Part shown: in pieces, positions 1-64,000 of the stretch
Layout of the letters: every line of letters starts with the position of its first letter
Position numbering within the stretch: the first letter of the stretch is position 1
IMG/VR virus record: IMGVR_UViG_2841277917_000004
Span: 1-64,000 of that record
Direction: 5' to 3' (one strand)
DNA: 64,000 nt
From: a virus
Taxonomy: Duplodnaviria > Caudoviricetes
Notes under the pieces: model-generated
Databases searched by the model: none
Seen by the model: only the letters and a program-made list of their open reading frames with translations
What the model was told of the DNA's origin: nothing
Translations under genes and position numbers: made by a program

Positions 1-408
1 ATGAGAAAAATGGTTCAACAAGCCATGCTACCTCCAAAAGAAAGAAAAGAGCTTTGGGAGCAAATACTACATAAATGGAGTGGGGCAGAATCTCCTGAAG
101 GGGAATTTTATAAAATGAGCTTTTCTCAAGCTGCGATGAGAAGAAGAGAAACGATCGAGGAGAAAATAATGGAGTATGAACAAAATCCTTTTGTTCTGAA
201 CCTAATCGAAGAGTACGGTCAAACAGTGAAAAAGGCATTCGAGGATATTAGGAACTGCCAAAAGATTCGTCTGACAAAAATCCACTTACTTTTTCATTAT
301 ATTCACATGATGAACAATCGTCTCGGTATTTGGCCTATCGAAGAAGCATATCTAGGTGCTTTATTACAAGTGGGAGAGAATCAAGATCTATTACAGGAAT
401 TATCCTAG
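1..408 (+). CDS. C-terminal part of a lantibiotic dehydratase / thiopeptide-type bacteriocin biosynthesis protein (host side, probably 5'-partial)
   Basis: HYIHMMNNRLGI...EEAYL resembles the HM..NRL.G motif of the Lant_dehydr_C (elimination) domain; ORF runs from the window edge. Confidence 0.6.
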   Translation: MRKMVQQAMLPPKERKELWEQILHKWSGAESPEGEFYKMSFSQAAMRRRETIEEKIMEYEQNPFVLNLIEEYGQTVKKAFEDIRNCQKIRLTKIHLLFHYIHMMNNRLGIWPIEEAYLGALLQVGENQDLLQELS

Positions 409-410
409 TG

Positions 411-443
411 AAAAAAGATGACCTTTCGACGGGCCATCTTTTT
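411..443. terminator. Bidirectional intrinsic terminator
   Basis: aaaaaaGATGaCC-tttcgacg-GGcCATCtttttt between convergent genes. Confidence 0.6.
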
Positions 444-447
444 TCGT

Positions 448-1095
448 TCAACGGTTGAGTCGCTTCTGTTTTGTTACTGTCCAAATCGTATAAGCAATAA
501 CCGCAATTGTGTAAATCACGAGCACGGAAATAACTGGTGTTGTGCCAAATGTTATTACAAGGAACGGAAACATGCTCACCATAACAGGAATGATCATAAA
601 TAGCCAAAAATACAATGGTAAAGACATTTTTTTCTTCTTATTTGTGTTTTTCTCCATATCCATCAAGGAAGACCTCCTCATATTTGTTCGACCTTTTGAC
701 AAGCGGATCAATAAAGAAAAACGTGAGAGTATAAGCCCGACAGAAATTGTGATGAAAATTGCTGCTAGTAACAGAGGAATCCAGGTAAAGGGGAGTACAT
801 CGATAGTGACTAAACGTCGACTTGCTGCCTCAATAAATTCCACTACAATGCCAGCTAAAAGAAATAGCATCCCAAAAAGAAAGATAGAAATATTGTAGCT
901 ATCTAGCTTCGTCCAACTCTGGACATAGTGACATTTCTCGCTAATTAACTGATAGCACTTCTCAGGTTCATCAGGTAATTTCTCAAGACCGATGTCGTCC
1001 AAAATGGTACGCTTAAAGGAAGCCATCATCACAGAGCCAATAGACCCGACAACAATCCCACTTCCTGAAGATAATGCAATCAGTATAATCCACAA
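448..1095 (-). pseudogene. Multi-pass membrane protein lacking its 5' end
   Basis: Several hydrophobic segments; the TTG start has no RBS and a TGA lies three codons upstream, at the composition shift. Confidence 0.5.
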
Positions 1096-1341
1096 AATGT
1101 TTCAGCTCAGAATCAGTATTCAACGTTCACCTATGAGATAACACAAATTGATAATAATCAATATTATGGTGTAGGAATAAATGATGAGAGCAATATCTTT
1201 TTCTTAGAGGAGAATGTAAAACAAGGTGAAGCAATTAAGATTGGGGATATGATAGTTGCTTACTTTGATCCGAATAATATTGAATATGATTTGATTTATG
1301 TAGAAAAGTCTGAATCCATTACAGTAGGGAAAGAGATTTAA
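1096..1341 (+). pseudogene. Headless phage ORF (NVSAQNQYSTFTYEITQIDNNQYYGVG...ESITVGKEI*)
   Basis: Open frame from the junction to TAA at 1339-1341; no start codon with RBS near its 5' end; upstream stop at 1072. Confidence 0.45.
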
Positions 1342-1375
1342 GGTGGTATTAAACTTACTTCCTGAGTCAACAGTT

Positions 1376-1978
1376 TTACTCCGTTGACTCAGGGTTTTGA
1401 TCCTTGTGCTTATTTTTTGCTACAAGCTTGTATTCTAAATAAGACATGGCTACTAAACTTCCGAAGAAATTAGGAAAGAAAATTGAATGTACATTCCAGC
1501 CTGTGCTATGCAAACTCGATATTTCGTATAATATTAAAATGATAGAATTGGATATAAATAAAGCAACTTTTGTATCTTCTAAGAATAAACTGATACTCTT
1601 ATTTCTTTGACCTAACAATATTGCACTAAAATATAATAAGACAATTAAAATAGTGCTTAAGATTAGTATAGAATTGTTATTTAGATCTACGCGCAGTATC
1701 ATTGAAATAGTAGCGATAATACTTAAGCTAAAAAAGAAACCAACTATAGTAAAGTACAAGACTAAAATGGATAATCGGAATAGTCTTTTTTCTGTTGTCA
1801 TATTGGTGATTCTTGTTAAAGTCATTACAATAAATAAGATTAAAACTATAGCCTGTGGTGTATTGGGAATCCAAATATCTAAAGCAGTTGCTACTGAATA
1901 AATTATAAGAATAATTCCACATATTATAGAAAAAAAGCTTATAATACTTAAATATAATTCTGGATGTTTGAAGTTCAT
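1376..1978 (-). CDS. Hypothetical multi-pass membrane protein
   Basis: About 6 hydrophobic segments; RBS gaggg upstream. Confidence 0.6.
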   Translation of the reverse strand: MNFKHPELYLSIISFFSIICGIILIIYSVATALDIWIPNTPQAIVLILFIVMTLTRITNMTTEKRLFRLSILVLYFTIVGFFFSLSIIATISMILRVDLNNNSILILSTILIVLLYFSAILLGQRNKSISLFLEDTKVALFISNSIILILYEISSLHSTGWNVHSIFFPNFFGSLVAMSYLEYKLVAKNKHKDQNPESTE

Positions 1979-2464
1979 GAATATTTACCCTCGATTAGAT
2001 TTGTTTTAATAACTATTTTGAAAGCGTAATATATTATGGAAAAAAGCAACCATACAAAAATGAAAGAAAAGACTAGAAGACAATTCATCTCAAGGATTGA
2101 TTTATAGTCTTTTTGTAGTATTGCAATAAATTTTTAAGAACTGATTACTATACGAAGGGTTTCAGCTCTTTTATCTTTTAGTTTAATTAGTTCAAGATCA
2201 TCTTGACTTCTCTTGGAGCTTGATGTCTTTTCACTATAGGGGTGTTCAGGAAAAGTGCTTTATTCTACATGGGAGTGTATTTTCAGTGATTGGGTAATTG
2301 AATCAATAGTAACAGGTATTGACATGTAATCCCTCCCAGTATCATAATGTTCAAGTAAATATTACCATTCAAAAAGGTGAAAAGCTACAAAACTGATGAA
2401 AATAGAACTAATTAACCAACGGAAATAATAGTTCTAAAGTCACCTTTAATACTTAATAGCGAGT

Positions 2465-2722
2465 ATGATATATGCTCTAAAAATGAGGTGTAATATGATA
2501 AATCAGAAAAAATGGCTTGAATCCGATCTTATTATAAGTAAGTATGAAAATGAAGGATGTTATTTTGTTGATGCAGGAATTCAAAAAAGTGAAGGATGCG
2601 CTGATTCAATGCCTTACGACCTTTATATAATAGAATTGCCAAATGGTGATTATATTGTTGGGAAAGGAGGGAATCACAGAGCGGTTTTATCAAATCAGTT
2701 AGACATAAAAGAGACATTTTAG
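2465..2722 (+). CDS. Small hypothetical protein, possible ParB-like fragment
   Basis: YIVGKGGNHR resembles the ParB/Srx G.HR motif. Confidence 0.3.
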   Translation: MIYALKMRCNMINQKKWLESDLIISKYENEGCYFVDAGIQKSEGCADSMPYDLYIIELPNGDYIVGKGGNHRAVLSNQLDIKETF

Positions 2723-2805
2723 TATTTCTTTAGGTTTCTCTTTACTGATCAATTATAATAACGATAAAATTATTCTAATAAATGCGAGAGGATATGATCT
2801 AATAT

Positions 2806-4245
2806 ATGTCTATGACCATCGCTAATCCAAGAGTTTTTATTTCTTATGCTTGGACTTCTACAGAGCACGAAGAATGGGTTGTCTCTTTAGCTACACGACT
2901 TAGAGAGTCAGGAGTGGATATAAAACTTGATAAGTGGGATTTGAAAGAAGGGCAGGACATATACGCTTTTATGGAAAGTATGGTAAAAGCAGAGGAAACA
3001 GATAAGGTATTAATTATTTGTGATAAAGGTTATAAAGAACGTGCAGAAAGCAGAAAAGGTGGTGTAGGAACAGAAACACAAATAATTAGTCCAGAAGTGT
3101 ATTCAGATGTAAATCAAGAAAAATTTATTCCGATCGTTTCCGAAAGAAATGATGATGGCGAGGATTATGTTCCAACTTATATGAGAACAAGATTGCATAT
3201 TGATTTATCCTTTGAAGATAGATTTGAAGAGGGCTTTGAAAGGTTACTCAGGAATGTCTACAAACGACCACTTTATCAAAAACCCGCATTAGGTGAGGCT
3301 CCTGAATGGCTTTTTTCCGACGAGATTCCACACTATAAAACTACAAGTGTTCTAAGACAAATCGAAGAGGCTTCATATAGGAATCCAAAGAGAATAAAAC
3401 GATTATCTGAGAGCTTTATTGATTCATTTCTTGAAGATTTAGAGCAATTTAGATTAGAAAATATCGAGGATGTAAATACTTTAGATGATATAATAGTTGA
3501 TAATATTAATAAAATGCTCCCATTAAGAAATGATTATGTTAAATTTTTAGAGGCAGGTATTGACTCTGGAGAGTTAGAAATAGAAACTATAATAACTGTC
3601 TTCGAAAAATTATACGAATATACTCAGCCTTCAAGTGGAACTTCAAGTTATGAGATTCAGTTTGATCATTTTAAATTTTTTATTCATGAGCTTTTTATTT
3701 ACACATCTCTCATATATTTGGAAAAAAGATCTTACGCCGATCTAACTAGACTGCTTACGACTGAATATTTTGTGAAAAATCGTTTTAATGAAGTAACGGC
3801 TTATGATTTCACAGTATTCAAATTTTATATACGCTCATTAGATGAAATAAGAAATACAAGGCTTGATTTAAGGAAGTTTAGTGTTCATGCCCATCTGTTA
3901 GTAGAAAGAAGTACATTAAAAAAATACCCTAAAAGTAAATTGATTGCTATCGATAAATTGTTATACTATCTTTCTGCTATTTTGATCTCAGAAGAGGGGA
4001 AATGGTTCCCTAATACCTACATTTATGCTGAGTATCGTTCTAAGATTGAATTCTTACAAAGATGTAAATCTAGAATATATTTCGAAAAGGCAAAAATACT
4101 TTTTAATGTAACTACTGAGAAAGAATTTAGAGAAATTATTATAGGTTTTAATAATGAATATCAACGTGGCTACCGATCTGGTACAACCCACATTGAAGAC
4201 ATAAGTTTTCACATATCGCCCGAAGATGTTTGTTCTACTCCTTAG
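2806..4245 (+). CDS. SEFIR/TIR-domain protein, putative anti-phage defence
   Basis: N-terminal RVFISYAW...HEEWVVSLATRLRESGVDIKLDKWDL..GQD...FME and GGVGTE motifs typical of SEFIR/TIR_2. Confidence 0.85.
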   Translation: MSMTIANPRVFISYAWTSTEHEEWVVSLATRLRESGVDIKLDKWDLKEGQDIYAFMESMVKAEETDKVLIICDKGYKERAESRKGGVGTETQIISPEVYSDVNQEKFIPIVSERNDDGEDYVPTYMRTRLHIDLSFEDRFEEGFERLLRNVYKRPLYQKPALGEAPEWLFSDEIPHYKTTSVLRQIEEASYRNPKRIKRLSESFIDSFLEDLEQFRLENIEDVNTLDDIIVDNINKMLPLRNDYVKFLEAGIDSGELEIETIITVFEKLYEYTQPSSGTSSYEIQFDHFKFFIHELFIYTSLIYLEKRSYADLTRLLTTEYFVKNRFNEVTAYDFTVFKFYIRSLDEIRNTRLDLRKFSVHAHLLVERSTLKKYPKSKLIAIDKLLYYLSAILISEEGKWFPNTYIYAEYRSKIEFLQRCKSRIYFEKAKILFNVTTEKEFREIIIGFNNEYQRGYRSGTTHIEDISFHISPEDVCSTP

Positions 4246-4286
4246 CATAATAAAATGTGAGTATAAATTCAGTGAATATCATATTA

Positions 4287-4353
4287 AGATAAAATAGTGA
4301 TAACATGTCTTTTCTTTTAGTAGGGGGAAAAACATGTTATCACTATTTTATCT
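4287..4353. repeat. Long inverted repeat with 22-bp arms
   Basis: AGATAAAATAGTGATAACATGT ... ACATGTTATCACTATTTTATCT. Confidence 0.8.
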
Positions 4354-4679
4354 ATTTATATTCACCAGTTCAGTCAAATATATAATTAGATGATGGATGA
4401 GATAAATTTAGGAGAGTAATCATTTGTTTACTTGAAAACTAAATGCAAATATAAAAATGTAATAAATGATGATTTTATTTTCATTCGATTAATTAAATAA
4501 AACAAAAGATAGATTTTGTTAGGAGTAGAAGGGTTTATTACAAATGAGTAAGAATAAAAAATGACATTATAGCAAATGAATAAAGATACTTTGTTATAAT
4601 TTGTCTTTTTTATAGAAGAACATGACGAAGAGGTCAAAAAAATCTTACATCTTTACTAAAAGAATGGTAGTGAATCTAC

Positions 4680-5498
4680 ATGATTGACAGCAAGAAAAAC
4701 ACTAGACGTAAAATGGTTGAAGTTGACGGTCTTTTATATAAAGAATGCACAAAGTGTAAAGTAATAAAGCCCATAACTAATTTCGGTAAGAAAAAAAGTA
4801 GCACTACAGGATACAGAGCTATTTGCAAAGTTTGCAAGGCTCTAGAGGATAAAAAATACCCAGATAATGGACGTAAAACGAGATGGAAGAAATCTAATAG
4901 AGATAAGGTTAATGAATCTACAAGAATTAGAAATTCATTTAAACGTTTATTACCTAATCTGGAATATGATAATTTACATATGAAGAGGGAATGTCCAATA
5001 ACAGGAAGCATAAATAATCTTACTCTGGATCATTTTATACCATTATCTTGGGGACATGGTGGAACATATGAAGGTAATCTTATCTGGTTAGATAAGAGCC
5101 TTAATATAAGCAAATCTAATACCAGTCCTTTAAAATGGATAAAAAAAATTACTACCAATAATTCAAATTGGAATAAGACCTTAGACTACATTGCAAAGCT
5201 GAATGGTTTGCTTGTTGAAGAACTACATGACTATATTGAATGGTGCGAGGGTAACAAAAGAACAGAATTGGATCTAATGATTGATAATACTGCATCTATA
5301 GCTTTATGGCGCGAAGAGCAAAATATTCACTTTCCAATCAGAATTAATTTTAGAAAGTATGAAGATACAAGTGTAATATTAGAATTAGATGATCAGATGA
5401 AAAATTTTCTTATCCGTGAAAAAGAATTGAAAAAAGAACTATCGCATATAAAAAAGCAAATAGCTAGATTAAAAGCACAAAGTGGAAAGGAGAGATAG
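4680..5498 (+). CDS. HNH endonuclease with N-terminal Zn finger
   Basis: CTKC...CKVC; LDHFIPLSWGHGG...GNL...LNISK HNH motif. Confidence 0.8.
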   Translation: MIDSKKNTRRKMVEVDGLLYKECTKCKVIKPITNFGKKKSSTTGYRAICKVCKALEDKKYPDNGRKTRWKKSNRDKVNESTRIRNSFKRLLPNLEYDNLHMKRECPITGSINNLTLDHFIPLSWGHGGTYEGNLIWLDKSLNISKSNTSPLKWIKKITTNNSNWNKTLDYIAKLNGLLVEELHDYIEWCEGNKRTELDLMIDNTASIALWREEQNIHFPIRINFRKYEDTSVILELDDQMKNFLIREKELKKELSHIKKQIARLKAQSGKER

Positions 5499-5809
5499 AT
5501 CATGGAGTATAGAGCAAAGTAATCAACAAAAATTAAATAAAATACGCAATTCATCAGGAGAGGGGGCGTTATTAGCGCCCCTAAAATTATTTAAAATATA
5601 AAATAATACATGTAATTATTTGGTTAATTATTTGGTTCGATTGATGAAATGTAACAGGGAGATGATTCAATTTTTAATATGCCATTTTCTTACTTGTTAT
5701 TAGCTATAAAAACACTATAATTAGAATGTGATGATCTAAAATATGGCAACAGCGGTTATAGAAATAGCGATTCCAATACTACTAATACATAAGGCATGGA
5801 GAAGAAAAA

Positions 5810-6484
5810 ATGGATATCGTACTTTATTTAGCTTTTGGTTTTATAGATGTAATAGCAATTTTAGCGGTTATTTTTCGTTTCTTTCGTTTCCCAATTAGAA
5901 TGTTTATAAGAGAGTTTGTAATTATTGGAGCAGTATTAACCTTGTCATCATTTGTTGTTCGAAAGGTGTTGAACTTGTCTGAACTTGACCTAGGTATTCA
6001 GTTTATTCTTTATGTGTTATTTTTTAGGTATTTTATTAAAATAAAGATTTTTGATTCATTTTTACTAGCGTCAATAGGCTATTTGTCGTTTAGTGTCATA
6101 CAGCTCATAATTTACAACTCCCTATTATTTGTTGGTGTTGTAACAGATTTAGATGTACAAAGTACAAGCAATATTGGAACTTATTTAATACAGGTTGTAA
6201 CACAAGTTGTTAGTTTTCTGTTTGCTTGGCTATTATATAGGAAAAACCTTGGATTCTCTTTTATTTTATGTCCACCGGATGACGTACAAATAAAAGTAAA
6301 AATCAAAGGTATTAATTTGATTATATATTTAGGAATCTTGGCAAGTATAACAACTCTTTTTTTAACTCCTTATTTATTATTCAATTATCTAAGTTGGATG
6401 CATGTTTTAATTCTGGGATTGATTATAATGCTTTGCTTGCTTTATTATGCGACTAACAGGAAGGATATAGCTGACGTATGGTAG
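5810..6484 (+). CDS. AgrC-like membrane sensor domain with no histidine kinase domain
   Basis: About 7 hydrophobic segments; ends right after the last TM; overlaps the agrB start; no H-box or HATPase motifs. Confidence 0.6.
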   Translation: MDIVLYLAFGFIDVIAILAVIFRFFRFPIRMFIREFVIIGAVLTLSSFVVRKVLNLSELDLGIQFILYVLFFRYFIKIKIFDSFLLASIGYLSFSVIQLIIYNSLLFVGVVTDLDVQSTSNIGTYLIQVVTQVVSFLFAWLLYRKNLGFSFILCPPDDVQIKVKIKGINLIIYLGILASITTLFLTPYLLFNYLSWMHVLILGLIIMLCLLYYATNRKDIADVW

Positions 6485-7005
6485 AAAAAGTCGCTGAAAC
6501 AATAGCTAAGAAAATTAGCGCAGCATCTCCCAATGAACCTGTGAGTGTGGACGTATTAGTTTACTCTTTAATCATACAGTTCTATGGGTTGACGATAATA
6601 ATTAGTTCATTGATAATAGGAGCGAGTACAGGAAAGCTTCTTGAGACGTTAATTGCCTTGGTTTCCTTTACTGTACTCCGTTTGCTTTCAGGGGGTTGTC
6701 ATGCGAAAAATATGTTTATTTGCTACTGTGTCTCTACTATAGTTATCTCGCTAATACCTCATATATCAATTGACAAAACTTATGCTATATATATAAATGC
6801 TGCTACGTTTTTCTTAGTTGCCTTCTATGCACCTAGAAGTCAGGAGATAAATAATATTCCTCTATCTGCATTGCCATTTCTTAAAGTAGCTTCAATTTTA
6901 ATAATATGCTTTGGATTTTATCTAGATAATTCAGTTATTTCCCTTTCGTTGTTTGCTCAGGCTATTACGTTAATTCCTGTGCTTGAAAGGGGGTGTCAGC
7001 CATGA
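6478..7005 (+). CDS. agrB: Accessory gene regulator B (AIP-processing membrane peptidase)
   Basis: LRLLSGGCHAKNMFIC (R...GG.H......C catalytic His/Cys) and YAP motif. Confidence 0.9.
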   Translation: MVEKVAETIAKKISAASPNEPVSVDVLVYSLIIQFYGLTIIISSLIIGASTGKLLETLIALVSFTVLRLLSGGCHAKNMFICYCVSTIVISLIPHISIDKTYAIYINAATFFLVAFYAPRSQEINNIPLSALPFLKVASILIICFGFYLDNSVISLSLFAQAITLIPVLERGCQP

Positions 7006-7124
7006 ATAAAAGGATTGCAAAGTGGACTTCTAAATATCTTCAAAGTACAGCAAAGATATTCGCCGTGTCCTACAAGGCACTTATTGGAGCACCAGAAGTT
7101 CCTTCAGAGTTGATTAAAAAATGA
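7002..7124 (+). CDS. agrD: AgrD-like cyclic autoinducer precursor, 40 aa: MNKRIAKWTSKYLQSTAKIFAVSYKALIGAPEVPSELIKK
   Basis: Read manually; ATGA overlaps with agrB stop and with lytTR start; RBS gaaagggggtg; amphipathic leader and PEVPSEL tail. Confidence 0.85.
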   Translation: MNKRIAKWTSKYLQSTAKIFAVSYKALIGAPEVPSELIKK

Positions 7125-7510
7125 TTGAAAAAATGGCTGATTCTATGAAAATCATGGCGATTTGTGCTGATAGGAATTATGACAGTACAGACTATAAGCT
7201 AATAGATTTGGATGATATTTTTTTTATCGGATTTATTCATCAAGGAAAGGTTAAAATTTTAACTTTCCACACAAAATACGGAAAGTATCATCCGATCGCT
7301 ACTTTGGAAGGGTATCGAGTGTTGTTAGAGGATCTTAGATTTTGCTCATTAGATACTGTAAATGTGGTGAATATGAATAAAATTCAATCTGTGGTTGAGA
7401 GTGAAACCGACATTAGGGTTTACTTTGAAGACGGCTCATATACTACTGTTTCAAGAGCAAAATCAGTTTTAGTTGAAAATTACCCAAGACAGACTATCGA
7501 ATTAAGATAG
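7121..7510 (+). CDS. Stand-alone LytTR-domain regulator (no receiver domain)
   Basis: LIDLDDIFFI...FHTKYGKY...NVVNMNKI...VSR pattern of LytTR; only 129 aa. Confidence 0.8.
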   Translation: MIEKMADSMKIMAICADRNYDSTDYKLIDLDDIFFIGFIHQGKVKILTFHTKYGKYHPIATLEGYRVLLEDLRFCSLDTVNVVNMNKIQSVVESETDIRVYFEDGSYTTVSRAKSVLVENYPRQTIELR

Positions 7511-7524
7511 TCTTCTTTTTTTTA
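7491..7524 (+). terminator. Intrinsic terminator closing the agr-like operon
   Basis: AGACTATC-gaattaa-GATAGTCT followed by a T-run. Confidence 0.7.
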
Positions 7525-7722
7525 CTTAAATTAAAATTATAGTATATTTTGCTGTTAATGTAAACAAAAATTGGATACCTATTCTATTTATAGGTTATAA
7601 ATGACAATCTTCGACATAATTCTTTAAATACAAATGATATGATTTTACTGTAAATAAATTATTATCAAATAAAAAACATTAACAATAAACTTCTAGGATA
7701 GTCAAAAAAGGAGAGGTAATTA

Positions 7723-8025
7723 ATGAATGAGATTCCAATTGATATATTTAAATGTACTTTTAACTATAGATTAGAAACTGGGGCTTGGACGTGGGAACTT
7801 GTAACTAACACAAAAGAAGCAGAAAGTATTGATCCAGACTATCAATTAGCTTCAATTAATGATTTGCATGACTATGCCGCGGCTTGTGGATACATATTTG
7901 AAGGAATTGTGAGGGTGTTTGAAGGAGAATTTAAATGGGTTGAATTAACTACTGAAGAAGGAGAAGACTTTTGCGAATATGTAAGTACCTCATTTATAAA
8001 TATAAGCTCTGACAAGTATATTTAA
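7723..8025 (+). CDS. Hypothetical protein, paralog of 8401..8742
   Basis: Shared EA.SID..Y.LASINDLH.Y....G..FEGI..V.EG..KW. Confidence 0.7.
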   Translation: MNEIPIDIFKCTFNYRLETGAWTWELVTNTKEAESIDPDYQLASINDLHDYAAACGYIFEGIVRVFEGEFKWVELTTEEGEDFCEYVSTSFINISSDKYI

Positions 8026-8032
8026 AAAACAT

Positions 8033-8075
8033 AAATATTGTTAAAGACCGTGTATTATGGTCTTTAACAATATTT
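8033..8075. terminator. Bidirectional hairpin terminator
   Basis: AAATATTGTTAAAGACC ... GGTCTTTAACAATATTT between convergent genes. Confidence 0.7.
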
Positions 8076-8086
8076 GGTGTAACTTT

Positions 8087-8311
8087 TTATTTGTCATTAG
8101 TAGCTTCGATACCTAGTAAATAGTCTGAAGAAACATTAAAAAAAACACTAAGTGAATGTAATACTTCTATTGAAGTAGAGCGATAGCCAGTTTCTATTGC
8201 ACTAATTGCTTGTTTGGATAATCCAATAGCTTCGCCTAGCTCATCTTGCTTTAGATTTTGAATCATTCTTAGTTCACGTATACGAAGTCCAAATTCTTTT
8301 CTATTAAACAT
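8087..8311 (-). CDS. XRE-family HTH transcriptional regulator
   Basis: RIRELR...LKQDELGEAIGLSKQAISAIETG...VSSDYLLG. Confidence 0.9.
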   Translation of the reverse strand: MFNRKEFGLRIRELRMIQNLKQDELGEAIGLSKQAISAIETGYRSTSIEVLHSLSVFFNVSSDYLLGIEATNDK

Positions 8312-8400
8312 AACATTGCTCCTTGACAGTATACTTTAAGTGGACTATATTTACTGTAAGTACACTTAAAGTGGATTAAATTCATTATCATTATATAGGA

Positions 8401-8742
8401 GTGATCAGTTTGGATACTAGCATTGTATCGGAAATAACTGCTATTGCCAATCCAATTAACAAACCAATTAAAATATTTATTGTAAACTATGAATATGAAG
8501 ATTTGTACTTATGGAATTTAATAAGTAGCGAATCAGAAGCTAGAAGTATCGATTCAGAGTATAAATTGGCATCAATAAATGATTTACATGCTTATATAGA
8601 GGAGGGAGGAGAGGTGTTTGAAGGAATTATTAAAGTTAAAGAGGGGCTATGTAAATGGTTTGAAAAGTCAACAATGACAGAGGATATGTTAGAAGATTAT
8701 TATTGCGAATATAGACTGATCGAAAAAAAGCATATGCAATAA
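8401..8742 (+). CDS. Hypothetical protein, paralog of 7723..8025
   Basis: Shared LASINDLH motif block. Confidence 0.7.
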   Translation: MISLDTSIVSEITAIANPINKPIKIFIVNYEYEDLYLWNLISSESEARSIDSEYKLASINDLHAYIEEGGEVFEGIIKVKEGLCKWFEKSTMTEDMLEDYYCEYRLIEKKHMQ

Positions 8743-8834
8743 AGGATACATAGTATTGAAGTTTTTTATTTTTTATATTATATTAAGGAAGAATAATGAA
8801 AATAAAATTATGTATATATTAAAACAGGGAGTGA

Positions 8835-9965
8835 ATGTGTATGTCACAAGTTAGTGCAAGACATTTAGCATTATTAGAGGGTTCAAAAGACCAAAGGGAT
8901 AAATACATAGGAAGAGTTGATATTTTAAATCGTGTAAAGGAATTATCTCTTTTGCCTGACGGTGAACATTCCACACTTGAAAAAGTTGCAGAATATTACA
9001 ATGTCGATGTTGAAGTGATTAGAAAGCTTAGTCAAAGGCACAGAGAAGAATTGAGTACAGATGGCTTACAAGTTCTTTCAAAGGAAAGCTTATCTCAATT
9101 TAAAAAAGTAATATCTGGACACGGTGTCCAGATAAAAGCTAGAGCCTATTTAACAGTCATTCCACGCAGGGCAATTTTACGAATAGGGATGCTACTAACT
9201 GATTCTCCTGTAGCAGAACAAGTGAGAACTTATCTTTTGAATATAGAAGATCAAGCCACCAAAGAACAGAAAAACAATGCAGTTAATAAATTAGCGGATT
9301 GGGATACAGCGACAGATGAATTACTAATTAATACAGTCACAGCATTTGTACATACAGATAAAACACTAGGGCAAGCCTTCCAAAGAGTGGCTGATTTAAC
9401 TGGATTAACTAAAAGTAAAATTCACGCAAGATGGTATCAAAACTTAAAGGAAAAATGCGATTCAAAGACGCTTGATCTTATCACAAATAATAGAGGCTTC
9501 TTATTTAAAAAAGATGAAGCCAATCAAAGTAAAAATTTAATTGATAATAACCTTATGGAATTAAAGAATTGGTTTGAGATTTCGATGACCCATCAAATCA
9601 AAGAAATAGCAGAAAACATATCTCATAAGGAAGCTGAATGGGTTTCGAGGAATAAAGAATTGACTTCGATGCTAGATGCTCAAAGAGTTGAAATTGAATT
9701 TTTGAAAAAACATCTTACTCAATCTGAACAGACAATAGAAGCATTACAAGGCTCAGATAAAATGAAAGATGAATTAATTGCAGAGAAAGATAAACGTTTC
9801 ATTAAGCTTTCAAAAGAAGCAAAAGAAATGAAAAAACGTATAGAAGCTGCTTCTTTATTGTTTGATACGAAATCGACGGTAAGAGAGCTTAATGGGGAAA
9901 GTGAGTTTAAACGTCCCACAAAAACCTTTAAAATGGACAAAAATGGCAACTTGAATAAGCTCTAA
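8835..9965 (+). CDS. Putative DNA-binding protein with RsfA/SANT-like domain and coiled coil (TubY position)
   Basis: WDTATDELLINTV...QAFQRVADLTGLT...ARW resembles RsfA family; long coiled coil; directly upstream of tubR-tubZ. Confidence 0.5.
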   Translation: MCMSQVSARHLALLEGSKDQRDKYIGRVDILNRVKELSLLPDGEHSTLEKVAEYYNVDVEVIRKLSQRHREELSTDGLQVLSKESLSQFKKVISGHGVQIKARAYLTVIPRRAILRIGMLLTDSPVAEQVRTYLLNIEDQATKEQKNNAVNKLADWDTATDELLINTVTAFVHTDKTLGQAFQRVADLTGLTKSKIHARWYQNLKEKCDSKTLDLITNNRGFLFKKDEANQSKNLIDNNLMELKNWFEISMTHQIKEIAENISHKEAEWVSRNKELTSMLDAQRVEIEFLKKHLTQSEQTIEALQGSDKMKDELIAEKDKRFIKLSKEAKEMKKRIEAASLLFDTKSTVRELNGESEFKRPTKTFKMDKNGNLNKL

Positions 9966-10065
9966 TGAAATCCTCTTTTTAATGGATACATAGTGATAAT
10001 TCGTGGTATTCAAGTGTTCGTTGTGATATTTGGATATTTGAATACCATCAAGGAGCTAATGACAT

Positions 10066-10353
10066 ATGAATGATTATTTTAATGAAGTAGTAAATGCCTT
10101 AACCCATGAAGATTTTCAGGTATTAGGTTGTTTATTTGATGTAAAAGCAACAGCTTCATTTAAGGCAAAAAATAAAAATAAAATAATGGAGGATACAAAC
10201 TTTAGTACTGCCGTACTTAGAAGAATAGTCAATAGGTTGATTGCTTGCCGTTTAATTGAAATATCTACAATGGTTAATGGTAAAAGGTCTTATTATCTAT
10301 CTAAGTATGGGGTTCAAGCTATTAATAATTCACTTAAAGGAGTTGTAGAGTAA
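10066..10353 (+). CDS. Small winged-helix protein, putative TubR adaptor
   Basis: wHTH-like C-terminus (LRRIVNRL...LIE......YYLSKYG); translationally coupled to tubZ. Confidence 0.55.
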   Translation: MNDYFNEVVNALTHEDFQVLGCLFDVKATASFKAKNKNKIMEDTNFSTAVLRRIVNRLIACRLIEISTMVNGKRSYYLSKYGVQAINNSLKGVVE

Positions 10354-11492
10354 TGATAGCTTTTATTGGTTGTGGGGGAGCTGGAGGTAATATTGCGGAT
10401 GAAGCATCAAAGGCTGGATTCGTCACTGGAGCAATAAACTTCTCCAAACAAGATTTGGATTCACTGGATAACGTTCAACTTAAATTACGAATACCAGGAA
10501 GTGAGGGGGTAGGTCATGATAGGGACGAAGCCAAGCGCTTATTATCAAAACATTATAAAATGTGCATAGAATGGATCGTTGAACATTTTTCAAACCCTTC
10601 TATTGAGGTAATAATTTTTGCAACTTCATCTGGTGGAGGTACTGGAAGTGCAATTACTCCAATGTTAGTAGAACTCATGAAACAAATGATGCCAGAAAAA
10701 ACATACTCAGTTATTGTAGCAACTCCAGATTTGTCTGAAGTCGATAATATTCAGGCTAATACTTTAGATACAATTGGGGAGCTGTCTGGTTTAGATATTA
10801 GTATTATTCCGTTAGATAATAATCAAATTAAAAAATATAGCAATATAGGTACTAAAAGTGAGATTTATTTACTTACTAATACTACGGTTATTAATCACTT
10901 AGCCATGCTACATGGCTATACCGAAAAAGCTTCTAAAAATGGAACATTTGACAAAAGAGATTTTAAAACTACTTTCAAGACAAAGGGAATACTTACTTTC
11001 TCAGAGTTTGATATATTTTCTACAGTAAACAATACATTTAATATATCTGCTGAATTAGTTGCCGATCGAATCCATGAAGAATGGCAGAAATCTATTTACG
11101 TACCTGTCCCTAAAGATTTTGTTACAAGAGCAGCAGTTATTTTTGATGGCAAAGAAGACATGTTGCAACATATTAATCATGAATTAATCTTCTCTTATTT
11201 TAACCAAGGTACTCCAATTGATCTTTTTGAGGGGTTTTATTCTAATCATGAAACTAATAAAATAATGACGGTGTTAAGCGGTCTACCGTGGATCAATTCA
11301 AGATTAACTCAAATTGATAATCAAATTGAAAAAAACAAAGACAAGATACAACAAATCTTTTCAAGAGAAAATCAATTCCAAGCTAAGTCTACGAATCTCT
11401 TTAAAAAACTTAGAGTTGCCAATGAAACTGAGGAGAGTAAACCATCTAGTAAATTATCTGCAATGGATATTTTGAAAAAATATCAAAACTAA
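10353..11492 (+). CDS. tubZ: Tubulin/FtsZ-family GTPase (TubZ-like)
   Basis: IGCGGAGGNI, GVGHD, and the GGGTGS tubulin signature. Confidence 0.85.
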   Translation: MIAFIGCGGAGGNIADEASKAGFVTGAINFSKQDLDSLDNVQLKLRIPGSEGVGHDRDEAKRLLSKHYKMCIEWIVEHFSNPSIEVIIFATSSGGGTGSAITPMLVELMKQMMPEKTYSVIVATPDLSEVDNIQANTLDTIGELSGLDISIIPLDNNQIKKYSNIGTKSEIYLLTNTTVINHLAMLHGYTEKASKNGTFDKRDFKTTFKTKGILTFSEFDIFSTVNNTFNISAELVADRIHEEWQKSIYVPVPKDFVTRAAVIFDGKEDMLQHINHELIFSYFNQGTPIDLFEGFYSNHETNKIMTVLSGLPWINSRLTQIDNQIEKNKDKIQQIFSRENQFQAKSTNLFKKLRVANETEESKPSSKLSAMDILKKYQN

Positions 11493-11506
11493 AAATAAAG
11501 TAATTA

Positions 11507-11540
11507 AAATACCTGTAAACACTCAGGTATTTTTTATTTT
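11507..11540 (+). terminator. Intrinsic terminator after tubZ
   Basis: AAATACCTG-taaacact-CAGGTATTT plus T-run. Confidence 0.7.
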
Positions 11541-11642
11541 TACTTGATATATGATAGAGTGTGGTGGTATTATTTAGGTAAGGGTAATTACATAATTTTA
11601 TATTATATAAATTAAAAATATATTTTATATGGAGATGATTAA

Positions 11643-12077
11643 ATGAAGGTTGATCATAGAAAGATTCTAAGAGGAGATGTTTACTTGGCTGATCTCTTTG
11701 GGAATACAGGATCAGAACAGGGTGGGAAACGACCAGTATTAGTTATACAAAATGATATTGGAAATCGTTTTAGCTCAACAGTTATTGTTGCTGCGATCAC
11801 TGCTCAGATTAAAAAGGTAAGCCAACCAACTCATGTAGCGGCAAGTGCGGTAGTGAATGAACTCGATTATGATAGTGTAGTACTAATGGAGCAAATACGT
11901 ACTATAGATAAGGCACGTCTAATTGAAAAAGTTGCTCATTTTGATGAAAAGACAATGGAACAAGTTAATTATGCAATTATGGTAAGTGTAGGATTAATTG
12001 ATAGAAAGGTAACAACTGGATTACAACCATATCAAATAGCAGCGAACATGAATTTTGAAAATACAATGGTGGTATAA
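11643..12077 (+). CDS. mazF: MazF/PemK-family endoribonuclease
   Basis: RGDVYLADL...GSEQGGKRPVLVIQNDIGN...EQIRTIDK.RL, NdoA-like; about 25-aa C-terminal extension. Confidence 0.9.
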   Translation: MKVDHRKILRGDVYLADLFGNTGSEQGGKRPVLVIQNDIGNRFSSTVIVAAITAQIKKVSQPTHVAASAVVNELDYDSVVLMEQIRTIDKARLIEKVAHFDEKTMEQVNYAIMVSVGLIDRKVTTGLQPYQIAANMNFENTMVV

Positions 12078-12092
12078 CGGAGGGAAATATTA

Positions 12093-12149
12093 ATGGGATT
12101 AGTTGTTGCAATATTCTTTTTTATAGGTTCTCAATTATTTAATAAATAA
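12093..12149 (+). CDS. 18-aa hydrophobic micropeptide MGLVVAIFFFIGSQLFNK
   Basis: Strong RBS ggaggga right after the mazF stop. Confidence 0.4.
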   Translation: MGLVVAIFFFIGSQLFNK

Positions 12150-12252
12150 GTGCTATCTGGATATCTTTAACAACTGATATAATAGTGATATAAATGCTTA
12201 TGCTTTAAGTACATAATGAAACTTTGATTTTATTGGGAAGAGGGAATGAAGT

Positions 12253-12834
12253 ATGTTGGGGAATTTGGCAAAAGATATAGTTACACTTGTTAAAGCTGAT
12301 GGTTCAATGGTTGAGAATATTAAGGCACACGTTCAACCAAAGATGATATTTATTGATGATGAAAGTCTTCCTATTGAAGAGGGGGATAAACTTTTGAGAA
12401 CCCTTCGAAATGGTCTTACAGAAAAGTATATAGTATTAGACAGAGGATATTATGAAGGGGTTCCAGGGATAAAGTCTCATTATCAAGTTAAAGTAAAGAA
12501 AGAATCTGCATTAGACTTAGAAAAAAATGTGACAACAATGAACTTTAATATTGGTTCAATTTATGGCTCAACCGTTGGGACTCAAGGTAACGCCTCGATT
12601 GTAAACACTTTTAACTTTGAAGCAGTTGACCAAATGATTGAAGAACATGGTGGAGAAGCTAAAGAAGAACTACGTCAAATGATTGATGAAATAAAGGAGT
12701 TATTCGAAGACAGTGAAAAAGTAAAGAAAGGTAGTTTGGCACAATACTCAGAAAAAATTGAAAGGCATAGTTGGATTGCTGGAGCAATTGCACAAATGGC
12801 ATTAGGCTTCTTGTCTGGTCAGATGTTTAAATAA
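12253..12834 (+). CDS. Hypothetical protein
   Basis: ORF with RBS; beta-rich N-terminus and helical C-terminus. Confidence 0.6.
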   Translation: MLGNLAKDIVTLVKADGSMVENIKAHVQPKMIFIDDESLPIEEGDKLLRTLRNGLTEKYIVLDRGYYEGVPGIKSHYQVKVKKESALDLEKNVTTMNFNIGSIYGSTVGTQGNASIVNTFNFEAVDQMIEEHGGEAKEELRQMIDEIKELFEDSEKVKKGSLAQYSEKIERHSWIAGAIAQMALGFLSGQMFK

Positions 12835-12859
12835 AATCAATATTTTATAAAGTGGGAGG

Positions 12860-13504
12860 ATGGAAGATTTGACCGCATTTAATTTTATTTATGATGAAAA
12901 ACGTATCATTGTTTGCATGGATACTCTTTCGTTAAATGAAAATAGAAGACCATTTAAATTTGTTAGTAAAATATTTCTGATACCTCACTTGAGAAGTGTA
13001 ATTTGTGGTACAGGGAACCTTGATTTAATAATGGATTGGGTAAATCAAGTTCAACGTAATATTATAGCTACTGACATTAGTTTTTTAAGTACTATTACAA
13101 CAGAGAATCTTATTAGATTATACCAAAAGTATGACTATGCAATCGGCAGCAGTACAATATATCAATTTGGATACTCCCAAATAGAGAAAAAGTTTAAAGG
13201 TTATGCATACAGAAGTACATCAGGCTTTCAAAAGGAAGAATTTCCTTATTGTTCAGCAATTAAGCCAAACACACAATTCGAGATTTATGATGAAATACAA
13301 GTTAATGGATTAGATGATGCGTTTATAAAACTTATGAAACAACAGAAAGAAGAAGATGATTGTAAACATGATCGAGTTGGAATAGGTGGGGAAATTCATA
13401 GGATTTTTATGAATGAAAAGACATGTCAACTAGATATTATTTATCGATTTTCTGACTATGAGCAATGCTACGATGAAATGCTTGAAAACCTAAAAAATCA
13501 ATGA
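12860..13504 (+). CDS. Hypothetical protein, possible Ntn-hydrolase/proteasome-beta-like fold
   Basis: Early T..F, DTLS, KIF, GTG and terminal GIGGEI pattern. Confidence 0.35.
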   Translation: MEDLTAFNFIYDEKRIIVCMDTLSLNENRRPFKFVSKIFLIPHLRSVICGTGNLDLIMDWVNQVQRNIIATDISFLSTITTENLIRLYQKYDYAIGSSTIYQFGYSQIEKKFKGYAYRSTSGFQKEEFPYCSAIKPNTQFEIYDEIQVNGLDDAFIKLMKQQKEEDDCKHDRVGIGGEIHRIFMNEKTCQLDIIYRFSDYEQCYDEMLENLKNQ

Positions 13505-13536
13505 AGGTTATTTAATTAAAAGGTAGTGAATAAGTA

Positions 13537-13824
13537 ATGATGAAAAATGTAATTATTACAACTGTCCATATCAATGGATACCCAGTGCATACTGCCTCAG
13601 TAAATGAGCCAAACAAATCTCAAATTGCCAGTTTAATACAGCAATTTAAAGAATCTTTTAAACTGGAAGGAAATTTGGTCTATCAAAAGTATGATGATTT
13701 GAAACATGGAGACAAGGCATATTCTTACTTGATGGGCGATAATAAAATATTAGTTGTTGTTCGTAGATTGCCAATACTTAAGTTCAATAAGGATTCAGAT
13801 GGATACACATTTGCAGAGATATAG
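13537..13824 (+). CDS. Hypothetical phage protein
   Basis: ORF in co-oriented array. Confidence 0.5.
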   Translation: MMKNVIITTVHINGYPVHTASVNEPNKSQIASLIQQFKESFKLEGNLVYQKYDDLKHGDKAYSYLMGDNKILVVVRRLPILKFNKDSDGYTFAEI

Positions 13825-13865
13825 TACCAATTAAAACAGCGATTTTAAGGGGGTAGAGATTAATT

Positions 13866-14384
13866 ATGTTAGAATTAGTGTATGTTGAAACTTATTCCAA
13901 TGATAAAAAGAAAATTCTTGAAAAAGAATCTGTTACTACGCCCGGTTTCAATTGTGTACTTGATGTAGCTAAATATCTTTATTTAGAACGAGAATTTGAT
14001 TTAAAACATTGCATAGACGAACATCTGATTTCAGAAGATTGGTTTGAGCATGGAGATAATTTTGCTAATGAAACTGGATACAGATACTCTAAATCCTATT
14101 ATTTCATTAACAATTTCCAAGAAATAAAGGATATTAGTTTGAAAGCAGCAATGGAAATAGTCGATGCATTATACTTGATAGAAGAACACACTCACACAAT
14201 GAGCAAAGAGGTTAATGAATTTGGAAAAAGATTTGCAAATGATGTGTATCTAGATAACATTAAATGTTCAATGGATATTGTTAGAATTAAAAAGAATGTT
14301 CTTTTGCGATATGGCTATTCTCAAGCTCAAATGACAGAAATGATAAGGTGCTTATATCACAAAAATTATCATTTTGCGAGATAA
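13866..14384 (+). CDS. Hypothetical phage protein
   Basis: ORF with RBS. Confidence 0.55.
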   Translation: MLELVYVETYSNDKKKILEKESVTTPGFNCVLDVAKYLYLEREFDLKHCIDEHLISEDWFEHGDNFANETGYRYSKSYYFINNFQEIKDISLKAAMEIVDALYLIEEHTHTMSKEVNEFGKRFANDVYLDNIKCSMDIVRIKKNVLLRYGYSQAQMTEMIRCLYHKNYHFAR

Positions 14385-14451
14385 GTAATGAAATTGGTAT
14401 TTTATTGAAACGATAATAGGTATTCTAAATTCTAAACAGAGGAGCTAGGAA

Positions 14452-15006
14452 ATGAATCTTTATAATGACATGACCGAACAAGAACTGAAACATCTGTTGG
14501 ATAATAAAATGGGAAAGTTGTTGGGTGAAGGAAATCATGGGAAAGTGTTTGAACTTGGGGACGATTATGTAATTAAGTATTTTATTGGACGTTCGTATAC
14601 TGAGGATTATGTGGCGTTAGAAGCTTTACAAGAATCAAAATTCACTCCAAGATTGTATGCGCATGTTCATGACACATATGTTGTAATGGAGAAAGTAGGA
14701 GGTATTACTCTTAGTGACTATTTAACAATAAATAAAACTCTTCCTGATGGCATAGAAACACAAGTGGAAGAACTAATTAGAGAATATGCAGAACTTGGCT
14801 GGCAATTACCTGATTTAAAAGAAAGAGAACATATTCTATGGATTGAAGAAGATCGAGCCATTAAATACATCGATTTTGGCGTGATGGACAACTTCATTAC
14901 TGTAAAGGAAAGACATCCAGAGTTTTATAAAAAAACTATCGATAATCAAGTTAAAGATTCAATAAGCGTCATTACAAAAGCTAAAGAATTTGGCATATTT
15001 GTTTAA
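14452..15006 (+). CDS. Minimal protein kinase-like enzyme
   Basis: LGEGNHGKVF, VIK, VMEKV.G, DLK...H and IDFG motifs. Confidence 0.75.
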   Translation: MNLYNDMTEQELKHLLDNKMGKLLGEGNHGKVFELGDDYVIKYFIGRSYTEDYVALEALQESKFTPRLYAHVHDTYVVMEKVGGITLSDYLTINKTLPDGIETQVEELIREYAELGWQLPDLKEREHILWIEEDRAIKYIDFGVMDNFITVKERHPEFYKKTIDNQVKDSISVITKAKEFGIFV

Positions 15007-15135
15007 TGTATTCTAGTGAGAAATTATGAAATGGGGATTTTAAGAGGAGAAAACACCGGAGGAAGATCGCAGCGTTTCCACTGAATATAATAAAAATATA
15101 ACGAGATTTAATAGCAAGCAAATCTCATAAGATAA

Positions 15136-15732
15136 ATGATTAAGGGTGGTACGATGAAACAATTAACTGATTGGGCAATACTTACACTTTATTTTGTATT
15201 TGTTTGGTTGGCTTTATTAATTACTTTGAATATTAGTAGATTTTCAATTGATAGTTTTGAAACAATCTTTACAATAGTCTTTAGCATTGGAGTATCTGTG
15301 TTATGTTTTTTTCTGGTATTTAATGTAACTATACTATTTATTAGTAAAAGAAAATGGAAAATGCCTGATAAGAACAGTTTTTATAATCCACTTTCCAAGA
15401 ACGTAGAATTACATTTAGGTAGTTCAGGAAATATTCGATCTGCTTTATTAGTAATTAATAGAGCAAGAGAACTTAAAATGAATGTATATTTTGTTACTGA
15501 TCATATTGACAGTGAGTCATTAATAAAAATTGCAAATAAGTATGGTTTTAAAATTGAAATTAGAAAGGCAACATTTATTCAAAAATTAATGTTTATACCG
15601 AAAGCTAAAATTTACAAAGTGCTTAAAAGAGCAAAATCTAGAAATTATGAATGTATTGAATGTAAAATTTTAATTAGAGAAGATAAGATACTTAAAGAAG
15701 AAAATTTTAAAGGTGTAATTAGAAATTTTTAA
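15136..15732 (+). CDS. Hypothetical membrane protein
   Basis: Two N-terminal TM segments. Confidence 0.55.
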   Translation: MIKGGTMKQLTDWAILTLYFVFVWLALLITLNISRFSIDSFETIFTIVFSIGVSVLCFFLVFNVTILFISKRKWKMPDKNSFYNPLSKNVELHLGSSGNIRSALLVINRARELKMNVYFVTDHIDSESLIKIANKYGFKIEIRKATFIQKLMFIPKAKIYKVLKRAKSRNYECIECKILIREDKILKEENFKGVIRNF

Positions 15733-15756
15733 GGAGATGAATTTCAGATAGGAACA

Positions 15757-16170
15757 TTGGAAAAAGCGATTGTTATAGCTATTAAAGCACATGCTGGTCA
15801 AGTAGATAAAGGTGGTAATCCGTACATACTGCATCCGTTAAAAGTGATGCTGAAAATGAGTACTGAAGAAGAAATGATCGTTGCTGTGCTGCATGATGTT
15901 ATCGAGGATACAAAAGTTAATGCACATGATCTGATACGAGCTGGCTTTACAGAGAGTGTTATTGATGCTGTAATTGCTTTGACAAGGCAAGACGGAGAAA
16001 CATATGTGGACTTTATTAAGCGTGCAAAATGTAACCCGATTGCAAGGAAAGTAAAAATGGAGGATATAGAAGATAACTGCGATTTGACACGTATATCCAA
16101 TCCAACTGACCAAGACTACAGTAGAATTAAGCGGTATAAGAAAGCGATTCAGGAATTGATGTCTTCATGA
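15757..16170 (+). CDS. HD-domain small alarmone hydrolase-like protein (Mesh1/SAH)
   Basis: AHAGQVDKGGNPYILHP...AVLHDVIEDT...VKMEDIEDN. Confidence 0.8.
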   Translation: MEKAIVIAIKAHAGQVDKGGNPYILHPLKVMLKMSTEEEMIVAVLHDVIEDTKVNAHDLIRAGFTESVIDAVIALTRQDGETYVDFIKRAKCNPIARKVKMEDIEDNCDLTRISNPTDQDYSRIKRYKKAIQELMSS

Positions 16171-16554
16171 ACATTAATATTCAATTTTTGATAAACTGGA
16201 GTTTAAATAAAAAACGTTACCAATAGGGGAAATAAAATGAAGGTTCCGAAATACATAAGAGAAGCTGTTATCAAGAATGCTAAAGCAAACGCAGTAGCTA
16301 TGGAAACCGATAGGATTATACGTGATTGGTTAGGAAAGAAAAAAATCTATAATAATTCTGTTATCGATATGTATATAGATAGTTGTGATATGGGGAATGA
16401 TCCTGATGGATTTATAAAATTCTTAGAAGGTGATTCATATAGAAAAGAAAATGATAGCTGGTATTGTGAGGATTAAGATTAAATAGGATAAAATACTGTT
16501 TTTATTGCCTTGCGCTCTCATTTTACTTATAATCATTTGCGGGGTGGTTATAAG

Positions 16555-17157
16555 ATGGCATTAATAGTTAAAATTTCCATTAAAGATGATAAGGGGAAAG
16601 AAACTGAACTAGAGTTACAAGAAACTGATAGCCTTTCAAAATTAGTGATCGTGCAAAATGTGTTTAATTTATTTGGTATTGATAAAGATATTTTGAAAAC
16701 AGTAAAAGAGTTTGAAAAGATAGGTAAGGCTTACAGCCATTTCTTTGCCAATATGAAGCAAGAAGAAGAGCAAACAGAAGAGAAACAAATTAATAGCGAA
16801 GAAATTCGAGGGCAAATGATTAAAGGGCTTCAAGATAATAATGAATCTCCAGTAATTCAAGAAGATCAAGATAATCAAACGAATACTGTTCCTGATAATG
16901 TTGTTCAGGTTTCAGACTATCTAACAACAGGAATTAAAGAAGATTCCAGCGGGACAAAACGCTACAAATTAAGATATGAATGTCCTATATGTATGAATAA
17001 GGGCGTTCATTATGTTTATAAAAATTCGTCCGAAACGTGGTGCCATGCTTGTGGAGTAAACATGCAAATAAAAGCAGCTCACAAAGAAGGATTTCCTAAT
17101 AGAGATTCATTCGGAAATTTTTATCGAGCAGGGGATTATTACGACTACTCTAGCTAA
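16555..17157 (+). CDS. Hypothetical protein with C-terminal Zn ribbon
   Basis: CPIC...CHAC; ATG at 16555 preceded by ggggtgg. Confidence 0.6.
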   Translation: MALIVKISIKDDKGKETELELQETDSLSKLVIVQNVFNLFGIDKDILKTVKEFEKIGKAYSHFFANMKQEEEQTEEKQINSEEIRGQMIKGLQDNNESPVIQEDQDNQTNTVPDNVVQVSDYLTTGIKEDSSGTKRYKLRYECPICMNKGVHYVYKNSSETWCHACGVNMQIKAAHKEGFPNRDSFGNFYRAGDYYDYSS

Positions 17158-17301
17158 AAGGGTAGTCGTTTGCTTAGTAATGATTGCTCTATTTGGATAT
17201 ATGAGAAAGAAATCACAATATATTAAATAAAATATTGTATATTAAGATTCCTTATGTTATAATGAAAGTGTTAGGGATTAACTGGTTGTGGAGGTAATTT
17301 T

Positions 17302-18646
17302 ATGATTTATTCAGATTATCAAGAATTGCAAGTACGTCTAAGAAATGAGATTAATATTAAAAGAAAATCTCAAGGCTTAAAATTAAACAAATTAGCTGAG
17401 CTGTTAGGGATAGATAATGTAACTAATCTTACAAGGACTCTAAGACCTAGCGATTCAATTGATAGGAAATTCAATGTAGAAATGATTGATTCCATCACAT
17501 CTATCCTATGTCTCCCAGAAGGCTATTTTTATCCTTTATCCTTTATTTTTGGGTGAGTTAAGAAGGAAAACAAAGAAAAATGAAAGTGGTACTTTTATAG
17601 AGGGAAAAACAAAAGATTTTATTAAAAGATGCTTAGACTTGTCACTGTACGATATTGTATCGGGATTGATTGAAGAAGTTATCAATGAAAAAAATACAAA
17701 AGTTATCTTTGATTTAGCGGAAGAAATATTTTCTCATGCAGAAGAAAAGTACCCTTATGATCCAAGCACTGTAAACTACAAACAACCAGAATATACTCAT
17801 GCACTGTATTTATATCAACTCATTGCAGAAAAAGAAAAAAGCTTCTCTCCACAGTTGGCAGTTTGCTACCTTAGAATTTTTTACTTGCTCAGATTCGATC
17901 CCCAACAAGTACATGAGCGATTTATCTTAATGAAAAATTTTATAAGATTTATGCCAGAGGACGAGCAATTAGTCGCTTATGAACGGGTTTGTGCTTACTA
18001 CAAGATGTATTTTAAATGGGACAAGTTATATGAAGCAGCAGTTACTTTAGAAGAATTAGCAAAAGAGAAGAATGAGGATAAATTTGGTTTTGCATTAGTC
18101 TCAAAAGGATTTGCTCTTAATGGACTTCATAAGTATAACGAGGCTCTAAAAGTTATTAATGAATATAAAAATATTAATGGGTTTGGAGAGCAAGCTATAA
18201 TTAATCAATTAATTACACAGATACATCTTGGTGACATGACCAAAGCTGATGAGCTAATTGAAATTGCATTGAGAACTCCTTCGCCCACTAAAGAATCTAC
18301 ACTTGCTATAGTTCTTGAAAAATATTCGGAAACAGGTCAAATAGATTCTGCACTAAAGTTAATGGAAAAGTGCAATCAACATTTAAATTTGGATAAGAAT
18401 GACAAAACTCATCTTGCCTTTAAAATTATGAAGTTTAAAAGAGCGGAAGGGTTAATACATATACAAAATCAAGCGTTCGAAAAAGGAATAGGTAGATTAT
18501 TAGAATCAGCAGGAATTGCAATTCATCTCAATTTAACTCTTGAGTTTGGCGAGTTAGTCGCTTTATTAAGTAAGAATATTGAAAACGCAAATGATAATCA
18601 AAAAGAGTTTTTATATAAGTTATATAAAAACAATGAAAGGAGGTGA
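17302..18646 (+). pseudogene. aimR: AimR-like (RRNPP) HTH-TPR peptide receptor, frameshifted
   Basis: HTH ORF 17302..17556 plus helical TPR-like ORF to 18646; removing one TATCCTT copy at 17530-17543 joins them into 445 aa; followed by a propeptide gene. Confidence 0.75.
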
Positions 18647-18652
18647 TCATAA

Positions 18653-18772
18653 ATGAAAAAACTATTACTTTCAATGCTTGCAGTATTGTGCCTTGTTTCG
18701 GTAGCAACAGCAGTAAGCGCAGATGCAGGTGAGCGACCAGTGGCATTAATGGACGCAGGAGAACGACCATAG
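18653..18772 (+). CDS. aimP: AimP-like secreted propeptide, 39 aa: MKKLLLSMLAVLCLVSVATAVSA-DAGERP-VALM-DAGERP
   Basis: Read manually; RBS aggaggtg; Sec signal peptide; directly after the receptor and before a terminator. Confidence 0.85.
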   Translation: MKKLLLSMLAVLCLVSVATAVSADAGERPVALMDAGERP

Positions 18773-18790
18773 AAGTACATAACTACCTTA

Positions 18791-18822
18791 AAGCCTCTCA
18801 ATATTATTTGAGAGGTTTTTTT
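18791..18822 (+). terminator. Intrinsic terminator after aimP
   Basis: AAGCCTCTCAA-tattat-TTGAGAGGTTTTTTT. Confidence 0.75.
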
Positions 18823-19026
18823 ATTGAAATTAATGTCGAATTATGTCGTAACAATTCCCTTTTAAATGTATTTTATTTCTTTTGGATGTGTGTTTAAATG
18901 TAAATAGTAATAAAGAAATAGAAATATCAGTTAAAATTGAAAATATATTAAAAAATAAATAACCAATAAAGATTCAACGTAATTAAGAGCTTTATTAAAC
19001 CAACATTGAGGGGAGAATATATATAA

Positions 19027-19422
19027 ATGTTGATTTATCTAGAAGACCATATAAATAAAATAATGTATGCAAATGGAGTTTTCTCTTTTGAAATTGATGA
19101 CTCTAGCTTTGACTTCTGTGGCTTGATAACAAATCAACATGTCATAGTAGGAACCACAAGTGGAACAGATATTGTATTAGATGTAATTAAGGCTACTGTA
19201 GTAGGGAAAGAAGTGTTCGATGAAGTAACGCATTATGAAATACATATGAATGTCCGTTTGAAATTAGGAGAGGAAGAAGAGCTTGAGGGCGTAGAGCCAG
19301 CCATATGCGCTGAGATGATGCTTTCGTATTTAAATTTAGACTGCGAATTTATTGAATTGGAATTCGGAGATTATTCTTGTGTTTATAGAGTGCTAGAGTC
19401 AGACATTAACTGGACTAATTGA
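19027..19422 (+). CDS. Acidic hypothetical protein in the aimX position
   Basis: Monocistronic between the aimP terminator and a terminator at 19418-19448. Confidence 0.55.
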   Translation: MLIYLEDHINKIMYANGVFSFEIDDSSFDFCGLITNQHVIVGTTSGTDIVLDVIKATVVGKEVFDEVTHYEIHMNVRLKLGEEEELEGVEPAICAEMMLSYLNLDCEFIELEFGDYSCVYRVLESDINWTN

Positions 19423-19518
19423 CCCCTGTAATAAAGGGGTCAATTTTTGTTGTCATTACACTATGTTAAATTGTATAATGAATATACAATAGACTATAAT
19501 TAAATTTATATATCTTTT

Positions 19519-20907
19519 TTGGAAGAAGGTGATCAAATGCAAATTGGCGTAACCAGAGATATGGTGGAAGAAGTATTGCACAAAGCCATAGCAGAGATCA
19601 AAAATAGTAAGAAAACAGTTCACTTATTTAAAAAGAAATTATCGACTCATGGAGTAGGATTGGCTGACACTCAGCGTATAATAAATGGGAAAACCCCTTT
19701 GGATCAAGTAGAGAATAGCGTTTTATGTTTATTTCTTATTTACATAAGAGAATTCATTAGTGATGATAGTGATTTAAAAGCAAAATTAAAAGTACAAAAT
19801 TATTATACTCAGAATGAGATCAATGAAGTAAAATTAATAGAGTATGCTCCTGAAAGGGTAAAAAACGAAAGTTTATTACCGTATACTTTCACAGAGGCAA
19901 TACAGTCTGATTTGGATGATTATGATACCCTTATTACTGAAAGACAAATCTTAGAATTAATTGATGGTAACATCATACAGTATAATTTCGAAACTCAACG
20001 AGAGGCGAAAATAATCAAATCAAGCAATTCACCAACAGGGATTATAAAAGTACCAAAGATAAACGAAGAAGCACTGAAAGACATTACAAAATTGATTTTA
20101 GCAGGGAAATTAGTTAGAACAACCATTATATTAAATGCAAGATTAAACTCATCTGATTCTGGACAAGAGATTCTTTTTGATAGAAAGGGTAGGACTTTAA
20201 CTGTAACTGAGGGAACTAAGCTAGATTGTATAGATGGATTTCATAGGATAATGGCTGTAGTAAATGCTCTTAAAATAAATCCTGATGTCAAGATGACATT
20301 TGGTTTAAGAGTAGTTAATTATAGTGAAAAAAAGGCTCAAATTTTATTCTCTCAAATAAATACTTTTACCAGCCAAAGTGCTTCAAGATTAGCAGAAATG
20401 CGTCAAAGTTTTTCTTCTTATGTCGTTAAGCAACTTAGAGAGGAAAGTGTGATAGGAGATAAAATATCTTCAAGTGACTCGCTTTTTTCTGATCAATTGG
20501 TAACTTTTAATGTTTTAGATTCAATAATAGATGAAACTTTTCATCCAACAAATATTATAGAGGCTAAAAATGTCGTAAATATATTAAAAGAGACTTTTGA
20601 CTCTATTGCTATGAAATACCCTAATGAATTTATAACAGAAGTAGACAAATCAAAAAAAGAAACTGTTGTAAATCAAAACCATATGTTTAACGCCTATGTA
20701 GTACTAGCTAAAAAAATAAATGACTTAGGTCTGCCTATAAGTGATATAACAAAAATTTTGAGTAAATTTGATTTCTCACGTAGCAATCCACTATGGCAAG
20801 AGGTGGGCATTCTAGACCAAAATAAGAACATGGTTTCGAAACCTAAGAAAAAAATACTTAACTTGTTTAAAAAAATTAACGCTAAAGAGGAGATATTAGA
20901 TGTCTAA
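19519..20907 (+). CDS. DndB/DGQHR-domain protein (SPbeta YopQ-like)
   Basis: IDGFHR motif; position just upstream of a yopR-like gene; likely start ATG 19537. Confidence 0.65.
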   Translation: MEEGDQMQIGVTRDMVEEVLHKAIAEIKNSKKTVHLFKKKLSTHGVGLADTQRIINGKTPLDQVENSVLCLFLIYIREFISDDSDLKAKLKVQNYYTQNEINEVKLIEYAPERVKNESLLPYTFTEAIQSDLDDYDTLITERQILELIDGNIIQYNFETQREAKIIKSSNSPTGIIKVPKINEEALKDITKLILAGKLVRTTIILNARLNSSDSGQEILFDRKGRTLTVTEGTKLDCIDGFHRIMAVVNALKINPDVKMTFGLRVVNYSEKKAQILFSQINTFTSQSASRLAEMRQSFSSYVVKQLREESVIGDKISSSDSLFSDQLVTFNVLDSIIDETFHPTNIIEAKNVVNILKETFDSIAMKYPNEFITEVDKSKKETVVNQNHMFNAYVVLAKKINDLGLPISDITKILSKFDFSRSNPLWQEVGILDQNKNMVSKPKKKILNLFKKINAKEEILDV

Positions 20908-21910
20908 TCTAAGGTATAAAGATGGTTTTTACAACGAAAACTATAAAAAAGCTTTTTTAGATCAGTATAGTAGCAGTATAAAAACGTATGAGGTATACGC
21001 TAGGATTTTTAAAGCAAGTAAAGATATTGAAGAAGAAAAGGAAAAAGAATTAGGAAATTTTAATGCAGGAGATTTAGATGATTTGTTTACTCATCTAAAT
21101 CCTCGTAGTGCATGGGTTAGTGCAACCAATATAAGTGTTGTTAAAAACTATATTCATTGGTTTATAGAGAATGGGTATAGAGAAAATAATATTAATCCAA
21201 TAGTTATGTTAAAACATGTGGAAGGATATGCAAGACAGTTTGTAGATGAAAGCGTGCAACAATATTATTCGAAGAAAACGATTGAAGAAATTGTTGATTA
21301 TGCAGTTAATAAGCAGGATGCAGTTATTCCATTAGCCCTGTTCGAAGGTATAGCAGGAAAAGAAAGTTGCGAGATCAGAAACTTAAAATACTATGAAATA
21401 GATTTTGAACGAAACATCGTCTTGCTGACTGATTTAGATGGCACTAAAAGAGAGCTTACTATTTCTGATAAATTAATCGAACTTTTAAAAGCTGCTTATT
21501 TTGAATCAGAATATATTAAGAAAAACGGAAATGAATTTTCAGAAACAACTAGAAATAAAAAAGAAGGTATTGAGCTGCTAGAGACAGGTTATATATTAAA
21601 GCCAGCCAAAACTAGAGTTGTCCATGAAGATGCAGTAAAAAAACATGTTGTATCCAGACGTTTGACATCACTTGGAGAGTTTTTTGGTATTCAGAATATA
21701 ACTGCTTTAAAAGTAATAAGATCTGGCATGATTTATATGGGGCATAAACTCTATAAAAGAGATGGTGTGTTAGGAAAAGAACAGATAGCTGAGATTTGTC
21801 AGCAATTCAATATACCAAAAGTACATTCTGCTGGTGTATATGATTACAACTACACTCGGATTGGCGAGTATGTAAACTTAGATATAATAAAAGAATTATA
21901 TGGAGAATAA
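20900..21910 (+). CDS. Integrase-fold repressor (SPbeta YopR/SroF-like), catalytically degenerate
   Basis: Tyrosine-recombinase fold with FEGIAGKESCEIRNL lacking the catalytic Arg and KVIRSG in place of HxLR. Confidence 0.7.
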   Translation: MSNLRYKDGFYNENYKKAFLDQYSSSIKTYEVYARIFKASKDIEEEKEKELGNFNAGDLDDLFTHLNPRSAWVSATNISVVKNYIHWFIENGYRENNINPIVMLKHVEGYARQFVDESVQQYYSKKTIEEIVDYAVNKQDAVIPLALFEGIAGKESCEIRNLKYYEIDFERNIVLLTDLDGTKRELTISDKLIELLKAAYFESEYIKKNGNEFSETTRNKKEGIELLETGYILKPAKTRVVHEDAVKKHVVSRRLTSLGEFFGIQNITALKVIRSGMIYMGHKLYKRDGVLGKEQIAEICQQFNIPKVHSAGVYDYNYTRIGEYVNLDIIKELYGE

Positions 21911-21916
21911 AAATGG

Positions 21917-21946
21917 AACCCCCAGATAGACTCTGAGGGTTTTTTT
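21917..21946 (+). terminator. Intrinsic terminator
   Basis: AACCCCCAGA-taga-CTCTGAGGGTT plus T-run. Confidence 0.6.
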
Positions 21947-21999
21947 GTGTTGATTTCAAGGGTAGAGGAATGAAAATATTTTTTAATTACTAAAAGGTG

Positions 22000-22045
22000 T
22001 TTACAAGCTTGGAAAGAAGGTGTAATATAAAATAAAAATATGTAT
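22000..22045 (+). promoter_or_regulatory. SigA-type promoter with downstream operator-like motif
   Basis: TTTACA-17bp-TAATAT followed by ATAAAAATATGTAT. Confidence 0.6.
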
Positions 22046-23421
22046 TAAATAAAAGGGCGGTGATAATGTGAGTGAGGTTTGGGACTGCACAGATTTAATT
22101 TCTACTAAAGATTTAATTTCATTATATGAGAGAGAAATTGAAAGAAAGGAATCTAAACTAAATGAAACTAAAGAGTCTCAGATTGAATACAACATATTAA
22201 CTAGAGAAATTTATGAATTAAAAAATAAACTATATAAAATAAAAAATAAATGTTGAATCATGAATAGCGGGCAAAGAATAAAATCTGGCTTTCATTAGAT
22301 AGGAGGGAGCGATGGTGAAATATGTAGCACATTTAAAGCAAATCGGAAAGATGCTAGATGATCCAAGTTGCAATGAAAAGCTCAACAACACATTGGGCAA
22401 TGTATTTTTACAACTTGAGGAAAACTACAAAATTGCTGATCGAATTGAACTTTACTATTTAGGAACAAATGTAAGGGTGAGGATAGGTGACAGAGTAATT
22501 TCAAATGATGAAGAAGAGTACTGGGGGGAGCAAGTGACCCGAATAAATGAAGATGGAACAATTAACGTAACCTCACCACTAGATACCTTTAAAGGAGTCT
22601 CGTATAAGAATTATAGATTACATACAAAACAAAATGTCTTTTTTGAGGAGTGTGAAAATGCTATCCGAAAATGTAAGAAAAGAACTTGAAAGTGCTTTTG
22701 ATCATATAGAAGCTGCATATGATTTGTTGCATGGACAAGATGATTATTACGATCCGAAGCAAACAATTTTTGATTTCATATATGAATTTAATGAAAGCAA
22801 AGACACTGTTAGAGCTAAGGTTAATGTTCTTTATCGAGCTTTGTTGGCATTAAGCACAGAATACAAACCTGATCCTGCCGATGACAAGAAGTGGAGGGAA
22901 TATTATGACTGATACTGAAAAGCAACGTGCAATTGCTTTAGGTGAGCAATTTGGATTAGAAGTTACATTCGACAACAAAGAACCAGGTGCTTTTATTGGG
23001 GATAAAAAATTGAGTTTTGGGGAATTGTTTAAGGATTGGCTTGATGATGTAAATGAGGAGGGATGAACATGAACTATTATCAGGCAATTGAATTAATGAA
23101 AAATAAGAAGTAGTAGAAAGTCTAGAATAGGAAGTTGGCAGAGCAGATTGTTGCGAGTATAGCCATGCATAGGGAGTTGAGAAAGTGGACAATTTTCAAT
23201 TTAAACTCAATAAAGAAGAGGACAAAACAGCAGATGACACTATTTTTTCTGTTAAACCAAATGGGGAAAAATATAAGATTTCTTGGGAGTGTGAAGGTGC
23301 TAAGTATAGCATATTTTATCCTGTATTAGTGGTAGAGGCGTTATTAGAAGATGGAGCATGGATTATTGTTGATAACAAATAAAACATGAATTTCATTATA
23401 GGCGTATAGGAGGGAAGAAGA

Positions 23422-23631
23422 GTGTTTGTTCCACAAGAAATTAAGAGAGTAATGGAAGCTCTTCAAAGTAACGGTTATCTTACATATTTAGTTGACGATT
23501 GCGTCCGTGATTCACTAGTCGGATCGAAACCAAAAGATTATGACATCGCAACTTCAGCAACGTCAGAAATTATACCAACAAGAATACAACAGGGAACAGT
23601 AACAGTTATTGTAGATGGAAAGCATATTTAA
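23422..23631 (+). pseudogene. Fragment of a CCA-adding/poly(A) polymerase head domain
   Basis: YLVDDCVRDSL...PKDYDIATSA (normally VGGxVRD); only 69 aa. Confidence 0.7.
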
Positions 23632-23685
23632 GTAACTTTCACAAAAGATTTTAAATATAAAATAAAAAAATAGGAGAGTGTAGAT

Positions 23686-24870
23686 TTGGAGTTTAAATTT
23701 GAAAAGAGCAAATTATACAATTATCTAGGAAAAGAGTTAGTTGGGGAATTAAAAAGAACTAAAGCTTATATTGCAGGTGGTACGATCACAAGCTTATTTT
23801 GCAATCGTGAAATTAATGATTTGGATGTTTATTTTAGAAATGAAGAATCTATGATTGATTTCCTTGAATCACTTTGGGATGAAACAGGCACTTATGTTGT
23901 TTCGTTAACAAAGAAATCTATTTTGCTGTTGAAGAATAGCCTACAAATTCAATTAATACACGATAGGATGTATGAATCACCAAAAGAAATTTTCAAAGCA
24001 TTTGATTTTACTGTCTGCATGGGCTGCTACGATTTTGATACAGACTCATTTATCTTGCATGAAGATTTTTTAAGACATAATGCACAGCGCCAGTTAACTT
24101 TTAATCCTGATACATTGTACCCAGTGGTATCAGCTTTAAGAGTACAAAAATATGAAGATAAAGGATATGAGATATCAAAAACAGAGTTTCTAAAAATTAT
24201 GCTTTCTTGCATGAAGCTAGAAATTAACTCTTATGATGAACTCAAAAATCATTTGGGGGGCATGTACGGGATCAATCTTGATAAGGTTTTCGATGAAACA
24301 AAAGAGTTTTCATTAGAAGACGCCATTATTCAAATTAGCAATCTATTTCACAATGAAATCTATTTTGTAAAGCCGTTACATATTGAATTCAATAATTTAG
24401 AAGACATTATTACTCAAATTTCAATAACCCCTATTAAATACATAGAACTAAAAAATAAATTCTATAAAATCAAATCTGATGGAACATTGGCTGGTATTAC
24501 TAAAAGACCTGAAAACGGAATTGAAGTTAACAAAGGAGAATATTTTGCAGATAAAAAGTTTTATAAATTTGTAGAGAAAAAAGATGGAAAATATTTCAGT
24601 TATTATGATAAAAAATTTGAATATATAATCGGAGCCGAGGCTCAACCTAAAAATGATTATCTTTATTTTGGTTTTATTGAAGATGTATTTGATTTCTCTT
24701 ATAAAGATAGAGTAAATAGCGTTTTACTTGAGGCATTGGTTCTTCCAAGTTCTATTAAAGGATTTGATGACGTAGCTTTCTTAATTGATAGATGTGAGAT
24801 TCTTCGAGAAGTTCCAGAAAAAGAGTACAAGCAATTTATTGAAGACAGTGAAATGAATTGGGGAGGTTGA
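23686..24870 (+). CDS. Nucleotidyltransferase (CCA/poly(A)-polymerase-like head)
   Basis: IAGG...DLDVYF...FDFTVC motifs. Confidence 0.65.
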   Translation: MEFKFEKSKLYNYLGKELVGELKRTKAYIAGGTITSLFCNREINDLDVYFRNEESMIDFLESLWDETGTYVVSLTKKSILLLKNSLQIQLIHDRMYESPKEIFKAFDFTVCMGCYDFDTDSFILHEDFLRHNAQRQLTFNPDTLYPVVSALRVQKYEDKGYEISKTEFLKIMLSCMKLEINSYDELKNHLGGMYGINLDKVFDETKEFSLEDAIIQISNLFHNEIYFVKPLHIEFNNLEDIITQISITPIKYIELKNKFYKIKSDGTLAGITKRPENGIEVNKGEYFADKKFYKFVEKKDGKYFSYYDKKFEYIIGAEAQPKNDYLYFGFIEDVFDFSYKDRVNSVLLEALVLPSSIKGFDDVAFLIDRCEILREVPEKEYKQFIEDSEMNWGG

Positions 24871-24874
24871 CCAA

Positions 24875-25264
24875 ATGTATCTCACAATTATTGAGGGAAC
24901 TGTAGAAGAATTTGAAACCATAGAAGATGTAATCGACCACATTCAAAGTAATGTTTATTTCGAAGTAGATCAGACTGCACTTCGATGGAAATTAGAGCAT
25001 ATGAATTTAAATGAATCAGTCAAATTAAGAAATGATTGCATGGTTGTCAAGTGTTTGAATCAAGATGAAATCAAAGAAAGAGCAGACCAGATGTTTGAAA
25101 AGGTAGCAAATCAAGCAAGAAAAAACGGGAGTGTAAGTATTAGTTGGGTTCAAAACGTTTTTCGATTAGATTATTACACATCAGCTACTATTGTTGATCG
25201 AATGGAAGATGAAAAAATTTGTGAGAGATACAAAGGGGAAAGTCATCGAAAGATTATCGGATAG
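24875..25264 (+). CDS. Protein with C-terminal FtsK-gamma-like winged helix
   Basis: SISWVQNVFRLDYYTSATIVDRME resembles S.S.LQR...IGY.RA..I.D.LE. Confidence 0.55.
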   Translation: MYLTIIEGTVEEFETIEDVIDHIQSNVYFEVDQTALRWKLEHMNLNESVKLRNDCMVVKCLNQDEIKERADQMFEKVANQARKNGSVSISWVQNVFRLDYYTSATIVDRMEDEKICERYKGESHRKIIG

Positions 25265-25291
25265 AGACATAATTTTAAAGGAGAGTAGCTA

Positions 25292-25858
25292 ATGAAAGTT
25301 GAGATAGAACTAACAAATGATGAAGTATATTTTTTGAGACGAATTCAAAACGACTATCAGATTCAGCAAGAAAATGAGCTGGTTCCTACTCCGAATCTTT
25401 ATGTGTTGGTTGACTACAAAGAAGTTATTGTAGATCGGGATTTTGAAAGTGACTATGAGACTACATATAATGATTCAGAAAATGGAGAGTATGGCATTAG
25501 GATTTCTGAATTAAAAAAATACTTAACTGAAAATCATAAAGAAGAAATCGATGAGTTTATAAATAATGATGAATACATAGACAGTGTAACTGGTGAAAGT
25601 TTATTTGACTGGGAAGATGAAGATCATATTGACGAATTGATTGAGTACCTTCACATGGATATGTACAAAGCTGATACTACATTGAAAAAAGAGGACGTTC
25701 AAACTTTCCTTACACATGAAGCTGCTCAAAAACATTTAGAGTCCAATTACTATAATTATCATAGAAATGCGTTTATTGATAGACGCAAGCCTTGGAGAAA
25801 CTTTGAGATGGAAACATTGATAAAGTTACTATATAGAATCCCTGTAGAAAAGGAGTGA
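25292..25858 (+). CDS. Hypothetical acidic phage protein
   Basis: ORF with RBS aggag. Confidence 0.55.
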   Translation: MKVEIELTNDEVYFLRRIQNDYQIQQENELVPTPNLYVLVDYKEVIVDRDFESDYETTYNDSENGEYGIRISELKKYLTENHKEEIDEFINNDEYIDSVTGESLFDWEDEDHIDELIEYLHMDMYKADTTLKKEDVQTFLTHEAAQKHLESNYYNYHRNAFIDRRKPWRNFEMETLIKLLYRIPVEKE

Positions 25859-26517
25859 TAAATTGAATCTAACTAATTTAGAAAAATTGACAATCATTCA
25901 ATGGTTTAACTACATACGTTCAACAAATCCAATTCATCTAAACGAAAGTGATTTTAAAGCTGTAAAGAAAATTCGAAAGTCAATGTTAGACGAATAAACA
26001 TTGGTTGTTTGAGGAGGAATTATGTTTTCAATATTTAGAAAAAAACCAACATGCAAACATAGTTGGATATTGAATGACATTCATGTCCAATATATTAATT
26101 CGTATATTGAAGTGTCGGGTGACGATAGATTTGTTCTTTACTGTACTGAATGCAAACGTGAGAAAACTGTACGTGAACATGAATTAATGCAAATGGAGAG
26201 TTATGGCTTAGTAAACAAATGAGATGGTAAAAGGGAATGGAGAGTGAACTTTTGAGTAAAGTAATCCAGAATGTCCGTCAAGAATCCGCAGCAGGATGGT
26301 ATGTAGGTGGCTTAGAGTTTTTAGATGACAATGTAGTGTGTTGGGATAAAGCAACTGGTTATTTTCCATCAGAGGATATTCTAAAAAATCATTATCCCTA
26401 TTCTATCAGTATGGAAAAAGCATGCATAAAAGCGAAACAGCGCAAATGGATAGATTGGGAAATCTAATAGGATAAAATAGTGATTTTAACTGATAGATAT
26501 AAAATAAAAAATTAAAA

Positions 26518-27441
26518 ATGATGATATCTGAAATGGAACGTAAAAAGTATATAGATGTAATTCGTTATGGTCATAAAACTACAGTTGGAGTCTTAAATGA
26601 GGGTGATCAAATTGTTATACAAGAAAAAATCGATGGAGCCAATGCTTCATTTATGTTTGATGAGAAGAGTAGAAAAATTCGAGCATTCTCACGTAATACT
26701 GAATTAGATGAAGAAAATACATTGGGCGGTTTTTATCAATGGACTCAGCAACTTAATCCAAGTGAATTATGTATTGGTGGCATTTACTTTGGTGAATGGC
26801 TGAATCCACATAAGGTAAAGTATGCAAATTATGAGAAACAATTTTTCTTATTTGATATTTATAATACATACACAAATGAATATGTAGATTTCCCAATAGT
26901 TCAAGAAGAAGCTGAACGGCTAGTTTTAAATCTTGTTCCGGTATTTTATCAAGGAGAGTATAAGGGATATGAGCATCTTAAGTCATTTGTTGGCAAAACA
27001 TTGCTTGGAGGTAGGCTTGGTGATTTAGAAACTGGAGAAGGGATTGTCGTAAAAAATATTGACTATAAAGACAAATTTGGAAAGCAGGTATTTGTAAAAT
27101 TGGTGACTGACAGTTTTCGAGAAGTACAAAAACAAAAAGCACCAAAAGACCCTAATCAATTAAAGACTCCAGAGATGTTATTTATTGAGCAATATGTAAC
27201 ACAGGGAAGGGTTGAAAAATTTTTATATAAATTAGTTGATGAAGGAATACTTGATGAAAAATTTGGTATTGAGGAAATGGGGGTAGTATTAAAGAATCTG
27301 AATGTGCGGATTTACGAGGATTTATTAAAAGAGGAAAGTGATTACCTTCCGAAAGAGTATGAAGAAAAAGTACTGCGTAAGAGCTTGGGTAGATTATTGC
27401 CAACTCTAGTAAAGAAAATACTTTTGAGCGATGTCGCTTAA
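26518..27441 (+). CDS. RNA ligase (Rnl2-like nucleotidyltransferase)
   Basis: EKIDGAN motif I; FGEW, FDI, EGIVVK, VK motifs. Confidence 0.8.
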   Translation: MMISEMERKKYIDVIRYGHKTTVGVLNEGDQIVIQEKIDGANASFMFDEKSRKIRAFSRNTELDEENTLGGFYQWTQQLNPSELCIGGIYFGEWLNPHKVKYANYEKQFFLFDIYNTYTNEYVDFPIVQEEAERLVLNLVPVFYQGEYKGYEHLKSFVGKTLLGGRLGDLETGEGIVVKNIDYKDKFGKQVFVKLVTDSFREVQKQKAPKDPNQLKTPEMLFIEQYVTQGRVEKFLYKLVDEGILDEKFGIEEMGVVLKNLNVRIYEDLLKEESDYLPKEYEEKVLRKSLGRLLPTLVKKILLSDVA

Positions 27442-28533
27442 ATTATAGGAGTGAAGTAATTGCTGTATACGATGGAGGGAAAGGTGGTACAGCAAATTGT
27501 CTCTTATATGCCAGGCAGAGCGTTGATAGTCGAACGCTCTATCGATTACATCCAAACTATGATTTTGTGAACTAGATATAAGTTATTTGGGATATTGCTA
27601 ATGATCATTTGAAATGGAGAGATAGGATTGTCTTTATTCTGGCGTAAGAATCGTATTAGAGAGTTAGAAAATGAGAATGAGAAATTGAGAAAGAGAAATG
27701 AAGAATTAGACGATAAGCTTCGAGAAGTAACTAAATGGAGAGAAAGACCTAATTGGAGATGGAAGAGCATCACGGTATCACCCTATATTTTTGAGAAATA
27801 CATATATGGCTGGCAGAAAACTTTTGGGGGTTATCTTTGGAAGGGATACCGTGTAGAAGTAGATGAAGCAATGCCAGATGGATATGTAAGATATGAAGAG
27901 GCGATAGAAGAACCACATAAGAATTGTAAGAATTGTGATATTAACTTTAAGCTTGTATTGGGATTCCCAAGTGAAACCAGAGATTTTTGTTCAAATGAAT
28001 GTTACGTAGAAAAGATGATGAAATGAATATTTTATGAGATGAGGCTAAAACATGGCAGAACCTGCTATAGAGATTGAATTGAAATTTGAGGACGGGAGTA
28101 GTTTTGAGTATCGAGCAAATGCAATACCAAGAGTGGGTGAGAATATAGATATTTATGTAGATGATATGATAGGTAATTTTGAAGTTTTGAAGGTCAAACA
28201 TCGTGTATCTAAAACTAAAAGATCATATGGCATGCCATCACAGATTTTTTCATATGTAACAGTTTATATAAAGTAAAAATAAATAATAGTGGAGATATAG
28301 CGAATGATTAAAATAAAGAAAACTAATATTTATGAAGTGGCTGCCATAGCTAAGAAATCTTGGCTGATAGAAAGACCTAATGAAGTGGAGTATAAAAAGG
28401 TTAAAGAAGCCCAAGAAAATATTGAGGGACATGTTAATGAAATTAGAGAAATTTATATACAAAAAATGTTTTTACAAACTTAGCTTAAAGGACAAGCAAA
28501 TAAAAAATATTTAGGAAAAATGGAGAGGTTAGT

Positions 28534-29325
28534 ATGAAATTAATAAAGGAAAAGTTAATAGATGTGTTACCAGCATTCGGTTTCGTTCAATGTAACGATG
28601 GAACTGATTACTACAGTGGAACTCCGCAATGGTTCGTAGCTCTTGTTCGCTATTATGATCAAAAAGAGGAGTTAATTAAGTTCTTTAATGAAGTAGGGAT
28701 TGAATACCCTACATGGATTAATGAAATTAAAATGCCATATGAATATGGTGAAGAAGAGTTAGAATTAATATTTAAAAATTTAAATCGAATGTACGTTTGC
28801 AATGGTGAAATTTATAGTAATAATCTGCAATATTGGTATGAATATTGGCACTATAGAAATTTTAATGTTCAAGATGCTTTTTCTAAATTGAGTTATTTGG
28901 AAATACCGTGGCAGCTTTTTCTCAAGAATTCATTGCTGCTAGATAAAAAATGGTTCGAGAAGATTGTGGATTCCTTAGCTCAAGGAAAAGCTCACTCAGA
29001 TTATTTTCTACGAATTTATCAGTATCAGACACTTACAAAGGAACAAATTGAAGAACTCATTAAGGCAGTAAAATTTGATTCAAGAAATAGTGATCATAGA
29101 GTAATAATGAAGCACGCATTAAAAACATATTCATCATACATGGCTGCAAAAAAGACCCAAAATCTATTGTCTGAGTATGAATTCGATTATAAATGGTATC
29201 CGGAAGAATATCAGGTTCTATACATAATGCAGAAAGAAGAAATCGAAACTAAAATCAAACTAATTAAAAATAGCACTCTTAGTGAAGAGAAGAAAAAAGA
29301 ACTATTGAGAAAGATTTTGTTATAA
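28534..29325 (+). CDS. Hypothetical phage protein
   Basis: 263-aa ORF with RBS. Confidence 0.55.
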   Translation: MKLIKEKLIDVLPAFGFVQCNDGTDYYSGTPQWFVALVRYYDQKEELIKFFNEVGIEYPTWINEIKMPYEYGEEELELIFKNLNRMYVCNGEIYSNNLQYWYEYWHYRNFNVQDAFSKLSYLEIPWQLFLKNSLLLDKKWFEKIVDSLAQGKAHSDYFLRIYQYQTLTKEQIEELIKAVKFDSRNSDHRVIMKHALKTYSSYMAAKKTQNLLSEYEFDYKWYPEEYQVLYIMQKEEIETKIKLIKNSTLSEEKKKELLRKILL

Positions 29326-29368
29326 AAATAAGCTTCAAATAAAAATATGAATAAATGATTGAAGGCAG

Positions 29369-29944
29369 GTGCGATTTATAGATACTTCACCATATTACAA
29401 ATTAATATGTCAGAGAGCTAAAGAATTGCAAGAAGTTTGGAAGCCAAAAGTTGGAGATTTTATTTCAACAACCTCATGTTATTGCAGTAATCCAAAAAAC
29501 TGTAGTGATGATCAAATGTGCTTAGACTGCACGAAAAGGTCAAATACATACGTTATTTCAGGTCAGTACGATTATGCGGAGTCAATAGGAGGAACTCACT
29601 GGTTTTATGGTGGTCACGCTTGTGTTCGTGGTGATGGAAATAGACTGAACAGTACGGGTTGCTACGTAATGACGGAAAGTGGGGTTTCAGGAATTTATAC
29701 AAGTAAATATGAGTGTGGTTCGAAGAAATGTAAAATTTGGTTGCCTCGACAAGAGCAGTTTCAAAATATGCTTTGGGAGGGACTATCTAATACAAGTAAA
29801 GTTAGAAAGTTTATAGATTATATTGGGAATAAAGCATACACCGACTCAATTGAATCATTATGGTTGCATCTATATATGAAAGAACGATATGGAAAGAGAT
29901 GGAATTTATTGTCAGATGTGATGCAGTGGGAACACATCGAATAA
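29369..29944 (+). CDS. Cys-rich hypothetical phage protein
   Basis: WKPKVGD...WLPRQEQ, multiple Cys. Confidence 0.5.
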   Translation: MRFIDTSPYYKLICQRAKELQEVWKPKVGDFISTTSCYCSNPKNCSDDQMCLDCTKRSNTYVISGQYDYAESIGGTHWFYGGHACVRGDGNRLNSTGCYVMTESGVSGIYTSKYECGSKKCKIWLPRQEQFQNMLWEGLSNTSKVRKFIDYIGNKAYTDSIESLWLHLYMKERYGKRWNLLSDVMQWEHIE

Positions 29945-29971
29945 AAGAAGGAATTCATTAGGAGGAAGTTA

Positions 29972-30361
29972 ATGCGAGAGATAAAATTTCGAGGAAAAGC
30001 CTTTAGTGAAAACGGAATCGAGTGTTTACCAAAATGGGTTTACGGGAATCTGATCATATCAGATAACGGAGATTGTTTTATTACTCGATGGACACGTTCA
30101 ACTGGCATTGGATACGAAAGTGTAACTTATCAAGTCGATCCTAAGTCCGTAGGACAATACACTGGACTCGAAGACCGCACCGGCAAGAAAATTTATGAAG
30201 GGGCTATCGTTAAAGGAAAAAGTTATAGGCAAGCTACTCCTATACGATTTATTGGAAAAGTCCAATATAGATATAACGAATTTAATGTGTACGGCATTGG
30301 GAGATACAGAGGAAGGGCTGAAGAGCTAAATACTACTTTCGAAATCGTCAGTAATATCTAG
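29972..30361 (+). CDS. YopX-family protein, truncated by TAG before ENPELL
   Basis: MREIKFRG...GQYTGLED..GKKIYEG. Confidence 0.8.
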   Translation: MREIKFRGKAFSENGIECLPKWVYGNLIISDNGDCFITRWTRSTGIGYESVTYQVDPKSVGQYTGLEDRTGKKIYEGAIVKGKSYRQATPIRFIGKVQYRYNEFNVYGIGRYRGRAEELNTTFEIVSNI

Positions 30362-30390
30362 GAAAATCCAGAGCTACTGGGGGTATAAAG

Positions 30391-30861
30391 ATGCGAGAGA
30401 TAAAGTTTCAATGTATTTATAGACCAACAAAAGAAAAGTTTGTACCTAGAAAAATCGATTTCGAAAATGGAATTGTATATGGGAGCTTTGATGGAAAACT
30501 AAACGATTATTGTCATTTCTCCCTCACTCCAAATGGGAACGGTGATGCGTGGTTAAGACAATATACCGGACTCCATGACAATACCAAATGGGATGATTTA
30601 ACCGATAAAGAGCAACAAGAATGGCTAAACAAAGGAAAGACTCAAGAGGATTGGAAGGGCAAAGAGATTTATGACGGAGATATTGTTCGAATAAGCGATC
30701 ATCCTTTTCATGGTTCGATGACAGTCAATGGCAATTATGAAATAGGTTACAACGAGCAAATGGAGCTTTGCTGTGGTAGTTGGTTATTATTCCGAGTGAA
30801 GAAGTATGCAGAAGTCATCGACAACATATATGAAAATCCTGAGCTACTAAAGAAGGGGTAA
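30391..30861 (+). CDS. YopX-family protein
   Basis: MREIKF...QYTGL...EIYDGDIV...NIYENPELL. Confidence 0.85.
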   Translation: MREIKFQCIYRPTKEKFVPRKIDFENGIVYGSFDGKLNDYCHFSLTPNGNGDAWLRQYTGLHDNTKWDDLTDKEQQEWLNKGKTQEDWKGKEIYDGDIVRISDHPFHGSMTVNGNYEIGYNEQMELCCGSWLLFRVKKYAEVIDNIYENPELLKKG

Positions 30862-31146
30862 TCAGGTAATGACAATGGTATGCGGGAGACCTTATGTTTT
30901 GTTTGATCCAGAGCAAACAGCAGAGATAAAGCGCATTGAACGGAGGAATGACTTAATAAATCAAATAATATCAAATTTAAATGAAGTATTAGTTCCAATT
31001 GATGAGTATGTTCATTTATATACGAGTGATGAGGACTTAAGAAAAACGCTACTTGATGCAATCGTTATAATTCTACACTTATCAGGTTTAGTGTATGACG
31101 AAGATATTGAGAAACTTATTGAATGTGAAGTTTTACCGCAAATACG

Positions 31147-31509
31147 TTGGGAAGGGGAACAAGAGATTTTATGCTAGGACGTGAAGAATTGCAAGAGATT
31201 CGTAAACGTATTAAAAGGGCAACTAAAGGAACATGGAAATGGAAAGAATGCCATGATTGTTCACTATTGAATAGTGAAGGTAACGAGATCGTTACAGTAG
31301 TTGGCGATGATATGAGTTATATCAAGGTTTTACGTAATGAAGATGCAGAGTTTATAGCCCATGCACGTGAAGACATTCTAAAGTTACTTGAAACAATAGA
31401 TAAGCTGGAAGTGTATAGAGATAGATATAAAGCTTATTTTGATGGGTACAAACAAGGTCAGTATGACATGCAGATGAACAATCTAAATAGTAACATTTCT
31501 TACTATTAA
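31147..31509 (+). CDS. Ead/Ea22-like phage protein
   Basis: ATKGTW...DAEFIAHAREDI..LL. Confidence 0.55.
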   Translation: MGRGTRDFMLGREELQEIRKRIKRATKGTWKWKECHDCSLLNSEGNEIVTVVGDDMSYIKVLRNEDAEFIAHAREDILKLLETIDKLEVYRDRYKAYFDGYKQGQYDMQMNNLNSNISYY

Positions 31510-33545
31510 GATATTGATACATAGGAATGAAAGTAGAAAAGGAGACGAAGACAATAGAATGATGGATGATATTCATATTTATCTGCCAAACGGTATGCGA
31601 GTTGTAATTGTGGAACCAACTGACCGTTTTGAAAGAATGGAATTTGCATTTAAAGGCTGTTTGCAAGAACGAAAATGGCATGGCTGGTCTACAATTTCAT
31701 CATGTGGTATATCTGATATTAATATCACAAAATTAGATAAGTATATTAATAAGATGATTCGTGGACTCATAACCAGATACGAACATAAGTTAAAAGAAAA
31801 ACTGGCGAATATTCAATTACAGGCTAAGTATCATGGAAAAGTACTGACAGAGTTAGAGTTGCAGATGATACGTGAAAACAAGATTAATAGTAACGGAGAG
31901 ATTATGAAATGACCGAACAAGAAAGTTTAATAGCGTGGTTATATCGTAGGATACAACAGTCTCCCGATCTTGGTACGATACGATTTTATTATTTGTACTT
32001 TAAAGATATGTGGCTCAAAGAGTTCGGCACACTGACGAATATTCCTGAAGAAGTGTACGATCAGATACGTATGAAACGTGAGTCACTAAAGGAGTTAATT
32101 GATTAATGGACAAAGCGCAAATAAATCTGGTTTCTTGGATGTACAACCTTATTGTTGTTGAAATGAAGCTTAATCCTCAGAAATACAACAATAAGGATAT
32201 TGAACTACTTCAACAAGCTATCAAAAGGAGATTCCCTAAATATTATCATTCAATTGTCAGTGAACTTTGCAAAGGTGAGTGAAGAAATGCTATATCACGA
32301 ATTAAATGAACAGCTAAAAGCTGGAGATATTGTATACATATGTGATTATCGTTTTAACAATATAGATCAACAGCCAATTCGACATATTATACCGCAAAGA
32401 GTAATGGTATTCAGCAATAGTGATTTACCTAAAGGTAAAAAAGTATATTATTCTGAACACCATTTTAGACCTTTAAATAAAAAAGACAAACCATTAAGTA
32501 GAATTATTGCTCCTTATGACAATACGGGATATCGAAGTTATAAGGGTGTATCATTAAATATCTTCTTTACTAAAGAAGAATGCATTAAGCATTACCAACA
32601 ACAGTGTAAACAAAATATTAAGGAATATGAAAAGGCTAAAATTGATAAATTGAATTACTATGAAAACAAAATAAATGAAATTAAAGAAGAGATGTCTGGA
32701 TTGCAATTAGAGTAAGAGTTTAAAAAAAGTAAATAGAGGGGGATTTAATATTTCTTATACAGCATTTGAGCGTGAAACAGTAATGACATGTGATGATGAG
32801 ACTAAAATGTGGACAATTTACACGTTGCAGCCAACTATTATCACAAGATTAAGAAAGGCTGGAATAGAGCCTTTTCAGATTGATAAAGATGGGGGACATT
32901 ATAATAAAGAAGTAACTTTTAAGCAAATATCCTTTAGGTCAAAGACTAAAGGTCGGGAGATGACAGAGGAACAAAGAAGAGAAGCTGCTGAACGATTTAA
33001 GAGGGCTAGAGAGGGGAAAAGAGGTGGAGGGTGATATTAAGTAAAGAGAAGTATCAGGCTCTTTGGAAAGTTGAGGATAAAATCAAGGAATTAGCAAAAC
33101 TAAATCATAAATACATATCCCCAATTTATTTAGCCAAATCAATCAATGAAAGTGAATCAGATGTGCTGGAATGTTTAATTCACCTTCAGCGACAAAAGAA
33201 ACCAAATAAGGGAGGTCTGATGTTTAAAGTCATTTGCCCAGCACATGACAAAGTAATTGAAGAGATAAGAGATGTATGGTTGAACGGATTGGCTGTGGAG
33301 TTAAAAGATAGATATTGGTGTGGGTGTTGTATTGAATATAGACCAATGAATCCTGATAAGATAAGAGTTTCATTTGAAATCAGTGACCAGTATCTTGGCT
33401 ACATTAGGGACTATCAATTAAAAGGATAATTATATGCAGATAAATACATATGCTGAGAACGTGCGTTTCAAAATTTTCGGGGCATTAGGAACACTAACTA
33501 TGAAATGAAATGATGTTTTATCTGACGACCAAAGGAGGAATAATC

Positions 33546-33812
33546 ATGGCTAAATATCGTAAAAAACCTGTAGTGATTGAGGCTGAACAGTTAACAGTAG
33601 AAATGTGCCAGAAGAACGCTGGATTCGCCAATCCATTTAAAGTGGGTCACAAAATTCTATATATCTACTACTACACTGACTACGCAGTAATTGGAACGCT
33701 GGAGGGGGAAATGAAGGCTGAGATAGGAGATTGGATTATCACAGGGATAAAAGGTGAGAAGTATCCATGCAAACCAGACATTTTCGAAGCCACATATGAA
33801 ACAGTTGAATAA
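33546..33812 (+). CDS. Conserved phage protein (KYRKKPV / GDWII family)
   Basis: KYRKKPVVIEA...TLEG.M.A..GDWII.G..GE.YPCKPDIF..TYE. Confidence 0.65.
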   Translation: MAKYRKKPVVIEAEQLTVEMCQKNAGFANPFKVGHKILYIYYYTDYAVIGTLEGEMKAEIGDWIITGIKGEKYPCKPDIFEATYETVE

Positions 33813-34983
33813 GTACTAAAGGAGGATTACATTGAAAGCAGAATTGGTTAATAATCTTGAAGATTTAAAAGCGGTACGTCAATTAGTTAATGAATTACAA
33901 ATCAAAGATTCTAGTAAAAAGATCATTAAGTCAGCTATTAATGACGCATTTAAAACTGTGAATAAGAAATTGTACATTATCGAAAGTAGAGAAAAAACAA
34001 AACTTGAAACTAAAATGATTGATAATCATAAAGTTACAATTCCTAAAGGGCTATACAGTAATAAAAATGCTGTTTATTACTATGGAAATGGCGTCATTTA
34101 TCAAATCAGCAAACCAAGATTTGACCAAGATAAAAGCTTTCACATGATAAATTGCGTTTGGATTGATGAAGTGAATAGGCAAACAAAACTAATAGTTCGT
34201 ACTCTAGGTGGAGATAACTACGGAGATAGATATTTTTTGGAAGCAGGTTACTTTAAGGATATAAGGGATGAATATCCGTATTTGACTAAGGCGATTAGAC
34301 GTAGCAATTATAAATATAAAGAATATGTAGAAAAGGTTTTGGCATACATAAGAGAGTTTAATGGATTTGAGAATTTCCATGTAAAAGGGAAAACAAGATA
34401 AAATGGAAAGAGAAAGACACATGGACTCTACATACAGTCTTAGCGAGGCTACACACTGGAAAGCTACTTTTGCTAATTGGGAATGCAAAGAAACGTTATC
34501 TGGCGTGACATTAGGAAAGGTATATGAATTAAAAAGAGGACAAAAAGAAGAGTTGTATGTTATTGATGATAAAGGTGATTTGAGTACAATATTTCTATGT
34601 CACAATGGAGAATTAGTTAAGATAAAAAATTTATATGGAAGTGAGTTAGGTGCATGACTGATTATTATGTCAAAAAGTATCCAGAATTGAAAGAGGTGGT
34701 TGATAAACACAATCTTAAGTTTGACTTGGACTGTTGGGGTATGGGAGTAATAGTTTTTTATGAGGGGGAAGAAATCGGATATTGGTTTCAGAGTTTAAAT
34801 GGGATAAGTATGCAGTACACAATAGGACTTGGACTTCATAATGATTTTCATGAAAATTATACACTATTGAGTGAAGGCATTGATTACAGAATTAATACGT
34901 CATTTAACCAAATGAAAAGTTGATTTTATCGTTAACTTATAAAAAACAGAGGTACTTCCGTTTATAGAAGTACCTCAATATCC

Positions 34984-35568
34984 CTATTTCAAATTGTCAA
35001 TTGTAGTTATAAGCTCTTTCTCGCTTATAGAAGGAAGTGCTTCTGTTTCGAAAACATTTGTGTATTCGTTGTTTTCTTGAGTGTTTAGGCTGTGTGTTTC
35101 ATTTAATTTGAATAATTGATTTGGAGTGTTTGGAATTAAAACGTTCTTTTTAAGTTCCTCGTCATACTCTCCATTTAAGAAAAGTAGATAATCGCCCTGC
35201 TTAATTTCTTGATTTTTCTCATCCACAATATTTACCACGGAACTGCCAGCGTCAAATCCAATTAATCTATATAGTTCGATCGTGCTGCCCACGTCAATCT
35301 TTTGAGATGTGAGGTTATTATATACTTTATTGACCTCCACTTCATAAACGTAAAAGATAAGATTGCCTACTTTTTCTTGTTTATACTTTTGAGGGACTGA
35401 TCCATTAACAATTACTTTTGAGTCTTTAACAATTTCTTCAGTATTCTTGAATGTTTTTGATAGAGCTTGGCTATGTGAAGGTGTAGGACTTAGTTCTTTG
35501 TATGCCAAAGCAGAACCAACTCCTATAACTAAGGCAGACGCAATAATTAGACCATAAATCTTTTTCAC
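34984..35568 (-). CDS. Exported protein co-transcribed with the metalloprotease
   Basis: N-terminal signal/anchor; YLLFL motif. Confidence 0.6.
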   Translation of the reverse strand: MKKIYGLIIASALVIGVGSALAYKELSPTPSHSQALSKTFKNTEEIVKDSKVIVNGSVPQKYKQEKVGNLIFYVYEVEVNKVYNNLTSQKIDVGSTIELYRLIGFDAGSSVVNIVDEKNQEIKQGDYLLFLNGEYDEELKKNVLIPNTPNQLFKLNETHSLNTQENNEYTNVFETEALPSISEKELITTIDNLK

Positions 35569-35593
35569 ACTGTATCTCTCCTAACTAGGAATT

Positions 35594-36175
35594 TTATTTG
35601 TACAGATTCTTGAGGTTATCTTTATCGTATTTTGTGGGACCATCCACATCAAAAACATCGTTAGGGTCCATAATGGAATCTGTGAATGATTTTGTGGTAT
35701 GAGCTAGTCCAAGTATATGACCAAACTCATGAGCTATTGTGTTAATTGTTTCACCTTCATCTAATTTATCGCATAAGTAGCGGACAATGATTACTTCTCC
35801 TGATGCATAAGGATTTTTGTCAACTTCGCCTTTACTATTGTATGGGATTCCTAGTCCGTATGTTCCAGCAAAGCCAAGTTTGTTATCTTCACTCCTAGAC
35901 AGATGTTTTACTTTTACATGAGCTTTCTTTTTATCGGCAGGATAAATGTCAATGTTCTTAGAAATACCATTCCATTTATCAGCAGCGTACCATAATCCAT
36001 CTGAATATTTGCTCTCTAAGTTGTAGTCTTCATAATAAACAGTAGAAACATTCCATTTTCCATTTAAGTATTCTGCAAATGCACTAGTAGCGAAAAAGGA
36101 AATTGCAGATACTGCTGAAAATAATCCGATTGCTAGCTTCGTAGAAATCTTTGACATTTTCAAAATTCCCTCCAT
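35594..36175 (-). CDS. Secreted metzincin (M10/matrixin-like) metalloprotease
   Basis: Signal peptide; HEFGHILGLAH zinc motif and SIM Met-turn. Confidence 0.85.
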   Translation of the reverse strand: MEGILKMSKISTKLAIGLFSAVSAISFFATSAFAEYLNGKWNVSTVYYEDYNLESKYSDGLWYAADKWNGISKNIDIYPADKKKAHVKVKHLSRSEDNKLGFAGTYGLGIPYNSKGEVDKNPYASGEVIIVRYLCDKLDEGETINTIAHEFGHILGLAHTTKSFTDSIMDPNDVFDVDGPTKYDKDNLKNLYK

Positions 36176-36286
36176 TATAGGATATTCTCATTCAGTTATA
36201 ATATACAAAAAAATACACATTTTGTAAATTCTTAAAATTCCAACTTTTATTCAGACGCAAGAACTAGATAGATGAGGTTATAATAT

Positions 36287-36407
36287 ATAAAATTATGTAT
36301 TTACATAGGGTTTGGTATATGGTAATATTATTTTTAGAAAGAGGTGATTGATTGGGATAGAGCTGAATAAAAGTCCTCCAAGAAAAATAATATATAAAAT
36401 AATGTAT
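36287..36407 (+). promoter_or_regulatory. Replication-operon promoter flanked by two operator-like motifs
   Basis: TTTACA(36300)-17bp-TAATAT with TG extension; ATAAAATWATGTAT at 36287 and 36394. Confidence 0.65.
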
Positions 36408-36431
36408 ATAACAAAATAGGAGGAATAATAA

Positions 36432-37349
36432 TTGAGTGAAAATCAAACAACTTTACGTGAAGCTTTGAATGAGGCAGCTATTGAAGGGATTCTTCAAGAA
36501 CTACGACTAGAAGAAAAGAAAGTTGATGATAAATTAGCAATCACTGGTGAAATTGATATTAGAATTAATGAAAACTCTGTTCATACAGTAAATGTATTCT
36601 CTTATAAGCTCACTCAAGAGGGGAAAGAGAGTGGAATTTTTAAAGGTTTAAACACTGTAAAAAATGAATATAAATCAATCGCTAGTTATAACGAAGAAGA
36701 AGCTGATAGAGTGAGCATTACTGCTGGTAAGCTTGGGGTAAATGAATATTTTGTTCAAGAAGAGTTAAAAACATATCCTCAACTTTCTACTAATTTTATC
36801 AACAGACTAAAGCCTAATGATGAATTCAAGCCACGAGCTAAGTTCGAAGCGGAAGTATATATTAAAAGTGTTAAAGATGAAATGAAGAATGATGAAGAAA
36901 CAGGTCGAATTCTTGTTGATACATATATTCCATTATACAAAGGAAAGATTATTCCATTTAGATTTATTGTAGCTGACCCACATGCAGTTGAATATGTTAG
37001 AAACAACTATGAATCAGGAACAACAGCTTTCGTATATGGTGATATTATTAATGAAGTGCATGTGAACACAAAAAAAATAGAAGGCGGTTTTGGCAAGCCC
37101 CAAGAAAAAATTAAGCGAACAACAGTGCGTGAATATGTAATTACTGGTGGATCAACTCCATATGACGAAGATGATGCGAAAGCTTACAAAAAAGAAGTGA
37201 TCAAAAAAGCACTAACTGAACGTGAAATTTACCTTGAAGAAAAGAAAAACAAAAAAGAAGCTCCCAAAGTGCAAAAAAAAGGCTTTGACACTAAAGGAAG
37301 TAGTGCTACTAAAAAAACCGTAATTTCTGATGACGATTTGCCGTTTTAA
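36432..37349 (+). CDS. Single-stranded DNA-binding protein (phage type)
   Basis: Acidic DDDLPF tail; first gene of the replication block. Confidence 0.7.
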   Translation: MSENQTTLREALNEAAIEGILQELRLEEKKVDDKLAITGEIDIRINENSVHTVNVFSYKLTQEGKESGIFKGLNTVKNEYKSIASYNEEEADRVSITAGKLGVNEYFVQEELKTYPQLSTNFINRLKPNDEFKPRAKFEAEVYIKSVKDEMKNDEETGRILVDTYIPLYKGKIIPFRFIVADPHAVEYVRNNYESGTTAFVYGDIINEVHVNTKKIEGGFGKPQEKIKRTTVREYVITGGSTPYDEDDAKAYKKEVIKKALTEREIYLEEKKNKKEAPKVQKKGFDTKGSSATKKTVISDDDLPF

Positions 37350-37386
37350 AATAAATACAAAATAAAAAATGGAGGTAGTTATTTAA

Positions 37387-38364
37387 GTGTTTGATATCTT
37401 TAATCCACAAGTATCAGCAGTCGCAAAAGGCTTAGAAGGAAAAGTTATTACAATTTATGGTAGTAATAACTTAGGGAAGACTAAACAAGCTACACGAATG
37501 AATAAACCTTATTATTTACCTTTTGAAAAGGGATTGAATGCTATTGCTGGTATTAAGTATCTTCCAATTAATAGTTGGAGCGACTTTAAAAAAATAAATA
37601 AGCAACTTACTAAGACGTCAACTTTAGTTAAAGTTAAAGAGATGTATCAAACTATTATTTTTGATGAGGTTGAAGCAGCATCTCGCTACTGCCAACGATA
37701 TATTTGCAACAAATATGAATCAGAAACAATTGCAGAGGGGCGTGGCGGCTACGGTCTTTGGAAAGAATATGAGACTGAATTCTGGGAAGAAATCACCAAA
37801 TTAATAGGTGCAGGTTTTACCGTTGTTTTTATTGCACACCAAGTAATTGATGAAGGAAAAGTTTTACCAAAAGGCGATAAGCGTGCTTTAGCTCCTATTA
37901 TTGACAATAGTGACATTGTAGTTCATGTGCGCTCAAATGGAGTCGATGAAGCAAATAGAGTAATTAAGTCAAGTGCCTACTTAGCTGAAACTGATAAGTT
38001 TTTTGCTCGAAGTCGTTTTGATTATATTGATACATATATTGAGGAATTTACTGCTGAAAATCTTGAAGCCACAATTATTAAAGCCATTGAGAGACAAGAG
38101 AAAGCAGAAGGGATTTCAGCAGTTACATATACGGAACAAAAATCTATGCAACAATCTGAGGAATTGGATTATGAAGAATTAATGAATGCTATTACTAATG
38201 TTGGTAAGGAATTGCAACAACAAGGAAAATTGGAGCAAGTAACTGAAGTAGTAGAAAAACATCTAGGGCCAAACAAAAAAGTAACTGAATGCACAAAACG
38301 GCAGGTTCAAGTAATGGCTATAATTTTGGATGACCTCAAAGATTTATTGAGCGAAATTGAATAA
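37387..38364 (+). CDS. AAA ATPase (AAA_24 / Sak4-like, SPbeta YorG-like)
   Basis: Walker A GSNNLGKT; IIFDE; FIAH. Confidence 0.75.
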   Translation: MFDIFNPQVSAVAKGLEGKVITIYGSNNLGKTKQATRMNKPYYLPFEKGLNAIAGIKYLPINSWSDFKKINKQLTKTSTLVKVKEMYQTIIFDEVEAASRYCQRYICNKYESETIAEGRGGYGLWKEYETEFWEEITKLIGAGFTVVFIAHQVIDEGKVLPKGDKRALAPIIDNSDIVVHVRSNGVDEANRVIKSSAYLAETDKFFARSRFDYIDTYIEEFTAENLEATIIKAIERQEKAEGISAVTYTEQKSMQQSEELDYEELMNAITNVGKELQQQGKLEQVTEVVEKHLGPNKKVTECTKRQVQVMAIILDDLKDLLSEIE

Positions 38365-38418
38365 AATTAAATATGGGGGAGTAAATTGCTACTCCCTTTT
38401 TTCATAGGAGGTTTTAAA

Positions 38419-38898
38419 TTGGCTAGGAAGCCAAAATGCCCGAAATGTGAAAATGAAGTTGAGAAAGACACAGCCGTTAAACATTCTTCAAAGCATTATC
38501 ATGAAGAATGTTATGCAACTTTTATTAGAGATAGAGATGATAGAAAAGAACTTATTGAATATACCTGTCAGTTATATAAAACAAAAGCTCCAAGTGGAAT
38601 GATACTTAAGCAGATCAAAGAGTTTGTTGAAGTCTATGGTTATACCTACAAAGGAATAACATTGACCTTAAAATATTTTCATGACACAAGAGGGAATCAG
38701 AGTCGTGAAGGTGATGGGATAGGTATCGTTCCATATAAATATGAGGAAGCTAAAAAATTCTTCATATTAAAGAGAAACGTTGAGCGTTCAGTAGGGGATC
38801 TTGAGGGAGAAGCAATAAAGAAAAGACATATTAAAATTAAATCTCCCTCGTTAAAAAACGTTGAGTGGTTGCCAACAATTGATATTTCTAAATTATAG
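38419..38898 (+). CDS. Zn-finger replication protein (YorH-like)
   Basis: CPKC...HEEC; GIGIVPY; RBS ggagg before TTG 38419. Confidence 0.55.
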   Translation: MARKPKCPKCENEVEKDTAVKHSSKHYHEECYATFIRDRDDRKELIEYTCQLYKTKAPSGMILKQIKEFVEVYGYTYKGITLTLKYFHDTRGNQSREGDGIGIVPYKYEEAKKFFILKRNVERSVGDLEGEAIKKRHIKIKSPSLKNVEWLPTIDISKL

Positions 38899-38912
38899 AG
38901 AGGAGTCAATGA

Positions 38913-40460
38913 ATGCCCCTACAAGATAAGGTAAGTATTTTTCAGGTGATTGGCTGTTTAATGAAAAAGCCAGATTTATTAAGAGAAGGTAGCTATAAGA
39001 TAACCAAAGATGATTTTCCGGAAAAATTCCATAAAATTGTGTTTGGTGCAATCAATAATGTAATATCCCAAGGTCTAGAAGAACTTGATTTTATTTCAGT
39101 AGACAGTTTTTTATCCAGCTATGATATTCAGCATAAGATTTTTGAAGATAACGAAGGTCTGGATTATATTCAATCTGCTACTGAAACAGCAAATTTGAGT
39201 AATTTTGAGTATCATTATAACCGATTGAAAAAGTTTAGTTTGCTTAGAGCCTATGAGGATGCTGGTATTGACATCAAAGAAATTTATGATGATGATCTTC
39301 TAAATCTAAGAGAAAAAGAGGAAATGCAAAAAAGGTTTGATGAGTACTCCATAAAGGATATCGTAGACATAATTGACCAAAAACAATTAGAAATTAGAGC
39401 TAGATTTCTCTTTGATTCTGATTCATATAGCATACACATTTCAGAAAATCTATTTGAATTAAAAGAAAAGTTGAAAGAAGAGCCAGATTATGGTGCACCA
39501 TTAGTAAGTGGGGTTTTAAATAAAATATTTCGAGGGGCAAAATTTGAGAATTTGTTTATGCGATCTGCTCCTTCAAATTTAGGTAAAACAAGATTGTCAA
39601 TGGCAGATGCTCTTTATCTTGCTGTTGATGAAATTTTTGATCTTTCTACAAATAAGTGGGTAAGTACCGGAGAAAGAGAGCCAACCCTTTACATTACAAC
39701 TGAGATGAAAACAGAGCGCTTACAGCCTTCAGCAATAGCATTTGTAAGTGGAGTAAATGAAACTAAAATTAAAAATGGAGAATATACTGAAGAAGAAGAA
39801 AAAAGGATTGATCGAGCAATTAAAGTCTTGAAAAGATCCAAGCTATGGATGCACTATATCCCGAATTTCAACATTGCTGACATAGAAACAAGCATTAGGA
39901 AATTTATTACTGAGCATGGCGTGAAATACATATTTTTTGATTATGTTCATATTTCAATAAAACTACTTGAAGAAATTGCTAATCAGTCAAGAGGAGTAAA
40001 GTTAAGAGAAGATATTGTGTTGCTAATGTTTGTTGATCGACTTAAAACACTGTGCAACAGACATAAAGTTTATATATCTACATCTTCACAGGTAAATGGC
40101 GATTGGAAAAATGTAAAAGATGCTGATTCCACTATTTTACGAGGATCGAAAGCAATGGCTGATAAGCTTGATATGGCTATTATTGCTTTACTTCCTACAA
40201 AAAGTGACTTAGAAGCTCTAGAGCCAATACTAAGAAAAGGGTTTTCCCCAGCGCCAAACATGGTTTATCACATATATAAAAATCGAGAAGATGAGTATGT
40301 TAACGTTAAATTGTGGTTGTATGCTGATATGGGAACACTAAGAACAACAGATCTCTTCCTCACGAACTCTGACTATGAGGTGATTCCTATAGAAGCTGTT
40401 AACATTCAAACCTATAGCTACGACACAGAAAATGAACAAAATGAAGAGGAAATAGTTTAA
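38913..40460 (+). CDS. DnaB-like replicative helicase
   Basis: APSNLGKT, TTEM, FFDY, SQVN, RGSK...DK.D. Confidence 0.85.
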   Translation: MPLQDKVSIFQVIGCLMKKPDLLREGSYKITKDDFPEKFHKIVFGAINNVISQGLEELDFISVDSFLSSYDIQHKIFEDNEGLDYIQSATETANLSNFEYHYNRLKKFSLLRAYEDAGIDIKEIYDDDLLNLREKEEMQKRFDEYSIKDIVDIIDQKQLEIRARFLFDSDSYSIHISENLFELKEKLKEEPDYGAPLVSGVLNKIFRGAKFENLFMRSAPSNLGKTRLSMADALYLAVDEIFDLSTNKWVSTGEREPTLYITTEMKTERLQPSAIAFVSGVNETKIKNGEYTEEEEKRIDRAIKVLKRSKLWMHYIPNFNIADIETSIRKFITEHGVKYIFFDYVHISIKLLEEIANQSRGVKLREDIVLLMFVDRLKTLCNRHKVYISTSSQVNGDWKNVKDADSTILRGSKAMADKLDMAIIALLPTKSDLEALEPILRKGFSPAPNMVYHIYKNREDEYVNVKLWLYADMGTLRTTDLFLTNSDYEVIPIEAVNIQTYSYDTENEQNEEEIV

Positions 40461-40475
40461 AGGGGGAATCCCCAC

Positions 40476-41561
40476 TTGTATTTAGACAAGGACAAGATTA
40501 AAGAATCACTAACAGATTTTGATGTTTCAGAGATATTAAAACGTCTAGGAAGCACTGAGGGTAAAAAAAGTATTGATGGTAAATACATAGCATTTCAAAC
40601 AGTGTGCCATTGCGGAGCTAAACAGAAGCTTTATTATTACAACGATGTGAAATTTTTTCACTGTTACACTGATTGTCAAGATAGTTTTGATATCTATGAA
40701 TTATTAATCAGAGCTAATCGGGCAAGAGGTATTGAAATATCATTTAATGAAGCGGTAAAGCTCGTTTCTTCAATTACTGGAAAGACTTTTACTTTAACCA
40801 ATGTAATAAAGGAAAGTCACATCATAGATGATTGGAACTGGATAAGAAAGTATCAAATGAAAGAGAAACAAAGAGTTTCTTTACCAATACGAAATCCTCT
40901 GGTATTAGGTGTGTTTCGCAAACTCCCTCATGAGAGTTGGATTGAGGAGGGGATTTCGTCAGATACCATACATAAATTTAATATTGGATATTACATAAGG
41001 GAAGATCGAATATCAATACCTCATTATGATGTAGATGGTAATTTAATTGGAATTCGTGGTAGGGCAATGTTAGACAAGGATATAGAGGCAGGTAAAAAAT
41101 ACTTGCCTCTAATAATAGAAAATAAATTATATAATCATCCCACCATGTTTAATCTATATGGATTAAATAAATCAAAAAACGCTATTAAGCGGTTAAGAAA
41201 GGCTATTGTTTTTGAGGGGGAAAAATCAGTATTAAAGTGTGAGGATTTCTATGGAGATGATAATTTCTCTGTAGCGACTTGTGGTGGCTATATATCTAAA
41301 TATCAAATGAAGATGTTACTTTCTTTAGGTATTGAAGAATTTATTTATGCACCAGATAAGCAGTTTTATGATCATAACTCCGAAATGGCTTATGAATTTG
41401 CTAAAACCGTCTTAAAGCAAGTATTGAAGTTTGCACCATATGTAAGAACTTATGTTCTGTGGGATGAAAAGAGCCTTCTAGACTATAGCGATTCTCCTGC
41501 TGATAAAGGAAAAGAAGTGTTAGAGCAACTTATGAAAGATAAAAAAGAGGTGTCAACTTAG
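40476..41561 (+). CDS. DNA primase
   Basis: CH...CYTDC zinc-binding domain; GIRGR; TOPRIM FEGEKS. Confidence 0.8.
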   Translation: MYLDKDKIKESLTDFDVSEILKRLGSTEGKKSIDGKYIAFQTVCHCGAKQKLYYYNDVKFFHCYTDCQDSFDIYELLIRANRARGIEISFNEAVKLVSSITGKTFTLTNVIKESHIIDDWNWIRKYQMKEKQRVSLPIRNPLVLGVFRKLPHESWIEEGISSDTIHKFNIGYYIREDRISIPHYDVDGNLIGIRGRAMLDKDIEAGKKYLPLIIENKLYNHPTMFNLYGLNKSKNAIKRLRKAIVFEGEKSVLKCEDFYGDDNFSVATCGGYISKYQMKMLLSLGIEEFIYAPDKQFYDHNSEMAYEFAKTVLKQVLKFAPYVRTYVLWDEKSLLDYSDSPADKGKEVLEQLMKDKKEVST

Positions 41562-41575
41562 GTAGAGGTGAAAAT

Positions 41576-43267
41576 TTGAAATATAAATTAATTGGGAACA
41601 ATGATTATTTTTTTAATCCGATCGAAACGATCTTACATAATAGAGGCATTGCTAACATAAAGGAATTCTTAAAATTGAATGAAAGTGTGATTTATGATTG
41701 GAAATTACTGAACAATATTGAAAAGGCAGCATTAACTACTATTTCAATGATTCAATCAAATAAAAAGGCTTGGATTCAAGCTGATGCTGATTGTGATGGA
41801 ATGGTCAGCGCTGCCGTATTGTTTAATTACTTAAAAAAGGCTTTTCCTAATGCAGACGTTGCATGGAGAGTACATGAAGTAAAGATGCATGGTGTTATTG
41901 CTGAAACAGTCCCAAGTGATGCAGATTTGATATTCATCCCAGATGCAGGGAGTAATCAATATAGAGAGCATAAAATATTAAGAGATTTAAGTAAAACAGT
42001 GATTATTCTTGATCATCATTTATGTGAGAAAGAGTCTGAAGATGCAATTGTAGTAAACAATCAGTTGTCATTGAAATACCCTAATAAGAATTTATCCGGT
42101 GTAGGGATTGTATATAAGTTCTGTAAAGCACTTGATCATTATTTAGAAATAGATTATGCAGATGATTTTTTGGATTTAGTTGCTATTGGTAACATTGCAG
42201 ACTCCATGGATTTAAGGGAATTGGAAACAAGATTCTATGTCCAGACTGGGCTTAACCAGATAAAAAATAGATTTCTTTCAGAGATAATTAAGAAACAAGA
42301 ATATCCAATGAAAGGGGTTGTAAATATAACGAATATCTCTTTTTTCATCGTTCCATTGATCAATGCAGTAACACGAGTAGGAACAATAGAAGAACGAGAA
42401 AATACCTTCAAATCCTTAATTGAGTCTGAAGAGAGTGTATATTACAAAAGAAAAGATACATGGGAATCAATTATCGATAATACCGCTAGACAGGTAAACA
42501 ATGTGAGAAATAGGCAGAACAGATTAAGGGATAGTGGAATAAATGAGATTGAAGAGAGAATTAACACTAAAGGGTTAAAGAAAAATAAAATTTTAGTTGT
42601 TAATGTAAGTGATATCCTTGAATCTTCATTGACTGGTTTGGTTGCCAATAAAATATCAGAAAGGTATATGCGTCCAACTTTGTTACTGAAAAGAAATGAA
42701 GAAGGAGTCTATAAAGGTTCAGGTCGGGGACATGAGAAGTGTAATATAAAGGATTTTAGGAATTTCTTATTAAATACTAGAAGATTTGTTTTTTGTGAAG
42801 GACATGCTCAAGCATTTGGAGCTTCCATTACAAAAGAGCAGCTAGTTTCATTCTTAGATGATATTGAGTTATTTACTGAGGGAGTTTCATTAAATGACAT
42901 AGAGGTGGACTTTGAGATTCCATTTACTAAAGTAAACAAAAGACTGTTTGAAGAGTTGTACGGTTATAGTCATCTTTGGTCGAAAGGAGTGGAAGAACCA
43001 CTTGTAGTTATTAAAGAAGTACCAATACATAATGATAGCTTTGTAATTACGGGGAAGAAACAAGATGGTATTAAATTCGTGTCAAGGGGCGTGGAGTTTT
43101 TGAAAACCCAATGCTCTGAAGAAGAAGTAGATACCTTCGCAAATAATCAAAACAAATGTGTAAATTTAATTGGGAAATGTTCTATGAATGAATGGAAAGG
43201 GGAGAGGAAACATCAATTTATCATTGATGACTTTGAGTTTACTAAGAAGTTTAGTTTAAATTTTTAG
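41576..43267 (+). CDS. recJ: RecJ-like DHH ssDNA exonuclease
   Basis: DADCDG, DHH, GSGR and GH..AFG motifs. Confidence 0.85.
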   Translation: MKYKLIGNNDYFFNPIETILHNRGIANIKEFLKLNESVIYDWKLLNNIEKAALTTISMIQSNKKAWIQADADCDGMVSAAVLFNYLKKAFPNADVAWRVHEVKMHGVIAETVPSDADLIFIPDAGSNQYREHKILRDLSKTVIILDHHLCEKESEDAIVVNNQLSLKYPNKNLSGVGIVYKFCKALDHYLEIDYADDFLDLVAIGNIADSMDLRELETRFYVQTGLNQIKNRFLSEIIKKQEYPMKGVVNITNISFFIVPLINAVTRVGTIEERENTFKSLIESEESVYYKRKDTWESIIDNTARQVNNVRNRQNRLRDSGINEIEERINTKGLKKNKILVVNVSDILESSLTGLVANKISERYMRPTLLLKRNEEGVYKGSGRGHEKCNIKDFRNFLLNTRRFVFCEGHAQAFGASITKEQLVSFLDDIELFTEGVSLNDIEVDFEIPFTKVNKRLFEELYGYSHLWSKGVEEPLVVIKEVPIHNDSFVITGKKQDGIKFVSRGVEFLKTQCSEEEVDTFANNQNKCVNLIGKCSMNEWKGERKHQFIIDDFEFTKKFSLNF

Positions 43268-43284
43268 GGGGGTGGGAGAGAACG

Positions 43285-46200
43285 ATGTGCTTTATTAACT
43301 GCCACAATCACACTGATTATAGTAACTTAAGACTATTGGATTGTACGAATTCAGTTGAAGATTTAATCAAAACATCCAATGATCTAGGATATAAAGGCAT
43401 TGCTATTTCAGATCATGAATCTGTATCTGCTCATGTTCAAGCTATTAAAAAAACTAGAGAGTTAAAAGAAAAAAATGTAATCCAACAAGATTTTAAACTT
43501 ATTTTGGGAAATGAAATTTATCTTGTTGATGATGTTGAATATATAAAAAATAATTACGTATCTGGAGTTACTAAGTTTCCTCATTTCCTACTTATTGCTA
43601 AGGATAAAGAAGGGCACAAACAATTACGTTATCTTAGCAGCATGGCTTGGAAAAATTCATTTTATACAGGCACAATGGAACGTGTACCAACTGATAAAAA
43701 GATTTTGGAGGAGGTTGTAAAGTCTAACCCTAATCATCTTATAGCTTCAACAGCTTGTTTAGGATCAGAGACAAGTATTCATTTATTGTCTATTAGAGAT
43801 GCAGAACAAACAAATGACTTAGCTACTGCAAATGAACATAGAGATAAGCTAAATAAATTCATCAATTGGTGTATCGATTTATTTGGGAAAAATAATTTTT
43901 TTATTGAATTGCAACCTGCTTATAGTGAAGAGCAAATATTTGTCAACAAAGAGTTAGTCAAGATAGCTGAGATACATGAACTTAAAACAATAATCACAAC
44001 AGATACACATTACCTTAGACCAGATGACAAAAAGGTACATAAGGCATTTTTGAATGCAAAAGATGGGGATAGGGAAATAGATAGTTTTTATGAGGCTACT
44101 TTTTTACAGACGGTGGATGAGATTTATGAAAGAATGAATTATTTTGATAAAAATATTGTAGCAGAAGCTTTGAATAACACTCTGTATCTTGGTGAGATGA
44201 TTGATGATTACACAATAGAACACGAAACGATCATTCCCAAAATTTCATTACCTAAGTTTGAAGTAATACATATGTTTAAACCGGCATATCAACAATATGA
44301 ATACATAGAAAAAATGGCGAATTCGGATAATGAGCAAGATAGATATATTATTAAGCTCATAGAAGAAGGATTTAATGAAAAAGTTCCACGTAACACACTC
44401 TCAAAAGAGAAATTTCATATCATTCTCAACCGAATTAATATTGAATTAGGTGAGATATGGGAAATTAGTCAAAAGCTAAATCAAGCTATGTCAGCGTACT
44501 ACATAACAGTAAGAGAAATTATAAATATAATTTGGGATGATGATTGTGGTAATAGCTTAGTTGGAAGTGGGCGAGGCAGTAGTTCAGGTTTTTACATTTG
44601 TTTTTTATTGGGGATAACTCAAATTGATCCTTTAGTTTATGGGACTGAGATGCCACATTGGAGACATTTACATAGAAGCCGCCCTGATGTGGGGGCTTTA
44701 GATATCGATATTGATACCGAAGGGAGTAAGCGTCCACGTATCATTCAAGCTTTAAAAAAACATTTTGGAGATGAACGGTTACTACAGGTTTGTACTTTTG
44801 GTACAGAAGGGTCTAAGTCAGCACTGCAAACGGCAGCTCGTGGATTGGGTATTGATTCGGATATTAGTTTACATTTAAGTAGTCTAATTCCTTTTGAGAG
44901 AGGGCAAAACTGGTCGCTATCTGACTGTCTGTATGGAGATAAAGAAAAAAATAGGAAGCCAGTGAAAGAATTTATTAATGGAATTGATAAATATGAGGGA
45001 CTAAAGGAAACTGCGCTTAAACTTGAAGGGAAGATTAATAAGCGAAGTATACATGCTGGAGGGGTCATACTCTTTAACGAGGAGTATTATCACTCTAATG
45101 CATTGATGAAAGCCCCTAATGGATTGCCAATTACACAATTTAATTTAGATGACTGTCAGGCAGTAGGAAATGTAAAGTTTGATCTTTTAACAATTGAAGC
45201 TCTAGATAAGATTCGAGTAGAGTTAGATATGTTACTAGAGTATAAAGAAATCGAATGGCAAGGATCACTTCGAAAAACTTTTGATAAATATCTTCATCCT
45301 AACAATTTAAATATGGACAATCCAAAACTATATGAAATGCTAGGGGAAGGAACTGTAACAGATTTGTTCCAGTTTTCTACTGAGATAGGTTATCAAGCAG
45401 CTATAAAGGTAAAGCCTAGTAATTTACTTGAAGTAGCGGCAGCTAATTCATTAATGAGGCTTAAATCGGATGGAGACGAGCAACCAATTGATGTGTTTAT
45501 TAAACATAAAAATAACATTCAACTTTGGTATGAAGAAATGGCTGAGTACGGTCTAACTAATGAAGAAATTGAAGTACTTGAAAAACACTTATTAAAACTA
45601 TATGGGGTAGCTGATACTCAAGAATCTGTAATGTTACTTGCAATGGATGAAAAAATAGCTGGCTTTTCTATTCAACAAGCAAATAAGTTAAGGAAAGCAA
45701 TTGCAAAGAGATCAGAAAAAGACCTAATTGAAGTAACAGAATTGTTTTTTGAACAAGGAAGAAAAAAAGAAATAAGTAATAATTTACTAAGCTATGTTTG
45801 GGATGTGCAAATCAAAAGACAGCTAGGTTATGCATTTTCAATTTTGCACACTATTCCTTACTCAATTATTGCTTTACAAGAACTTAACTTAAACTATCAA
45901 TTCAATTCATTATATTGGAATACAGCATGTTTGACGGTTAATTCAAGGTCTACAGACGGAAATGATGATGAAGAAATAAGCAGTGATGAAGAAGAGACAG
46001 ATACAAAGAAAAAATCAACTAACTATGGAAAAGTAGCATTAGCAATTGGGCAAATGCATAAAAGAGGGATAGAAATTGCTCTTCCCGATATTAACAATGC
46101 AGGATTTGGATTTAAGCCAGATTTGAGAAATAATCAAATTATATTTGGGCTAAAGGGCATTAATGGTATTGGTGATGACATTGTACATATCATTATCAAG

Positions 46201-47244
46201 AATCGCCCTTATTCTTCTTTTGATGATTTTATAAATAAACTCTTTAAAACGAAACAAATTAAAAAAGGACAAATAGTTAAACTAATTAAGGCAGGATGTT
46301 TTGATAAATTTGAAGATCGCTTTAACATAATGAAACAATTCATCAACAAAATTTATGAGCCAAAGCAGAAGTTAACTATGCAAAATTTTAATGGACTTAT
46401 TGAAAACGATTTAATTCCTGAATGTTATGCTTTACTGGTGAGATTATATAGATTTAGGAAGTACATTAGCCAAAATGTCTATAAAACGATAAGTAAACCA
46501 AAAGACAAGTGGTTACTTTTAGATGATATATCAACAAATTTCTTTAATCAGCATTTTTCTGATCAGAGTATAGTCGAAGTTAACGATGGGAAAATTGTTG
46601 TGTCTGAGTCAAAGTTTAAGAAAGAATATGATAAGAAAATAGAACCGTTCAAATCATGGCTTCAGAATGAAGATACCTTAGAAGCCTTAAACAAAAAACT
46701 CTTTTCGCAGCAGTGGGATAAATATGCTGAAGGAACTATTAGTAAATGGGAAATGGATTCCTTATCTTTTTATTATCATGAGCATGAATTATCCCATGTT
46801 AATGCAGACAAATATGGAATCGTTGATTTTGAGAAATTACCTAAAGTACCTAAAGTAGTTAGTAGTTATAAATCAAGAGGAGTAGAAAGACCTAAATTTG
46901 AAATAGTAAGAATTGCAGGAACAGTATTAGACAAAGATAAAAGCAAACACACAGTTACAGTTCTTACTACTACCGGAGTCGTGACAGTTAAATTTTATGA
47001 TGGAGTATTTGCTCACTATAATAAACAAATAAGTAGGACAAATGATGGGGATAAAGAAATTTTGGAGAAAAGTTGGTTTACTAGAGGAAACAAACTTTTA
47101 ATTGCTGGTTATCGTAGAGATTCAAACTTTAGACCTCATAAATACACTGATAGTGTTTATCGTCACACAGTAAGTTTAATTGAGAACATTGGAGAAAATG
47201 GGGATATAACTCTTAAAACAGAAAGAGAGGGTTATATAAATTAA
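43285..47244 (+). CDS. dnaE: DNA polymerase III alpha subunit
   Basis: PHP domain HNHTDYS; GRGS; DIDID; HAGG; KFDLL. Confidence 0.95.
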   Translation: MCFINCHNHTDYSNLRLLDCTNSVEDLIKTSNDLGYKGIAISDHESVSAHVQAIKKTRELKEKNVIQQDFKLILGNEIYLVDDVEYIKNNYVSGVTKFPHFLLIAKDKEGHKQLRYLSSMAWKNSFYTGTMERVPTDKKILEEVVKSNPNHLIASTACLGSETSIHLLSIRDAEQTNDLATANEHRDKLNKFINWCIDLFGKNNFFIELQPAYSEEQIFVNKELVKIAEIHELKTIITTDTHYLRPDDKKVHKAFLNAKDGDREIDSFYEATFLQTVDEIYERMNYFDKNIVAEALNNTLYLGEMIDDYTIEHETIIPKISLPKFEVIHMFKPAYQQYEYIEKMANSDNEQDRYIIKLIEEGFNEKVPRNTLSKEKFHIILNRINIELGEIWEISQKLNQAMSAYYITVREIINIIWDDDCGNSLVGSGRGSSSGFYICFLLGITQIDPLVYGTEMPHWRHLHRSRPDVGALDIDIDTEGSKRPRIIQALKKHFGDERLLQVCTFGTEGSKSALQTAARGLGIDSDISLHLSSLIPFERGQNWSLSDCLYGDKEKNRKPVKEFINGIDKYEGLKETALKLEGKINKRSIHAGGVILFNEEYYHSNALMKAPNGLPITQFNLDDCQAVGNVKFDLLTIEALDKIRVELDMLLEYKEIEWQGSLRKTFDKYLHPNNLNMDNPKLYEMLGEGTVTDLFQFSTEIGYQAAIKVKPSNLLEVAAANSLMRLKSDGDEQPIDVFIKHKNNIQLWYEEMAEYGLTNEEIEVLEKHLLKLYGVADTQESVMLLAMDEKIAGFSIQQANKLRKAIAKRSEKDLIEVTELFFEQGRKKEISNNLLSYVWDVQIKRQLGYAFSILHTIPYSIIALQELNLNYQFNSLYWNTACLTVNSRSTDGNDDEEISSDEEETDTKKKSTNYGKVALAIGQMHKRGIEIALPDINNAGFGFKPDLRNNQIIFGLKGINGIGDDIVHIIIKNRPYSSFDDFINKLFKTKQIKKGQIVKLIKAGCFDKFEDRFNIMKQFINKIYEPKQKLTMQNFNGLIENDLIPECYALLVRLYRFRKYISQNVYKTISKPKDKWLLLDDISTNFFNQHFSDQSIVEVNDGKIVVSESKFKKEYDKKIEPFKSWLQNEDTLEALNKKLFSQQWDKYAEGTISKWEMDSLSFYYHEHELSHVNADKYGIVDFEKLPKVPKVVSSYKSRGVERPKFEIVRIAGTVLDKDKSKHTVTVLTTTGVVTVKFYDGVFAHYNKQISRTNDGDKEILEKSWFTRGNKLLIAGYRRDSNFRPHKYTDSVYRHTVSLIENIGENGDITLKTEREGYIN

Positions 47245-47323
47245 AATAATGTATACAATAGATTTGTATTATGGTATTGTATTAAATATAGAATATAAAA
47301 TAATGTATGAAAGGGTAGGTTGA

Positions 47324-47476
47324 ATGAAAATATCTCCTGTACAACATATTTCCGATCGAAAAGCACATACATATATGATTAATCGTAAAATCAACAAAAA
47401 AGAAGGGCGAGATTTTCAAGAGCAATTACTTAAAGCCCTTGGGAATAAATCAAAGCTTAACCGAATGTACGTATGA
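47324..47476 (+). CDS. 50-aa basic micro-protein MKISPVQHISDRK...
   Basis: First ORF after an operator-flanked promoter; RBS gggtagg. Confidence 0.5.
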   Translation: MKISPVQHISDRKAHTYMINRKINKKEGRDFQEQLLKALGNKSKLNRMYV

Positions 47477-47567
47477 TGAAATACATATTTCATTATATTA
47501 ATTAAAAATAAATAATACACAAATATATTAATTTCATTCAAATATTTAAAACCAAAAAATAAAGAAG

Positions 47568-48209
47568 GTGGGTTTGAAAATGTACGGTTATGTAGATAAA
47601 CATTTTGATTTCAACACTGATATGAACAAGTTACTTGATCAAGAAGTGGAGAAACGTCTGGAAGTCAAGGTAAACGGCTACTATGCTGCTCTTGAACAAG
47701 AGAAGGAGGCTACACAAAAGCAATATGAGCAGGAAACAACTATTCGAGAGTTGGAGCGACAACTGAGGGAAGCCAAAAAGACCTTTGTTAAACAGGGAGC
47801 GGATCAGACAAAACGTGAACTGATGGGCGCATTTAAGCTTGGGGATGAAGTCTGGTTTGTCAGAAGGGAACACAAATATATACCTTGCGAGATGTGTTCA
47901 GGAAAAGGAAAGTTAAAGGCTAAGGCTATTGAAGTACCTGAACCTTTCAAGATAAATTGTCTTAATTGCAAGGGGTACGGAGAGAAATCAAATTACGAGT
48001 ACAGTGTAGCACAAGGGATCATCTGCGAGATCAAGATACACACTTGGGCGCGGGAACAATGCTTTGAAAGTACATTCTACATTGAGCCAACGAGTTATAG
48101 AGCAAATGATTCTGTGCAAAGGGAGCACAGTAAGATATTCCATACCGAGGAAGAGTGCCAAAAAGCGATCAATGTTATTTTAAATCCCCCAACGCCAGCA
48201 GAAAAGTGA
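47568..48209 (+). CDS. Phage protein with CxxCxGxG zinc-finger pair
   Basis: CEMCSGKG and CLNCKGYG. Confidence 0.6.
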   Translation: MGLKMYGYVDKHFDFNTDMNKLLDQEVEKRLEVKVNGYYAALEQEKEATQKQYEQETTIRELERQLREAKKTFVKQGADQTKRELMGAFKLGDEVWFVRREHKYIPCEMCSGKGKLKAKAIEVPEPFKINCLNCKGYGEKSNYEYSVAQGIICEIKIHTWAREQCFESTFYIEPTSYRANDSVQREHSKIFHTEEECQKAINVILNPPTPAEK

Positions 48210-48387
48210 TTTAACACAAGCTCAAATGCTGTGCCGTGTCATTGAAACTAGCTAAGTAGATCAACGACACGGCACAAGATAATAAGACGATTTTTGTATG
48301 ATACCCTTTGATAGGGCGTAACAACAGAAGGAGGGACAAAAAAACTTAGATAGTTGGATGAAAAAAGTAAGTTAACACATTGTGCAA

Positions 48388-48735
48388 TTAGTCAAAAACA
48401 AGGTAGTCATCAAAAATTTCTCCATCCAGCGTAAAGAATAGTTTATACCACCCAAATTTTTTATCATTAAAAACGATTGGGATGTAGGAGACAACATAAT
48501 CAAATCCATATGAGATTGCCTCATAGGTTGCATTCTCATCCCATTTATCTATGTACAAGGCTACTTCCTTCAGTGCCACAGTTAAATTTTCTGGTTTATA
48601 GTTATCGCTAAATAAAGATTTGAATCCTATGGCATCTTCACTTTGGAAGTTCCGAAAACATCTCCAAAATCCATTTATTGATCTGGTTTCGACATCATGC
48701 TCAAGGCACCATTGCTTCAAAAATCCACTATTCAT
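48388..48735 (-). CDS. Hypothetical protein (reverse-strand moron)
   Basis: ORF with RBS aaggatgtg. Confidence 0.55.
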   Translation of the reverse strand: MNSGFLKQWCLEHDVETRSINGFWRCFRNFQSEDAIGFKSLFSDNYKPENLTVALKEVALYIDKWDENATYEAISYGFDYVVSYIPIVFNDKKFGWYKLFFTLDGEIFDDYLVFD

Positions 48736-49287
48736 TAGATCACATCCTTAAATTGTTTAACTGTAATTTACCACAATAGTTGTCAAGGGAAATAGCCTTG
48801 AATAAGGAGGGAAGCACAATGACCGAACAACAGATCGCTATGATAGGGAGGGCGTCAGATGACAGTCATTAAGGACAGATGGTACACTGCAAGACAATCG
48901 TACACTTGCGACGGCTGCCACAAGGACATTAACGCAGGAGATCGGTATAGACGGTTATTCGGATCGGCAGAAGCTTCTGATCCAATGCATGAACTGATCT
49001 TGTGCAGCAAACCATCGTGCGGCGGAAAAGAGGAGGAAGCCCAAAATGATACGTTATACGTTATGCGATGAGTGTGAGCGAAAACAAGATAAAATGTTTA
49101 GTCGAGATTCGAGAAAAGTAGAACGATGCCAAAGGTGTAAGCGAGATTATACTACTCGTGCCCATGAAACATATTGTTCTGATTGCGCTAAAGAAGCTAG
49201 CATTTGTATAGATTGCGGTAAGGGTTTGCATAGGGATTAAACTTGTTTCTTTAATTACAACACAGGCTTTGTAAATGGGAGGCAAAT

Positions 49288-49626
49288 ATGACCGAACAGC
49301 AGATTATTGTAACACTGGCAACTAAGGTAATGGGGTGGAAAAGGTATCAAGAAACAGACTTTTGGTTTGGCGATAATGGTAATTTGTTTAATTCTAGTCT
49401 TTGGAACCCACTCCAAAACATAGCTGATGCGTGGATGATTGTCGAGAAATTCAAAAACGGTGATCCGATACTTCGGGCCAAGTTTGCAGTGCTCTTGCCT
49501 GTTCTCATCTACGAGATTGAACCGAAAGACATTTGCAAAGCTGCTATGAAAGTGGTTGAACAGGGGGAATCAAATAGTGAAAAAGGCTTGCAAGTTCAAA
49601 ACCATTCAGAACATCTATTGGGATAA
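49288..49626 (+). CDS. Phage ABA-sandwich domain protein
   Basis: ATKVMGW...WNPLQNIADAWMIVEK...ICKAA. Confidence 0.6.
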   Translation: MTEQQIIVTLATKVMGWKRYQETDFWFGDNGNLFNSSLWNPLQNIADAWMIVEKFKNGDPILRAKFAVLLPVLIYEIEPKDICKAAMKVVEQGESNSEKGLQVQNHSEHLLG

Positions 49627-50083
49627 CTGGGGGAAATACGTTACTGCGTTTCCAAAAGGCGGTGTTTACATTGGGACGGTTCATTACAATGATAGTGGTG
49701 AAATTCAGGCAATAACAGCTAGAAGCCCCATATATGATGTGAAAGATGATGTGGATATGGAATGCATTGAAATATTGGAAATTACAGAAGAGCTTTAACA
49801 CAACACACGATAAATGGAGGTATTGATTATGAGAAAAAGACCTGTAATGTGGGCGATTGGTTTCAAGTATAAGGAAGATGCATTTTACAATTTCATGAAA
49901 GGTGAAGAAGATACCAACCTAACTTTTAATCATTTAGTCCCATCAAAAGATATGGCAGAGGATTTTATTGAGGATTACTTGGCAATTTCATATGTTCCAA
50001 TTCCTGTAACAATTATCAGTTATTCCGATGATGGAACTTTTGCCTACGCTTATGATCCACTATATGAATGGGAGTAATAGTTG

Positions 50084-50526
50084 AAACCATTGCTTGTGAT
50101 AAGGGAGGATGCGGAATGAACGAAAAAGAAATGCAAGATCTTATTGTTGGCGTAAGAGATAAAATATTATGGTGGGCTTTAAGTTTAAAATCGGCTCGAA
50201 TGACCAAGGCAGATTATGCGGAACTACAAACAGTTGTTCAGCCACTGTTTGATGCGGCAAAGGTAATAGAAAAAGCTAGGGAAGAAGCTGAAATAAATGA
50301 AAAAGAATATGTGATATAAATTCAGCGAAACGACGATTGGGAAAAGCTAACCACTGTCAAAGGTAAAAACGGAGAAAGTGCGATAGAAGCGATTCGTAAA
50401 AGTTATCACGATCAATTCACTGAATGGTTTGGGGAAGGAAACGAACAACATGTCAACCTTGATTATGAACTAGTGGCTATTTAACAAACCATTGCTTGTG
50501 ATAAGGGAGGATGCAAAATGAACGAA
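50084..50526 (+). repeat. 41-bp direct repeat including RBS and start codon (50084-50124; 50486-50526)
   Basis: AAACCATTGCTTGTGATAAGGGAGGATGC(gg/aa)AATGAACGAA. Confidence 0.85.
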
Positions 50527-52385
50527 TACAAACTATTCAAGGTGAATGAAGAATATCCGGAGTACATCGTTGCTCAGACAGCAGCAGAAGCTCTAAATGA
50601 TCATAACAAACGTGGCGGAGAAGGCTTTGCGGTAACGATGGATGAGGTTGAAGAAATATCGCTTGATATGGTTGGTAACTTTGAGCAAGAGGACGGTAGC
50701 CGTAAGCTAATGAGCTTTTATGAGTTTATCGGACACGACTTTGTATACGAAAATCCAACCCTTATTTGCTGGACAGAATAAACCTGGTAGGTGACCTGCT
50801 AAATGAATTGGATGTTTCAGGGCATGAAGTGGTACGAGATATTATTATTCATTGTTAAACTTCCCTACTTCTATGCGGTAGAAAAAGGATGGCTACCAAA
50901 AAAATTTGATCATAGAAAATAGATTAATTTTAGGGGGGCTGATACATGGTAGAAGAGATAAATAAGAAAATATTTGAGCTTTTGGGTCTGGTAGAAAAGG
51001 ATAACGGGTTCTGGTGTTTTGTTGAACGAATTGCTGACAATGAAATAGTTGCTGAAGGATATGAAGGACATTTCTCTTTTCTTACTGGCGATGGTATGTT
51101 GCTGTTGATTGAAGAGGCGAGAAAGCATGAAGGTTTGCTTTTTAGGATCACTCAGTATGAGAGTTTGTACTTTGTCGCTGTTGGTAAAACCGATGGTGAA
51201 CATTTCACTTTTGTGTGTGATGAAAGACACCGTAATCTCCCTAAAGCAATCTTGTTCGCCTATCTGAAAGCTAAAGGTATGGATTTTGCGCTATACATGT
51301 CGGTGGATGGATATGAAGGGAAGCGAAATAGATCAATGTCCACATTGTAAAGTATGGTTTGTGCAGCGCCCGTGTTACGATGAAAGTTTTTGCAATAATT
51401 ACGGCTTATTAGAACGTGATGCGGAAGGTGAATCTCTAACTTAAGGGAACGGTGAATTAAAATTAAAAAATTATATCAAGAGATTCTTTATTTCATGTTT
51501 GCTTTTTCTCTAGTATTTGGGCTGTCAGTATGTATGTACGGAATCGGTTGTATTGTTGGAAGCTTTATAGGGGAAACAGAAACATTCTCGATAGTTGGCT
51601 CTTTTGTAATTGTAATGCTGTTATGGATACTAGCAGAAATCATCGAGATAAATAACAGCCATTCAATTAAAGAAGATTATTTAAATATAGGTAGAGAGAG
51701 GAGATAAGCGTATATGTCACACTTTCGTATTGATGATCATGTTGAGATTATTTCAACTAGCTATGATACAGAAGGGCGTAAATTTTATGGATCAGTAGCC
51801 AAAGTGGTTGATATTAAGAAGTCACAGAATGGGAAATGGACTGATACTGATCTACGACTAGTATTTAATGATGGATATGAAACATGGCTTGCAGCAGAGG
51901 ATTGTGTAAACCATTAAGAAGGAGGGAGGGGAGTTGTCAAAAAAAGGTTCTGCTTGGAAGGCTTATAAGCGTGAAATGAGAGACTTTTATAGCTTAGAAA
52001 ATCTTCTTATGGGGCTTCTGGGGTCAATCATTGTAAATCTGATTTCTTCTTATACTGGTTATTCAGTAGTTTCAATAATAGTTGTATCTACTTTAGGACT
52101 GACTCTATTGTTTATATTGGCTACTTCAATAATTCTAATTAAAAACAAAATAAAAAAATAAAAGGTTTAGTGTAATGAAACTCAAATTTCAATAGGTGGG
52201 GAACAGGTTGAATGGAGTAGAAATTTTTCTGGCTGTAACAATCGGTATAATACTTTTATTAAAAGGGGTTAAGTTAGCTCAAAATATATTAAATATGGAT
52301 GAAATAGACGGGTTCATCAGTATAATTTCTTTCGTTTCGTTACTGATTTGGTTAGCAATTAGATTTAAATAATAGGAGGAAATGT

Positions 52386-52877
52386 ATGTTCAACTGGATT
52401 AAATCATTATTTCAAAAACAAGAAGCACCGAAAAGTAATTATAATAAGCCCTTAACGGAGACAGAACGTTCTGATCTATTTAGTGAAGATTTAACATACT
52501 CGAATAATATCAATGGATTAGGCGAACCAAAGAAGACGACCTATGCCAAACCTAACACATATAGACCAGAAAAACCAAGACGGTCATCACGAACGCAACC
52601 AACAAGCACAAGTAGATCTCGCTCATCTAAGAATAGTGAGACATATGATTATGCAACCGACTTACATAATCCATTAAATCCAATTAGTCCGTTCAATGTC
52701 AGTAACTCTTTGAACTTGGACGATGATAGTCATAAAAATTCCTGCTATTCAAGCTCAAGCTCTTCATATAGTAGCAGCTCTTCATTTGATAGTAGTTGCT
52801 CATCTAGTTCATCAAGTTCTAGTGACAGTAGTTATTCATCGTCTGATTCTTCATCCTCTAGTAGTTCAGACTGGTAA
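52386..52877 (+). CDS. Low-complexity protein with poly-Ser tail
   Basis: C-terminal SSSSSSYSSSSSFDSS...SSDW. Confidence 0.65.
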   Translation: MFNWIKSLFQKQEAPKSNYNKPLTETERSDLFSEDLTYSNNINGLGEPKKTTYAKPNTYRPEKPRRSSRTQPTSTSRSRSSKNSETYDYATDLHNPLNPISPFNVSNSLNLDDDSHKNSCYSSSSSSYSSSSSFDSSCSSSSSSSSDSSYSSSDSSSSSSSDW

Positions 52878-52882
52878 CAAAT

Positions 52883-52918
52883 AAAGCTCCCAAATAGAAA
52901 GCTCCCAAATAGGGAGCT
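52883..52918. repeat. 15-bp tandem duplication overlapping a terminator hairpin
   Basis: AAAGCTCCCAAATAG x2, then GGAGCT. Confidence 0.7.
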
Positions 52919-53759
52919 ATGAAACAAATCGAACAAAGCTAGGAGATCGTAATAGACCTGATTTCGTGTAGCACTGGAATTTAACTTCACATTTTATAAC
53001 TGGGTGAACATGTTTCCATTTGTCAGTGTCTTTTGAAACGATTTGATCTGATATTTGATACATTTTCTTTCTCGCATCAGGCGGAACAAATTCCATGACT
53101 CCTAAATAATTACCATCTTTAGACAAAGACCACCCAAACTCATTTTTCCTAATTCCATTGATATTAACTGTTTCATATAGATAGGCTTTTGTCTTTGTCC
53201 AATGGTGACTTCGTGTATCTAATAGGTAGGGACTGTTCAAATCTTTTGATACAATACCTTCAAGTCCAAGTTGCTTTGTTCTATTAAATAGTCCAATTCC
53301 ATCATCTGACGAAGGACATATAGAAATTTCATTTGAAGGAGTAATTATGGATTGTAAAATATCTAGTCGCTCATGTAAGGGTAGCCTAGTTAAATCTTTA
53401 TCATTCAAAAAAAGAATGTCAAAAGCTACAAAGTGACTAGGTAAGGTCTGGGATAGTCGTTTAACTTGTTGCTCATTTTTTGTCATAAAGCGTTTCATGA
53501 CGGATTCAAAACAAGGTTTTATTCCGTCCATCACAACCATTTCTCCATCAATAATAGCATTCTTTACAGGTAAGGATGGTCTAATTTCATGGAATTGTGT
53601 AGTGCATTCGTTCTGATGTCGGGTAAATAGTCTGGTGTTTCCACTGTCGTATGACATTATACAGCGTATACCATCAAATTTAAGCTGGTGAATTAAATTT
53701 CCTTGAGGCGGTACGTCAGACTTATACAATAACATTGGCTTTATGGGCTTGTTTAACAT
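52917..53759 (-). CDS. ATP-dependent DNA ligase (SPbeta LigB-like)
   Basis: KFDGIR, DGE, FDIL, EGIVSK, LRSPSF motifs. Confidence 0.9.
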   Translation of the reverse strand: MLNKPIKPMLLYKSDVPPQGNLIHQLKFDGIRCIMSYDSGNTRLFTRHQNECTTQFHEIRPSLPVKNAIIDGEMVVMDGIKPCFESVMKRFMTKNEQQVKRLSQTLPSHFVAFDILFLNDKDLTRLPLHERLDILQSIITPSNEISICPSSDDGIGLFNRTKQLGLEGIVSKDLNSPYLLDTRSHHWTKTKAYLYETVNINGIRKNEFGWSLSKDGNYLGVMEFVPPDARKKMYQISDQIVSKDTDKWKHVHPVIKCEVKFQCYTKSGLLRSPSFVRFVS

Positions 53760-55128
53760 AGCAACATTCCTCCAAGGCTAGAGTAACATTAAAAGGAATG
53801 ATTATTTATATAAAAATAATGGAATTGAAAATAAACAGTTAGGAGGATAGTTATGAAGATTTATCTTGTTTATAGTATTGAATCTTTTGATGGCTATACA
53901 CAATTGATTAGTGCTCATAAAAATGAACAAAATGCCAAGAAACAAGTTGAATCCTTAACAAGTGCCGAATTAGAAAGAGTAGAAAATTATAACTCTTGGG
54001 TTGATATGGAGGATGGATCAATACCTGACCTTCCCCATGATTGTATTTATACATATGTAGCTCTAGACCTTGTAGATTAAAAAAAATAAATGTGCTGAGG
54101 TGTTTAATTGCAGAATTATGACCCAATCTATCCACAGAAGAGTTTCGTTTGTGGAAGTAAATTGATTTTCAATAAGAGGAGTGAGAAAGGAATATCGCTG
54201 ATAACTGGTACGGTGCTTAGTAATAGCAAATGGACGCAAGATGGCAAACCATATATTGAAGTAGGATTTAACCAAAAGATTTGTAAATACATTACAAATT
54301 GGGATAGATGAAAGATTGATTTTATCACATACAAAATAAATATTTGAAAAGTCGAACATTCCAAAGTAACAGTGCTATACTTAAGTTACGTTATAATACA
54401 GGAATGGGCTGATTAGTTGTTTAGAATTGTAAATGCTTTTGCTTATGATAAGAACGGTGATCCGATTGACAATATCAAACGTGTTATTGTTAAACCAAAC
54501 AACAATGATTCAGGAGCTAAAGTAAAAGTAGTTATTAAAGCCAACTCTGAAATTCGAAATATTATTAATAATAGTTTAAGTGAAAACAAAACACCTATTT
54601 TAAACCGGATTATCGGCAATTTAGAAGGATTAAATAAAAGAGTTGAGTTAAGAAATGTGCATCTTATAATCGACCGTCAACTTCCCTCTGAGTCAGGCTT
54701 GTCTGATGAATTAATGATGCTTAGGGGTGTGGTAGATAAACATTCATTCGTAGATTAATCTATGAATGAATAATAAAGTAAAAATATAAAATAAAAAAAT
54801 CGCAACGAAAGGAGAAAAAATGAATTCAATTGTAAGTATCGAAGAAGCCATAGAACTTTTAAATACACTAGAAGTAATGTACTCAGAGAATGGAGAAAGA
54901 CCAGATGTTTTGATTAAAGATGATGAACAATTTCGAGAGGTTTGTAATGCATTAAGCATATCAGAAACAGTTATAAATAGATTTATGACAAAAAACAACA
55001 TGATAGAGATATTGGCTCTTGCAGCAAATACTTATGGGCTTGGATATTACGATTTTGAAAAGGGCTTTTTGATTGATAAAAGCTGTACAGAATGAAATTG
55101 TAGTTTTAATAGAAGAGGAGGCAAATAT

Positions 55129-55248
55129 ATGAAGATCATAACCAGTAAAAACACTCGCTTTATAGTTGGGATGACGGGTAAAGCTAAAGAGATTAATGAA
55201 TACATTAAACTAATTAAAAATAAAAAAGGGGAATTAAATTATAGATGA
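55129..55248 (+). CDS. 39-aa MciZ-like peptide MKIITSKNTRFIVGMTGKAKEINEYIKLIKNKKGELNYR
   Basis: RBS gaggagg; ATGA overlap with the next gene; GKAKEI resembles GKAWEI of MciZ. Confidence 0.5.
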   Translation: MKIITSKNTRFIVGMTGKAKEINEYIKLIKNKKGELNYR

Positions 55249-55559
55249 TGATTGTTAGACCATATGTGCTTACATGGGAAAATATTAAGGAAGAGAGTTT
55301 AGAAGCAGTCATTACAATTCCAAGGTACTCTCAAATTTTATCGTTTGAAACAAGCGAACAAGAGTTAATTGTAAATGTGCTTATTGAAAGTGATCAAACG
55401 GAATTGCACACAGTTCCTATAAAGTTAGTTCAGAATGGAATAGATGTGAGTGATTTATACGATTCAAAACTTATATTTAATCAGACAGTTCGATTTAACA
55501 ATAAGTCATACCATATTTTTTGCAACGAATATATCTAAGACACAATAAAAGGGGGCGCT

Positions 55560-56162
55560 ATGCTAACACAGCTTTTAACTATGTCGTTGCTTTTGCAATT
55601 ATATGGAGGAGTAATTGATAAGGCATTAATTGCAAATAGCGAGAAACAAGCTAAGAGCCAAGAGGTATATGCAGCGACTGAAAAAGAACATACATATAAA
55701 CGATACGACATTCCATTATCAAACGACTTACAGAAATACATATATAATCAAGCGGAAAATTATGATCTAAGTTACGAGTTAATGCTTGCCATTGCACATA
55801 CAGAATCAACTTTTAGACCAGATATTGTTTCCTTTGATGGCACTAGTGTGGGACTATTTCAAATCAACACAAGAAATACAATTAACTGGCTAGGAGAAAG
55901 CGTTGGACTTGATAAGCCAAATGCAAAAAATCCGTATCATTCAGCTAAGATGGCAAGCTGGTACGTGAATTACTTAAAGGAAAAGTATCTTAGCGAAGGA
56001 TATAAAAAAGATACCGTTATCAAAAGAGTGTTAATTGGTTACAGGTATGGAGTAGGGAAGAGTGCAAAATATGTAAGACAAAATGGACTGCACCATAAAT
56101 ACATAGACAAAGTATTAGCATATAAAAACAAACTTGAAAGTGGGGAACTAGATGCAAAATAA
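55560..56162 (+). CDS. Lytic transglycosylase (SLT domain)
   Basis: AIAHTESTF...GLFQIN...Y..G motifs; N-terminal hydrophobic segment. Confidence 0.8.
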   Translation: MLTQLLTMSLLLQLYGGVIDKALIANSEKQAKSQEVYAATEKEHTYKRYDIPLSNDLQKYIYNQAENYDLSYELMLAIAHTESTFRPDIVSFDGTSVGLFQINTRNTINWLGESVGLDKPNAKNPYHSAKMASWYVNYLKEKYLSEGYKKDTVIKRVLIGYRYGVGKSAKYVRQNGLHHKYIDKVLAYKNKLESGELDAK

Positions 56163-56460
56163 AAAATTTGAGGAAATCGGAAAAACAATTGGGGCATTTA
56201 CAGACTTAAAACAAGAAGCATATGGGAATAGCGTAGAAAAATCATTTGAACTGATGAAGATTTTCCTTAAAGAATATAAAAATAATGATGATACATATAC
56301 AATTCCAGAAGTTCTTTTAAAACACTTATTGCTACAGGTTCGGATGATCGACAAACAGAATCGGATTTTTTCAAATCCAAAAGGAGATTTAATGGGAGAG
56401 TCACCTTATAAAGACTTAGTTGGCTATAGTCTGATTGGGGTAGAAATGGATAACTTTTAA
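56152..56460 (+). CDS. Conserved phage protein (K...YG.S / DL.GY all-helical family)
   Basis: KQEAYGNS...DKQNR...PYKDLVGY. Confidence 0.5.
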   Translation: MQNKKFEEIGKTIGAFTDLKQEAYGNSVEKSFELMKIFLKEYKNNDDTYTIPEVLLKHLLLQVRMIDKQNRIFSNPKGDLMGESPYKDLVGYSLIGVEMDNF

Positions 56461-56466
56461 AGCAAT

Positions 56467-56751
56467 TTAGAAGGTGTGAAAATTCTCTTTGGTGTATCTT
56501 TTCCAAGGGATTTGCGAGGGGTGTGTAGCACGCAAGAGATTTACAATATCTCTTCTTCCTTTGTAATGCAGCATTCCCATGAAATCTTGAGTGGCTAATA
56601 TTACATCGTTGGAATTAAAGTAGCGAGCGTAATATCTCATTGCTTTATCTGAGGCAAACTTACTGTTAAATTCACTCTTGGGTAACAGCACGATTGGAAA
56701 AGATACGCCAGAATGTGTAATCACAGTAGCTTTAAACGTCATATTCTTCAC
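56467..56751 (-). CDS. Hypothetical protein (reverse-strand moron)
   Basis: ORF with RBS gaggtg. Confidence 0.5.
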   Translation of the reverse strand: MKNMTFKATVITHSGVSFPIVLLPKSEFNSKFASDKAMRYYARYFNSNDVILATQDFMGMLHYKGRRDIVNLLRATHPSQIPWKRYTKENFHTF

Positions 56752-57399
56752 CTCATGAGCAACAAAATTTTAATGGCACACATCCTTTACTTTATTATCT
56801 AATGAAAAAATTATTCAAGATAAAAACAAAAATAATTCTTTCGCCTATAAGTTGGGAGCTGATTATGATTTTTAAGTCTGAAAAAACAATGTTAATTTCA
56901 ATTGTAGTAACACTCATCTTAATAGGAGCAATACTTCTCACTATTATTGTTCACAGAGGAAATAATCTTAAAGAGTCTTGTATTAAAAAGGATGGGGAGT
57001 ATCATTATTTTCGATCTGGAAGTTTATGTATTAAACAAAATTCCATAATAGAAATAGAATAAAGATTATATTGTCCTAACTGGTTTGTGCAGGAGCATAT
57101 AGTGAAAGAAAATAAGACACGGAGGGAACTAAAATGTGCTGGTATTATAAATGCAATCTATCCGATGTGGAATTTCGCAATTTAGAGCCACGTCTTATCG
57201 AAAAAATATTAGCAGATAGACTACTGAATGACTTTTTAAATTCTATAGACTACATACCTATATTAAATAAATTAAATAATAGCATAAGGGGATAGTGTAT
57301 GAGAATTTTATCAATATGTTTAAAAGAAAGTCTAAGCCTGAAATTAGCTTAGAACAAATGTATCAATTGGTGCGTAGCCATAGTGAGATTATAATGGAG

Positions 57400-57575
57400 T
57401 GGGATTAGTACAGTTTCATGGACACATCTTAGTTAAGTTCTTACAATGAACGTAGAGGAGATGGTACGGATGAAACAAAAAAGTACGAACAAGAAATGCA
57501 ACGATGATTTTAAGAGACCGATTGTAGAACTTTATCATTCCGGTCAAAAGGTAAAGAGCTTATCTAGTGAGTATG
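57400..57575 (+). mobile_element. IS3-family left-end remnant (start of orfA)
   Basis: KKCNDDFKRPIVELYHSGQKVKSLSSEY resembles IS3 OrfA HTH; upstream TGGACAC resembles an IS3 inner IR end. Confidence 0.5.
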
Positions 57576-59388
57576 TCATTTATCTTTCAAGTGAAGAAAA
57601 GCCAAAAGATATGAATAATTCATATGGATATTGGGAAGGAAAAACATATACTTTTGGAGGGATACTTATACCAGTAACAGGGAATCGCATTAATGGTAAT
57701 ACGAAAAGATATAAGTCAAAACAAAGAGCAAAAAATATGGCTGAAAAACTTGGTGATAGATGCGGTTATGTTTTGTCTTGGGTGGTTGATGAAATTTAAT
57801 AGATTTTGAAAACGAATATGGGTCTATTTTAACTCAATTAGAGAATTAGAATTCAAACACACTTAAATTTGTTTTGATTATTAATTTAAGGAGGTTTATA
57901 TGAAGCGATTTAAGGTTACTGTGGAAAGAGAAGATGTATACATAATTGAATTGAATGAGCTGCTATTTAGTGAATAAAAAATTAAGCAGTTGACGACTGC
58001 AAACTACTAGGAAGGATAATGAGCAATTGTTTCTACTAATAGGGAGCTATCTAATTACTGTGCTCTTAGCATATTACTCTATAAGATATCTTCGAATACA
58101 TAAATTTATTTTCGAATCAAAAATTGAAAACCTTGCCGATCTGATAATGTACCTTATTTTTATATTTTGTCCGTTTGTAAATCTATATACAATAGCAGAT
58201 GCATTATTTACGTTAATTTACAACCTACTTTCAAATATTAAACCAAATAAAAAATAACTTTCATTGGAGATGAGATTAACTTTGATAATCTTTGCTGTAC
58301 TGTTAAAACTATACTTGACATCTTTATACCAGATGAAGTTATGCAATTAGAGTATTTGAAGTAATTAACTGATAAGGAGGAGCAAAGAATGAAAAAAGGT
58401 TGGGAATTGATTAATGAATTATTTGGTGAAGATTTTGATTTCATGGGTGAAATTATAGATATGGATGGAGTAGTAGAGATTTCTGATGTTATATCATATA
58501 ACGATGATTGGTGGAATTATCATTTAGTAACTATCGAATATGAAGGAAAATATTATACATATGAATATCGTAAACATGTCGCACCCATTTGTGGAGATAT
58601 TGAATATTATGGCGAGACTTTTCAAGAAGTAGAAAATAAAGAAGACATTGAGGAGAAGTGGAGAATTCTAAGAAATAATATAATTAGTGAACTAGAAGGG
58701 TTAAGGACTGCTGGGCTTTATGGTGACTCTTATGAAGCTGAAAAGGCGTTTGTGTGGGTTTTGAGCAAAATGGATGAATTGCATAAAGTCAATGATAGTG
58801 ACAATATCTTATCGTGAGAGGAGTAGAGAAAATCTATGCTGAGCTTAGAAGATTTAATTGAGCTAGAGAAAATAGTTGAAGACAGAATTAAGATATGCAG
58901 AGAGACGAATGAAAGATTTAATAGTTCCATAGTGGGTAAACAGCTAGAGGAGAGCAGAAAAAAGGAAATATTAAAATATGAAAGATTAAAAGTGAAAATC
59001 CATGATCTAATGAGTGATTCTAATGAGGGGAAAAGGTTTGATGGATACGAGACTTGCAGATGAAGTGAGGAGAAGTCAATGGACGATAACGAGTTAGAAT
59101 ACAAAAAGCATAAGCTTGAAGTGATTTTTTGGTTACTATTTTGGTCATTAATTATCGGTGGATGTACAGCTTCGACTATTTGGGGACATTAAATAATGAG
59201 ATATAAAATGAAGAAGGTCTTAGGTATCGTAATGTTTATTGGCGGAGTAACATTAGGTATTTATGTGGGTGGATGGCTATGCTTCATAGGTGGTATTGCA
59301 GGGTTAGTTGATAATGTATCCGATGCAATAAATGGAAAAATAAAGTCCCCTGAAATAACCTCAGGGGAGGAGAACAGAGCAATGTATT

Positions 59389-59667
59389 TTAGTATTGATA
59401 ATACATCCAACCAGAATATGTCCAATCACAACCTTCAGGAAGGCAGTTAGTCCCAACGCCTCTCTTTAATGTACCTATATAACCACGTCCGTCATCATAA
59501 GAAATTTCTTCAGGCGCTTCAAAAGCAGTATATTTTTTTGTGATACTTGCCCAATACTTATCAGAAGCTGTGCTGTTGCTAAGCTGTGTTTCATTAGCAA
59601 ATGCTACGGAAACGGAAAATGCCGAAACAATAACTAAAGCGAAAGCAATTATAGATTTTTTAAACAT
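59389..59667 (-). CDS. Small secreted protein
   Basis: Sec signal ending AFA; mature region with YDDGRGYIGTL and a Cys pair; terminator hairpin at 59346-59368. Confidence 0.7.
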   Translation of the reverse strand: MFKKSIIAFALVIVSAFSVSVAFANETQLSNSTASDKYWASITKKYTAFEAPEEISYDDGRGYIGTLKRGVGTNCLPEGCDWTYSGWMYYQY

Positions 59668-59869
59668 AAAAACACCTCCAAAAATGTATTATTTGGTAAT
59701 AATTAGATGATAGAATATTGTGTATTTAGTGTCAATTAATGTAAATGTAAGAGCAAGAATATATTATAGTGAAATAAGTGATAGTAGGTTCAACATGGTG
59801 CGATTAGAAATGCGATTGATAAACCTGTAAGAATTAGAGTTATAAAATAAGTAGCTAAGGAGATTCATA

Positions 59870-60010
59870 GTGTACAAATGCCCAGAATGCAAGGAAAAGC
59901 TTGTATGGCTCACAGATCAAGACAACGGAGGCATTATAAGTAATGAGTACTATTGTAATACATGTGATATCGAAGTTATTAAGTATAGAGAGGTAACAAT
60001 TAAAGATTAA
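59870..60010 (+). CDS. 46-aa Zn-ribbon micro-protein
   Basis: MYKCPEC...CNTC; RBS aaggag. Confidence 0.55.
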   Translation: MYKCPECKEKLVWLTDQDNGGIISNEYYCNTCDIEVIKYREVTIKD

Positions 60011-60079
60011 GGAACAGAGCAGTCATATAAAATAAAAACTCTGCATCACTTAATCGATGCAGAGTAAAAATTATGACAG

Positions 60080-60571
60080 TTAACGAGTTAAAGTAACTGA
60101 ATAAGCGCCGCCCTTCCCCTCTCCAATCCATTCATTATTGGAGAAAACCCATCTTTTATCATTATATTCAACTGTAAAAGACGTTGGATACCATCCTGGC
60201 TTATTCCCTGTGCCGTCTGAATATGCCGTAATAGCTAAAATCTCACCAAGGTCTTTGTTTACAGTTATATAATATTTGTCTTTAGCGCCACGTTCAAAAT
60301 CGTTATAATTCGGTATATCAAAAAGTGTTGGTTTTGACATTCCATTTTTGCCTTTTAGTGTAACATAAATGTTCGAATCTGTTCCTGCATCCTTTACATC
60401 ACCTGTTTGTACAGTGACAGCGTAAATATAGGAGGCAGCCACATTGATTTGAGGATTTACACTAGCTTTGTGGTTGCTGTTGGAATTCTGAGCAATATCA
60501 CTAGCATAAACACTTTGACCAGCAAATAAAAGAGCTACTGTCATCATTGTAGATAGAGCGAAACGTTTCAT
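60080..60571 (-). CDS. Secreted PLAT/LH2-domain protein
   Basis: Signal peptide; Y.VTVQTGD..DAGTDSNIYVTL.G..G...FERG..D......DLGEI......D..G..PGWY. Confidence 0.85.
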   Translation of the reverse strand: MKRFALSTMMTVALLFAGQSVYASDIAQNSNSNHKASVNPQINVAASYIYAVTVQTGDVKDAGTDSNIYVTLKGKNGMSKPTLFDIPNYNDFERGAKDKYYITVNKDLGEILAITAYSDGTGNKPGWYPTSFTVEYNDKRWVFSNNEWIGEGKGGAYSVTLTR

Positions 60572-60745
60572 AAAAACCCTCTCCTTTATTAATGGTATTT
60601 TATGGATCAATTAAATTATACTTCCATTTTATGAGTTTTGTAGTTATCAGATGTGTGTATTTTGTGATAAATCAGTAATTTTAAAATTTGTATAATAAAA
60701 TCAAGAATTTATTATGTATCAATTAGAAAGTGGGAGAGTGAATAT

Positions 60746-61396
60746 TTGGAGAAAGAACAATTAGGAAGCTTAGAAATTAACCGTATTTATCATATGGATT
60801 GTTTAGAAGGAATGAAACTAATACCAGATAAAAGTATAGATATGATACTGTGTGACTTGCCATATGGTCAAACCGCAAGAAACAAATGGGATACTGTTAT
60901 TCCTTTTAAGCCTTTATGGGAACAGTATGAAAGAATTATTAAAAGTAATGGAGCTATTGTGTTATTCGCCAATGGAATGTTTACCGCAGATTTGATGGCA
61001 AGTAATAAAAAAATGTGGAGATATAACCTAGTGTGGGACAAGGTGTTACCAAGTGGATTTTTAAACGCAAAAAAGATGCCATTGAGAAGTCACGAAGATT
61101 TATGTGTTTTTTACAAGAAACTTCCTTTGTACAATCCCCAAATGGTTGAAGGAGACGAATGTCACAGTAGAGGTAAAGCAGTAGGGAAATCTCAAGAAGA
61201 TTTTTCAAGAAACACAAATTATGGACAATTCCAAGCAGTAAATACTAAAGGTAATCTAAAATATCCTAAGTCAATCTTAACATTTAAGAAACCACATCCA
61301 TCAACTACACAGCATCCAACACAAAAATCAGTAGAATGTATATTAGAAAGTAAAATAAAAAAGGAGAGAGTTGATGACACTACAAGAATTTATTAA
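60746..61396 (+). pseudogene. N4/N6 DNA methyltransferase, C-terminally truncated
   Basis: DCLEGM, DLPY and HPTQK present; the SAM-binding G.G motif that should follow is missing. Confidence 0.75.
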
Positions 61397-61879
61397 TATG
61401 AAGAAAAATGAATTAATCAGTACTGGACTATATAAAGGGGTACAGTTTTCTTCTGCTATAGATGTTGGGCTAAGTAAAAATAGTACAAGAGAAGAGTTTA
61501 TTTCTACCGATAGCGATTTAAACAAAAATGTAACTGAAGTTTTATCGTTTAGTACACTCCATAAAGCCAGATGCAACTGTAAATTATCAACACCAATACT
61601 CGATATCAGTAATGTGCAACGTCCTACGACTTTCCAGAGCACGTATTACTACCAAGCAAAAGAAAGAGTATCTGAGGATATACTACAAAGTAAAGGAAAA
61701 TTGAGCCTACATCGCAACTTTTCGCTAGTAGAAGTATACAATAGGCTCGTTTTGGGTTAATTTTACATATTATTTTTCGGGCTATTTAGAATTATTTTGC
61801 TCATATGTTCATTTGTAGTTGACTAATAATAGTCATATAGTTATGATAATTATGAATACATAGAAAGGGGAGGTTAACT

Positions 61880-62062
61880 ATGAAAAAAATGATAGCAATT
61901 TCTTTTTTGTCTTTGGCGGTAGTTGGATTATCCTTTTTCCCAACTAACGTTCAGGCATATCTTGGGGGTATAAAAGATCCGACTAATGGTGGTAGTCCTA
62001 GTCCTGGTGGTGGTGGCTGTGCTAATCTTAGTGGCTGTCAATGCCACTCACTTGATTGCTGA
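61880..62062 (+). CDS. Secreted Gly/Cys-rich peptide
   Basis: Signal peptide ending VQA; mature YLGGIKDPTNGGSPSPGGGGCANLSGCQCHSLDC; RBS ggggagg. Confidence 0.7.
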   Translation: MKKMIAISFLSLAVVGLSFFPTNVQAYLGGIKDPTNGGSPSPGGGGCANLSGCQCHSLDC

Positions 62063-62406
62063 AAATAGATACTACCTGTGAAAACTATGAAGACCTGAGT
62101 TATTCTATATAAGATGAACGAAAGAATGCAGCGGAATAAGACATCCCATATCCTACATGAAATAATCAATATTACTTTACAAAAAACATGCGAAGTATAC
62201 AGGTTTGTGTCACTTTCGTATACAAGTTTGTGTCACTCGACAATAGAGGCTTCCAACAATGGCTCTATTGTCAGTTTTGTCATCTTAAAGAAGAGAAAAC
62301 GAAAATATGGAGCAATGAACTTTTATGTGCTGTACCAGTAGAACGTTGATGATAACAAAAAAATACCTCCCTCAGACGAATTGTTATTGAGGGAGGCTTA
62401 TTTCTC

Positions 62407-62754
62407 TTAATCCATTGTCCTTTTGTCAAACTTATCTGTTCTAACATCAAGCAATCTACCATTTATTCTTATATGAGTGTCATCCGTCCATTCAACATCA
62501 GTATTTGATTCTTTCCAACTCCAATAAATAAGCTTGTCACCAAAAAAACCGACATTTACATCTACTCTCAGCCCACCTTCATCCCCAAAACGATAAACTT
62601 TTGCAGTGTATGTATTATTAGGAGAGTTCACTTTTTGAACTAAATTGCCCTGTTGTAGAAACAGTGTGGAATAGAATGCTAAATATACGACTAGAGATAG
62701 AAACACTATTAAAGAGATTAATATTATCAGCAGTCTTTTGAATAGTGTCTTCAT
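62407..62754 (-). CDS. Membrane-anchored DUF5412-like protein
   Basis: One TM, then SPNNTYTA.VY...IYW......VEW.D...I.ING..LDV. Confidence 0.6.
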   Translation of the reverse strand: MKTLFKRLLIILISLIVFLSLVVYLAFYSTLFLQQGNLVQKVNSPNNTYTAKVYRFGDEGGLRVDVNVGFFGDKLIYWSWKESNTDVEWTDDTHIRINGRLLDVRTDKFDKRTMD

Positions 62755-62927
62755 AGCGTTTCACTCCATTTTTAGATTAGAGTCTAATCTTATTCAAAAA
62801 TCATTTAAATACCAGTTAATTCCTCTGCGGATAACTTTTCTAATTTTATTATTATCTGAATATTGTTTCAATCATAAATATGTAATTATACCCAAAAATA
62901 TATTAATAAAAAATTTAAGATAGGGTA

Positions 62928-62955
62928 TTGAAAATAAAATTATGTATTGTATAAT
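62928..62955 (+). promoter_or_regulatory. SigA-type promoter with operator-like motif in the spacer
   Basis: TTGAAA-ATAAAATTATGTAT-tg-TATAAT. Confidence 0.6.
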
Positions 62956-63913
62956 ACTAAATAAGGAGGTGAACAACATTCAAAACATTACATTAAAAAC
63001 AATGAGTGGAAATGAAATAGTTTTAGAGACATCTTTAAGCTTAATGGGAGGAGATATACTTATACAGAAAATACCTGAGAATTACCCATTAGATGAAGCA
63101 AAAAAGGTACATAAATTCCTTAAAGACTCCCTTGAAAATAATGCTCAGGTGATTACAATTGGACAGGGTATTGAGTTACAAAAATTAACTATTAATAGTA
63201 TATAAAATAAAAAAATAAAGGTGATATTAATGTATATTAACTGGTCGAATGTATTGAATAAAGAATCAAAATTTGCTGAAGTAAAACGCCACCGTAATCA
63301 TTATTATGGAATTGGCTCCAAGGGGAAAGTGATTGATTGCTTTGGTAAAACTCGCTCCGAGGCAAAAGCATTTATTGAAACTGAATTGACTTTGTTTAAT
63401 CAAGAACTTAGTTTTTTAGGGGTTTACCATTCATAATGACGAAAAACGTACCATCTATAGAAGATGCTAGAGATTACATAATTCAATTAAAAGATCATTA
63501 CAAAATAGATATTGATAGAGTGTATGAGTTATCAAAAGGCGATTTTACGCAGGGCTATGAAGGACACGAGCAAAAGAAAGCATTAAAAAACCTTAAGAAA
63601 GCTTACTTAGAGTTGACTCAAAAAATCAAGAACTGAGGTGTAAAATGGAGAGATATGTTCCGATTCTTCAGTATGTAAATGCAACTCAAGTGAATACGGA
63701 CTTTACGCTTTGCAATCAAAGCAGATGTTTTATAGGGAAAACTGGAGATTATATCATTACAGAAAATGGTCAGCAATATGCTTTCCCAAAGCATGTATTT
63801 GAAAAAATTTTCAAAAAATCAACAATAGCTGACAGTATGCTACAGGTTGATTACGAGCAAGCTTATAAAGAAATGTACAATGATAAACCGTTAGAGAAGG
63901 TTTAAATTTAAAA

Positions 63914-64000
63914 ATGAAAAATCCTCTAGTAATTTACGATTCATTAACAGGTAATGTTGATCGTTTTGCATCACGATTAGAGTATAGAAAAATGAAATTG
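63914..64000 (+). CDS. nrdI: NrdI flavodoxin (5' part; runs off the window)
   Basis: MKNPLVIYDSLTGNVDRF matches the NrdI N-terminus. Confidence 0.75.
   Translation, partial: MKNPLVIYDSLTGNVDRFASRLEYRKMKL

Follow-up and report, generated by a model that had tools for sequence, protein, structure and literature searches.

An agr-like operon with neither kinase nor receiver domain in a provirus and in related phages and bacteria

Introduction

The textbook example of peptide quorum sensing in Gram-positive bacteria is Agr, defined by a phosphorelay from AgrC to AgrA and by a (thio)lactone pheromone. Can an operon of this type be read out when it encodes neither the kinase nor the receiver domain? 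The question is raised by a locus at positions 5810–7510 of the stretch of viral DNA analysed here (the window, 64,000 nucleotides), which belongs to a 77.7 kb IMG/VR provirus of a soil bacterium. Besides this locus, the provirus carries an integrase gene, a TubZ/PhuZ-like gene and genes for Sak4, DnaB, a primase, RecJ, a large DNA polymerase and ligases; since it encodes a DNA polymerase, a helicase and a primase itself, the element resembles a large SPbeta-like phage. An initial annotation had described the locus as a phage signalling operon read without phosphorylation or, alternatively, as one that jams the host Agr system.

In streptococcal LytTR regulatory systems (LRS), such as HdrRM and BrsRM of Streptococcus mutans, a soluble LytTR regulator is paired with a membrane inhibitor, and the hallmark of these systems is two 9-bp direct repeats, 11–13 bp apart, located 4–11 bp upstream of the −35 hexamer (available part of PMC6193735). 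Phage phiCDHM1 of Clostridioides difficile (PMC3901668) is reported in a review to carry agrB, agrD and agrC, agrA being missing.

Results

Organization of the operon

The operon consists of four overlapping genes, all on the + strand, which follow a promoter-like site and end in a terminator. The first gene (5810–6484) encodes a protein of 224 aa with seven transmembrane segments and no kinase domain, called M hereafter (phrog_15604, E = 3.3e-53). It is followed by the gene of the AgrB peptidase/cyclase (6478–7005, 175 aa; PF04647, E = 2.9e-17), by that of an AgrD precursor (7002–7124, 40 aa from the ATG at 7002; phrog_36013, E = 4.3e-4) and by R (7121–7510), whose 129-aa product contains a LytTR domain only (PF04397, E = 1.5e-7; phrog_15081, E = 1.2e-23). 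The overlaps at the three junctions read ATGGTAG, ATGA and ATGA, which makes translational coupling plausible. Each of the four proteins matches its own PHROG family, and the same order is repeated at many independent loci; on these grounds, the four-gene arrangement is far beyond chance.

A terminator-like hairpin of the upstream gene (5562–5582, + strand) forms the left boundary of the unit. The promoter-like site, TTGTTA-16-TATAAT (5694–5721, + strand), matches the consensus at 10 of 12 positions, and an intrinsic-terminator-like hairpin of 8 pairs with a T run (7491–7523, + strand) overlaps the stop codon of R. Having terminators on both sides and a promoter-like site, the operon appears as a self-contained unit. 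The four overlapping genes and the closing terminator reported at first are therefore present. Two copies of a 12-bp sequence in tandem (5613–5636, + strand) lie about 57 bp 5′ of the −35 hexamer; they are not conserved at related loci, and our general scan for direct repeats did not flag them.

M resembles the sensor domain of AgrC-type kinases

We modelled M with AlphaFold2 from an alignment of 117 relatives (pLDDT 95.9, pTM 0.91); the model obtained from just 7 close relatives was unusable (pLDDT 44.8). The modelled protein is made of seven long helices, the last one stopping at residue 223 of 224, which leaves no space for a kinase. M had indeed been annotated as a protein of about 7 TM ending right after its last helix. 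Conserved residues are S47, R51, D60, Q64, Q98, Q128 and PP155-156, and a conserved cytoplasmic loop, G-F-S-F-x-x-x-P-P-[HD], occupies residues 148–157. With the predicted topology, the conserved polar cluster would sit in the outer membrane half. M gave no Pfam or NCBIfam match at E ≤ 1, CAAX/Abi proteases included, and on this ground we rejected a CAAX/MroQ-type role. A Foldseek search of the PDB with the model returned a best E of 0.77 and TM scores ≤ 0.29; no solved structure therefore informs M.

Profile comparisons were more informative. M was aligned by hhalign to the N-termini of 8 receptors encoded at agrB loci (99.4%, E = 1.3e-21). Receptors of about 410–450 aa from receptor-AgrB-AgrD-AgrA loci had no Pfam HATPase match (0/7) and no PDB sequence match; since they were not confirmed as kinases, the comparison was repeated with 22 HATPase_c proteins, kinases with PF14689, PF02518 and PF14501, and again gave a strong match (97.9%, E = 3.7e-13, 144 columns). 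In the ESM Atlas, the structure of M matched a cluster of 437-aa HATPase_c_5 kinases with a TM score of 0.60 over 192 residues. The homology to AgrC-type kinases is confined to their sensor domain and extends over TM1-TM5 or more. Judged by these alignments, M is an AgrC-type membrane sensor domain without kinase. Arrays of up to 5 tandem copies of M precede a single B-D-R set (AgrB, AgrD and R), and the extra M of phage Emery is closer to the M of phage Abouo (49.5% identity) than to Emery's own B-adjacent M (about 37%). Both features are more in keeping with a receptor than with a processing enzyme.

AgrB and its putative peptide substrate

AgrB had been annotated with an intact His/Cys pair. 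In agreement with the PF04647 match, H75 and C82, which we take to be the counterparts of S. aureus H77 and C84, have a spacing of +7 and do not vary among 75 distinct AgrB sequences linked to M; R68 and G73 are invariant as well.

The agrD gene had been noticed as an unannotated 40-aa reading frame with a PEVPSEL tail and no Cys. All of this was seen again, and the reading frame overlaps both of its neighbours. Translation could alternatively begin at a GTG (6993, 43 aa); the ATG at 7002 is preceded by a GAAAGGGGG Shine-Dalgarno sequence. The C-terminal tail is G-A-P-E-V-P-S-E-L-I-K-K, with a cut predicted after Ile28, and a P-x-E-L tail is common to 59 anchored AgrD peptides. The homologue in phage Abouo is labelled 'cyclic lactone autoinducer peptide' in RefSeq.

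Which residue could close a ring? Cys or Ser stands five residues before the cut (−5) in 24 of the 59 distinct tail-anchored peptides, none of which has Lys at −4 (0/24). The window peptide has Tyr at −5 and Cys nowhere. Of the 35 anchored peptides that have no Cys or Ser at −5, all but two carry Lys at −4 (33/35). This residue, Lys25 in the window, and the Cys/Ser of other clades are thus exact complements. A lactone through Ser23 had been suggested; within the clade of the window, the Ser23 position holds a hydroxyl or thiol residue in 12/33 peptides, as compared to Lys25 in 33/33, and Ser23 can be discarded as a general solution. The number of ring atoms is the same for Lys (7 + 3×3 = 16) and for Cys (4 + 4×3 = 16). 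Lys25 is therefore a candidate ring residue, the lactam that it might form being equal in size to the classical 16-atom thiolactone. A linear peptide freed by hydrolysis would also fit. We know of no natural Lys-lactam AIP.

R is an AgrA-like LytTR protein

The nearest solved relative of R is the LytTR domain of AgrA (E = 4.6e-6) and, by homology, R is an AgrA-like LytTR protein. As first described, its 129 aa include no receiver domain, PF04397 being the single match. When the R family is aligned by HMM with AgrA of S. aureus, S-L-D-T-V of the window falls opposite R-C-H-N-S of AgrA, so that the reported substitution of the usual LytTR DNA-contact motif is also seen here; the family hallmark is L-D-[ST] at the position of AgrA C-H-N. 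Asp lies opposite AgrA His200 and Thr opposite AgrA Asn201. These are presumably DNA-contact positions, Asn201 contacting a base, which leaves DNA binding by R uncertain. Upstream of the operon −35 hexamer, we found no LRS-type 9-12-9 repeats, and a repeat scan was also empty. The sole candidate was one pair matching at 7 of 9 positions, 22 bp upstream of the −35, a count reached by 15% of shuffles.

Distribution in phages and bacterial genomes

A search for the same kinase-less four-gene order detected M-B-D-R in phages Abouo, Emery and Harrison, in two IMG/VR proviruses and in dozens of genomes; the isolated phages with the module infect Brevibacillus and Paenibacillus. Comparison of the operon with the phage collection by blastn gave nothing, while the protein-level search did give matches. 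A related-locus search based on a narrower M alignment yielded just 2 viral and 4 genomic loci, and a genome-wide profile survey was used instead. M-family genes were found in 35 of 401 sampled Bacilli genomes (E ≤ 1e-10) and, at E ≤ 1e-20, in 24/61 genomes of one related family and 81/136 of another. The module is thus, to judge from these profile matches, common in related bacteria and their phages. It is not phage-specific, being common in the chromosomes of two families.

The absence of the phosphorelay domains follows the module. Among the best 150 of 259 representatives of the M family, none has a kinase and 149 do not exceed 291 aa; the single long one (P0136, 408 aa) is a fusion of M with AgrB. 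HATPase_c or receiver domains were found in none of five complete records (3 phage genomes, and 2 proviruses whose completeness is rated at 100%), and the architecture is repeated across families at 20–65% identity. In the record of the window itself, there was no match to the receiver PF00072, and the only HATPase match, to HATPase_c_5, stayed below threshold at 12.6 bits. The annotated lack of kinase and receiver is consequently the conserved state of a large family and not decay. A stand-alone R is present at 36 of 39 Lys-type loci. At Ser-type M-B-D loci, none was detected in 12 of 22 cases with an R model that derives largely from Lys-type members and fails to detect divergent R.

Relation to kinase-bearing agr operons

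At 7 of the 8 receptor loci, agrB is immediately preceded by the receptor gene, and the full order receptor-AgrB-AgrD-(REC+LytTR) occurs at 4 of the 8. Some Bacilli thus have receptor-AgrB-AgrD-AgrA operons with the gene order of M-B-D-R, and the module resembles an agr operon from which both phosphorelay domains have been lost, as far as gene order and homology can tell. A regulator with REC and LytTR follows M-B-D at L035/L050; at L051, a 265-aa REC+LytTR regulator and a 277-aa HATPase_c_5 protein (E = 1.6e-12) come after M-B-D-R. Some lineages may therefore have a separate kinase as partner. A full-length AgrC-like receptor kinase of the modelled family was absent from 4 of 5 host-like genomes, where 12 of 14 AgrB matches lie beside an M gene. 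One of these genomes (G423) holds 6 M-linked AgrB loci.

Discussion

The gene content, the homologies and the conservation of the module were observed directly. Since the loss of kinase and receiver is conserved, M is of AgrC type and R is AgrA-like, a phosphorylation-free readout appears to be the most economical reading. These three points support the readout proposed in the initial annotation; the promoter repeats typical of LRS were not found. We tentatively suggest, at somewhat less than an even chance, that the locus represents a complete derivative of the agr quorum-sensing operon, transcribed on its own and working without phosphotransfer. AgrB, with its His/Cys dyad intact, would cut the tail off the 40-aa AgrD after Ile28 and release a secreted peptide. 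Most likely, Lys25 would attack the acyl-enzyme, giving a K-A-L-I macrolactam of 16 ring atoms. M, the sensor half of an AgrC receptor, would bind the peptide and, having no kinase, would hold or release soluble R by direct contact, probably through the cytoplasmic G-F-S-F..P-P-H loop. Free R may then act on DNA or on another partner, and the outcome would be a density signal for the prophage or the lysogen population. A bolder and rather doubtful version combines a hydrolysis-stable, Lys-closed 16-atom lactam with a kinase-less AgrC sensor that directly gates R; Brevibacillus and Paenibacillus phages would carry their own pherotypes, and sometimes extra 'eavesdropping' sensors, for communication between phages or on lysogen density, in parallel to arbitrium.

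The position of M invites another assignment. M and agrB overlap at nearly every locus examined, they are fused in P0136 (408 aa), and several M-B-D loci (e.g. L039–L043, L058–L062) have no downstream R; being always joined to agrB and once fused to it, M might work with AgrB rather than with R. It could be an AgrB accessory, for maturation, leader removal, export or producer protection, in the manner of MroQ, a second membrane protein needed for AIP maturation in S. aureus (available part of PMC9388083), R being an independent regulator or anti-regulator. We consider this improbable. The homology of M with the AgrC-type kinase sensor domain covers at least TM1-TM5, M has no Pfam match to CAAX/Abi proteases, its conserved residues form no recognisable protease motif, and tandem M arrays before one AgrB fit paralogous receptors better. 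Moreover, the receptor also lies directly before agrB in ancestral-looking operons, so that this adjacency is no argument for a processing role. Phosphorylation could persist if M were half of a split AgrC, sensing the peptide while a host kinase and regulator signal and R modulates. The additional genes at L051 and L035/L050 are what one would expect, yet neither HATPase_c nor REC was found in any of the five complete phage or provirus records with M-B-D-R, stand-alone R is kept at 36/39 Lys-type loci, and a full-length AgrC-like kinase is lacking from 4 of 5 host-like genomes, as judged with a search model that is not specific for short kinases of the L051 type. We find this split arrangement still less probable than an accessory role.

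The cassette might also serve chiefly to interfere, its peptide or R jamming the host agr or the M-type systems of competing prophages. The peptides differ between loci, so that cross-talk of co-resident systems is conceivable, as in a genome like G423 with its six M-linked AgrB loci, and R is substituted at the DNA-contact positions of AgrA. However, the canonical target is missing from 4 of 5 host-like genomes, where most AgrB (12/14) are M-linked, and a pure jammer would not need a receptor-like M or an R retained at 36/39 loci. Jamming of a host AgrC, the alternative first proposed, is thus unlikely, and we give little credence to interference as the main role. Finally, the missing kinase and receiver domains and the absence of Cys from the peptide could suggest a decaying agrBDCA remnant that no longer signals. 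Four intact reading frames, an architecture repeated across families at 20–65% identity, invariant AgrB catalytic residues and an M fold predicted at high pLDDT (95.9) from co-variation in 117 relatives make decay scarcely credible.

A phosphorylation-free agr derivative can be compared with several known systems. It shares with S. aureus-type agrBDCA the His/Cys dyad of AgrB, a short AgrD whose leader is amphipathic and whose charged tail has P-x-E-L, a sensor homologous to that of AgrC and a LytTR output nearest AgrA. It differs in its gene order (sensor-B-D-regulator), in a sensor without DHp/ATPase, in a LytTR protein without receiver that has D-T opposite AgrA H200/N201, and in a peptide with conserved Lys at −4 and no Cys/Ser at −5. 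Of the features of agr, AgrB and AgrD are thus present, whereas Cys/Ser at −5, an AgrC kinase and an AgrA with receiver and LytTR domains are not. Like HdrRM and BrsRM, as described in the part of the LRS article available, the module has a receiver-less soluble LytTR protein co-transcribed with a membrane protein, and these systems are listed as working without phosphorelay and with induction tied to cell density. By the same partial account, the LRS membrane protein is a DUF2154-type inhibitor and the order is R-M, whereas here the membrane protein is an AgrC-type 7-TM sensor and agrB and agrD lie between M and R; the module also encodes a dedicated peptide signal, and the 9-bp repeats were not found upstream of its −35. 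The cassette of phiCDHM1, as reported in the review, is likewise phage-borne, agr-derived and without part of the canonical set; it has agrC but no agrA, whereas the present module has neither kinase nor receiver domain and does encode a LytTR protein.

In the arbitrium system (AimP/AimR), a linear peptide is taken up by the cell and binds to a TPR receptor in the cytoplasm. The arbitrium of SPbeta-like phages resembles our module in being a phage-encoded secreted peptide proposed to report lysogen or infection density. The proteins are unrelated, the peptide here being AgrB-processed and the receptor candidate a membrane protein.

A large natural family appears to retain the peptide-producing part of agr, the membrane domain of its sensor and its DNA-binding domain, while both phosphorelay domains were dropped and the ring-forming Cys/Ser was replaced by Lys one position later. 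If our reading is true, a two-component receptor would be convertible into a sequestration switch, and orphan LytTR regulatory systems would gain their first example with a known ligand. A ring closed by Lys25 would define a new class of amide-closed, chemically stable pheromones, the third chemical class in agr, and temperate phages would have a second peptide communication system. Phages Abouo, Emery, Davies and Harrison have been isolated and are available with their hosts, the operon is about 1.7 kb long and the predicted peptide is short, making the system accessible to experiment.

Our literature search found no paper on a kinase-less M-AgrB-AgrD-LytTR module. None was found on a Lys-closed AIP either, in a search whose reach ended before the P. 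polymyxa AgrD precursor supplements, which may hold Lys-type peptides. Within the literature found, the module is undescribed so far, and the conserved Lys25 in place of Ser23 is new here. The P. polymyxa AIP paper (PMC12180512) deals, in its available part, with a classical Cys peptide. In the accessible parts of the papers on Brevibacillus and P. larvae phages, 'accessory gene regulator B' appears only in tables and legends, and one of these papers lists the R homologue as a peptidase.

Results

The operon and its prophage

The operon consists of four plus-strand genes in the order M-B-D-R, encoding a membrane protein without kinase (M, 5810-6484, 224 aa), AgrB (6478-7005, 175 aa), AgrD and a stand-alone LytTR protein without receiver domain (R, 7121-7510, 129 aa). 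The small AgrD ORF starts at GTG 6993 (43 aa) or ATG 7002 (40 aa), with a strong Shine-Dalgarno sequence in front, and each of the three junctions has overlapping stop and start codons when read from the sequence. A terminator-like hairpin (5562-5582) ends the preceding gene, a promoter-like site (5694-5721) lies between this hairpin and M, and a hairpin with a T run (7491-7513) ends the operon. Pfam recognised AgrB (E 2.9e-17) and LytTR in R (E 1.5e-7) and assigned no family to M; an NCBIfam scan of the operon likewise added nothing useful. All four products have PHROG matches: M to phrog_15604 (E 3.3e-53), AgrB to phrog_10353, AgrD to phrog_36013 (E 4.3e-4) and R to phrog_15081 (E 1.2e-23), wrongly labelled there as a 'peptidase'. 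The four-gene operon described in the initial annotation is therefore borne out in every detail.

The window belongs to a 77.7 kb IMG/VR provirus record and encodes an integrase, a TubZ/PhuZ-like protein and an HNH endonuclease, together with Sak4, DnaB helicase, primase, RecJ, a 1319-aa DNA polymerase and DNA and RNA ligases; the large replication module sits at 36-48 kb. The TubZ/PhuZ-like gene (10353-11492, 379 aa) matches phage tubulin (PhuZ) in PHROG (E 5.6e-8) and phrog_17961. This gene and the large replication module suggest a large SPbeta-like or plasmid-like prophage, and the element looks like a large temperate phage of the SPbeta-like kind. The closest relative of M, at 95% identity, is a protein named from Brevibacillus laterosporus.

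M resembles an AgrC-type sensor domain on its own

An AlphaFold2 model of M, with 117 relatives as alignment (pLDDT 95.9, pTM 0.91), predicts seven membrane helices, the chain stopping with the last. The positive-inside rule would place the N-terminus outside and the C-terminus inside; under this topology the conserved polar residues S47, R51, D60, Q64, Q98 and Q128 would lie in the outer membrane half, and the most conserved motif, G-F-S-F-x-x-x-P-P-[HD] (residues 148-157), would form a cytoplasmic loop between TM5 and TM6. A Foldseek search with the model retrieved no solved relative. The M profile matches the N-terminal 200 residues of 416-453-aa proteins from other Bacilli (per-genome E down to 1.6e-17), one of which (L019) adjoins agrB and carries HATPase_c and HATPase_c_5; 22 relatives of this protein carry PF14689, PF02518 and PF14501. 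In profile-profile comparisons the M family aligned across TM1-TM5 with this set of 22 kinases (97.9%, E 3.7e-13) and over 187 columns with the N-termini of eight receptors encoded at agrB loci (99.4%, E 1.3e-21); an ESM Atlas structure search returned a 437-aa HATPase_c_5 kinase cluster (TM 0.60, 192 residues). On these three matches, M is an AgrC-type sensor domain standing alone. The P-P-H loop was not found in the aligned receptors from agrB loci, and is therefore a feature of the kinase-less form.

R and its altered contact positions

Among solved structures, the LytTR domain of S. aureus AgrA is closest to R (E 4.6e-6). In 24 R proteins the motif F-x-x-L-D-x lies opposite F-F-R-C-H-N-S of AgrA, with a nearly invariant D78 opposite His200 and, in the window, Thr79 opposite Asn201; the SLDTV substitution noticed earlier at the DNA-contact motif is thus confirmed by alignment. 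The Arg of a C-terminal V-S-R motif, placed by eye beyond the end of the alignment, would be the counterpart of AgrA Arg233. We take His200, Asn201 and Arg233 to be base-contacting positions. Given these changes, R may bind DNA with changed specificity or act on a protein partner.

AgrB is intact and the peptide is probably closed by lysine

AgrB of the module is intact, R68, G73, H75 and C82 being invariant across 75 distinct M-linked sequences. S. aureus AgrB cleaves off the C-terminal tail of AgrD and links the freed carboxyl to an internal Cys, so that a ring of five residues forms (PMC9388083). We aligned 59 distinct AgrD peptides by their conserved P-x-E-L tail and assumed a cut five residues before its Pro, which places Cys at -5, counted back from the cut, in the two Cys-type peptides of the set. 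The rule also fits S. aureus AgrD. Cys or Ser occupies -5 in 24 of the 59 peptides, none of which has Lys at -4; among the 35 others, 33 have Lys at -4. The remaining two are L018, with Ser at -4, and L071, where the wrong ORF was probably taken. K-x-x-hydrophobic-G also occurs in six more peptides with unusual tails outside this set, and Gly directly follows the predicted cut in 26/33 of the Lys class.

Ser23 had been proposed as the residue closing a lactone. This does not hold generally: Ser, Thr or Cys occurs at that position in only 12 of the 33 Lys-class peptides, and in phages Emery and Harrison the peptide lacks any hydroxyl or thiol residue there. Ser23 is therefore not a general ring former, and Lys25 becomes the candidate. 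An amide from a Lys side chain to the carboxyl three residues on closes a ring of 7 + 9 = 16 atoms, and a five-residue Cys or Ser ring counts 4 + 12 = 16. Our main argument for inferring a Lys25 macrolactam combines this coincidence with the strict complementarity of Cys/Ser at -5 and Lys at -4; a linear peptide freed by hydrolysis is conceivable instead.

A widespread and conserved module

Protein searches found M in eight phage-collection records, including Brevibacillus phages Emery, Davies and Abouo and Paenibacillus larvae phages Paisley and Harrison, and R in three. The annotated order in Abouo, Emery and Harrison is membrane protein, AgrB, small peptide and 'peptidase' (R), adjoining the integrase or immunity region; Emery has a tandem pair of M genes. 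An exhaustive profile search gave 259 M-family representatives. Among the best 150, 149 are no longer than 291 aa, and the single long one (P0136, 408 aa) combines an N-terminal M domain with a C-terminal AgrB domain and is not a kinase; it may be a genuine fusion or result from a frameshift where the stop and start codons overlap. M was found in 35/401 sampled Bacilli genomes (E <= 1e-10), in 24/61 genomes of the family of the Brevibacillus anchor genome and in 81/136 of that of the Paenibacillus anchor genome, many with several copies; it lies directly upstream of agrB in 77 loci having both. In five complete elements, three phage genomes and two proviruses with a completeness rating of 100%, neither HATPase_c nor a receiver domain was detected. 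The window's own record has no REC match anywhere and one sub-threshold HATPase_c_5 match (12.6 bits) inside another gene. The kinase-less and REC-less state thus marks a conserved module and not decay.

The receptor gene immediately precedes agrB in seven of eight receptor loci, and four have the full order receptor, AgrB, AgrD and a 240-245-aa regulator, the same gene order as M-B-D-R; the two regulators scanned with Pfam carry REC and LytTR. The simplest history is that an agr operon of this order lost the kinase of its receptor and the receiver of its regulator. Other loci show intermediate or variant architectures: M-B-D with a REC+LytTR regulator after it (L035/L050) or with nothing recognisable (L039-L043, L058-L062), a tandem double LytTR protein (L024), and, in L018 (G002:C1:5932925-5936557), three tandem M genes, AgrB, AgrD and a LytTR-GGDEF fusion (GGDEF E 9.9e-23). 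The fusion shows that a LytTR domain can precede a non-DNA output, and would make L018 an agr-type peptide system with cyclic-di-GMP output. In L051 (G299:C5:63500-69738), M-B-D-R precedes genes for a REC+LytTR regulator of 265 aa and a protein of 277 aa, the latter with a short hydrophobic N-terminal part before an HATPase_c_5 domain, an order resembling a split receptor kinase.

Seven receptor-AgrB-AgrD-AgrA loci of other Bacilli (L049, L097-L102) encode 406-450-aa receptors with an M-like sensor domain. Their cytoplasmic halves of about 200 aa gave no Pfam HATPase match (0/7) and no PDB sequence match; they may be very divergent kinases or pseudokinases.

Discussion

The best-supported model is a phosphorylation-free agr. 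AgrB and AgrD would yield a secreted, probably Lys-closed peptide, which M would bind from outside, its cytoplasmic face (the P-P-H loop being the candidate) then holding or releasing R. Streptococcal LytTR regulatory systems (LRS) follow the same scheme of a membrane protein controlling a soluble LytTR regulator, there as an inhibitor, according to PMC6193735. Their membrane proteins and promoter repeats are different, and LRS-type repeats were not found at the operon promoter of the window.

A receptor role for M is favoured by its homology to AgrC-type sensor domains. We also count in its favour the tandem M arrays, up to five copies long, that precede one B-D-R, the clustering of B-adjacent M proteins by the peptide type of their loci, and the extra M of Emery, 49.5% identical to Abouo M versus about 37% to its own B-adjacent M. 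Arrays of three to five M-family genes occur at G004:C332:2065-6478, where a single AgrB-(AgrD)-R comes after them, at G002:C1:5931530-5935057 and at G003:C2:163246-166114. The constant linkage to AgrB and the one M-AgrB fusion (P0136) would allow M a part in peptide maturation or export instead. A further point that may tell against the model is the presence of extra kinases or regulators in some lineages: the regulator of L035/L050, and the regulator and HATPase_c_5 protein of L051. Cross-talk among co-resident M-type systems is possible, since one genome holds six.

The initial annotation had offered jamming of host Agr as an alternative. A host AgrC is an unlikely target of such interference: 12 of the 14 AgrB matches in five host-like genomes adjoin an M gene, and only one of these genomes has a full-length AgrC-like kinase gene, next to an AgrB gene and interrupted by two in-frame TAA stops (G427:C190:766-2094). 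This gene may be a pseudogene; the genome concerned carries an M-B-D-R locus as well.

Phage-borne agr genes are already known from phiCDHM1, and in the accessible text of the Brevibacillus and P. larvae phage papers AgrB appears only in tables or legends. Our literature search found no paper that pairs an AgrC-like sensor lacking the kinase with a LytTR protein lacking the receiver, none describing the M family and, supplementary AgrD precursor lists aside, none on a Lys-type AgrD; the peptide in the P. polymyxa AIP paper, as far as its accessible text goes, is of the classical Cys type. The M-B-D-R module is widespread and testable, and alters two defining features of agr.

Several observations concern the surroundings of M genes. 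Brevibacillus phage loci L001, L002, L006, L007 and L021 have in common a conserved, purine-rich leader that precedes M by about 40-90 bp and is possibly a regulatory element or small ORF; comparison of upstream regions did not find it before M in the window. In Paenibacillus sp. RC67 (L010), an M-family gene at 3905-4657 of the locus is an orphan sensor, with no AgrB or R match within 4 kb on either side. Just downstream of the window's operon, two small paralogues (7723-8025, 100 aa; 8401-8742, 113 aa) share a long conserved stretch and enclose a divergent XRE-type HTH gene (8087-8311, minus strand). Two genes upstream, a 479-aa protein (2806-4245) matches PHROG 11745 (E 1e-136); its N-terminus gives us the impression of a TIR-type domain.
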